Of a stretch of 32,000 bases of DNA, positions 1-32,000 are shown one piece after another. The stretch covers positions 3,452,516 through 3,484,515 of the forward strand of contig NZ_BROD01000001.1 in NCBI RefSeq assembly GCF_024345225.1, written 5' to 3'. Numbering within the stretch: the stretch's first letter is position 1; the number at the start of each line of letters is the position of its first letter. The translations under genes were made by a program, and so were the position numbers. The notes below the pieces were generated by a model. It searched no databases. It was not told the DNA's origin and worked only from the letters and a program-made list of their open reading frames with translations. Origin of the DNA: Inconstantimicrobium mannanitabidum. GTDB lineage: Bacteria; Bacillota; Clostridia; Clostridiales; Clostridiaceae.

Positions 1-1612
1 TCCAAAGCAATTGATTCAAGGGCAGCTTTGATAATAAAGGATAAGCAAATGTAGTGGTTCCCACAAATATAATCAATGCACTAAGGAAACCTGCTATGCT
101 TTTTCTATTTGATAATAAAAGTCCCAATATAGATATTAATAATACAGATAGTCCATAGTAGTAGGTTTCAATTCCTCCCTGCAGCCTTAATGTTGGGTTT
201 AAAGAAATACTTGCCTTAGCACTCATAGACCTCATAACTTCGGAGGTTGAGGAAGATTCCATTCCCATTAAGCCTCCCTTTAATGCAGGATATAACCAAA
301 TACCAACCATTGCAAAACATAACAGCATACTCACTATCAAAAAAGCAGACTCCTTATATGATTTATTTATAGTACAGTAAATGATTACAAATATAAAGCT
401 AGCAATTCCAATCATTGCTGCAATCATTACATGACATAAGATAATATTGCTCATTATTATAATAATAAAGAATATACTTCTCTTATTTTTGTATTCAATA
501 AAACTCCAAATAAAATAAAACAAACATGGCAAAAGCATTGTTATTACCATACGTGGAAAATTGCCTTCAGAAAAAAATACTCTCATGTTATCTGGCAACA
601 AAAACCACAAAGTACCAAGTGTTATACACAAAGACATTCTTTTATTATGTATTCCAAAAAGCAGCCAACCTGAAGCACCAATAAAAAAAGATAGTCCTAC
701 AAACACTATATAAGCATTCACAGGATCTCCACCAACTAAAAATTGTAATGCAGCTAATATGTAATATGGAACTGGTGCCCAATATCTAAATGGTTGTATA
801 CCGTTATACCACAAGTTTGTATACAATGGATAATAATCTCCATTTTTTATGCTTTCATATAAGAAATTAGCTTTAAAAATATGGCCATAAATATCACTGC
901 CTTTTGGATATAGGCCTGATCTTTTTATATAAATCATGATTCCGTAAGAGCACGCTAAAAAATATATACAAGCTATTAACACTTTCATATAAGTGTATAT
1001 TTTTTCTTTGTTCTTTACATTTCTTTCACTAGTATGAGAATCAATTTCTAGATTAACAGATGTTTCAGTATTCTCTACATAATTTTGATTTATTACAAAA
1101 ACATCATTGTCGCCTTCCTTTGATAAATTATACTTAGGTATATTTTTATCTTTCTTCATCTGCATTTTATATGAATTTATGAATTTATTTTCAGTGAGGA
1201 CATCCTCTATAATCAACATATTTGCTTCACCATTAAGCAATCCTAATACTGAAGTATCTGAAACAGAAAATATTCTTGTTGGAGTTTCACTAATATCTAA
1301 CTTTAATAAGCTAAAATCATTTACCACTAATATCTGCTTAATTTTTTCATAAAATTCATTTCCAATATTCTCTATAGTAGGCTCAATGATATTAAATGGC
1401 TCAATATCATTCAAGTACATGCCCTTATACATACTTAAGTATTGATGAACCTTTTTCTCTAATTCTTCATACCCAATAAATTCACTTGTTTCCTGCTTCA
1501 TCAATAATGCTATCTCTAAAGTATGAGAATGAGGTTTTGTAGTTTCAGTTGACGAATTTATGCTATGTGATACATTTATTCTAAATTTGTACTTATATGC
1601 ACTCACTGACAC
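1..1612 (-). CDS. 6-pyruvoyl-tetrahydropterin-synthase-related domain polytopic membrane protein (GT-C-like); the C-terminal part lies beyond the left window edge
   Basis: The minus-strand frame is open from the left edge up to the in-frame TGA at 1621-1619. It is absent from the supplied track because it is truncated. The candidate start is GTG 1612-1610, 10 nt after SD AAGGAGGA (1630-1623). My translation starts VSVSAYKYKFRINVSHSINSSTETTKPHSHTLEIALLMKQETSEF (QueD/PTPS-like His motif). Many hydrophobic helices follow, including YGHIFKANFLYESIKNGDYYPLYTNLWYNGIQPFRYWAPVPYY. Confidence 0.75.
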   Translation of the reverse strand, partial: MSVSAYKYKFRINVSHSINSSTETTKPHSHTLEIALLMKQETSEFIGYEELEKKVHQYLSMYKGMYLNDIEPFNIIEPTIENIGNEFYEKIKQILVVNDFSLLKLDISETPTRIFSVSDTSVLGLLNGEANMLIIEDVLTENKFINSYKMQMKKDKNIPKYNLSKEGDNDVFVINQNYVENTETSVNLEIDSHTSERNVKNKEKIYTYMKVLIACIYFLACSYGIMIYIKRSGLYPKGSDIYGHIFKANFLYESIKNGDYYPLYTNLWYNGIQPFRYWAPVPYYILAALQFLVGGDPVNAYIVFVGLSFFIGASGWLLFGIHNKRMSLCITLGTLWFLLPDNMRVFFSEGNFPRMVITMLLPCLFYFIWSFIEYKNKRSIFFIIIIMSNIILCHVMIAAMIGIASFIFVIIYCTINKSYKESAFLIVSMLLCFAMVGIWLYPALKGGLMGMESSSTSEVMRSMSAKASISLNPTLRLQGGIETYYYGLSVLLISILGLLLSNRKSIAGFLSALIIFVGTTTFAYPLLSKLPLNQLLW

Positions 1613-1651
1613 CCAAACTCATTCCTCCTTAGCTTATAGGCTATTTACTGC

Positions 1652-1801
1652 CTATTTATCAAATAATCCCCCACCATTTCCACTCTTTCTTCCTTTTGCT
1701 GCTTTACCTATGCTTTTAGCTGGTCTTTGATTATTTTTTGAATTCCCAGCCTTCTTCTTTTCTTCTATTAGTTTTTTCATCATTTCAATATTTTTATTCA
1801 T
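1652..1801 (-). CDS. 49-aa lysine-rich small protein (hypothetical)
   Basis: Hand translation: MNKNIEMMKKLIEEKKKAGNSKNNQRPAKSIGKAAKGRKSGNGGGLFDK*. ATG at 1801-1799 is preceded by GAGAGGA about 9 nt upstream. It stops 39 nt before the start of the membrane-protein gene. It is below the size cutoff of the ORF track, and I recognise no homology. Confidence 0.4.
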   Translation of the reverse strand: MNKNIEMMKKLIEEKKKAGNSKNNQRPAKSIGKAAKGRKSGNGGGLFDK

Positions 1802-1826
1802 TTAAAATCATCCTCTCTTCAATTAT

Positions 1827-1867
1827 CAAAAAAACCGACCAAACTAATATTACTCAATCGGTCGGTT
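1827..1867 (-). terminator. Rho-independent terminator downstream of the 1950..2975 gene
   Basis: Minus strand reads AACCGACC-(18-nt loop)-GGTCGGTT followed by TTTTTTT. Confidence 0.55.
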
Positions 1868-1949
1868 ATCAATATAATTTTACTTTTAATATGCCTTATA
1901 CATCTAGAAATAAACTACCATATAACTTATGTTCTGTCACATACTTTAA

Positions 1950-2975
1950 CTAATTACTAAATCTAGTTTTATAATACTTATTATTCACTAAACTAGTAAC
2001 TCCATAATTATAAAAAGATAAAAACTCTCCATCATACTTAGTTTGCTTCCCTGTTTCAACTTCAGTAACTACCTTACTATTGCTATTATTAACAAAAATA
2101 CTCCCTTTACTACTAATATATATATCTTTAGTTGCCACAGCACTACTTAATGTTATAGGAGTTCTTTTTCTTTCATTCTTAGGTATGGAAAAACTAAAAA
2201 TTGTATCAATCTTATTATCTGATTGCAACTCTCCAAAGTATGCCACACCATCATCATCTACACCCAACACTGTAGTCTTTCTTTTAGCATTTAAATAAAT
2301 TCTACTTCTTGGTTGAGTTGTATATATATATCCATTAAGATTTTGATATACTAATCTATCTTGTGTAGGAAGAACAAAGAAATCACTCAATGTACTTATT
2401 TTTATTGATTGCTCTGTAACCTTAGTTTGATTTATATCTGTTCTATAAGCAGTATTATCAACTCTAACATAAATAACTCCTGTAATTGTTGAAGTTCTTA
2501 TATCATAATCCTTGTGTTTTGATGAATAATAACAAATATCAATAATCTTTTGTTTTGTATTCTTCTCAGGCTCATAATTATATAAAGCAACTTTGCTGCC
2601 TTCCCTTGTCAAAAACAGCATTAAATTTCTATCATTTACCCATGTTGTTCTTAATAAACTTCCAGTATCTAATCCTTCAATTTTTTGAGTACTGCCATTG
2701 CTTGTGTTTGCAATATTTATAGACGTACCATCATTATACATTATAAACTTGCCATCATAAGATACCTTAACATTTTTAGATTCACTAGGTATCTCCATAT
2801 GAACCTCTGGTTTTGAAGACATATCTGAAACATTAACTTGCTTCATATCTACATCAGTATTATCTTTAAAATAAAATTTATCAAGAAATAAAAGTATACT
2901 TCCTTGAAATACAATTGATATTAGCATCCAAGCTAATATATGTTTTCCTTTTAAATTGTAACCACAAACTTTCAT
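1950..2975 (-). CDS. Membrane-anchored hypothetical protein (N-terminal TM helix, large extracytoplasmic beta-rich domain)
   Basis: 341-aa ORF. SD AAGGAGA lies 5-6 nt upstream of the ATG. The start is 16 nt after the stop of the upstream glycosidase gene, so an operon is likely. Hydrophobic segment ILAWMLISIVFQGSILLFL. Repeated YDGK/NDGT-type motifs are faintly TolB/PD40-like; this is a weak impression only. Confidence 0.7.
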   Translation of the reverse strand: MKVCGYNLKGKHILAWMLISIVFQGSILLFLDKFYFKDNTDVDMKQVNVSDMSSKPEVHMEIPSESKNVKVSYDGKFIMYNDGTSINIANTSNGSTQKIEGLDTGSLLRTTWVNDRNLMLFLTREGSKVALYNYEPEKNTKQKIIDICYYSSKHKDYDIRTSTITGVIYVRVDNTAYRTDINQTKVTEQSIKISTLSDFFVLPTQDRLVYQNLNGYIYTTQPRSRIYLNAKRKTTVLGVDDDGVAYFGELQSDNKIDTIFSFSIPKNERKRTPITLSSAVATKDIYISSKGSIFVNNSNSKVVTEVETGKQTKYDGEFLSFYNYGVTSLVNNKYYKTRFSN

Positions 2976-2990
2976 TATTTCTCCTTTTAA

Positions 2991-4019
2991 CTATTTAACT
3001 ATAATCGATGATGCTATATATCTTTCCCCTAATGCATTAGACACCTTATTTATAACTTGTCCATTTAGATACATGGTTGCTGATTTACCACCATCTAGGT
3101 TAAGTGCTGTAACACATTTCCCTTTGGTTAACATAAGAGTTTGTAATTCAGTCATCGTTGCTCCTGGACCTTCTACTAAGTCTCTTCCATCTATAACCAT
3201 CAGTACTACTGAGCCATCAGCACGTTGTCCAATTGCAGTTCTTGGTGCAATACCTCCTGCCCCATATCCTCCACTTAAATTGGTAGGTTTTCCTTCCCTA
3301 ACAAGGGTAGGTGCAAAAGTTACTGCTTCCCTAACATTTAGTTCCTTTAATTGATTGATGGAATAACTTCCTGCATACATCTTTCCTTGATTATCAAAAG
3401 CAACACAATCTGTCTTTTTATTGTTAGAACTTAAATCATTAAACTTAACTACTCCATTACTAATTATTATTCCTGTAGGAGTACCTCCGTTACCTGTGTA
3501 AGTTGAGTTACTCGAACTGTCCACAAAAGCCCCACCATTTATTGCAGCTACTGCATTATTTTTCATTGCCATTTGAGAAGTAGTTTCTCCTTTTTTATAC
3601 ATGCTGTCTGTATATGCAATTTTAACTCTTTGAGGATCTTTAATAACTAACATACGCCCTTTGTATTTGCTATTCTCAAATTCAAAAAGTTCTATACTAT
3701 TATCATGCTTACCATTTATAACTACAGTGGAAGCATTGTTCTCCACACCATCTAAATTACTATTTCCTTCATTGGAGCTTAGTATTTTTTCTATTCTCTC
3801 TTTTGATAGAAATAATGTAGCCAAATATTGATGTCTACCTGAAGTCATAGCTGATCCAACATATATTCTTTTAGCATTTTCAAAAGGCCCATAAAGAAGT
3901 ACAAATGGAGCTGTTATTAAAGTAAAAAAAAGCTCAAATACAATAAATACCGCTATTAAACCTTTCTTATTTTTTTTACGCTTTTTCAACTTTTTTAACC
4001 TATTTGAATTTACACTCAA
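2991..4019 (-). CDS. Phosphodiester glycosidase family protein (DUF2233/NAGPA-like), N-terminally membrane anchored
   Basis: 342 aa. TTG start is 7 nt after GGAGGA. A basic N-terminus is followed by a TM helix. Family-typical motifs: AINGGAF, GTPTGIIISNG, PRTAIGQRADGSVVLMVIDGR, ALNLDGGKSATM. Confidence 0.85.
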   Translation of the reverse strand: MSVNSNRLKKLKKRKKNKKGLIAVFIVFELFFTLITAPFVLLYGPFENAKRIYVGSAMTSGRHQYLATLFLSKERIEKILSSNEGNSNLDGVENNASTVVINGKHDNSIELFEFENSKYKGRMLVIKDPQRVKIAYTDSMYKKGETTSQMAMKNNAVAAINGGAFVDSSSNSTYTGNGGTPTGIIISNGVVKFNDLSSNNKKTDCVAFDNQGKMYAGSYSINQLKELNVREAVTFAPTLVREGKPTNLSGGYGAGGIAPRTAIGQRADGSVVLMVIDGRDLVEGPGATMTELQTLMLTKGKCVTALNLDGGKSATMYLNGQVINKVSNALGERYIASSIIVK

Positions 4020-4143
4020 TTTATATCCTCCTCTTCGTGATATTACATTTGTAAAAATAAATACATTTCATTATATAACATATGAAAATAATAATAAACC
4101 CATTTTACACATTTTAACAAAACGTATTTATTCCTTCTCACAA

Positions 4144-6567
4144 CTAACGTATATTTTCTTGCAAAATATCAATAAACTCTTTAACAATATATGGATCAAA
4201 CTGTGTCCCTGAACATTCATTCAATTCTTTAAAGGCATATTCTAAATTAAAAGCCTCCTTATAAGCTCTCTTATTAGTCATTACATCAAAAGAATCTACT
4301 ACATTTATTATTCTTGATAATAACGGAATCTCTTCTCCCTTAAGACCATTTGGATATCCAGTACCATCATATCTCTCATGATGAGCTAGTATTTCGTTTG
4401 CGATGTGTGAAAAATCAGAGCTTGATTTTGCAATTCTATATCCAATTTGAGTATGTGTTTTCATTATAGCCCATTCCTCCACTGTAAGCTTGCCTGGCTT
4501 CATAAGAATATTTTCTGGTATTCCTACTTTACCTATATCATGAAGTAATGACAATAATTTTAATTCATCTAACTTTTCTTGATTTAATCCTAGCTTCTCT
4601 CCTAGTTGAATACTTAATTCCTTTATCCTAACAGTATGTTCTTCTGTCTCGCTATGCTTCTCATGGAGAGTATTTAGTAAAGATTCTATAGTTGCACTTC
4701 TAGTACTCTCTTCTTCTGTAAGCTTATTACGATACATTCTCAAATCTGCTAATCCCATTACTAATTCAGTCTCGCTAATTTCCTCTGTCTTACTTGCATA
4801 TCCTATAGCCATACTAACTTTGTACTTGTATCCAAACAAGCTATCACATTTTATTTTTATCTTGTCTTGCAGATTTTTTACATATTCCTCATCTTTATCT
4901 TCTATTAAAATAATAAATTCATCCCCACCCAAGCGAGATATTATATCATCTTGTTCACAACTTTCTGTTAATATGTTAGCAATTGTACACAGCAAATGAT
5001 CTCCTTCCTTATGACCGAAGGTATCATTAACAACTTTTAATCCATTAACATCACACATAACAATATAGTACTGGGATTTAGGACTTGAGTCTAAAGCTTG
5101 AAATTGTTTCTCCATATAGGACCTGTTCCTTAATCCAGTAAGCTTATCTGAATAGCTTAAAAATAACGTTTCCTCTTCATATTTTTTTCTATCTGTTATA
5201 TTTACCAAAGTACTTATAATTCTTAATGGCTTTCCGTTTTCATCCTTTCCTACAATCTTTCCTCTATGTAAAACCCATGTTATATTTCCTAACTGATCTA
5301 TCATTCTGTATTCTGCATTAAAATACTCAGAGTTTCCATTAATAATATTATGATAATGTTCTCTTAAACGCTCTGCACATTCTAAATGCACTCTAGATAC
5401 ATATTCCCTCTCTGAAACATAATTCTTTTCACTATTAAATCCAATTAATTGTTTTAATTCATTACTTATATACACCCTATCTTCTTTAACTGAATAATCC
5501 AAAACTCCATCATTAGTAGCCTCCATAAGCATCATAAATCTTTCATTTTGTTCTCTCATTCCTTTATAAGCTAAATTAAGCTCTTTTAACATTCTATTAG
5601 TTAATGCTGCAAACATTGCATATTCATCTTTTCCGGGTAAGGAAATCGTTCTTGTAATATCCTTACTTACTATAATCTCTTCGATAAAATCATTAAGTTT
5701 TTTTAATCTTTTTAAGCTATACTTGTTTAAAACTATAAAATCTATAGCTATGATAGCTATGAGTAAAATTATAAAATGTATGTTAAAAAGAATAAAATAT
5801 TCATTTACTGCTTTCTTATCTCCAAAATTAATTAATTTTACAGCAATGACATCATCTCCATTAATGTTCTTTAGCACTTTTACAGCTTCTATAGATTCTT
5901 TATCTTGTTTATATCTTATATTTTCAACTAACTTATCATAACTCGATATATTAAATTTACTTGCTTCTTCAATATCAGCTTCTACATTAACCAACCTTTT
6001 CAAGATATTGAATGTGCTTATGTCTAAATGTTTTATAATAATTAAAAAACCATTACTAATGTTTTGATTATCTGATGGCGTTACAGTTGATATTCCAACA
6101 ACATACAAATTACCATTTTGCACCATTAGACCTACTCTATTCTTTTTTATGTTTTCAATATGTACACTATTAATTATATCTTTAGATATCTTTTTCTCTT
6201 TATCCTCTTTTGCATATACTATCTTTCCACTTTTGTTTATAAAAATCATTGCTTGCAAATCCAAGTTTTTTAATGTGTCATCCTGTAAATTTGAAGCAAT
6301 ATACTTTTTATCACTGTTCGTTATAAATTCATATGTATCTGTCCATTTAGCCCAATCTTCAACAGTTCTAGTTACACTATTCTGTTCTTTAGTAATAACA
6401 TCACTTACTGCATCAAAACTTTTCTTTGTTTCTTCAAGCTTTCTATTATTTACATATCCAGAATAAGAATGTTCAAAAATAATATCTGTAACTCCTATAA
6501 GCGGAATTACACTTAATACAGTTATAACAATTGCCTTATATTTTATTTTTATAATTTTCACCTCCAA
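4144..6567 (-). CDS. Membrane sensor diguanylate cyclase / HD-GYP phosphodiesterase (extracytoplasmic sensor-TM-PAS-GGDEF-HD-GYP)
   Basis: 807 aa. Two TM segments flank an extracytoplasmic domain of about 240 aa. PAS-like MLMEATNDGVLDY. GGDEF domain with intact RLGGDEFIILI. HD-GYP domain with HDIGKVGIP and HHERYDGTGYPNG. The exact start is uncertain: TTG 6567, GTG 6561, or a rarer codon after the GGAGG at 6566-6562. Confidence 0.9.
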   Translation of the reverse strand: MEVKIIKIKYKAIVITVLSVIPLIGVTDIIFEHSYSGYVNNRKLEETKKSFDAVSDVITKEQNSVTRTVEDWAKWTDTYEFITNSDKKYIASNLQDDTLKNLDLQAMIFINKSGKIVYAKEDKEKKISKDIINSVHIENIKKNRVGLMVQNGNLYVVGISTVTPSDNQNISNGFLIIIKHLDISTFNILKRLVNVEADIEEASKFNISSYDKLVENIRYKQDKESIEAVKVLKNINGDDVIAVKLINFGDKKAVNEYFILFNIHFIILLIAIIAIDFIVLNKYSLKRLKKLNDFIEEIIVSKDITRTISLPGKDEYAMFAALTNRMLKELNLAYKGMREQNERFMMLMEATNDGVLDYSVKEDRVYISNELKQLIGFNSEKNYVSEREYVSRVHLECAERLREHYHNIINGNSEYFNAEYRMIDQLGNITWVLHRGKIVGKDENGKPLRIISTLVNITDRKKYEEETLFLSYSDKLTGLRNRSYMEKQFQALDSSPKSQYYIVMCDVNGLKVVNDTFGHKEGDHLLCTIANILTESCEQDDIISRLGGDEFIILIEDKDEEYVKNLQDKIKIKCDSLFGYKYKVSMAIGYASKTEEISETELVMGLADLRMYRNKLTEEESTRSATIESLLNTLHEKHSETEEHTVRIKELSIQLGEKLGLNQEKLDELKLLSLLHDIGKVGIPENILMKPGKLTVEEWAIMKTHTQIGYRIAKSSSDFSHIANEILAHHERYDGTGYPNGLKGEEIPLLSRIINVVDSFDVMTNKRAYKEAFNLEYAFKELNECSGTQFDPYIVKEFIDILQENIR

Positions 6568-6625
6568 GACTTACCTTTAAAAATAATGATTTTATTTATA
6601 TGATTTCTTCATTAAGTTTCTATTT

Positions 6626-6691
6626 AGACATCTAAAAATAAGTAGAGATTCCAAATAGATTAATATATAAACTATTTACTTCCAGATGCCT
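6626..6691 (-). repeat. Palindromic repeat element, copy A (in the 5' region of the GGDEF/HD-GYP gene)
   Basis: Minus strand: AGGCATCTGGAAGTAAATAG - 26 nt - CTACTTATTTTTAGATGTCT. As minus-strand RNA, 19 of 20 positions pair, including 4 G-U pairs. As plus-strand RNA those four become C-A mismatches. Confidence 0.8.
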
Positions 6692-6881
6692 CTTCATAAA
6701 ATCAGAAAAAAAAAGAACTAAAAAATTAGTCTTCATTTCATATAGTCATACTTAATGAATAATATTCGACATATTCTCTCATTTTCCTTCACTTTCGTTT
6801 ATCTTTTAACTATATAATGATTACATATGCATATCTTATATATATATCGTTAATTTATTTATAAAATTCAAGATATTTTGC

Positions 6882-6917
6882 AAAAAAAGATTGATTACTT
6901 ATCCATAATCAATCTTT
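6882..6917 (-). terminator. Rho-independent terminator of the EamA transporter gene
   Basis: Minus strand: AAAGATTGATTA-(8-nt loop)-TAATCAATCTTT followed by TTTTTTTG. It lies about 35 nt after the stop at 6952. Confidence 0.75.
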
Positions 6918-6951
6918 CTTAAACCTAACACTTATTAACCTATAAATAATT

Positions 6952-7872
6952 TTACTCTTTCACCCTATATACCAGATAAATTCCATAACACACAAATATC
7001 AATGCTATAAAAATCTTTATATCAAATATATTTTCTCCAAGAAATAACGCTGATAATACAGATCCAAATACAGGTATCATAAAATTGAAAATAGATATTA
7101 ATCCAACTTTATTATACTTTAACAATTGAGTCCATATTGCAAAAGAAATTGAAGATAATAACGCCATGTAAATTAAAAGTACTGTGGATTTTACTGAAAA
7201 TCCATGCATGCTTCCACCCAATAAAAATCCTAAAACAGTTAAAAAAATACCTCCAATAAATAATTGTAACCCTGTAACTGTAGATGCATCCTTCTTTTGA
7301 GTAATAGTCTTGCCATATATAGCGGAGACTGCAAATAGAAATGCTGAAATCATTATGAAACCTTCACCATTAAATGTGAACTTGCCTCCTAATGATTGTC
7401 CATTTAAATTAACTATAATTACACCTAAAAAACCTATAATACAACCTATAACTTTATTAGTATTAAGTTTATCATTTTTATAAATAAAATGTGCTAGCAA
7501 TATACTGAAGAAAGTTCCTGTTCCATTAATTATTGAGCCTCTCACACCTGTTGTGTAAGATAATCCTATATAAAAAAATATATACTGTAGTGTAGTTTGC
7601 ATTGTTCCTAATAATGTAATTTGACCAAAATCTTTTATTGAAAAATTCAATATACTCTTCCCTGTTACCAACTGCATTAGAAGAACGAATATCCCTGCTA
7701 ATGCAAATCTATACCCTGCAAAAACTAACTTACTTCCTATGTCATTACTTGCTATTTTAAATAATGAATACCCTATTTTTATGGCTGGATAAGCACTTCC
7801 CCATAAGGCACAGCACAATATCGCTAATACCACAATATTTTTTCTTTTAGTATAAAATTTAATTTTGTCCAT
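6952..7872 (-). CDS. EamA/DMT-family transporter (10-TM drug/metabolite exporter type)
   Basis: 306 aa and highly hydrophobic, with the two-fold EamA-like architecture (GSAYPAIKIG..., ...LSALFLGE). Confidence 0.85.
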   Translation of the reverse strand: MDKIKFYTKRKNIVVLAILCCALWGSAYPAIKIGYSLFKIASNDIGSKLVFAGYRFALAGIFVLLMQLVTGKSILNFSIKDFGQITLLGTMQTTLQYIFFYIGLSYTTGVRGSIINGTGTFFSILLAHFIYKNDKLNTNKVIGCIIGFLGVIIVNLNGQSLGGKFTFNGEGFIMISAFLFAVSAIYGKTITQKKDASTVTGLQLFIGGIFLTVLGFLLGGSMHGFSVKSTVLLIYMALLSSISFAIWTQLLKYNKVGLISIFNFMIPVFGSVLSALFLGENIFDIKIFIALIFVCYGIYLVYRVKE

Positions 7873-8014
7873 ATAATACGTATTTTCCTTTCTTGAATAT
7901 CTAATAATAATTTTTATAGTGTTTAAATCTACACAATAAATTATAGCCTATACACAAATATAAATCTTGTAAAATATTTTTCTCATTAAATTACTAATAT
8001 TTATAAAATTTTAG

Positions 8015-8043
8015 TTGTATGCAATTTAATTTAATGTTACAAT
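8015..8043 (+). promoter_or_regulatory. Candidate sigma-A promoter for the nitroreductase gene
   Basis: TTGTAT (8015-8020), a 17-nt spacer, then TACAAT (8038-8043). This would give a leader of about 130 nt that contains repeat copy B. Confidence 0.4.
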
Positions 8044-8119
8044 AGATAAAAGTAATTATTAATTAATAATAAATATTATATACTTATACCTAATTATCTC
8101 AAATAAAAATTTATAAGAT

Positions 8120-8168
8120 GGCATCGGAAAATAAACTAGCATATAAACCTATTTACTTTCAGATGCCT
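8120..8168 (-). repeat. Palindromic repeat element, copy B (abuts the nitroreductase SD)
   Basis: Plus strand: GGCATCGGAAAATAAACTAG-CATATAAAC-CTATTTACTTTCAGATGCCT. It is immediately followed by AAGGAGGG and ATG 8184. The conserved arm AGGCATCTGAAAGTAAATAG reads on the minus strand. Confidence 0.8.
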
Positions 8169-8183
8169 AAGGAGGGAACCAAA

Positions 8184-8924
8184 ATGAATGAAGTCATTAA
8201 AACATTAACAAATCATAGATCTATTCGTAATTATAAATCTACACCCGTGTCAAAAGAAGATTTATCATTAATCATCAAAGCGAGTCAAGCAGCCCCTTCT
8301 TCTATACATGGGCAACAAGTTACAATCATAAGCGTAGAAGATAAAGAAAAAAAGAAAAAGCTTTCTGAGCTAGTAGGAAATCAAACTTACGTAGATCAAG
8401 CTCCATTATTTCTTATATTCTGTGCAGATTTTTATAGAGCAAAAATTGCAGCTGATATTGTAGGAGAAGATATGGTTCTTGCAGAAAGTGAAGAAGGAAA
8501 ATTAGTAGGTGCTGTTGATGTAGGTCTTGCAATGGGAAATGCAATTGCTGCTGCAGAATCTTTAGGCTTAGGAATAGTTCCTATCGGTGGAATTAGAAAG
8601 GATGCTGAAGCAGTAGCAGAACTTTTAGAACTTCCTAAGTATGTATTTCCTATGGTTGGCTTAGTTGTCGGTCATCCTGAAGACATTTCTAATTTAAAAC
8701 CTCGTTTTCCTGAAGAAGTTATACATCACAAAGAAAAATATAATACAGATCTAAAATCTGAAATAGAAGAGTATGATCAAGTACTAAAAAATCATATGAT
8801 AAATGTAACTAATGGAGTGTATGATCAAACTTGGAGTGAAACTATAGGTGGAACATATAAGAGTGTTTATTATCCAAAAGTAAAGCAGGCCTTAGAAAAA
8901 CAAGGTTTTACAGGTACAAAATAA
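8184..8924 (+). CDS. Oxygen-insensitive NADPH nitroreductase (NfsA/NfrA-like)
   Basis: Start moved from the track's 8118 to ATG 8184, which has SD AAGGAGGG 7 nt upstream. MNEVIKTLTNHRSIRNYKSTPVSKEDL... and QAPLFLIFCADFYR are typical of the NfsA family. Confidence 0.9.
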   Translation: MNEVIKTLTNHRSIRNYKSTPVSKEDLSLIIKASQAAPSSIHGQQVTIISVEDKEKKKKLSELVGNQTYVDQAPLFLIFCADFYRAKIAADIVGEDMVLAESEEGKLVGAVDVGLAMGNAIAAAESLGLGIVPIGGIRKDAEAVAELLELPKYVFPMVGLVVGHPEDISNLKPRFPEEVIHHKEKYNTDLKSEIEEYDQVLKNHMINVTNGVYDQTWSETIGGTYKSVYYPKVKQALEKQGFTGTK

Positions 8925-8951
8925 GCATATAATTGTATTTAAAATATGCAT

Positions 8952-8988
8952 AATTAAGCTCCAATTGATAAAATCAATTGGAGCTTAA
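8952..8988. terminator. Bidirectional terminator hairpin between convergent genes
   Basis: ATTAAGCTCCAATTGA-TAAAA-TCAATTGGAGCTTAAT, a perfect 16-bp stem. It lies between the nitroreductase stop (8924) and the peptidase stop (9023). Confidence 0.7.
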
Positions 8989-9022
8989 TATATGCATTAT
9001 TATTTTTTATATTTAGTCTTTA

Positions 9023-11974
9023 CTACTTACTTACAGTAATAGTCTTAATTTGCTCTATGAAAGTATTATCATTTCCTATAGCTGTTACTTTTATTTTATG
9101 TGTTCCATTTGAAAGCGTACTTATTGGCATGATATACTCAAAACCACTATTACTATTTTTATAATTAGGAAATACATTACATACATCTTTTCTACTCTTT
9201 CCTACTGTTACTTTTGTTTCTCCTAAATTTATTGCGTCTGCAATATCTTGTCCATCAATGTTTATTACTATATTTTTTACTCCGGATGAATTAAGTGCCC
9301 ATCCTCTTATATCAATATTATCATTTAATACTTGTCCATTAACTGGAGAATCTACATTTATTCTAGGTGGGTTTTGAGAAATATTTACCATCTTACTTTG
9401 AGTAGTTACAGCACCATCATTCCCTATAACCCTTACTTGAACAGTATGTTGTCCTTCTTTTAAATCACTAGCATTCATACTGTAAATAAAACCGCTCTTA
9501 TCGGAACTTGAATAGTTAGAATAGACTTTCTTCACATCTGCTCTAGCTAATCCAGTTGTTGCGTTACCTACTTCTTGTCCATCAACTAATACTTGTATTT
9601 TATTTATTCCTGATTCATTTAATGCCCATCCTCCTACATCTATCTTATTTGTATTTGTAAATGTTTGATTATTGATAGGTGTATCCAAATTCATTCTAGC
9701 TGGATAATGAGACATATTTACTGTTTTAGTTTGACTTATTGCTATGCTATCATTTCCTATAACTCTTACTTCAATTGTATGCTTTCCGTCTTTTAAATTA
9801 CTAGCATCTAAACTATAGATAAAACCACTCTTATCAGCATTTGAATAGTTAGGATATGCTTTCTTCACATCTCCTCTAGGTAAGCCAATTGTTGCATTAC
9901 CTACTTCTTGTCCATCAACTAGCACTTGTATTTTATTTATTCCTGATTCATTTAATGCCCATCCTCCAACATCTATCTTATTTGTATTTGTAAATGTTTG
10001 ATTATTGATAGGTGCATCCAAATTCATTCTAGATGGATGTTGAGAAATATTTACTGTCTTACTTTGTTTTATTACAACACCATCATTACCTATAACGCTT
10101 GCTTCAATTGTATGCTTTCCGTCTTTTAAATTACTAGCATCTAAACTGTAAATAAAACCACTCTTATCAGCATTAGGATAGTTAGGGTAATCTTTCTTCA
10201 CATCTTCTCTACTTAAACCAGTTGTTGCATTTCCTACTTCTTGTCCATCAACTAATATTTGTACTTTACTTATTCCTGATTGATTTAATGCCCAACCTTT
10301 TATGTCTACCTTATTAGTAAATGTTTGATTCTCAGAAGGCAACTCTAAATCCATCTTAGCTTCTAACTTCTTTTTTACTATTACTGTTCTATGATAATTT
10401 AATTCTACTCCATCATTTCCTATTGCACCTACTCCTATTGAATGAGTGCCATCAGACATGGAATTTATATTTATTTTACATTCATATCCACAATTAGCTA
10501 CATTCTTATATTGTGGATATTGTTTTGCTATATCTGGTCTTGCTACATTCACATTTAAGGATGTGTAATATTTACCATCCATGTATATTTTTAATTCATT
10601 TATGCCTGATTGATTTACTGCCCAACCACTTATCATAAAATCACTATCTACATTTTGATTATCACTTGGAGAATCTATAACTAATCTAGCTGGTGGTGCA
10701 TCTTTATTTATTATGTTTAATGTTGCATTAGAAACTTTTTCAGCATATTTTCTATTAGCAATATCTTGAGAACTTTGAGGCCATGGTAATTCTACTAATG
10801 TAGATTTTGTAGTGCCTCCTTTTAATGTTTTTGCCCAATCTGTAACTGAACCTTGTTGAAAATGATCATTGTGTCCAAAACCAAATTGATCATCAAAATA
10901 CTTTCCTATTTCTGAATTTCCTAAAGTACCATTTTCCCATCCATGCATATCTATTACTACATCAGGATTTTTCCCTTTAATAAAATCATATAAACTTTTA
11001 GCTTCTGGTACTGACAAACTTCTTCCACCTGTATTATTTCTACCAGTAGTATAGTCTGTATAATCAACAGGGAATGATCTATTTATATCAACCCTATCAC
11101 TTATAGTACATCTTCCCGGTCCATTATTAGTAAATCCATCACAAAGTCCATCTGGATTTACACTTCTTACAATGTATGCTGTCCATCCATTTAATCCACC
11201 ATTATTATTGGAATAACTAGCCAAATCATTAATTACTCTGTCTGCTATTTTTACAAGTTCTTCTCCATCTCTTCTCCATGCATCCTCGAATCCATGAACT
11301 TCAAATGTCATTATAATTGTTTTAGGACCATTTCCTATTTTATAAGCTCCTAAACTTCTTCCTCTTCCACTTGTGCCATACTTCTCATAAGTCACACCAT
11401 TAACAGATAAGTTAGGTATATTTAATGTACCTAATGCTGTTGGTGAATCTTTTACATATCCTCTTTTAAGACCTGAGTCTGTTTCATACTCTATATATGA
11501 AAACCCATTTTCACTAGTTAGTATTCTTACGCCCTCATTATCATCTACACTTCCAACTTTAGAATAATTATAATCAGGACCTGCATAAACAGTTTGTCCA
11601 CTTCCTACATATCCTGGATTAGGTCCATATGACATATTAGGCACAACTGGAGACCCTGATATGTAGGATACTGGAACAAATCCCCTCTTACGTACATTAT
11701 TTGATGGATTTCCTACATAGTACTCAATAAAAAACCATCCGCAATCAAATCCTAATACTTTAACATTTTCATGCCAATCAACACTTCCTACTTTTACATA
11801 GGCACTTGAATCAGGTCCTGAATATACTGTTGTTCCATCTGTAGTTTGAGCAGAAATATACATACTTCCACTTTTTGCAAAAGCAATCATTGAATCTATA
11901 CCCATAGTACAGAAAAACATAATTAAAATTAATATTGTTGTAATCTTTTTAGTAACATAACTTATTTTCTTCAT
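9023..11974 (-). CDS. Secreted cell-wall-type M14 zinc carboxypeptidase with two N-terminal SH3b-like domains and five C-terminal Ig-like repeats
   Basis: 983 aa with a signal/TM N-terminus. Two SH3b-like segments (GPDSSAYVKVGSV...GFVPVSYI; AGPDYNYSKVGSV...KRGYV). M14 motifs HGFE (HxxE) and DMHGW. Five modules of about 110 aa follow, each with GWALN..SG...(V/I)..DG. Confidence 0.88.
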   Translation of the reverse strand: MKKISYVTKKITTILILIMFFCTMGIDSMIAFAKSGSMYISAQTTDGTTVYSGPDSSAYVKVGSVDWHENVKVLGFDCGWFFIEYYVGNPSNNVRKRGFVPVSYISGSPVVPNMSYGPNPGYVGSGQTVYAGPDYNYSKVGSVDDNEGVRILTSENGFSYIEYETDSGLKRGYVKDSPTALGTLNIPNLSVNGVTYEKYGTSGRGRSLGAYKIGNGPKTIIMTFEVHGFEDAWRRDGEELVKIADRVINDLASYSNNNGGLNGWTAYIVRSVNPDGLCDGFTNNGPGRCTISDRVDINRSFPVDYTDYTTGRNNTGGRSLSVPEAKSLYDFIKGKNPDVVIDMHGWENGTLGNSEIGKYFDDQFGFGHNDHFQQGSVTDWAKTLKGGTTKSTLVELPWPQSSQDIANRKYAEKVSNATLNIINKDAPPARLVIDSPSDNQNVDSDFMISGWAVNQSGINELKIYMDGKYYTSLNVNVARPDIAKQYPQYKNVANCGYECKININSMSDGTHSIGVGAIGNDGVELNYHRTVIVKKKLEAKMDLELPSENQTFTNKVDIKGWALNQSGISKVQILVDGQEVGNATTGLSREDVKKDYPNYPNADKSGFIYSLDASNLKDGKHTIEASVIGNDGVVIKQSKTVNISQHPSRMNLDAPINNQTFTNTNKIDVGGWALNESGINKIQVLVDGQEVGNATIGLPRGDVKKAYPNYSNADKSGFIYSLDASNLKDGKHTIEVRVIGNDSIAISQTKTVNMSHYPARMNLDTPINNQTFTNTNKIDVGGWALNESGINKIQVLVDGQEVGNATTGLARADVKKVYSNYSSSDKSGFIYSMNASDLKEGQHTVQVRVIGNDGAVTTQSKMVNISQNPPRINVDSPVNGQVLNDNIDIRGWALNSSGVKNIVINIDGQDIADAINLGETKVTVGKSRKDVCNVFPNYKNSNSGFEYIMPISTLSNGTHKIKVTAIGNDNTFIEQIKTITVSK
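9026..10693 (-). repeat. Intragenic tandem repeats (five units of 327-345 bp; the three units in 9371..10366 are near-identical)
   Basis: Protein repeats R1-R5 were counted from the C-terminus: 115, 111, 111, 110 and 109 aa. The DNA period of about 333 bp is visible, for example between 9696 and 10028. Confidence 0.85.
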
Positions 11975-12225
11975 GATATCCCCTTATTCCTATTCTTAGT
12001 AGCTGCATATATAAAATCAACATACTAATCATTTTTTGTCATGTTTTTATTTAACTTTATCCCCCCTTTCCTAAACTAACCAATTTAACCTCTTTAAAGT
12101 TCACAATATCTACACTCCTAACTAAATCTTCTATATAATATTCATATATTTACTTGCTTATCATTGATAAGTAATTTTTAAATTTCTTAATACCTTCTGT
12201 TACTTTTAATGCTTTAAAATATGCC

Positions 12226-13041
12226 TTACTTATTTCCAAATGCATATATCACTGGCATCTTAAAGTAAAATCCATCACCCTTATTAAATTTATTAAGTCC
12301 TTTAAAAACATCCATTTTGAACTTATTAAATTGTTCCTTTCCTAACTCTTCTATACAATCAAATATACCTCTAACTGCATTAGTGCACATATGCTGCCAC
12401 CATTCTTCCTTACTCTTATACATAACATAATTACTTTCTTCATAAACTCTAATATCTTTGAAATCGAACTGTTCTAATATATTTTGGATATCCTTTATAG
12501 TTTCAAACTTTGGCGCATTCGATTTTCCTGTATTATTGTTGCAGGGTAAATAGGAGTTTATGATTTCTGTTAACCACTTTTGATCTTCTTGTACTCCCCA
12601 CACGCTAAAGGCAGCTTGTCCACCATTCTTTAGTATTCGTTTTACCCCATTTAACTTTTCTTCACCAAATAACAGAATTCCAATAGCAAATCCACAAATT
12701 ATATTATCAAAGCTGTTCTCTTCAAACTCTAAACTTTGTGCATTCATCCTTCTTACTTCAGCATTTTTAATGCCCTTTAGCAATATATCCTTTTGAGTTG
12801 CTTTTACCATTTCTTCTGAATAATCTATTCCAACAATTAAACCATTTTCACCAATCTTATCTACTGCAGGGAACAATGAAGCACCCCTTCCCATACCTAT
12901 GTCTAATACTTTTGCGCCATTATTTATATTTGAAAGTTCAACTAGTCTGCCTCCAAATTCATTCCAATACCTTGGACCAACTTCTCCAAAATTATGAGCT
13001 ACCTTGTCCCATATGTTCTTAATTTGTTTAGTTTTATTCAT
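12226..13041 (-). CDS. Class I SAM-dependent methyltransferase
   Basis: 271 aa. Motif I is VLDIGMGRGASLFP, with motif-II/III-like DNIICGFAI and LKNGGQAAF. Confidence 0.85.
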   Translation of the reverse strand: MNKTKQIKNIWDKVAHNFGEVGPRYWNEFGGRLVELSNINNGAKVLDIGMGRGASLFPAVDKIGENGLIVGIDYSEEMVKATQKDILLKGIKNAEVRRMNAQSLEFEENSFDNIICGFAIGILLFGEEKLNGVKRILKNGGQAAFSVWGVQEDQKWLTEIINSYLPCNNNTGKSNAPKFETIKDIQNILEQFDFKDIRVYEESNYVMYKSKEEWWQHMCTNAVRGIFDCIEELGKEQFNKFKMDVFKGLNKFNKGDGFYFKMPVIYAFGNK

Positions 13042-13059
13042 GCTTTGTTACCCCTTAGC

Positions 13060-13512
13060 CTATTCATCTAGATTCTTTTCAAAGCAAATTGCCTCAGCTC
13101 TATTTTCATACTTACCATAGTTAGGGATACGATGATATCCTCTATTCTCATAAAATATCACTGCTCGTTTATTTATTAGTCTTGTTTCAAGCCAAAGAGT
13201 AGAATACCCCATCTTTTTTGCCTGTGTCTCTAAATAATTTAAAACTTCAGTTCCTACATTTCTCCCTTTTACTCTAGCAAACACTCGCTTAACTTCAGCA
13301 ATGTCTTCACTAATTGGTCGTATAGCTCCACATCCAATGGGTTCATCAGCCCCACTATATGCTACAACAAATAAAGAACGCGGAACATATACATCATTTT
13401 CATTAAACGAACTCTTGCCGCTATTACCTGTTATTGATTCCAATTCCTCTGATAATTCATTTAATAATAAAGTAGTCTCTGAAGCGTTTGGATGCGTTTC
13501 TACAATTCGCAT
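13060..13512 (-). CDS. GNAT-family N-acetyltransferase
   Basis: 150 aa. The acetyl-CoA-binding region is RVFARVKGRNVGTEVLNYLETQAKKMGY and the C-terminus is FYENRGY. Confidence 0.85.
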   Translation of the reverse strand: MRIVETHPNASETTLLLNELSEELESITGNSGKSSFNENDVYVPRSLFVVAYSGADEPIGCGAIRPISEDIAEVKRVFARVKGRNVGTEVLNYLETQAKKMGYSTLWLETRLINKRAVIFYENRGYHRIPNYGKYENRAEAICFEKNLDE

Positions 13513-13528
13513 ATATACACACCTTCTT

Positions 13529-14263
13529 TCATTTTATTTTTTGAGACAATACCACTTCATCAAATAGAACTTCAAATCCTACACTTTTTGCTATACTTAA
13601 AGATGGATTGTTACTTTTATCCACCAAATAAACTGGTAAAATGCCATTGTCCACACACCATTGTGCAGCTGCAGCTGTAACTGATTTTCCATAACCTTTT
13701 CCTGAATGCTCTTCAGATGTCCAGACATGAATATTTCCTCCATTAAAATTAATATCAGATATAACTGCTTGAGATATTATTATTTCATCTTCTATTATGA
13801 CAAATACCCTTCCTTGGTCTATTTGCTCTTTTCTTAAATTCCACTTATGTTCCTTAATAGAAGCATCACTTATAGATGCTATTGTATTGAAATATACATC
13901 TTTATGACCAGATTTTAATTGTATAACCCTTGCTGTATTAATTTGTTTATATTTATCTGAAACTAAGCCCATTCTATACATATTTCTTACATTAAAATCA
14001 TCTAATTCACTGCTAAACATATTTGTTAACAACTCAACGTCTCTTAATTCTCTATTTTTAATATTATACTCACTGAAAACCTTATCAAAATGTGGAGCTA
14101 TTGAAACAACTGCTATTCCATTAAAACTTGATACAATTACTAAATGGTAATAATAGAAGCAGATAGGCTTATTTCTTTGATCAGATTCAAAAATAAAACT
14201 TCCTTTGTTGAGTAATTCAGTATTTATATTTAAATAGTTACAATAATACTTTGAATAGTCCAT
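13529..14263 (-). CDS. GNAT-domain protein (C-terminal acetyltransferase fold, unknown N-terminal domain)
   Basis: 244 aa. The C-terminus HSGKGYGKSVTAAAAQWCVDNGILPVY...AKSVGFE is GNAT-like. SD GAGGGAGAG lies upstream. It stops 16 nt before the next GNAT gene, so an operon with the methyltransferase is likely. Confidence 0.7.
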   Translation of the reverse strand: MDYSKYYCNYLNINTELLNKGSFIFESDQRNKPICFYYYHLVIVSSFNGIAVVSIAPHFDKVFSEYNIKNRELRDVELLTNMFSSELDDFNVRNMYRMGLVSDKYKQINTARVIQLKSGHKDVYFNTIASISDASIKEHKWNLRKEQIDQGRVFVIIEDEIIISQAVISDINFNGGNIHVWTSEEHSGKGYGKSVTAAAAQWCVDNGILPVYLVDKSNNPSLSIAKSVGFEVLFDEVVLSQKIK

Positions 14264-14494
14264 AACTCTCCCTCATGCACATTTGATCTTTTACTTATTT
14301 AGTAAACTCAACTTTTTTCAATATGCTGTTCAAATCTAGCAGAATTTATAAAGCAATCTATAAACTTAACCTATACTTCTCTAATTAGTATGATTTACCA
14401 CCTTGTATTATTGTAATTATATCATAATGCTAGAAATTTCTACATAATATTTTAAAAAATAAACTTACTTTTTTGTATAGAATTATATTATAAA

Positions 14495-14529
14495 GCAAAA
14501 AAAATGCTAATCTTAATTGATTAGCATTT
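14495..14529 (-). terminator. Rho-independent terminator after motB
   Basis: Minus strand: AAATGCTAATC-AATTAA-GATTAGCATTT followed by TTTTTTTT. Confidence 0.75.
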
Positions 14530-14596
14530 CTAAATTTCATATATTTATTTAGTTTAAATATTATTTTATAACTTCAAAATAATATTTTTATCTGTG

Positions 14597-15355
14597 TTAA
14601 TTTGTTGAACCTGTATTTTTATCTTCTGCTGTAGTAGCTGGGAAGTTACGAATTACAAAAATCTCAACTCTTCTATTTTTAGCTCTTCCCTCTTCAGTAG
14701 CGTTATCATACTTAGGTTGATATTCTCCATACGCTTGTGTTGATATCTTATTTGGATTCATTCCTGCATTAACCATAAAGTTCAAAACATTTACTGCACG
14801 CATAGCACTTAAATCCCAGTTTGAACGAAACTTAGCATTACTTATAGGTATATTGTCTGTATGTCCTGCTATTCGTACATTGTTGTTTAAATTTAAAAGC
14901 ATCTTAGAAACATCATTAAGCATTGGTGTCACACCATTAACTATAGTTGCATCACCAGAATTAAAAAGTACTGTGGATTGTATTGATATCTCTAATCCTT
15001 CTTTATCAAGCTGAACATTAACCTTATCTGAATAACCTTTATCCTGAATCTCTTTTTCAAGTTGTTTCTTTACACTTTCCATCTTATCTGTTTCAATTTG
15101 TGCATTTGACATTTTTGATGAAGAACCTGCATTTTCATTAGAAACTATTGCATTTCCACTCTGAGTTGTTACTCCACTGCCACCAGCAAAAATAGTTTGA
15201 AAAGACTTACTTACTTGTTCAAGTTTTGCTTTATCAGTTTGTCCCATAGCAAACATAACTATAAACAATGCTAATAATAATGTTAGAAGGTCTGAGTAAG
15301 GAAGAAGCCATGCTTCATCTACATGCTCGTCATGATGTTTTTTTTTCTTGCCCAT
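14597..15355 (-). CDS. motB: Flagellar stator protein MotB (OmpA-like peptidoglycan-binding C-terminus)
   Basis: 252 aa. The N-terminal WLLPYSDLLTLLLALFIVMFAM contains the conserved Asp-bearing plug/TM. The OmpA-like C-terminus has GHTDNIPI, SNWDLSAMRA and NRRVEI. Confidence 0.9.
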   Translation of the reverse strand: MGKKKKHHDEHVDEAWLLPYSDLLTLLLALFIVMFAMGQTDKAKLEQVSKSFQTIFAGGSGVTTQSGNAIVSNENAGSSSKMSNAQIETDKMESVKKQLEKEIQDKGYSDKVNVQLDKEGLEISIQSTVLFNSGDATIVNGVTPMLNDVSKMLLNLNNNVRIAGHTDNIPISNAKFRSNWDLSAMRAVNVLNFMVNAGMNPNKISTQAYGEYQPKYDNATEEGRAKNRRVEIFVIRNFPATTAEDKNTGSTN

Positions 15356-15376
15356 GATTATTCTCCTTTACTATAT

Positions 15377-16174
15377 TTATTTGCTACCTTCTGCATTTCC
15401 TACTGCTGCTTCTAAAGCTTCTCTTTGTTTTGGATCCAACATACCAGCTAACTTCATTTGTATAGCTTTTGAGTTTTTACCTTCTTGTATAGCTAATACA
15501 CCTTCAACAATGATGTACATTGTCTTTATTTCTTCAGCAGATTTTCTCTTTAATCTAGATGCAGCAGGATGGCAAAAAACGTATCCTACGAATATACCAA
15601 AAAGTGTTGCAACGAAGGCTCCTGCTATAGACTCTCCTAGCTTGTCAGTATCTTTCAAATCTCCAAGGGCACCAATTAATCCAACAACAGCTCCTAGAAC
15701 CCCTAATGTAGGTGCAGAACTACCTGCAGTTGTAAAAACTGAAGCTCCTACTCTATGTCTTTCTTCCATACTTTCAATTTCAGTATCTAATACTTCCCTT
15801 ATGTATTCTGGATCCATACCATCCACTACCATCTCAAAGCCTTTTTTCATAAACTTATTTTCCATCTGTTGGATGTCGCCTTCTAATGCTAATATACCAT
15901 TCTTTCTAGTTGCTTGAGACATTTCAACTATCTTGTTAATAATAGCAATTGGATCAATATCTGTTCTTTCTTTGAATAACACTCCAAAAATCTTAGGAAT
16001 ATTAAGAAATTCCTTCTTTGGAAATGAGTTTGCAGTTGCTGCAATTGTACCACCGAAGATTATAAGCAGTGCTTCTCCACTGAATAATAGTGCAATGTTA
16101 GCACCTTTAAGAACCATTCCTAAAAGTACTGCAGCAAACCCTGCAATTATACCTGCAATTAAGAAAATATCCAT
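15377..16174 (-). CDS. motA: Flagellar stator protein MotA/MotP (MotA/TolQ/ExbB proton-channel family)
   Basis: Start moved to ATG 16174 (MDIFLIAG...), which has SD GGGGGA 6 nt upstream. Four TM segments. It stops 21 nt before motB. Confidence 0.9.
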   Translation of the reverse strand: MDIFLIAGIIAGFAAVLLGMVLKGANIALLFSGEALLIIFGGTIAATANSFPKKEFLNIPKIFGVLFKERTDIDPIAIINKIVEMSQATRKNGILALEGDIQQMENKFMKKGFEMVVDGMDPEYIREVLDTEIESMEERHRVGASVFTTAGSSAPTLGVLGAVVGLIGALGDLKDTDKLGESIAGAFVATLFGIFVGYVFCHPAASRLKRKSAEEIKTMYIIVEGVLAIQEGKNSKAIQMKLAGMLDPKQREALEAAVGNAEGSK

Positions 16175-16422
16175 ATTTTTTCCCCCATTATACATTGTTT
16201 TATACAAAATATTATATCATAATATTTTATTAGTGAAAACTTTCTTTTTATTAGTATTTTATTACACAATTCTTGTTTATTTAGCAAAATGGTAAAATGT
16301 ATACTTATTTGCTTTATCTTTATAACATTATTTAATTATTCTATACGAAGTTTGTCTTTTTCTTGAAAGAATTGTCGTAACACTATTTATATCGTTAATA
16401 AAATTCAATACTAAAATAAAAT

Positions 16423-17703
16423 TTATTGATTAAGCATTATTTTTAATACTTCCACATCGGTTTCCTTCATTCCTACCCGGCCAAGTCTTCCTACTGCAGA
16501 TATAGTATCTTCGACATTTTTCTTAACGATACCAGAATCTACTTCAAAACATACATCTTTCATTGCAAGGCAATGAGCCATATTAGCTGCATCAAGGCAA
16601 GATGCTATTTTAGCTGCACAAGAAGATTTGGCTCCATCACATACTATTCCCGAAATATTTGCTATAGTATTTGTTATAGTTTTTTCTACTTGTTCCAAGG
16701 TTCCCCCTTCTATATATGTAATCCCAGCACCACTTCCACAAGCTGCACTGACTGCTCCACAATAAGCTGATAATCTTCCGATGCCTGTCTTTTGATGGAT
16801 AGTAACCAAATTTGCCAGAACAAGAGCTCTATACATTTTTTCTGCTTCAATATTTTTCTCTTTTGCATATATTGCAACTGGTATTGATGTAGTCATTCCT
16901 TGATTCCCACTTCCTGAGTTTGTTACAACAGGCATACTACAACCACTCATCCTTGCATCAGAGCCGGCCGCTGCATATGCTCTCATCTTGGTAAATACAT
17001 CATTACCATAGCATTCCATAAGCATTCTACCTATATTTACCCCATAATTCTTTGTAAGTCCTTCTTCTGCAATTTTTAGATTACATTTAATTTGCTTTTC
17101 TAAGAGTTCTTTTACATCTTCAATCTTTAATTTATTTACAAATTCATATATATCTTTGACGTTCAAAACACTTCTATCTGATAAAGGAGCATTAAAATTT
17201 TCCTTCCCATAATCCTTCTCAAATATAATCTTATCATTCTTCTGAATTCTACATATATTAGTGTGAGTATGTATTATTTCAACTTCTGAATACTCATCCT
17301 TGAATGTAGCTTGTACAATAATATGTAAGTTAGCATCTTCAGGTAGCATTTCTATTTCACACAATTCTGTGTCCATTAACCTTTTAACTGTTTTCACATC
17401 ATTTTCTGAAATTTTTGACAGAACTTCAAGACATGCAGAAGCATCTCCCCCAACCATTCCGGTAACTGCACTAGCCTTAATCCCCCTTAAATTTCCTGTA
17501 TTAGGCACTACAACTGACTTGGCATTTTTTATTATATTTCCGCTACATTTAACTATTACCTTTTCAGGAAAGCACCCTAAAACTTCACGTGCTTTTGCTG
17601 TTGCATATGCAATCGCTATAGGTTCAGTACACCCCAGTGCTGGTACCAATTCCTCCTTAAGAATTTTTAGATATGCATTATATTTTTTTTCATCAATACT
17701 CAT
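16423..17703 (-). CDS. UPF0597 / serine-dehydratase-alpha-like protein (L-cysteine desulfidase YhaM/CyuA family)
   Basis: About 426 aa. The LGCTEPIAIAYA motif and the Gly/Cys-rich core (SGSGNQG, CGAVSAACGSGAG) are family-typical. The second ATG (17703) is preferred because the GGGGGG SD is only 2 nt from the first. Confidence 0.85.
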   Translation of the reverse strand: MSIDEKKYNAYLKILKEELVPALGCTEPIAIAYATAKAREVLGCFPEKVIVKCSGNIIKNAKSVVVPNTGNLRGIKASAVTGMVGGDASACLEVLSKISENDVKTVKRLMDTELCEIEMLPEDANLHIIVQATFKDEYSEVEIIHTHTNICRIQKNDKIIFEKDYGKENFNAPLSDRSVLNVKDIYEFVNKLKIEDVKELLEKQIKCNLKIAEEGLTKNYGVNIGRMLMECYGNDVFTKMRAYAAAGSDARMSGCSMPVVTNSGSGNQGMTTSIPVAIYAKEKNIEAEKMYRALVLANLVTIHQKTGIGRLSAYCGAVSAACGSGAGITYIEGGTLEQVEKTITNTIANISGIVCDGAKSSCAAKIASCLDAANMAHCLAMKDVCFEVDSGIVKKNVEDTISAVGRLGRVGMKETDVEVLKIMLNQ

Positions 17704-17904
17704 TAACATTGCCCCCCAATAATCAAAATATACCTCATTAAATTTACAATACTGCTCTTATAAACGCTAATAATTTAGCATCCTTATAAACACTGTTTTA
17801 TTAAAATATAAGCTATCCAGAAAACTTTATCAATATTAATAGTAAAATAACTTAATTATTAAAAAAGTATCACTCTATTTTTTAAATAATTTAAGTTTTA
17901 TCAA

Positions 17905-17939
17905 AAATGAATAAGACCAACAAACTATATTGCTGGCCT
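17905..17939 (-). terminator. Probable terminator after the MerR gene
   Basis: Minus strand: AGGCCAGCAA-TATAGT-TTGTTGGTCT (10 bp including G-U pairs), then TATTCATTTTTGA. Confidence 0.5.
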
Positions 17940-17949
17940 ACATACATTA

Positions 17950-18855
17950 TTATTTTATTCTGTTGTTGATTTCCTTAATTATTTCATCCTGAATGCTTAA
18001 CACTTCACTTATTCTTCTACTTCCAAGTATTTTTTTCTCTTCTATAAAATCAATATCAGTAAATATGCCTTGCAGGTATTCATTAACTTGAGGAGAAGCT
18101 GCCATAGAAGCCTTTACTATACTCTGTATGTCAAATCTGTTTAATATATCCTTAAGTACTTCTTTTTTGACAGTAACTATGCCCTCAAAATCAAAAATGC
18201 TGTTTGATAGTTTTGCATATAACTCTACGTTGTTTTCCTTCACCATATCGAGTAATTTATTTCTTTCATCATAATCAACATTTTTTAGCGTATCTATAAG
18301 TAATTTTTCTGTATCAACTGATTTTCTATAAATTTCTTCAAAGTAGGAAGTAATCTGTTCTAAAAGTTCACTATCAATTTGTCCGCTTTTAATTATTGAT
18401 TCATAATATTGCATTTTGAATTTATCTGGCAAAAATCTTATAATCTCATCGTTATTAATATCCATAAAGCGTGCCCCCTTGCGTTCTAATTCATTCATTT
18501 TAGATAACCAAAGATTAGAATCAATGTTCTTAAAAGATACACTTTCTTTTTGTAAGTCTACACATAGGTTGGCTGCTTCATTCAAACTATTTATTACACT
18601 CTTGAAATTATCAATTTGCTTATTTAAAACATCACTAAACTCAATTTGTTCCACTTGCAGCAAGCGAATATCTTCAATACTTATACCTAACTTTCTAAGC
18701 AGTTTAATCTTTTTTAATTTTTCTAAATCTACTTCAGAATACTCCCTATAGCCATTTTCAGTGTTTCTATTAGGTAATAATAATCCCTCTTTTTCATAAA
18801 ATCTTATGTTTTTACTTGTGATTCCTATGTGCTCCTCAACTTCTTTGATCCTCAC
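17950..18855 (-). CDS. MerR-family transcriptional regulator with a long helical C-terminal extension
   Basis: 301 aa. GTG start is 7 nt after GGGGGTG. The N-terminal MerR HTH is IKEVEEHIGITSKNIRFYEKEGLL...GYREY. It is followed by coiled-coil-like sequence and a C-terminal helical domain of about 70 aa. Confidence 0.85.
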   Translation of the reverse strand: MRIKEVEEHIGITSKNIRFYEKEGLLLPNRNTENGYREYSEVDLEKLKKIKLLRKLGISIEDIRLLQVEQIEFSDVLNKQIDNFKSVINSLNEAANLCVDLQKESVSFKNIDSNLWLSKMNELERKGARFMDINNDEIIRFLPDKFKMQYYESIIKSGQIDSELLEQITSYFEEIYRKSVDTEKLLIDTLKNVDYDERNKLLDMVKENNVELYAKLSNSIFDFEGIVTVKKEVLKDILNRFDIQSIVKASMAASPQVNEYLQGIFTDIDFIEEKKILGSRRISEVLSIQDEIIKEINNRIK

Positions 18856-18903
18856 TGACGCTCACCCCCTAATAATATTAAACACCTTCCACAAGGTAGA
18901 AGG

Positions 18904-19623
18904 TCAAGCATTTAATATACTGTCTTTATAAGACTCTAAGAAAGGAAATTCTCTCTTCTCTGCCATATTAATTATTTCATCCACTGGATAACTAACACGC
19001 CTATTCATCAATCTAACTTCATCTCCTGTGAAATCTAAAATTCCATAAGAGATTCTGTTATCACCATCAAGTTGATTTCCGATACTCCCCACATTAAAAA
19101 TTTTCTTTCCATCTACTTCACCAATAAACGATGTATGAGAATGTCCACTTAAGATTATATCTTCCTTAACTCCTTCAATTGCCTTTCTAATTTCAGTTTC
19201 TGGAACAGTACTATCCACAGCTTCAACAATGGATTTTGGTGTACCATGAACACAAAGGATTTTATATGTATTTACTGAAAATGAATATTCATAAGGTAGT
19301 GCATTAATAAAGGCTATTTTATCTTCATCTAAATTTTCTTTAGCAAACTTATAATATTCATATATCTGTTTTTCTCTATCATTATTTGCTTCATATGTTT
19401 CTGAAAATTCTTCAAACCATATATCTGTATTCCCTTTTATCCAACTTAGTATATCTAATTCACTATTCTTCAATGTATCTATAACCTCAGATGGCATTGG
19501 CCCTTTCATCACCACATCACCTAAAATTACAACCTTCGTTATTCCTTGTTCTCTCAAATCCTCTATTGCATAGTCTAACGCAATAGCATTACCATGAATA
19601 TCTGATAAAACACCTATCTTCAT
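18904..19623 (-). CDS. Metallophosphoesterase (YfcE/MJ0936-type)
   Basis: Start moved to ATG 19623, which has SD GGGGGGA 6 nt upstream. Motifs: SDIHGN, GDVV, GNTD, HGT, GHSH. Confidence 0.85.
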   Translation of the reverse strand: MKIGVLSDIHGNAIALDYAIEDLREQGITKVVILGDVVMKGPMPSEVIDTLKNSELDILSWIKGNTDIWFEEFSETYEANNDREKQIYEYYKFAKENLDEDKIAFINALPYEYSFSVNTYKILCVHGTPKSIVEAVDSTVPETEIRKAIEGVKEDIILSGHSHTSFIGEVDGKKIFNVGSIGNQLDGDNRISYGILDFTGDEVRLMNRRVSYPVDEIINMAEKREFPFLESYKDSILNA

Positions 19624-19758
19624 TTTCAATCCCCCCCTATATTTAAGTATTAATATTAATCTCTATAATTAAGTATAATTTATATTATATTCTAATTTTT
19701 TACTACTAATCAATATAAACTACTTATTCACTAAGCAAATACAGTAAAAGTGAAGAAA

Positions 19759-19789
19759 TAAAAAAAGACCTTGTATAAAACAAAGCCTT
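19759..19789 (-). terminator. Probable terminator after rnz
   Basis: Minus strand: AAGGCTTTG-TTTTATA-CAAGGTCTT, a 9-bp stem with two G-U pairs, followed by TTTTTTT. Confidence 0.55.
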
Positions 19790-19811
19790 CATCTAAATAT
19801 CAATATAAAGA

Positions 19812-20732
19812 TTATTGAAATTTCAATTCTACACTATATCTATCAAAACCTACTATGGTATTCTCAAACACCATCTTTGCATTATCTATATAATCAGTAG
19901 GTTCATCCATAGCAGTACTAAAATGTGTAAGCAGCAAGTTGCTTACCTTCCCTTTTGATGCTAAGGTTGCAGCTTCTTTAAAGGTCATATGCTTGTTCTT
20001 TATAGCTTTAGGAAGATCTTCATCCTCTCCATAAGTACCTTCACATATAAAATAATCACTATCCTTAATAAATTCTGGAATAGAATCAAGAGGTCTTGTA
20101 TCTGTGGTTATGCTAACTTTTATACCTCTTCTTTCTTCTCCTAAAACCATATCTCTAGTATATTTTATCCCATCATGGACTATATTTTCTTGACCTTTTT
20201 GCAGCTTACTCCATAAAGCCTTAGGCACATTATTAGTTATAGCTTTTTTAGGGTCAAATTCAGGTGCTCTCTTAAAATAAAAACTATAACCTATACATGG
20301 AGATGAATGTTCTAGCTCTAAAGTTGATATTTCTACCCCTAAATCTATAAACTCATTTTTTATTTCAAATGTTTCCTTTGGATTTTCTATTATATTAATT
20401 TCATATGGAAGCCAACTTGCAATCACTCTCAACTTATTTACAGTGTCCTCTATACCTTCTGGCCCTATTATTGTAAGAGGTTCTATCCTTCCGCTATTTC
20501 CTATAGTAGCTAGAAGTCCAGGTAGACCAACTATATGATCTCCATGAATATGAGTAATGCATATAACATCAATATTTTTAAAGCCTGTATTTGATATTTT
20601 CATTGATACTTGAGTTCCTTCTCCACAATCTATAAGTATTTTTCTCCCCTTATAACTCAGTAATGTAGAAGATAAAAATCTATTTGGCATTGGCATTCCT
20701 CCACCACAGCCTAACAATAATAAATCAACCAT
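19812..20732 (-). CDS. rnz: Ribonuclease Z (tRNA 3' endonuclease, metallo-beta-lactamase fold)
   Basis: Start moved to ATG 20732 (MVDLLLLGCGGGMP). The HxHxDH motif is ITHIHGDH. Length and C-terminal motifs fit short-form RNase Z. Confidence 0.9.
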   Translation of the reverse strand: MVDLLLLGCGGGMPMPNRFLSSTLLSYKGRKILIDCGEGTQVSMKISNTGFKNIDVICITHIHGDHIVGLPGLLATIGNSGRIEPLTIIGPEGIEDTVNKLRVIASWLPYEINIIENPKETFEIKNEFIDLGVEISTLELEHSSPCIGYSFYFKRAPEFDPKKAITNNVPKALWSKLQKGQENIVHDGIKYTRDMVLGEERRGIKVSITTDTRPLDSIPEFIKDSDYFICEGTYGEDEDLPKAIKNKHMTFKEAATLASKGKVSNLLLTHFSTAMDEPTDYIDNAKMVFENTIVGFDRYSVELKFQ

Positions 20733-20935
20733 GATTACCACCACTCTTTCATAATTTTAAGTATCTTTTGCTATCTATAAAGTTCTTTCTTATCTATATT
20801 AAAAAAATAAATTCACTCTTACTAAACAATTTAAATATATCACATTTTACTAATAGTTTACCTTATCTTTACCTTAGTTAATACTAATATTCAGATTAAT
20901 TAGATATATATAAATAGTATTTTTATATACTTGCA

Positions 20936-21021
20936 TATAGAACTATTCCACTTAAATGTTGGTAGAAAAAAGTCGAATTATTGTAACTTGTCCACCAACA
21001 TTATTATGGAATAGCTCTATA
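20936..21021 (+). other. Nested inverted repeat (long hairpin) at the start of the leader of the 21152 gene
   Basis: The outer arms are TATAGAACTATTCCA (20936-20950) and TGGAATAGCTCTATA (21007-21021), matching at 14 of 15 positions. The inner arms AATGTTGGT (20955-20963) and ACCAACATT (20994-21002) match at 9 of 9. Confidence 0.6.
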
Positions 21022-21034
21022 CAAAGAATCTTAA

Positions 21035-21119
21035 GACTTGTTATTTACTTTCAGATGCCTTACAATACATTTACATAATACTGAAAACAATAAAGCATAT
21101 TGAAAAAATAAATAACTAG
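21035..21119 (-). repeat. Palindromic repeat family, copy C (arms in outward-facing order)
   Basis: Plus strand: GACTTGTTATTTACTTTCAGATGCCT (21035-21060), 34 nt, then GCATATTGAAAAAATAAATAACTAG (21095-21119). The conserved arm on the minus strand is AGGCATCTGAAAGTAAATAACAAGTC. Confidence 0.7.
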
Positions 21120-21151
21120 AATTCATGAAAACAGCAAAAGGGGGATCTTCA

Positions 21152-21535
21152 ATGAACTATTTCTATGTTGCACTACTTCTAGAATGTGTTTTTATTACTT
21201 ATTGTATCTATAAAATAGTAGTGGTTTTTAAAACCTTTCTGAAAGAGAAAAAAAAGGGTTATCTAATATTAGCACTAATATTAATTCCATTAGCCACTTA
21301 TCTTTTTTGCGCTCTTACTTTACCTAAAATTAAAGATTTACATAATGCTTTTGCTAACAATCTTTCTTGCCATGAGGGCACAGTTGAAAAGAAATATATC
21401 TCAGGCCACTCCTTTGTTTTAGACGGTGCAGAATATCAATACAATCCTTGGGCATTCAAACCTAAAGAAAAAAGTAGGTACAAGCTTTATTATTTACCTA
21501 ACAGTAAGTTTGTGATTAGGTATGAAGAAGGGTAA
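21152..21535 (+). CDS. Small two-TM membrane protein (hypothetical)
   Basis: Start moved to ATG 21152 (MNYFYVALLL...), which has SD AAGGGGGA 6 nt upstream. Two hydrophobic helices are followed by a soluble tail of about 60 aa. I recognise no family. Confidence 0.6.
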   Translation: MNYFYVALLLECVFITYCIYKIVVVFKTFLKEKKKGYLILALILIPLATYLFCALTLPKIKDLHNAFANNLSCHEGTVEKKYISGHSFVLDGAEYQYNPWAFKPKEKSRYKLYYLPNSKFVIRYEEG

Positions 21536-21591
21536 AATTCACTAACATTTAAATAAAGATGCACTAGTTGCTCGTCTTAATTCAACCCAAT

Positions 21592-21627
21592 AAAAAATAG
21601 GCGGATTCACCGCCTATTTGCATTTTT
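21592..21627. terminator. Bidirectional terminator between the small membrane gene and metG
   Basis: AAATAGGCGG-ATTCA-CCGCCTATTT, with T-runs on both strands. Confidence 0.75.
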
Positions 21628-21643
21628 ACTCAATACTTAGTCC

Positions 21644-23647
21644 TTATTTAAATTGACTTTCATGCTTCTTAAAGAAGTCTACCTTTGGTTCTAAAAACTT
21701 AAGCTTATGAACTTCCTTGTTACCAATGAAAGAGTATATTGGTTCAAAGATATACTCCCAATTCCAAATATCTTCATTGGCTCCTAGGTATTCTCTTACC
21801 ATCTCTGCTCCTTCTGGTGCTATTGGATGGATTAATGCTGTTACTGTACGTACTGCATGGAAAGAATCTATTAAAATCTTCTTTCGCAATTCATTATTGT
21901 TTTCAGCTTCAGCCTGCTTTATATTATTAACCCAGTACTTATTCATGTTTCTAATATAACTATCCAATACATAAGTTATACTGTGGAATTCATGCTTATA
22001 CATATGCTTTTCATAAGTAAGGATTGCCTCATGTGCCTCCTTAAGTATTTCTTCGCTCACTTCACCTTGAGGAATTACTCCATCAAAATACTTTTGTGAT
22101 GTATAGAAGCAAGAACGAACAAGTCTATTAAATACATTAGTAAGAAGATTTCCTTCTTTTAAAACTGTATCTACACCTTCACGCTTATCTTCTTCCATAA
22201 AGGCTTGTGGTTGGAAGCTTGCACTCTTTGTTGATAATCCTAGACTTAAAAAATGGATACGTAGTTGTTCTGCTGTGTAGTAATCAAGAAGTTCCCTTGC
22301 CATTGGAGGTTTAATTTCTGAACTACTACTTGCCTTTTTGCCCATAAATAAAATATGGTTATTAGCAATGATGTTTGGTAACTGAATCTTTGACATATCA
22401 GGCTTTTCATCTATGCTGTTTAATAATGCTGTAAATAAGCCCATTTCTGCAATTCCGTAGAAGTATATATTATCTTCTCCTATAAATTGATAAACCTCAG
22501 CTTCATCATTGTTCCACCACTTCTTCCATTCTTCATCACCAAAACCTTGCTTTTCTAAGTAGGCTTTTGTAAATGATATTGGTGCCCAAAGTGATTCTGG
22601 CCATACCCAAAATGTTAAATCATTTAAATCTTCCTTATCAGGAACCTTAACTCCCCAGTCAACATTCCCCGATAATCTAAATGGTACTAGAGTTTTTCCT
22701 GTTCTAAAGTTAATTCCTTTATTTCCCAGCATAACCCTAGCCTCATCTCTATGCTCTAAATCCTTAAACACAAAGGTTACAGAAGGTTTTTTCTCTTCAT
22801 TTATAGTACTATGTTCTGGTAACTCTGCTTCTAAGGCATCTAAATCCTCTATGTTTTTCTTTTGAACATAGATTACAGGTTCTTTTAAAAACTCTTCAAC
22901 AGTATTTAATAAATACTTACTTGCTTTTTTGGTTTGTCTTAAATAATCTACTCTTTCCTTTAGTAAATCGTTGCATTTATCCAATTTAAAATACCAGTTG
23001 GTAACATCTTTTACTACAGGTTTTTTCCCTGACAAAGCACTTATAGGATCTATAAGTTCACTTGGCATATATTGATGTCCAAGAGAACATTCATCTGCAT
23101 AGGCTTTTTCTGATGAACAACCTTGTATTGGACACTTTCCAATAACCTGTCTTCCATTAAGAAAAACATTAAACTCTTCATCATAAAATTGAGGATTAGA
23201 CATCTTGGTTAGATATCCATTATCATATAACTTTTCAAATACTTCTTTTGAAACCTCACTATGAATTTCTCCAGCTCTATCTAAAGCTGACCCAGCAAAA
23301 AGATTCAAACTAATTTCATATTTATCTAAGGCATCCTTTTGCTTTAAATGATTTTCTTTAACATAGTCTTCTATAGTACCTGAGTATGAATTATCCTCAG
23401 TTATCTTTCTGTAACTTTCTAATATTGGTGAACCATAGCAATCTGTTCCTGATACAAATATAACATTCTCTTTTCCAATTCTATCTCTTAAAAATCTTGC
23501 TAATGTATCAGCGTGGACAAAAACTCCACCTATATGTCCAAAATGTAACTCTTTATTTCCATATGGCATCCCTGCTGTTATTACAGCTCTCTTGGGGAAG
23601 GTTGGTCTTTCATTCTTTCTGGTATTTCGCTCAATGTTTTTTTCCAT
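21644..23647 (-). CDS. metG: Methionine--tRNA ligase (type-2/E. coli-like architecture with a Cys knuckle, no C-terminal Trbp111-like domain evident)
   Basis: Start moved to ATG 23647 (MEKNIERN...), which has SD AGGAGAG 6 nt upstream. The HIGH-type motif is ELHFGHIGG. The zinc-knuckle-like segment is KCPIQGCSSEKAYADECSLGH. The anticodon-binding helical C-terminus has WVNN. A T-box leader lies upstream. Confidence 0.9.
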   Translation of the reverse strand: MEKNIERNTRKNERPTFPKRAVITAGMPYGNKELHFGHIGGVFVHADTLARFLRDRIGKENVIFVSGTDCYGSPILESYRKITEDNSYSGTIEDYVKENHLKQKDALDKYEISLNLFAGSALDRAGEIHSEVSKEVFEKLYDNGYLTKMSNPQFYDEEFNVFLNGRQVIGKCPIQGCSSEKAYADECSLGHQYMPSELIDPISALSGKKPVVKDVTNWYFKLDKCNDLLKERVDYLRQTKKASKYLLNTVEEFLKEPVIYVQKKNIEDLDALEAELPEHSTINEEKKPSVTFVFKDLEHRDEARVMLGNKGINFRTGKTLVPFRLSGNVDWGVKVPDKEDLNDLTFWVWPESLWAPISFTKAYLEKQGFGDEEWKKWWNNDEAEVYQFIGEDNIYFYGIAEMGLFTALLNSIDEKPDMSKIQLPNIIANNHILFMGKKASSSSEIKPPMARELLDYYTAEQLRIHFLSLGLSTKSASFQPQAFMEEDKREGVDTVLKEGNLLTNVFNRLVRSCFYTSQKYFDGVIPQGEVSEEILKEAHEAILTYEKHMYKHEFHSITYVLDSYIRNMNKYWVNNIKQAEAENNNELRKKILIDSFHAVRTVTALIHPIAPEGAEMVREYLGANEDIWNWEYIFEPIYSFIGNKEVHKLKFLEPKVDFFKKHESQFK

Positions 23648-23671
23648 ATACAACTCTCCTAACAATATATT

Positions 23672-23742
23672 GGGCATCTTCAAAAAATAAATAAGTCCAT
23701 ATGCAATAGATATTTAAACTTGCTATTTATTTTCACATGCCT
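23672..23742 (-). repeat. Palindromic repeat element, copy D (between the T-box terminator and the metG SD)
   Basis: Minus strand: AGGCATGTGAAAATAAATAG-CAAGTTTAAATATCTATTGCATATGGA-CTTATTTATTTTTTGAAGATGCCC. The 3' arm ends 11 nt before SD AGGAGAG. Confidence 0.8.
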
Positions 23743-23805
23743 TAGTTAACTTATCATCCCTACAAAAATATTAGGTTTTATAGGTTTAATAATAAAAAAA
23801 TGTAT

Positions 23806-24150
23806 AAAAAAACACCTCCTACAATTTAACTTGCAGGGGCGAAATATTCTCCGCGGTACCACCCTAATTTATTAACATGTCACCATATTAACCTTATCGA
23901 GTACAAATTATACCCTAGTTCTGTAACGTGAACTCACGTCATAGCATCACCTACTAAATAAGGCACCTGAAAGCACATAGGCTTATATCCTAGTCTATTG
24001 GGACTTGTTATTTATTTTCAGATACCTAAATAAGATCCGTATGAAGCTCAGAGGCTTGTTTCATCAAGTTTCCAACTATCTCATTCCAGCAAACTGAGAC
24101 TCTCTGTAAGTTTTTAAAATGACTACTCTTCTCTTCCTAGCCGTTAAAAT
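23806..24150 (-). promoter_or_regulatory. T-box riboswitch leader controlling metG
   Basis: On the minus strand, the canonical T-box sequence AAATTAGGGTGGTACCGCGG is at 23870-23851. A terminator follows: CGCCCCTGCAA-GTTAAA-TTGTAGGAGGTG plus TTTTTTT (23841-23806). Stem I elements are AGAGAG (24106-24100), a distal-loop-like GTTTGCTGGAA, and a candidate specifier AUG followed by A in CTTGATGAAAC (ATG at 24064-24062). Confidence 0.85.
23961..24027 (-). repeat. Palindromic repeat element, copy E (inside the T-box leader)
   Basis: Minus strand: AGGTATCTGAAAATAAATAACAAGTC...GCTTTCAGGTGCCT. The outer 12 bp pair perfectly as minus-strand RNA, with two G-U pairs. It is flanked by the direct repeat CTAAATAAG at 23954-23962 and 24026-24034. 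Confidence 0.8.
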
Positions 24151-24152
24151 TA

Positions 24153-24187
24153 TTGACAGTATAATCTAAATCAAACTATACTGTCAA
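24153..24187 (-). promoter_or_regulatory. metG/T-box promoter embedded in a perfect 11-bp inverted repeat
   Basis: Minus strand: TTGACA (24187-24182), an 18-nt spacer, then TATACT (24163-24158). TTGACAGTATA (24153-24163) and TATACTGTCAA (24177-24187) are exact reverse complements. Confidence 0.55.
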
Positions 24188-24287
24188 GTTTTTGTAATTG
24201 CTAATATATAATTAATTTTAAAAATAAATTGCTAGTTTCGTAATTAGAAGTTCTATATATTATCTATTTTTCTTCAAATGAGATTTT

Positions 24288-25490
24288 TTATACTTTCATT
24301 TCTATTTTTTCTGCTGTTTTCTGTTTTCTACTAATTAACTTATTAATTTTTTCAGAGCTTATTATCATAATGAAAACATAAGCCAACAAAAAACAAGGAA
24401 AAACACCTATACTTATTTTAGAAACCAAAATTCCAAACAATGGAGGCATAAAAGTACTTCCCATATAAGCAAACGCCATCTGTAAACCAATTATAGCTTG
24501 TGAGGCATTCTTTCCAAATCTCTTTGGAGTGTCATGTATCATAGAAGGATAGATAGGCGCACAACCAAGACCAAATAAAATTAATCCTAGCATTGAAAAA
24601 CTCGTTGGTAGTGGCATTAAAAGAACTACTGCTCCAATAATGCAAAGTACTTGTCCACCTCTAATTAAAGTACTATTACTAAACTTCATAGTAAAAAATC
24701 CAGACAAAAATCTACCTGCAGTTATTCCTATATAAAATAAAGATATCCACCTTGCTGCATCTCCAACAGATACACCCTTATAATTAACCAAATAGCTACT
24801 TCCCCATAATCCTGCAGTTGATTCTGCTGCACAATAACATGCAAAGGAAAGTAAGGCTAATTTTACACCTGGGATCTTCATAGAGCTTTTCCCATCAGCC
24901 TCTTCTTGTTCTTCCTTAATCTCATTTTCATCCTGAACTTTTTCAACTGTCTTCCATAATGATAAAGTTAAAAATAGTATAATTACAAGACCAAATTGTA
25001 TCATCGATATTGTAAAATAACCCTTTTTCCAACCATTGCTTTTTCCCATGAACATTGACATAATAATTGGTCCTACAGTAGCTCCAACACCCCAAAAACA
25101 GTGAAGCCAACTCATATGCTTTGCCTTATAATGCAATGCCACAAAATTATTTAAGGCTGCATCTACAGAACCACCTCCAAGACCTAAAGGTATTGCCATA
25201 ACACATAACCAAATAAATGATGGTGAGATTGAAAATCCTAGTAAAGCTACTGCTGTCATAGCTACACTTATAAATGTAAGTTTCCCTGTTCCAAATCGTT
25301 TAATTAATTTACCACTAAATAAACTAGAAATAATAGTTCCACCTGAAATAAGCATAGATAGAACCCCTTGTGTGGACAATGATACTGCCAAATCCTTATA
25401 CATAGCAGGCCATGCAGATCCCAATAATGAATCTGGTAAGCCTAAACTAATAAATGATAAATAAATTATAACTAACAAAAATGTAAACAT
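24288..25490 (-). CDS. MFS transporter (12 TM)
   Basis: 400 aa and hydrophobic throughout, with a central charged loop (KEEQEEADGK) between two 6-TM halves. It lies downstream of the O-acetyltransferase gene. Confidence 0.85.
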   Translation of the reverse strand: MFTFLLVIIYLSFISLGLPDSLLGSAWPAMYKDLAVSLSTQGVLSMLISGGTIISSLFSGKLIKRFGTGKLTFISVAMTAVALLGFSISPSFIWLCVMAIPLGLGGGSVDAALNNFVALHYKAKHMSWLHCFWGVGATVGPIIMSMFMGKSNGWKKGYFTISMIQFGLVIILFLTLSLWKTVEKVQDENEIKEEQEEADGKSSMKIPGVKLALLSFACYCAAESTAGLWGSSYLVNYKGVSVGDAARWISLFYIGITAGRFLSGFFTMKFSNSTLIRGGQVLCIIGAVVLLMPLPTSFSMLGLILFGLGCAPIYPSMIHDTPKRFGKNASQAIIGLQMAFAYMGSTFMPPLFGILVSKISIGVFPCFLLAYVFIMIISSEKINKLISRKQKTAEKIEMKV

Positions 25491-25564
25491 AATATTCGTA
25501 CCTCTTCTTCTATTTCTGCTTTATATCATATGTTGATTATTACAAAACAAGATATTACTTAATG

Positions 25565-26182
25565 TTATTTATAGTCTTCAACATCAAATTCTCTATCCTT
25601 AAAATAATACTTTCTATCATCCTCTGTTATTTGTCTTATAACCTTGCATGGATTTCCTACTGCAATAACGTTATCTGGAATATCCTTTGTAACAACACTG
25701 CCAGACCCTATGACAACATTATTTCCAATCTTAACACCTGGATTAACAACTACACTTCCTCCAAGCCACACATTATCTCCAATAGTAACTCCAATTCCAT
25801 ATTCATACCCTGAATTTCTTGACTCAGGATGAATTGGATGTCCAGCTGTATAAATTGATACATTAGGAGCAAATTGAGCATTTTCTCCTATAATCACCTT
25901 ACCTACATCTAATATTGTGCAATTATAATTAGCAAAAAAGTTATTCCCGACTTCAATATTTTTACCATAATCACAATGGAAAGGCTGCTCTATAACAACG
26001 GTTTCACCAGTCTTTCCAAGTATCTCTTTAATTAGTTTATCTATTTTCTCTTTTTCATCTGGACGGAGTAAATTAAATTCATGTATCCTTAACTTATTTT
26101 CCATTCTTTCCTCTGCAAGTCCATCTAACCAAGCTTTATATGGCAATCCTGCTAACATTCTCTCTTTTTGATTCATTCTCAA
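25565..26182 (-). CDS. maa: Sugar (maltose/galactoside-type) O-acetyltransferase, left-handed beta-helix
   Basis: 205 aa. The N-terminal Mac domain is MLAGLPYKA. Hexapeptide repeats include IGDNVWLGGSVVVNPGVKIGNNVVIGSGSVVTKDIP. Confidence 0.88.
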   Translation of the reverse strand: MRMNQKERMLAGLPYKAWLDGLAEERMENKLRIHEFNLLRPDEKEKIDKLIKEILGKTGETVVIEQPFHCDYGKNIEVGNNFFANYNCTILDVGKVIIGENAQFAPNVSIYTAGHPIHPESRNSGYEYGIGVTIGDNVWLGGSVVVNPGVKIGNNVVIGSGSVVTKDIPDNVIAVGNPCKVIRQITEDDRKYYFKDREFDVEDYK

Positions 26183-26327
26183 ATTCTCCTTTTATATCTT
26201 AACTTTAATTTTAACCCTTATTCCTTTCTGATATTATAACATTAAATGCATTCAAACTCTTGTATTATAATCTCTAAAACTGATACTATAGTATTATATC
26301 AATACCTAATTATAGGAGGTATCTACC

Positions 26328-27218
26328 ATGCATCCATTTTTATTTTCATCACAAAAACAAGAAATATCAAAAGAAAATCACCTTGAACCTTATGCTTTTT
26401 TTCACTGTGTTATTCCTATAAATACACCAAATGTACTGCTTCATTGGCATGTAGAAGCCGAATTGACCTACGTACACACTGGTAGTGCAATTTATCAAGT
26501 TGGCGAAGAAACTTTTTATTCTCACGAAGGTGATTTAATTTTTGTACCTCCAAACACTTTGCATTCAATTTATCCTGTCCCTGGAACTACACATATTTCT
26601 GACACTTTAGTTTTTCACCTAGATTTGCTTGGTTACTCAATTATGGATCAATGCACAATTACATACCTTCGTCCTCTTTTTAATGGAGCACTAAATTTGC
26701 TGTCCCATATGAATAAGGAACATCCTGCTTACAAAGAACTTCTTCCATGTGTTAAGGATATTCTTAATTGTGTAACTACAAAAGATTTTTACTTTGAGTT
26801 ATTACTAAAAGAAAAACTACATCATCTTTTTTATCTGCTATTTAAATATAATTGCATTACTGAAACAAATGTTACTAAATCAACTTCTCTTCATATGGAT
26901 AAAATAAAAAAGGCCCTGCAATATATCCAAGATAATTACAAAGAGCCCATTACTATAATTCAATTAGCGAATTTATGCCATTTTAGTAAAACTCATTTTA
27001 TGAGTTTCTTTAAGCAGAGGGTTGGTATATCCTGTGCAGAATACATCATCCAACTGAGATTGCGAATTGCTGCTGACCTCTTAAGGACTACTGATTTACT
27101 TGTATCAGAAATTGCTTTAGAAAGTGGATTCCAAAACCTTTCAAATTTCAATCGTCAATTTAAATGTTATTATGGTGTTTCACCCAAAACATATAGAAAT
27201 AATTTATTAACACAATAG
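26328..27218 (+). CDS. AraC-family transcriptional regulator (N-terminal cupin sensor + C-terminal double HTH)
   Basis: 296 aa. The cupin-like region is HWHVEAELTYV...GDLIFVPPNTLHS. The C-terminus, IALESGFQNLSNFNRQFKCYYGVSPKTYR, is typical of AraC. It is divergent from maa-MFS. Confidence 0.87.
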   Translation: MHPFLFSSQKQEISKENHLEPYAFFHCVIPINTPNVLLHWHVEAELTYVHTGSAIYQVGEETFYSHEGDLIFVPPNTLHSIYPVPGTTHISDTLVFHLDLLGYSIMDQCTITYLRPLFNGALNLLSHMNKEHPAYKELLPCVKDILNCVTTKDFYFELLLKEKLHHLFYLLFKYNCITETNVTKSTSLHMDKIKKALQYIQDNYKEPITIIQLANLCHFSKTHFMSFFKQRVGISCAEYIIQLRLRIAADLLRTTDLLVSEIALESGFQNLSNFNRQFKCYYGVSPKTYRNNLLTQ

Positions 27219-27294
27219 AAATTTATTTTGGCTGCATCAACCTTGCAATTTTTGTCTTTGTTTCAGTTGAAAATTTCCTTCATGTACATCCGTG

Positions 27295-27321
27295 ATTCAT
27301 ATGGTAGATTTCCATATGAAT
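27295..27321. terminator. Inverted repeat between convergent araC-like and serpin genes (possible terminator)
   Basis: ATTCATATGG-TAGATTT-CCATATGAAT, a 10-bp perfect stem. There is no strong T-run on either side. Confidence 0.4.
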
Positions 27322-27349
27322 TACTATTTAAATAAATTATTATATATTT

Positions 27350-28633
27350 TTATTCTGGATTCATCATTGTACCTATGAAAATAGGTAGATTAGTTTCGTT
27401 GTCAATTATTGCATACACAAAGGGACAATTAAGTTTAATAAAATGCTTAGATGGAGCAGCCCCACTCTTCATTTCAACTTTCGTAGCTGCTGCTGCCTTT
27501 GTTCCTTCAGTATCTACTGAAATGAAAGTTTTGTGCAATACATCTTCTATATAAATATTCCCTTGCTTACTTGAACCCATTGGGGCAAAATTTGCTTTTT
27601 CAATACTAAAGCAATCATTAAGTCCCATTTTTTGTAGTGTTGTAATTAACCTAACACTATATTCTGCCTTAAACTTAGGTAATTCTGCAACTACCATTTC
27701 ATCTGCTTTATTTTTTAGAAGTTTATTAAAACTCTCTCCTGAAAGTGAATTCACATAACTTTCAATGCTTATATTCTCTTTAGGAAGAAGTGCCATAAAG
27801 CTATACTTTCCATCTTTATAATGCTTAATAAAACCCTCTCCCATATTATCACTCAAATAGCCAATCTCTGCTGAATGCATGAAACTAGCAGACTTTCTCT
27901 TCCCATCTGCCAGTTGAAAGCTTCCTTCATGCACATCTTTTGTTTCATAAATATTTTCCCACTTTTCCTCAAAATATATGGTATTAATAAGATACATTAC
28001 TGTCTTTGGATCTACTGTCTCTACGATTTTATCTATCTTTTTCCCTGTATTGAACTTTACCCAATTATTTATATCATTCACTATTTCGCTACTTTTAAAG
28101 TTTGACTTATAAAGTGATGCATTATAATAATCTGCATTGGTCTGTAGGAAATCCTTTTTAATATCAATAGTTTTATCATCGTTATACCATATTGAATTTG
28201 AAATGCTAACCTTTCCTGCGTTGACCTTAGTAAGATTTTCAGCAAGAGTTTTATAGTATGAATTCAAATCTTTAGTATTAAGGCCATACTTACCAAGCAA
28301 TTTTTGAAACTCTTTTAAGGTATTACCATCTGCCCCATTGGCTGTCATGCCAAGTGCTAGATAAACTGAGGTTGGAGATACAAGCGAATTTTCATTTTTA
28401 TCGTAAGATTGCTTAAATAAATCTACAGAAAAATCTGTTGTAGATTTCAAAAACTCATCCTTTAGCTTAACTGTATCTACCTTATTGTGATTTACCCCTT
28501 TCATTAAGTCTTGAGCTGATACATTTAATGTATTCTCCTTTGAAAATATCCACACAAAAAATATAATTGCTACTACTGCTACTACAGCTGGAATTATCCA
28601 AAATTTTGCTATCCTAAAATTAATCTTAACCAT
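27350..28633 (-). CDS. Serpin (serine protease inhibitor), N-terminally membrane anchored, with an inhibitory-type hinge
   Basis: Start moved to ATG 28633 (MVKINFRIAKFWIIPAVVAVVAIIFFVWIF), which has SD AAGGGGA 8 nt upstream. Serpin core motifs are SPTSVYLALGMTANGA and NWV..NT.GKI. The reactive-centre-loop hinge is EGTKAAAATKVEM, followed by CPFVYAIID. Confidence 0.85.
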   Translation of the reverse strand: MVKINFRIAKFWIIPAVVAVVAIIFFVWIFSKENTLNVSAQDLMKGVNHNKVDTVKLKDEFLKSTTDFSVDLFKQSYDKNENSLVSPTSVYLALGMTANGADGNTLKEFQKLLGKYGLNTKDLNSYYKTLAENLTKVNAGKVSISNSIWYNDDKTIDIKKDFLQTNADYYNASLYKSNFKSSEIVNDINNWVKFNTGKKIDKIVETVDPKTVMYLINTIYFEEKWENIYETKDVHEGSFQLADGKRKSASFMHSAEIGYLSDNMGEGFIKHYKDGKYSFMALLPKENISIESYVNSLSGESFNKLLKNKADEMVVAELPKFKAEYSVRLITTLQKMGLNDCFSIEKANFAPMGSSKQGNIYIEDVLHKTFISVDTEGTKAAAATKVEMKSGAAPSKHFIKLNCPFVYAIIDNETNLPIFIGTMMNPE

Positions 28634-28683
28634 CTCAAAAATCCCCTTTATACTATTAGACTCTATAACTATCACATATCAAA

Positions 28684-29478
28684 CTAGTTATTATCTAAAA
28701 ATTCCATTACAATCTGATTAAACACCTCATGTTTATCCAAGTTAGGCACGTGTCCCGTACCTTTTATATCTACCCTTTGTAAATCAACTATACCATCTTC
28801 CAAGAACTTAGCAATCTTCATTATGGGTTCTGAATCTTCTGATCCTATTATTAGTAAGGTTTTCTTGTCTATTTCATGAAGTCTTTCTGCTGCAGGTGGG
28901 TTTGCTACTACCTCTATATCTTTTAATGCCCACTCTAAAGAAGTATCTAAAAACATGTTTTTTAAACGAGCCTGAGACTCAGCATCATTCTGTCTCCAAA
29001 TAGGAGTATTTATCATAAATTCAACTGATTTCTCAAAGTTTTCATCTCTACTTGCTATTGAGACTGTTGCCAAAGACACCTCTGTACTTACTTCTCCAGC
29101 TAACTTTTGATATCCATTTAATGAAGGTCCACTTAATATCAAGGATTTAACCAACTCAGGATATTCAAGTGTAAAATCAATAGCAATACTTCCACCCATA
29201 GATACTCCAATCAAATTTACCCTTTGAACTTCAAGAAAATTTAGTAACCCTTTTAAATCTTCTATATGAGAAAATGACTTACTTGGTGTTTCTGATTTTC
29301 CAAAGCCCCTTACATCATATCGTATAACCTTATAGCTCTTTGAAAAGAAATCAAACTGCTTATCCCATAACCTTAAATCTGTAAAACCACTGTGTATTAA
29401 AACTATAGCTTCACCTTCTCCAGCCATTTCATAATTTAAACTTGTTCCATTCACTTTTGCAAAACCACTTTTATACAT
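28684..29478 (-). CDS. Alpha/beta-fold hydrolase
   Basis: 264 aa. HSGF oxyanion region, nucleophile elbow GVSMGG, and a C-terminal GHVPNLD catalytic His region. No signal peptide. Confidence 0.85.
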   Translation of the reverse strand: MYKSGFAKVNGTSLNYEMAGEGEAIVLIHSGFTDLRLWDKQFDFFSKSYKVIRYDVRGFGKSETPSKSFSHIEDLKGLLNFLEVQRVNLIGVSMGGSIAIDFTLEYPELVKSLILSGPSLNGYQKLAGEVSTEVSLATVSIASRDENFEKSVEFMINTPIWRQNDAESQARLKNMFLDTSLEWALKDIEVVANPPAAERLHEIDKKTLLIIGSEDSEPIMKIAKFLEDGIVDLQRVDIKGTGHVPNLDKHEVFNQIVMEFLDNN

Positions 29479-29656
29479 AATCTCTCCTCTTTTTTAATGT
29501 ATTCTTATTACAATATCTATAACTACTCATTAATATATACGATTATTTTCATCCAAAAGTTTACAGTACTATATACATTATATTTAAGCTTTCTCAAATA
29601 ACATACATATAAACCAAATAAACCTCTACTCTTTAAAAATAATTTCATTAAACTAA

Positions 29657-29701
29657 AGAAACACCGTATCCATTCTGCAATTACATGGATACGGTGTTTC
29701 T
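29657..29701. terminator. Strong terminator hairpin after the lipoprotein gene
   Basis: AGAAACACCGTATCCAT-(11 nt)-ATGGATACGGTGTTTCT, a perfect 17-bp stem. T-rich tracts follow on both strands. Confidence 0.8.
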
Positions 29702-29704
29702 TTT

Positions 29705-29726
29705 AGGCATCTTCAAAAAATAAATC
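29705..29726 (+). repeat. Solo arm of the palindromic repeat family
   Basis: AGGCATCTTCAAAAAATAAATC. The 20-mer GGCATCTTCAAAAAATAAAT (29706-29725) is identical to 23673-23692 in copy D. It lies between the lipoprotein stop codon and its terminator. Confidence 0.65.
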
Positions 29727-29761
29727 TTTCCTAATATATAGTTGTCATTCTCTACTAATTG

Positions 29762-30385
29762 TTACCCATGAAAATAACCAGTTCTTGCTGAAACTACAAC
29801 ATAAGGTACTTCCTTATTATTTTTCTTAACATATGCTTGATATAAATCTTTATTTAAATGCTCCAATCTAACTACTTTTTCTCCATAAATATCATTCAAA
29901 TCTTTTTCAAATAACTGTTGCCAATCATTAAGGATAGGTGCATTTGAAGTCATATAAGCTGCAAACTTTGCTAAGTCCTGAGAATTTCCGCCTTTTGCTA
30001 CATACTGCTTATATAAACTTACAATATCAGCTTTATTTAAAAAACTCTTACTCCATTTTATTTTACTTGCTTCTGCTTTATCTCCTTGACCATTAATAAT
30101 GTATTCCTTAACTTTTTCACTAATATTCTGCTCTGTATAAGTTCTATTCTTTATACTATCCTTTGAGGATTTAATTTTTTCATTTGAAGCCCCATTTGTT
30201 GAATTTTGCTTAGAAGCATCACTTGAATCCTGTGTTGATGCTTTTGGCTCTGGGATATCATTACTTTGAGCAGCAACCTCTGTTGACTTGCTATCTGGTA
30301 ACTTATTGTCATTATTAGAATTATTTAATGAACATCCACTTAAAAACATTGTACACAATAATATGCCTAGCACTATCTTTTTCAT
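29762..30385 (-). CDS. Lipoprotein (hypothetical)
   Basis: 207 aa. The signal peptide has the lipobox LSGC (MKKIVLGILLCTMFLSGCS). A low-complexity Ser/Asn/Lys linker is followed by a folded C-terminal domain. Confidence 0.8.
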   Translation of the reverse strand: MKKIVLGILLCTMFLSGCSLNNSNNDNKLPDSKSTEVAAQSNDIPEPKASTQDSSDASKQNSTNGASNEKIKSSKDSIKNRTYTEQNISEKVKEYIINGQGDKAEASKIKWSKSFLNKADIVSLYKQYVAKGGNSQDLAKFAAYMTSNAPILNDWQQLFEKDLNDIYGEKVVRLEHLNKDLYQAYVKKNNKEVPYVVVSARTGYFHG

Positions 30386-30393
30386 AATAATTT

Positions 30394-30435
30394 AATCGTT
30401 ATATAGAAGCTGATATTTATATCTTTATAACGATT
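30394..30435 (-). promoter_or_regulatory. 10-bp inverted repeat between a distal SD-like sequence and the lipoprotein start codon
   Basis: Minus strand: GGAAGGTG-CA-AATCGTTATA-(22 nt)-TATAACGATT-AAATTATT-ATG. There is no SD within 20 nt of the ATG unless the hairpin is formed. Confidence 0.45.
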
Positions 30436-30837
30436 TGCACCTTCCTTCTTACTATATTAAATATATTAAACATTCTAGCCATTTCTCCAAGTATTTAAAA
30501 TACTAATTTCTTTTAAATTAAGCTTAGCACACTAATTATTCAATATAATAACAATTTTATTAAAAAATAAATACATCTATACTAGCCATTCTAACCTTAC
30601 TAAAAAACATGTATACTAAACTCTTCATTTTTACTTGAAAAATATGTTTCGTAAACATTATGAATTTTGTATAAAACAATGAATACATTTTTCTCGACAA
30701 TTTCCTATATATACAACTAAAATTAATGATAGATTATGTTTATAACTTGTAAAAAATATTAAAAATCACAAAACCCATACTTACTTTTCTAAAAAAGTGC
30801 CGTATTAACTATTGAAAGACAAAATTAGGGGGTTACT

Positions 30838-31407
30838 ATGGATGATCTAAATTTAGTTCAAAATATTTTGAAGGGAGATGACAGTGCCTTTGAACTGTTG
30901 CTAAAGAAATATCAACTAGAGATAAGTAAATATGTCTATTCTAATATAAGAGACAATGAAACTACAAAAGATATAGTACAGGATATTTTCATTTGTGTTT
31001 ACAATAAACTTTACACCTTTGATCAAAAGTATAAATTTAAAACATGGCTTTATACCATTGCTAGAAACAAATGCATCGATTATATTAGGAAAAGCAAAAA
31101 AGTTTCAATAGATTCAGACTCTTCTGTTGACTTGGTGGAATCTAAGGAAGCTTGTCCTTCAACTATTGCTGAGTTTAATGAAACAAAATCTTCTATTTCA
31201 GCTTTTATAAAGACATTAGATGAAAAAAATAAGCAGTTATTATACTTAAAATACTATCATAGTGATATGAATTTTAATGACATAGGGCGTATTTTAAAAA
31301 TTAGCGAAGCAGCTACGAAAAGTAGATATTATTCCTTATATAAAAGATATATAAATTTTCTAAACAAATCTAATAAAATAAGAGGTGAAAGATTTGAAAT
31401 GCAATAA
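30838..31407 (+). CDS. ECF-type sigma-70 family RNA polymerase sigma factor
   Basis: 189 aa. SD AGGGGG lies upstream. Region 2 is DIVQDIFICVYNKLYTF...FKTWLYTIARNKCIDYIRK. The region 4 HTH is NFNDIGRILKISEAATKSRYYS. Confidence 0.9.
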   Translation: MDDLNLVQNILKGDDSAFELLLKKYQLEISKYVYSNIRDNETTKDIVQDIFICVYNKLYTFDQKYKFKTWLYTIARNKCIDYIRKSKKVSIDSDSSVDLVESKEACPSTIAEFNETKSSISAFIKTLDEKNKQLLYLKYYHSDMNFNDIGRILKISEAATKSRYYSLYKRYINFLNKSNKIRGERFEMQ

Positions 31408-32000
31408 ATGTATAGATTTAATTCCTGCTATATTAGAAAACGACACAAATTCAAATGAAACTAAAGATTTTTTTCAACATATAGAACAATGTACAAATTG
31501 TCATAACGAATATCTCTATCAAAAGCAGGCAAAAGAAGATTTAAGAGAAAGTTTAGAGCTAGAAGGGTTTCAGTTCTATGATTCTACAAATGAAATCTTA
31601 AGTAAAATTGATACAAATAAATATTTAGTTCCACATAGAATGGACTTAAGAAAAGCATGTATGTTTCTTGTAAAAACTATAGTCCCTTGCATGTTAGTAA
31701 TGTTAATAGCTATATTTTTGCCACCTATGCTAAAAGACTACTATAATAGAATCACCCCTACTCCTGCTGCTAGTAGCAATAAAAATGCTGACAACATTAA
31801 AACTAAAGACACAAATGTAAAGATAATTAACTCTGATGCATTAGTTAAATGCCAATCCTTTACTGATTTAGTTTTTTTTAATAGACAAGCACTATTAACA
31901 GAAACCTCTAATGATTCTAAAATTATAGATATGGTAAATGATATGCTTCAAGAGAAAAATATAAGTTTATATAATAGAAATTTTACAAATAGACGTTTCT
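31394..32000 (+). CDS. Anti-sigma factor (zf-HC2 N-terminus, single TM); the 3' end lies beyond the window
   Basis: Hand translation from TTG 31394, which has SD AGAGGTGA 4-5 nt upstream and overlaps the sigma gene by 14 nt: MKCNKCIDLIPAILENDTNSNETKDFFQHIEQCTNCHNEY... This gives the C-x2-C...H-x3-C-x2-C pattern. The TM is ACMFLVKTIVPCMLVMLIAIFLPP. The frame stays open to the right window edge. Confidence 0.75.
   Translation, partial: MKCNKCIDLIPAILENDTNSNETKDFFQHIEQCTNCHNEYLYQKQAKEDLRESLELEGFQFYDSTNEILSKIDTNKYLVPHRMDLRKACMFLVKTIVPCMLVMLIAIFLPPMLKDYYNRITPTPAASSNKNADNIKTKDTNVKIINSDALVKCQSFTDLVFFNRQALLTETSNDSKIIDMVNDMLQEKNISLYNRNFTNRRF

Follow-up and report, generated by a model that had tools for sequence, protein, structure and literature searches.

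Recurrent hairpins in an Inconstantimicrobium mannanitabidum locus are very probably copies and relics of a MITE with ISAzo13-type ends

Several hairpin-forming elements of bacteria are described as MITEs, i.e. Correia/NEMIS in Neisseria, ERIC in enterobacteria, RUP and BOX in S. pneumoniae and bcr1 in the B. cereus group (cf. PMC10969869). Like the family described below, they are intergenic sequences of 100–160 bp with terminal inverted repeats, short A/T-rich duplications and many copies, and their transcripts fold into long hairpins. By contrast, the present family has another sequence, duplicates 3 bp (TWA) rather than TA or TTTAT, and points to ISAzo13 rather than to IS630 or other families. 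ISAzo13, a little-studied IS family, also comes close: its ISs share with the MITE the termini GGCAY...AAAATAAATAAYAAGTCA, the same difference between left and right ends and the same 3-bp TAA duplication. They differ from it in being ∼1.5 kb long and in carrying a PF07592 transposase, whereas the elements in our locus are 48–69 bp, the long form of the family is 160 bp and both are non-coding; the internal sequence of the MITE is also unrelated to that of the ISAzo13 ISs. Three-base-pair duplications are reported for ISAzo13 elements and for their eukaryotic relative Zator (PMC10045372), which belongs to another domain of life.

Two other groups of elements bear a more general likeness to the family. 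REP and BIME elements with RAYT transposases are likewise short, intergenic, imperfect palindromes present in many copies. To our knowledge, REPs have neither target-site duplications nor terminal repeats of the DDE type, whereas the present family has both. Tourist MITEs also use TAA and TTA; they are, however, eukaryotic and stem from PIF/Harbinger, not from ISAzo13/Zator. In the portions of the literature that were searched, we found no description of a MITE derived from ISAzo13, and neither the sequence string of the element nor a Clostridium MITE of such a kind. The elements reported here are of a known kind (bacterial MITE), and their IS family, probably ISAzo13, is one with no described MITE in those portions of the literature.

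In the 32,000-nt stretch of I. mannanitabidum DNA analysed here (hereafter the window), the 20-mer AGGCATCTGAAAGTAAATAG has six matches with at most three mismatches, compared with 0.02 expected, and this count was reached in none of 100 shuffles. Five matches lie on the minus strand and mark copies A (6672–6691), B (8149–8168), C (21041–21060), D (23723–23742) and E (24008–24027); the sixth (23961–23980, plus strand) corresponds to the partner arm of E. The recurrent arm that a first-pass annotation of the same DNA had placed at these five minus-strand positions is real. Partner arms, also claimed there, are present for A (6626–6648), B (8120–8136), D (23672–23694) and E (23961–23980), giving hairpins of 66, 49, 71 and 67 bp, respectively, and reading copy A by hand reproduces the earlier pairing of 19 of 20 positions on the minus strand with four G-U pairs. 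A partner had been proposed for C as well (21093–21113), but it flanks the conserved arm on its other side and appears to be the right-end remnant of a neighbouring truncated copy (hereafter C'). One piece had been overlooked, namely a solo right end at 29705–29728 on the minus strand (hereafter F).

The window copies are short or broken copies of a non-coding MITE, old and mostly decayed, and all are on the minus strand. Four of them (A, B, D and E) are short forms with both ends. Copy A (6626–6691; element proper 6627–6690, 64 bp) has its left end at 6672–6691 and its right end at 6626–6648, and lies in the leader of a CHASE4-PAS-GGDEF-HD_5 gene (4144–6567, minus strand); with TTA on one flank and TCT on the other (plus strand), its duplication has decayed. 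Copy B (8120–8168; element proper 8120–8167, 48 bp) has a shortened right arm and a decayed duplication (GAT and TAA). Only 2 nt separate its left end from AGGAGG, the ribosome-binding site of a nitroreductase gene on the plus strand (8184–8924), whose mRNA therefore carries the complement strand of the element. Copy D (23672–23742; element proper 23673–23741) belongs to the 69–71-bp subfamily, is flanked by TTG and TTA on the plus strand (two of three positions match) and lies between a T-box terminator and the ribosome-binding site of a methionyl-tRNA synthetase (MetRS) gene. Copy E (23959–24029; element proper 23962–24026, 65 bp) has a perfect 3-bp duplication, with TAA at 23959–23961 and 24027–24029 on the plus strand.

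The remaining three pieces are single ends. Copy C (21034–21062) is a putative solo left end, with 27 nt matching the family profile and a TTA flank at 21060–21062; a matching right end was sought for it and not found. C' (21093–21113), which reads CTAGTTATTTATTTTTTCAATATGCTT, has the orientation of C and lies 33 nt upstream of it on the minus strand; it would be what is left of a second truncated copy. Copy F (29703–29728) consists of the right end GATTTATTTTTTGAAGATGCCT followed by TAA, has no mismatch to the right-end pattern and lies between the stop codon of the gene at 29762–30385 (minus strand) and a terminator-like hairpin. For A and B, where no duplication can be recognised, and for the single ends C, C' and F, assignment to the MITE family is based on their similarity to the family ends. 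A search of the window with the long-form profile returned end pieces only, and no transposase was found among the window ORFs. That the window copies are MITE copies and relics is, in our judgement, very likely; of the candidates named in the first-pass annotation, the mobile palindrome was the right one, in its MITE part and not its REP part.

Two other hairpins adjoin these pieces. Directly after F, the terminator-like hairpin AAAGAAACACCGTATCCAT...ATGGATACGGTGTTTCTTT (29655–29702, minus strand) lies downstream of the gene 29762–30385. Next to the solo end C, a nested hairpin (20940–21030, minus strand) has GGAATAG..CTATAC arms around AATGTTGGTGG...CCACCAACATT and gave no match when compared with the family profile.

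We then looked at the family in other genomes. The pattern AGGYATSTGRAARTAAATA, scanned over one genome per species, occurs at at least 120 loci, and among the matches listed most come from one Clostridium clade (hosts among these are C. arbusti, C. punense, C. subterminale, C. sulfidigenes, C. tunisiense and several MAGs). Enrichment beyond the window, a check set beforehand, was found with these loci. In these hosts, a conserved nested palindrome of ∼160 bp begins with the 20-mer. In this full form, imperfect terminal inverted repeats of ∼26 bp enclose a ∼100-bp core, which folds into one long hairpin; the left end of the full form is GGCATCTGAAAATAAATAAYAAGTCA, its right end (reverse complement) is GGCATCTTCAAAAAATAAATAAGTCA and its consensus is AGGCATCTGAAAATAAATAAYAAGTCAAAGATG...ACAAGGAAACAGGTTCYG..GATAG...CTATC..GGGTTCTGYTGACGCAGTA...AAAATAG...CTGACTTATTTATTTTTTGAAGATGCCT. 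When each left end is paired with the nearest right end within 2.5 kb, the elements fall into size classes of 150–177, 60–70 and about 36–45 bp, and the largest class accounts for 70 of the 101 left ends that have a right end among the matches listed. Elements of all sizes (36–177 bp) have no coding capacity, and no copy lies inside an ORF of at least 100 aa. Imperfect terminal repeats of ∼26 nt are found in both long and short forms, and both ends are recognisable in A, B, D and E of the window.

The two ends of the family differ from each other, the left being GGCATCTGAAAATAAATAA and the right, as reverse complement, GGCATCTTCAAAAAATAAATAAG. Read in this way, the right end AGGCATCTTCAAAAAATAAATAAGTCA is the same as the GGCATC(T/G)nAAAAATAAA arm of the first-pass annotation, which had regarded the combination of one conserved and one divergent arm as unusual. 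The difference between the arms reflects the two distinct ends of the family, which its probable parent IS has as well, and not free drift of one arm.

The short forms (60–70 bp and ∼36 bp) would have arisen from the long form by internal deletion. A 69-bp form with the same internal junction occurs at several sites of one MAG (L036, L058 and L063), and the flanks of L036 and L058, checked by eye, carry TAA and TTA. Further variation was seen at both ends of the size range. A 176–177-bp variant of the long form (L001, L014, L079 and L087, from C. punense and MAGs) has an extra palindromic insert, CACAAGCAAGCTTGTG, in its left half, and this insert is present twice in L087. In the minimal ∼36-nt forms (L029, L034, L092 and L102), the left end runs straight into GATGCCT; these look like deletions between an internal AAGATGC and the terminal AAGATGCC.

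The insertion sites of the family share a fixed pattern. We examined the flanks of 93 complete copies: 91 have T at position −2, 88 have A at position +2, and in 81 the base at −1 recurs at +1. The two flanking triplets agree in 78 of the 93, as TAA...TAA (42 copies) or TTA...TTA (36), so that GGCATC...GATGCC is the element proper and TWA its 3-bp target-site duplication. A TA duplication (IS630-like) was also considered and fits only 8 of the 93 copies.

Inverted-repeat symmetry and promoter-proximal or gene-end positions would also be expected if the hairpins were operators of a dimeric DNA-binding regulator or simple intrinsic terminators. However, the complete window copies form hairpins of 49–71 bp in total, which means that the spacing between the arms is not fixed, and in other genomes the same ends enclose a 100-bp core. 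As read from the sequence, no U-tract follows the stems on either strand, and a genuine terminator-like hairpin, distinct from F, comes after it. We give both an operator and a terminator function only a very slight chance.

The ends themselves point to a parent element. When plasmids were searched by blastn with the left end as query, matches appeared in several from Clostridium, and in C. tagluense pCM008-A (L152) the match lies 175 bp upstream of an annotated ISAzo13 family transposase gene. The IS found there (NZ_CP077606.1, about 62.9–64.5 kb) is 1545 bp long, is flanked by TAA on both sides and runs from GGCACTTCAAAATAAATAACAAGTCAA to TTGACTTGTTATTTTTTTTAGCATGCC or, as also written out between the same TAA triplets, from GGCACTTCAAAATAAATAACAAGTCAATTT to AAATTGACTTGTTATTTTTTTTAGCATGCC. 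Its transposase (403 aa) matches PF07592 (DDE_Tnp_ISAZ013) at 1e-71. Three more ISAzo13 elements (L153, L154 and L156) encode homologues with 71–85% identity and have the same type of ends, L154 being less clear; matching TAA flanks are present in L153, as in L152, while the flanks are unmatched in L154 (CTA and TAA) and L156 (TAA and TTA). The left end of the MITE agrees with that of the ISs (L152 and L153) at 23 of 26 positions, and positions 10–28 are identical between the MITE left end and L152. The right end of the ISs is richer in A, and the MITE mirrors this asymmetry between left and right. Only the termini are common to the MITE and the ISs examined, and the core is not derived from these ISs.

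These similarities make ISAzo13 the likely parent family. An origin from the IS5 family or from PIF/Harbinger, suspected at first from the TWA duplication, was dropped after ISAzo13 elements with matching ends had been found. The elements encode nothing, and an ISAzo13-family DDE transposase would move them in trans; it would recognise the ends, insert the element at TWA and duplicate the 3 bp. Neither the window nor ∼1 Mb of loci from MITE-rich genomes yielded an autonomous ISAzo13 element, and every pair of ends lying 600–3500 bp apart in the fetched loci consists of two neighbouring MITEs. In L152 (815–4910), the ISAzo13 element stands in a cluster of mobile genes, together with an IS4 transposase, a Tn3-family fragment and a group II intron maturase.

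Comparison with a relative provides sites without the element. This relative is metagenomic (Logan SRR24866290), and its MetRS and EamA proteins are 88% and 81% identical to those of the window, which in turn show 100% identity to the I. mannanitabidum proteins. Its T-box leader is the same but has neither E nor D (L121; alignment A2), and its syntenic EamA–GGDEF spacer is without copy A (L149). No family end motifs are present in seven comparison loci, of which L121–L123, L149 and L150 come from the sample series of the relative and L124 and L125 represent a more distant MetRS homologue. These empty sites were found via protein homologues; when the joined flanks of 94 copies were compared by blastn with all fetched loci, only self-hits and no empty site were obtained. 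The features found in the family are those of a MITE, i.e. terminal inverted repeats, a duplication of fixed length, small non-coding elements, dispersed copies, differences in presence or absence and an IS with the same ends.

The first-pass annotation preferred a different reading, in which the hairpins are a cis-regulatory or stabilizing module that acts at the RNA level in leaders and UTRs, with selection on the sense strand. The positions of the window copies fit this reading: A, D, E and F are in sense orientation within or next to minus-strand units, and four copies (A, B, D and E) belong to 5' leaders. However, target-site duplications flank the copies, the orthologous leaders of the close relative are without them and the neighbouring genes are functionally unrelated. 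Copy B is antisense to the very gene whose ribosome-binding site it touches. In other genomes, both flanking genes are on the same strand as the element in 24 cases and on the opposite strand in 32, with 25 mixed. A leader or UTR module, and equally a protein or sRNA target site, is not supported, given the target-site duplications, empty orthologous sites, unrelated neighbouring genes and both orientations.

The orientation of the copies had also been noted as constant. The plus strand of the window has a GC skew of −0.19 to −0.35, so the minus strand is the leading strand, and all seven window pieces read left-to-right on it (two-sided p about 0.016). Within the window the strand lock therefore stands. 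In the family it does not: when 95 complete copies from other genomes are compared with the leading strand given by GC skew, 36 have the same orientation and 59 the opposite one, so a strand lock is not a family property. Non-random orientation, another check set beforehand, was not found in the family, and the seven-of-seven orientation in the window is either due to chance or specific to this genome.

An orientation tied to replication would be explained by REP-type palindromes moved by a RAYT (IS200/IS605-like HUH) transposase on single-stranded DNA, and this explanation also accommodates the leading-strand position of the seven window pieces, their short, intergenic, imperfectly palindromic nature and their strand-asymmetric folding as single strands. 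Against it stand the 3-bp duplication, whose middle base covaries between the two flanks (78 of 93 copies), the match of the ends to ISAzo13 elements of the DDE type and the 36 to 59 split of orientations in other genomes; an HUH transposase was not seen beside the copies in a non-exhaustive look, and we know of no report that REPs make target-site duplications. A REP/RAYT origin is highly improbable in our view.

The hairpin of the long form is supported by covariation. In an alignment of 62 distinct copies, 96.9% of cells are paired and 14 pairs have changed on both sides; none of 500 shuffles scored as high, and slid controls pair in only 27–49% of cells. Covariation support for the stem, which had also been set as a check beforehand, was found in the long form. 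The left-to-right strand folds better than its complement in 60 of the 62 long copies (means −56.6 vs −43.6 kcal/mol) and in all four complete window copies; in copy A, for example, the minimum free energies of the RNA are −17.2 kcal/mol for the minus strand and −6.7 kcal/mol for the plus strand. The RNAalifold consensus gives −28.05 kcal/mol left-to-right and −4.37 kcal/mol for the complement. However, relative to shuffled sequences, the two strands of a representative long copy have z-scores of −8.08 and −7.69, and such near-equal values mean that much of the strand asymmetry reflects G+U content. The G-U asymmetry that had been read as a sign of selection at the RNA level is, accordingly, general among long copies (60 of 62) but mostly a matter of base composition.

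These results bear on the RNA-module reading from both sides. The better left-to-right folding of window and long copies and the strong covariation of the long form would be expected from it, whereas the mostly compositional nature of the asymmetry speaks against it, as does the Rfam comparison: in five loci holding many copies, no family matches the long form at E ≤ 1, and a scan of the window returned the T-box only. No existing Rfam family matches the element, an outcome that had been looked for in advance. With the duplications, empty sites and gene contexts described above, we hold a sense-strand module to be quite improbable, and the window hairpins are better read as MITE copies.

The structure of the long form is nevertheless clearly maintained, be it as RNA, as single-stranded DNA or as cruciform DNA. 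Its core has compensatory changes and many G-U pairs on one strand, which transposase binding at the ends does not explain, and its unpaired stretches are conserved across species. A possible, though rather unlikely, explanation is that the ∼100-nt core is a strand-specific structured RNA carried by the transposon. Such an RNA could be a small RNA or a cis-acting module spread genome-wide, or could be needed for amplification of the element. A search for an internal promoter in the long form gave only weak 9-of-12 matches, no more than in shuffled sequence. As the window contains no long form, this possibility concerns the family and not the window copies. Within the core, a central helix (alignment A3, columns 63–70/95–102) brings together two direct GGTTC repeats, paired by consensus G-U wobbles; it is present in 58–59 of the 62 copies and exists only on the left-to-right strand.

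One of the window copies, E, lies inside a T-box riboswitch. The MetRS gene (21644–23647, minus strand; 667 aa) is predicted to be controlled by this T-box, whose leader lies upstream at 23832–24147 on the minus strand (RF00230; 102.2 bits compared with a gathering score of 93) and hosts E. The site of E is the apical part of Stem II: aligned to the T-box model, this stem, the one after Stem I, has 96 nt where the consensus has 19, and the longer stretch contains E. Since E lies in the 96-nt insert, folds alone at −18.7 kcal/mol and is replaced by a short loop at the same position in the relative (L121), it is an independently folding insertion, and the stem that carries it is a variable one. 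The other parts of the T-box are intact, and the leader still scores above the Rfam threshold. We also considered E as a part of conserved T-box architecture and rejected this, given the 96 vs 19 nt in the model and the absence of E from the orthologous L121 leader.

The visible effect of the copies in the window is that hairpins are added to intergenic DNA and to 5' leaders. Copy E lengthens Stem II of the T-box, D stands between the riboswitch and the ribosome-binding site, B abuts a ribosome-binding site and A is part of the leader of the GGDEF/HD-GYP gene; through these positions the window copies may have a regulatory effect on neighbouring genes. A 65-bp self-folding insertion in Stem II of a leader that remains above threshold amounts to a natural experiment on the variability of this stem. 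Specialists may find two points of interest here, the T-box insertion and the covarying core, the latter being a small question of mobile-element biology. For annotation, hairpins of this MITE family in the Clostridium clade should be masked as mobile-element relics and not recorded as operators, terminators or riboswitch-like motifs.

Sequences with similar ends were also seen in other settings. A scan of viral contigs with the end pattern returned 23 loci, of which only L135 (IMG/VR UViG 2551306709_000010, from a contig with a viral classification) contains a genuine 160-bp copy, and a single one; the other loci have no second end or family sequence and were taken as chance matches. A Bathymodiolus gill symbiont (L013) has a similar left end only. 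Two 162-bp MITE-like elements, in Methyloprofundus (L025) and in L088, share the terminus AGGCAYCTGRAAAYAAATAA... and have an unrelated core; the one in L025 (6545–6706) has TTA on both flanks. The same ends in L025 and L088 indicate that this type of end is widespread and crosses phyla.

Follow-up and report, generated by a model that had tools for sequence, protein, structure and literature searches.

The DNA analyzed here is a 32,000-nt stretch of the Inconstantimicrobium mannanitabidum genome, referred to below as the window. On its minus strand, a gene encoding a MetRS-like class I tRNA ligase paralog lies downstream of a T-box leader (Table 1); its product is 100% identical to an I. mannanitabidum (Clostridiaceae) protein. 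The identification of this leader as a T-box, made in a preliminary description of the locus, was confirmed by the Rfam covariance model RF00230, which scored it at 102.2 bits against a gathering score of 93; the match covers the entire model (positions 1-219) and contains 96 nt where the Stem II loop of the model has 19. From the promoter-like site (-35 at 24187-24182 and -10 at 24163-24158) to the terminator end at 23806 the leader measures ~340 nt, in good agreement with the ~345 nt given previously. A T-box sequence with a UGGN bulge is present, as are the alternative antiterminator and terminator structures, and the GAACU downstream of the Stem IIA hairpin can pair with the loop of this hairpin (IIA/B pseudoknot), a pairing that was read by eye.

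Table 1. Coordinates of the regulated gene, the T-box leader and its parts, and the repeat-family copies in the window.
Feature	Position	Strand	Remarks
MITE copy A	6627..6690		~64 bp, degenerate, intergenic; E=0.13, weak
MITE copy B	8120..8167		~48 bp, degenerate; right end E=0.017
Copy C, solo right end	21035..21059	+	E=7.8e-5; TTA follows
Regulated gene, MetRS-like class I tRNA ligase paralog	21644..23647	-	667 aa
MITE copy D, short form, full length	23673..23741	+	nhmmer E=1.4e-10, model positions 1-67; flanks TTG/TTA
Terminator hairpin and U-tract	23806..23839	-	
T-box leader, Rfam RF00230	23832..24147	-	316 nt
T-box sequence AAUUAGGGUGGUACCGCGG	23851..23869	-	Antiterminator 5' side; discriminator-pairing base U
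Stem IIA hairpin CGUGAGUUCACG and downstream GAACU	23914..23938	-	
Stem II 3' strand AGUAGGUGAUGCUAUG	23940..23955	-	Pairs with CUUAUU...CAUACG below the inserted hairpin
Left 9-bp repeat CTAAATAAG	23954..23962		C + flank TAAATAA + first G of the element
Left TAA of probable 3-bp target-site duplication	23959..23961		Family census and sequence reading
MITE copy E, short form	23962..24026	+	65 bp; termini GGCACC...GATACC; family-profile ends
Right 9-bp repeat CTAAATAAG	24026..24034		Last C of the element + flank TAAATAA + G
Right TAA of probable 3-bp target-site duplication	24027..24029		Family census and sequence reading
Stem II 5' strand CAUACGGAUCUUAUU	24029..24043	-	Contains CAUACGGAU
Stem I	24046..24142	-	K-turn (GGCUAGGAAGAG), AGAGUA, distal ACAGAGAG motif
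Specifier loop 3' strand GAAACAAG	24055..24062	-	Specifier CAA, then purine G
Promoter-like site	24158..24187	-	TTGACA, 18 nt, TATACT; within a palindrome with 16-bp arms
Unnamed solo left end	29706..29725	+	E=0.011; TTA precedes

The leader carries a palindromic insert, tentatively referred to as copy E. It had been placed between Stem I and the T-box sequence, which is broadly right; more precisely, it occupies the apical loop of Stem II. Direct reading of the sequence bore out the exact 9-bp direct repeat CTAAATAAG reported at 23954-23962 and 24026-24034, with 63 bp in between (plus-strand order ...CCTA CTAAATAAG GCACCTGAAAG...TTTTCAGATAC CTAAATAAG ATCC...). Exact 9-bp direct repeats at 30-100 bp spacing are not rare in the window, which has 30% G+C (34 observed versus 26 in Markov simulations), and what makes this one informative is solely its contact with an element that was defined independently. 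That element was defined with an nhmmer profile built from 13 short metagenome copies only, none of them from the window. On the plus strand, which is antisense to the T-box leader, the right 41 nt of copy E (23986-24026) gave the stronger match, to model positions 28-67 (E=1e-5), ending exactly at 24026; on the minus strand, 24025-23962 gave a near-full-length match to model positions 2-67 (E=0.029). The left half of copy E has strongly diverged from the family consensus. As the profile was built from metagenome copies, its match to copy E identifies the latter as a 65-bp member of the family. Thus, the palindromic character of the insert described previously holds, while its extent (63 bp, 23963-24025) has to be revised to the family-profile ends at 23962 and 24026. 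The repeat that truly abuts both ends of copy E is the 7-bp TAAATAA, and the C and G at either end of the 9-mer match the terminal C and G of the element itself.

Family members end in GGCATCTTCAAAAAATAAATAAGTC...GACTTATTATTTATTTTCAGATGCC (GGCATC...GATGCC), inverted termini of 25 nt that are common to two size classes. The right-end 19-mer TATTTAYTTTCAGATGCCT has matches in more than 120 metagenome stretches, about one quarter of which are fortuitous and fall in unrelated coding sequence. Among the 61 unique metagenome copies with flanking sequence, 48 are ~158 nt and 13 are ~67 nt long, the short form being the long form minus its interior. The elements are non-coding (e.g., a copy in contig L022 lies within a 480-nt intergenic region), and the long form, which folds into a single extended but imperfect hairpin with a few compensatory changes, matched nothing in Rfam, even at E=10. 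Plasmids from Clostridium taeniosporum and C. estertheticum carry further, unannotated copies. The window itself holds four paired copies and two solo ends in 32 kb, including copy B, which immediately precedes the ribosome-binding site for a nitroreductase gene. A length below 300 bp, terminal inverted repeats, a duplication of fixed length, dispersed copies, and an empty site (described below) are all found in this family, and characterize its members as MITEs. Copy E retains the outer 12 positions of the terminal inverted repeats, paired in the RNA by way of two G-U pairs.

We also looked for an autonomous IS that could be the source of these elements. Pairs of termini lying 0.6-3.5 kb apart in the fetched loci enclose no transposase, and the ORFs between them are ordinary judging from their translations (WYL regulator, epimerase, IspD, and SelU-like proteins). 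Likewise, the ORFs upstream of orphan 19-mer matches include no transposase, and most of these matches are chance occurrences in unrelated coding sequence. Phage records contained no match to the element, and the single 19-mer match in a viral contig looks like chance. A long conserved block upstream of the 19-mer had suggested an IS200/IS605 right end or a TnpB guide RNA, but recognition of a left end, inverted termini, and a duplication led us to abandon this idea.

Direct evidence for insertion comes from the nearest relative in the databases, referred to here as the sister, in which the protein is 88% identical. It is represented by three Logan contigs, two of which (L008 and L009, independent of each other) span the leader; among genome contigs, a protein search returned relatives at ≤65% identity only. 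The gene neighborhood is shared between the sister and the window, with an upstream MFS transporter gene (85% identical) and a downstream gene for a metallo-beta-lactamase-fold protein (94% identical). The sister leader can be aligned throughout and is 74-87% identical outside the inserts, and both copy E and copy D are absent from it in L008 and L009. At the position of copy E, the sister reads GGAUCUUAUUU-UGUAAUAAGUGAUGC with one CUUAUUUUG, where the window reads CUUAUUUAG[insert]CUUAUUUAG; on the sense strand, the window reads CAUACGGAUCUUAUUUAG[GUAUCUG...CAGGUGC]CUUAUUUAGUAGGUGAUGCUAUG and the sister CAUACGGAUCUUAUUU-UGUAAUAAGUGAUGCUAUG. The search for an empty site among related leaders, proposed in the preliminary description, was therefore positive, the sister having a single CUUAUUUUG and no insert.

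The remaining orthologous leaders point in the same direction. None of the eight leaders other than that of the window, the sister included, contains the copy E element, and the profile detected no family copy at any orthologous locus. The T-box match is 316 nt long in the window, 247 nt in the sister (L008), 264 nt in a metagenome contig with a 73% identical protein (L011), 246 nt in Clostridium zeae (L013), 245 nt in both C. cellulovorans (L137) and C. intestinale (L139), 253 nt in Vallitalea (L138), 287 nt in a metagenome-assembled genome (L001), and 350 nt in Desnuesiella (L014); in orthologues without an expanded Stem II, it ranges from 245 to 264 nt. In an alignment of six leaders, the CAUACGGAU and UGAU.CUAUGACG blocks are invariant, with mostly a 13-18-nt hairpin between them, and most of the eight orthologues have a short hairpin between the conserved flanks CAUACGGAU...UGAUGCUAUGACG. 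A short Stem II is present in six of the eight, spanning Clostridiaceae and Vallitalea. As the outgroups mostly have the short hairpin, the extra sequence in the window represents a gain in its own lineage, and the equivalent helix in all orthologues that would have made the insert an ordinary part of this T-box class is not seen. The same loop is expanded by 58 nt in L001 and by ~105 nt of unrelated and very stable sequence in Desnuesiella, and both of these leaders stay above the Rfam gathering score. The Desnuesiella expansion was considered as a member of the same family, and rejected for lack of a profile match.

How much target sequence was duplicated was approached through the family. 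With the element defined as GGCATC...GATGCC, identical 3-nt flanks were found in 49 of the 61 unique metagenome copies, as TAA/TAA in 32 and TTA/TTA in 17, with discordant flanks in three (Fisher p=1.3e-10), and no copy has flanks that match over more than 3 bp. The W of the left and right TWA flanks agrees as a direct and not as an inverted repeat, which indicates that TWA is a duplication rather than part of the inverted termini. Copy E fits this rule, with TAA/TAA directly at its ends. Accordingly, the earlier suggestion of a transposition-type insertion is upheld by the empty site and by family membership, whereas its reading of the 9-bp repeat as the target-site duplication is probably not correct, the family duplication being 3-bp TWA.

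Based on the sequences compared, a 3-bp duplication appears the better reading for copy E than one of 7-9 bp, and the 9-bp repeat is probably a 3-bp duplication extended by the A/T-rich sequence of the loop. Alternatively, the direct repeat could be a genuine 7-9-bp target-site duplication, made by a different transposase or in a different mode than in the rest of the family, a possibility that we regard as real though doubtful. It draws on the perfect TAAATAA adjoining both ends of copy E, a 7-bp flank repeat seen in none of the 61 census copies, on the single CAAAATAAG in the sister, and on the estimate that a chance extension of a 3-bp duplication by 4 bp would occur in only ~0.7% of copies. 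Across ~70 copies, however, one such extension is not unlikely, especially in (TAAA)n-like sequence of low complexity such as this site, and 9-bp repeats at such spacing are common in the window. The Stem II tips expected under the two models, whose empty sites would read CTAAATAAATAAG for 3 bp and CTAAATAAG for 7 bp, were also compared with that of the sister, which has 16 nt. By eye, the 3-bp model restores a tip of 17 nt (CUUAUU-UAUUU-AGUAGG) that differs from the sister by four substitutions and a 1-nt gap, while the 7-bp model leaves 13 nt (CUUAU-UUA-GUAGG), with two substitutions and a 3-nt gap; excision of the element together with 7 bp hence also matches the sister site acceptably, but the 3-bp model comes closer to its length and keeps to the TWA rule that copy E obeys.

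Folding of the leader indicates that the insert forms a structure of its own. The 81-nt segment folds with an outer stem of 12 pairs (-19.2 kcal/mol, z = -2.4), and these pairs, AGGUAUCUGAAA/UUUCAGGUGCCU with two G-U pairs, form in the sense RNA as described earlier, with pair probabilities of 0.84-0.99. In the fold of the whole 346-nt leader all pairs of the element are internal and none leaves it, and deletion of the element along with one TAA does not alter the predicted fold of the remaining leader, so that the autonomous hairpin postulated in the preliminary description is borne out by the comparison with and without the insert. It should be noted that minimum free energy folds of this kind do not reproduce the true tertiary fold of a T-box. 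In the sister, RNAfold predicts a Stem II with the basal helix CAUACG/GC.UAUG, an internal loop, and the helix CUUAUU/AAUAAG closed by the loop UUGU. In the window, the basal helix is unchanged, CUUAUU/AGUAGG forms the upper one, and the element hairpin rises from the former loop. The Stem I motifs, the IIA hairpin and its pseudoknot partner, Stem III, the T-box sequence, and the terminator are intact in the window, as are the promoter, the ribosome-binding site, and the 667-codon ORF. The Rfam score is 102.2 bits in the window and 108.6 bits in the sister.

Taken together, a MITE of this family has inserted into the apical loop of Stem II, where we consider it likely to be carried as a tolerated passenger of a riboswitch that likely works. 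Presumably, a transposase acting in trans moves the MITE and duplicates a 3-bp TWA target; the element would have integrated at a UUA in the U/A-rich loop after the split from the nearest sampled relative, and pairing between its inverted termini would produce a self-contained hairpin above the preserved helix CUUAUU/AGUAGG, an arrangement expected to leave the Stem II core, the IIA/B pseudoknot, Stem III, the T-box sequence, and the antiterminator/terminator switch intact. In published T-box-tRNA structures, Stem II is turned toward the tRNA with its conserved lower portion, as is the IIA/B pseudoknot, and the tip of Stem II points away from it. This geometry fits the natural variation in length at the loop, and, together with the intact motifs and the self-contained fold, suggests that copy E is most likely tolerated and that the riboswitch would still function. 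Stem II itself probably makes contact with the tRNA, and the addition of 68-72 nt to it could change folding kinetics.

One unlikely alternative is that the insertion damaged the riboswitch, so that termination or readthrough occurs regardless of tRNA charging and the gene is decaying or otherwise expressed. Such a scenario would account for the accumulation of two insertions (copies D and E) in one leader and for the Rfam score 6 bits below that of the sister, and the regulated gene, a divergent paralog, may be dispensable. It is countered by the intact T-box motifs, promoter, terminator, ribosome-binding site, and ORF, by the independent folding of the element, and by the 58-nt and ~105-nt expansions that orthologues tolerate at the same loop while remaining above the gathering score. 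It is far less probable that the sequence is a native, lineage-specific extension of Stem II which resembles the repeat by chance, or which was lost in the sister. Although the apical length of Stem II does vary among orthologues, an independent family profile matches the segment and ends exactly at its boundary, TWA flanks are present, and the other orthologous leaders mostly have a short Stem II and never this sequence.

The hairpin might also have been co-opted as a functional module, for instance as a kinetic spacer, a handle for an RNase or another protein, or a partner for copy D, which we judge improbable. The outer 12-bp stem has been kept by means of two G-U pairs while the interior of the left arm diverged, the leader contains two related copies, and the same loop was expanded independently in Desnuesiella and L001, all of which would agree with co-option. 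On the other hand, the insert is carried by one genome only, the family occupies many unrelated sites in the manner of a selfish repeat, and compared with a typical RNase III substrate the stem was judged to be too short and overly A/U-rich. In a broader and equally improbable version, the Stem II apical loop would be a recurrent landing pad whose captured hairpins are kept, with the MITE perhaps co-opted for tRNA sensing. If so, transposable elements would be a source of structural innovation in riboswitches, and copy E might tune the response, e.g., through a longer co-transcriptional decision window or the recruitment of a nuclease or protein. A MITE insertion tolerated as a passenger remains the explanation that we prefer.

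Copy E is accompanied in its leader by copy D, which lies between the terminator and the ribosome-binding site. Two further T-box leaders were found to contain a family member: a long copy flanked by TTA/TTA in L075 has inserted at the end of the terminator U-tract in an Ile (AUC) T-box leader, whose downstream gene looks like one for a branched-chain aminotransferase, and another long copy, flanked by TAA/TAA in L079, is found 8 nt past a T-box terminator, just before the ribosome-binding site. With four copies in three T-box leaders among those examined, the family tends to sit in such leaders, whose A/U-rich tails supply TWA targets and evidently tolerate the element. Only copy E is located inside the sensing structure; the other T-box-associated copies are in leader tails.

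Small repeats of this general type are known from other bacteria. Correia/NEMIS elements in Neisseria and RUP, BOX, and SPRITE elements in Streptococcus pneumoniae are likewise small and non-coding, with terminal inverted repeats and short target duplications, occur in tens to hundreds of intergenic copies, and form hairpins in 5' or 3' UTR transcripts. The clostridial family differs from them in sequence and in its 3-bp TWA duplication; Correia elements, for example, duplicate TA. Members of the IS5 superfamily (IS1031/IS427/ISL2, and in eukaryotes PIF/Harbinger and Tourist MITEs) make 3-bp TNA/TWA duplications and have G-rich termini of the form GGC...GCC. The TAA/TTA duplication and the GGC...GCC termini of the clostridial family are alike, although only the TWA duplication fits, and no transposase was found here. 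REP/BIME/REPIN and IS200/IS605-derived palindromic elements are also short intergenic palindromes that form hairpins in transcripts, but they have no target duplication and no long terminal inverted repeats, and a membership in this class was ruled out by the 3-bp duplication and the 25-nt inverted termini.

With respect to T-boxes, stem Sa of the Staphylococcus aureus glyS leader is located in the terminator/antiterminator domain, and to our knowledge has not been linked to any mobile repeat. Similar to the insert described here, it is an extra helix found in one lineage with the core architecture kept (PMC4574755); the extra helix in the window differs in being a member of a repeat family with an empty site in the sister. 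The nearest published case that we found is a BOX element between two tandem T-boxes in the pneumococcal trp leader, where regulation is apparently retained (Croucher et al., 2011; PMC3049150). In contrast to that BOX, which separates two complete T-boxes, copy E lies inside a single one, at the apical loop of its Stem II. In a 2024 review on MITEs of prokaryotes, riboswitches come up as no more than a possibility (PMC10969869), and our literature searches found nothing specific on Clostridium MITEs or on MITEs in riboswitches. Nor did we find a description of this clostridial family, its terminal sequences matching only unrelated primers. The family is widespread and apparently not previously described, while the insertion itself is of a known kind, a MITE co-transcribed in a leader and apparently tolerated, rather than a new kind of system; its position within a riboswitch helix is unusual. 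Two closely related leaders, one with and one without a 65-bp hairpin on the Stem II tip, offer a natural experiment in which the tolerance of this helix to large appendages can be tested. As insertions of repeats make leaders longer and depress model scores, caution is called for in automated riboswitch annotation.

The label "metG T-box" used in the preliminary description is doubtful with regard to both the specifier and the protein. The specifier loop strand reads GAA-A-CAA-G in the window, with the specifier CAA (Gln) rather than AUG, and nine orthologous leaders read GAA-[A/G/C]-CAA-G, in which CAA is invariant and the preceding base variable. The codon register was calibrated on the ilvE-type T-box in L075 (GAA-U-AUC-A), where the codon occupies positions 5-7 and is followed by a purine; the AUG in UUGAUGAAA sits in the helix above the specifier loop according to the Rfam alignment. 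Opposite the tRNA discriminator, the T-box bulge has U in some orthologues and C in others, and either base can pair with G73. G73 is the discriminator of bacterial tRNA-Gln, and tRNA-Met and tRNA-Thr have A73. A scan of 30 loci for tRNA genes, intended to provide discriminator bases, found none. The 667-aa protein reaches at best 258 bits with the NCBIfam MetRS equivalog models, far below the cut-off of 587; its KMSKS motif is replaced by KASSS, it contains an insertion of ~67 residues, and it has a Tyr at the position of the His in the YFHS motif of E. coli-type MetRS chains. Judging from sequence, we take a divergent MetRS-like paralog under a Gln-type specifier as a lead rather than a conclusion. 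If the conserved CAA reading holds, the gene would encode an aminoacyl-tRNA synthetase-like enzyme with a mis-annotated substrate, which may matter more than the insertion.

The T-box-regulated "MetRS" gene of the window is a divergent paralog. Its product scores 258 bits against the NCBIfam MetRS model, compared with a cut-off of 587, carries KASSS where KMSKS is expected and a Tyr at the His position of YFHS, and contains an insertion of ~67 aa (residues 260-326). The paralog may act on a substrate other than methionine.

We compared the specifier-loop strand of the window's leader with those of the sister species (L008) and seven other orthologous leaders (L011, L013, L014, L001, L137, L138, and L139), and read GAA-[A/G/C]-CAA-G in all nine, with CAA invariant. 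The codon register was calibrated with the Ile (AUC) T-box located 5' of an ilvE-like gene in metagenome locus L075. On this reading, the window's leader seems to have CAA (Gln) rather than AUG as its specifier. The discriminator-pairing base of the orthologous leaders is U or C, and G73 is compatible with either.

Coordinates of features in the window and in the compared loci
Feature	Location	Strand	Remarks
MetRS-like gene under the T-box	window 21644-23647	minus	divergent paralog
T-box specifier-loop strand	window 24055-24062	minus	
Leader promoter within perfect palindrome	window 24153-24187		16-bp arms, TTGACAGTATAGTTTGATTTAGATTATACTGTCAA
MITE copy D	window 23673-23741		between T-box terminator and ribosome-binding site
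Long-form MITE copy	L075 5336-5495		duplication TTA/TTA
Long-form MITE copy	L079 2718-2873		duplication TAA/TAA
Stem II apical loop expansion, ~105 nt	L014 about 1180-1290 (Desnuesiella massiliensis)		z = -3.7
Stem II apical loop extension, 58 nt	L001 about 2782-2840		
Interval from MetRS-like stop to metallo-beta-lactamase-fold gene	window 20745-21643		
136-aa predicted membrane ORF	window 21125-21535		
Solo MITE end	window 21035-21059		
Terminator-like hairpin with T-run	window about 21594-21620		read by eye

The promoter of this leader (TTGACA-18-TATACT) is legible on either strand of the palindrome in which it lies; the palindrome is kept in part in the sister species and could be an operator.

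Copy D belongs to the same MITE family as copy E, the element inside the Stem II apical loop, and is the better preserved of the two. The sister species lacks copy D together with ~40 further nt (window about 23742-23780). Two unrelated metagenome contigs (L075 and L079) carry long-form copies of the family directly 3' of a T-box terminator and 5' of the ribosome-binding site of the regulated gene. Across many metagenomes (L015-L134; e.g., L022 4254-4411), the 158-nt long form has a mean identity of ~83% and folds as one long hairpin with compensatory changes at several internal pairs; no autonomous partner was found in these loci.

The Stem II expansion of D. massiliensis is very stable and occupies the loop matching the copy E site, and it is unrelated to the window's insert. 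A group II intron (L014 481-556) lies 5' of the Desnuesiella leader, and in C. cellulovorans an IS200-type Y1 transposase gene (L137 3388-3861) immediately follows the ortholog on its 3' side; the MITE is related to neither of them.

Downstream of the MetRS-like gene, only 50 nt separate its stop from the metallo-beta-lactamase-fold gene in the sister species, vs. ~900 nt in the window, where the interval holds a solo MITE end, a terminator-like hairpin, and a predicted membrane ORF without any Pfam match. Elsewhere in the window, a 983-aa protein (9023-11974, minus strand) contains one SH3_3 domain and four Big_7 domains; the coding sequence of the latter is made up of 333-nt repeats in tandem, with 69-79% identity among them.
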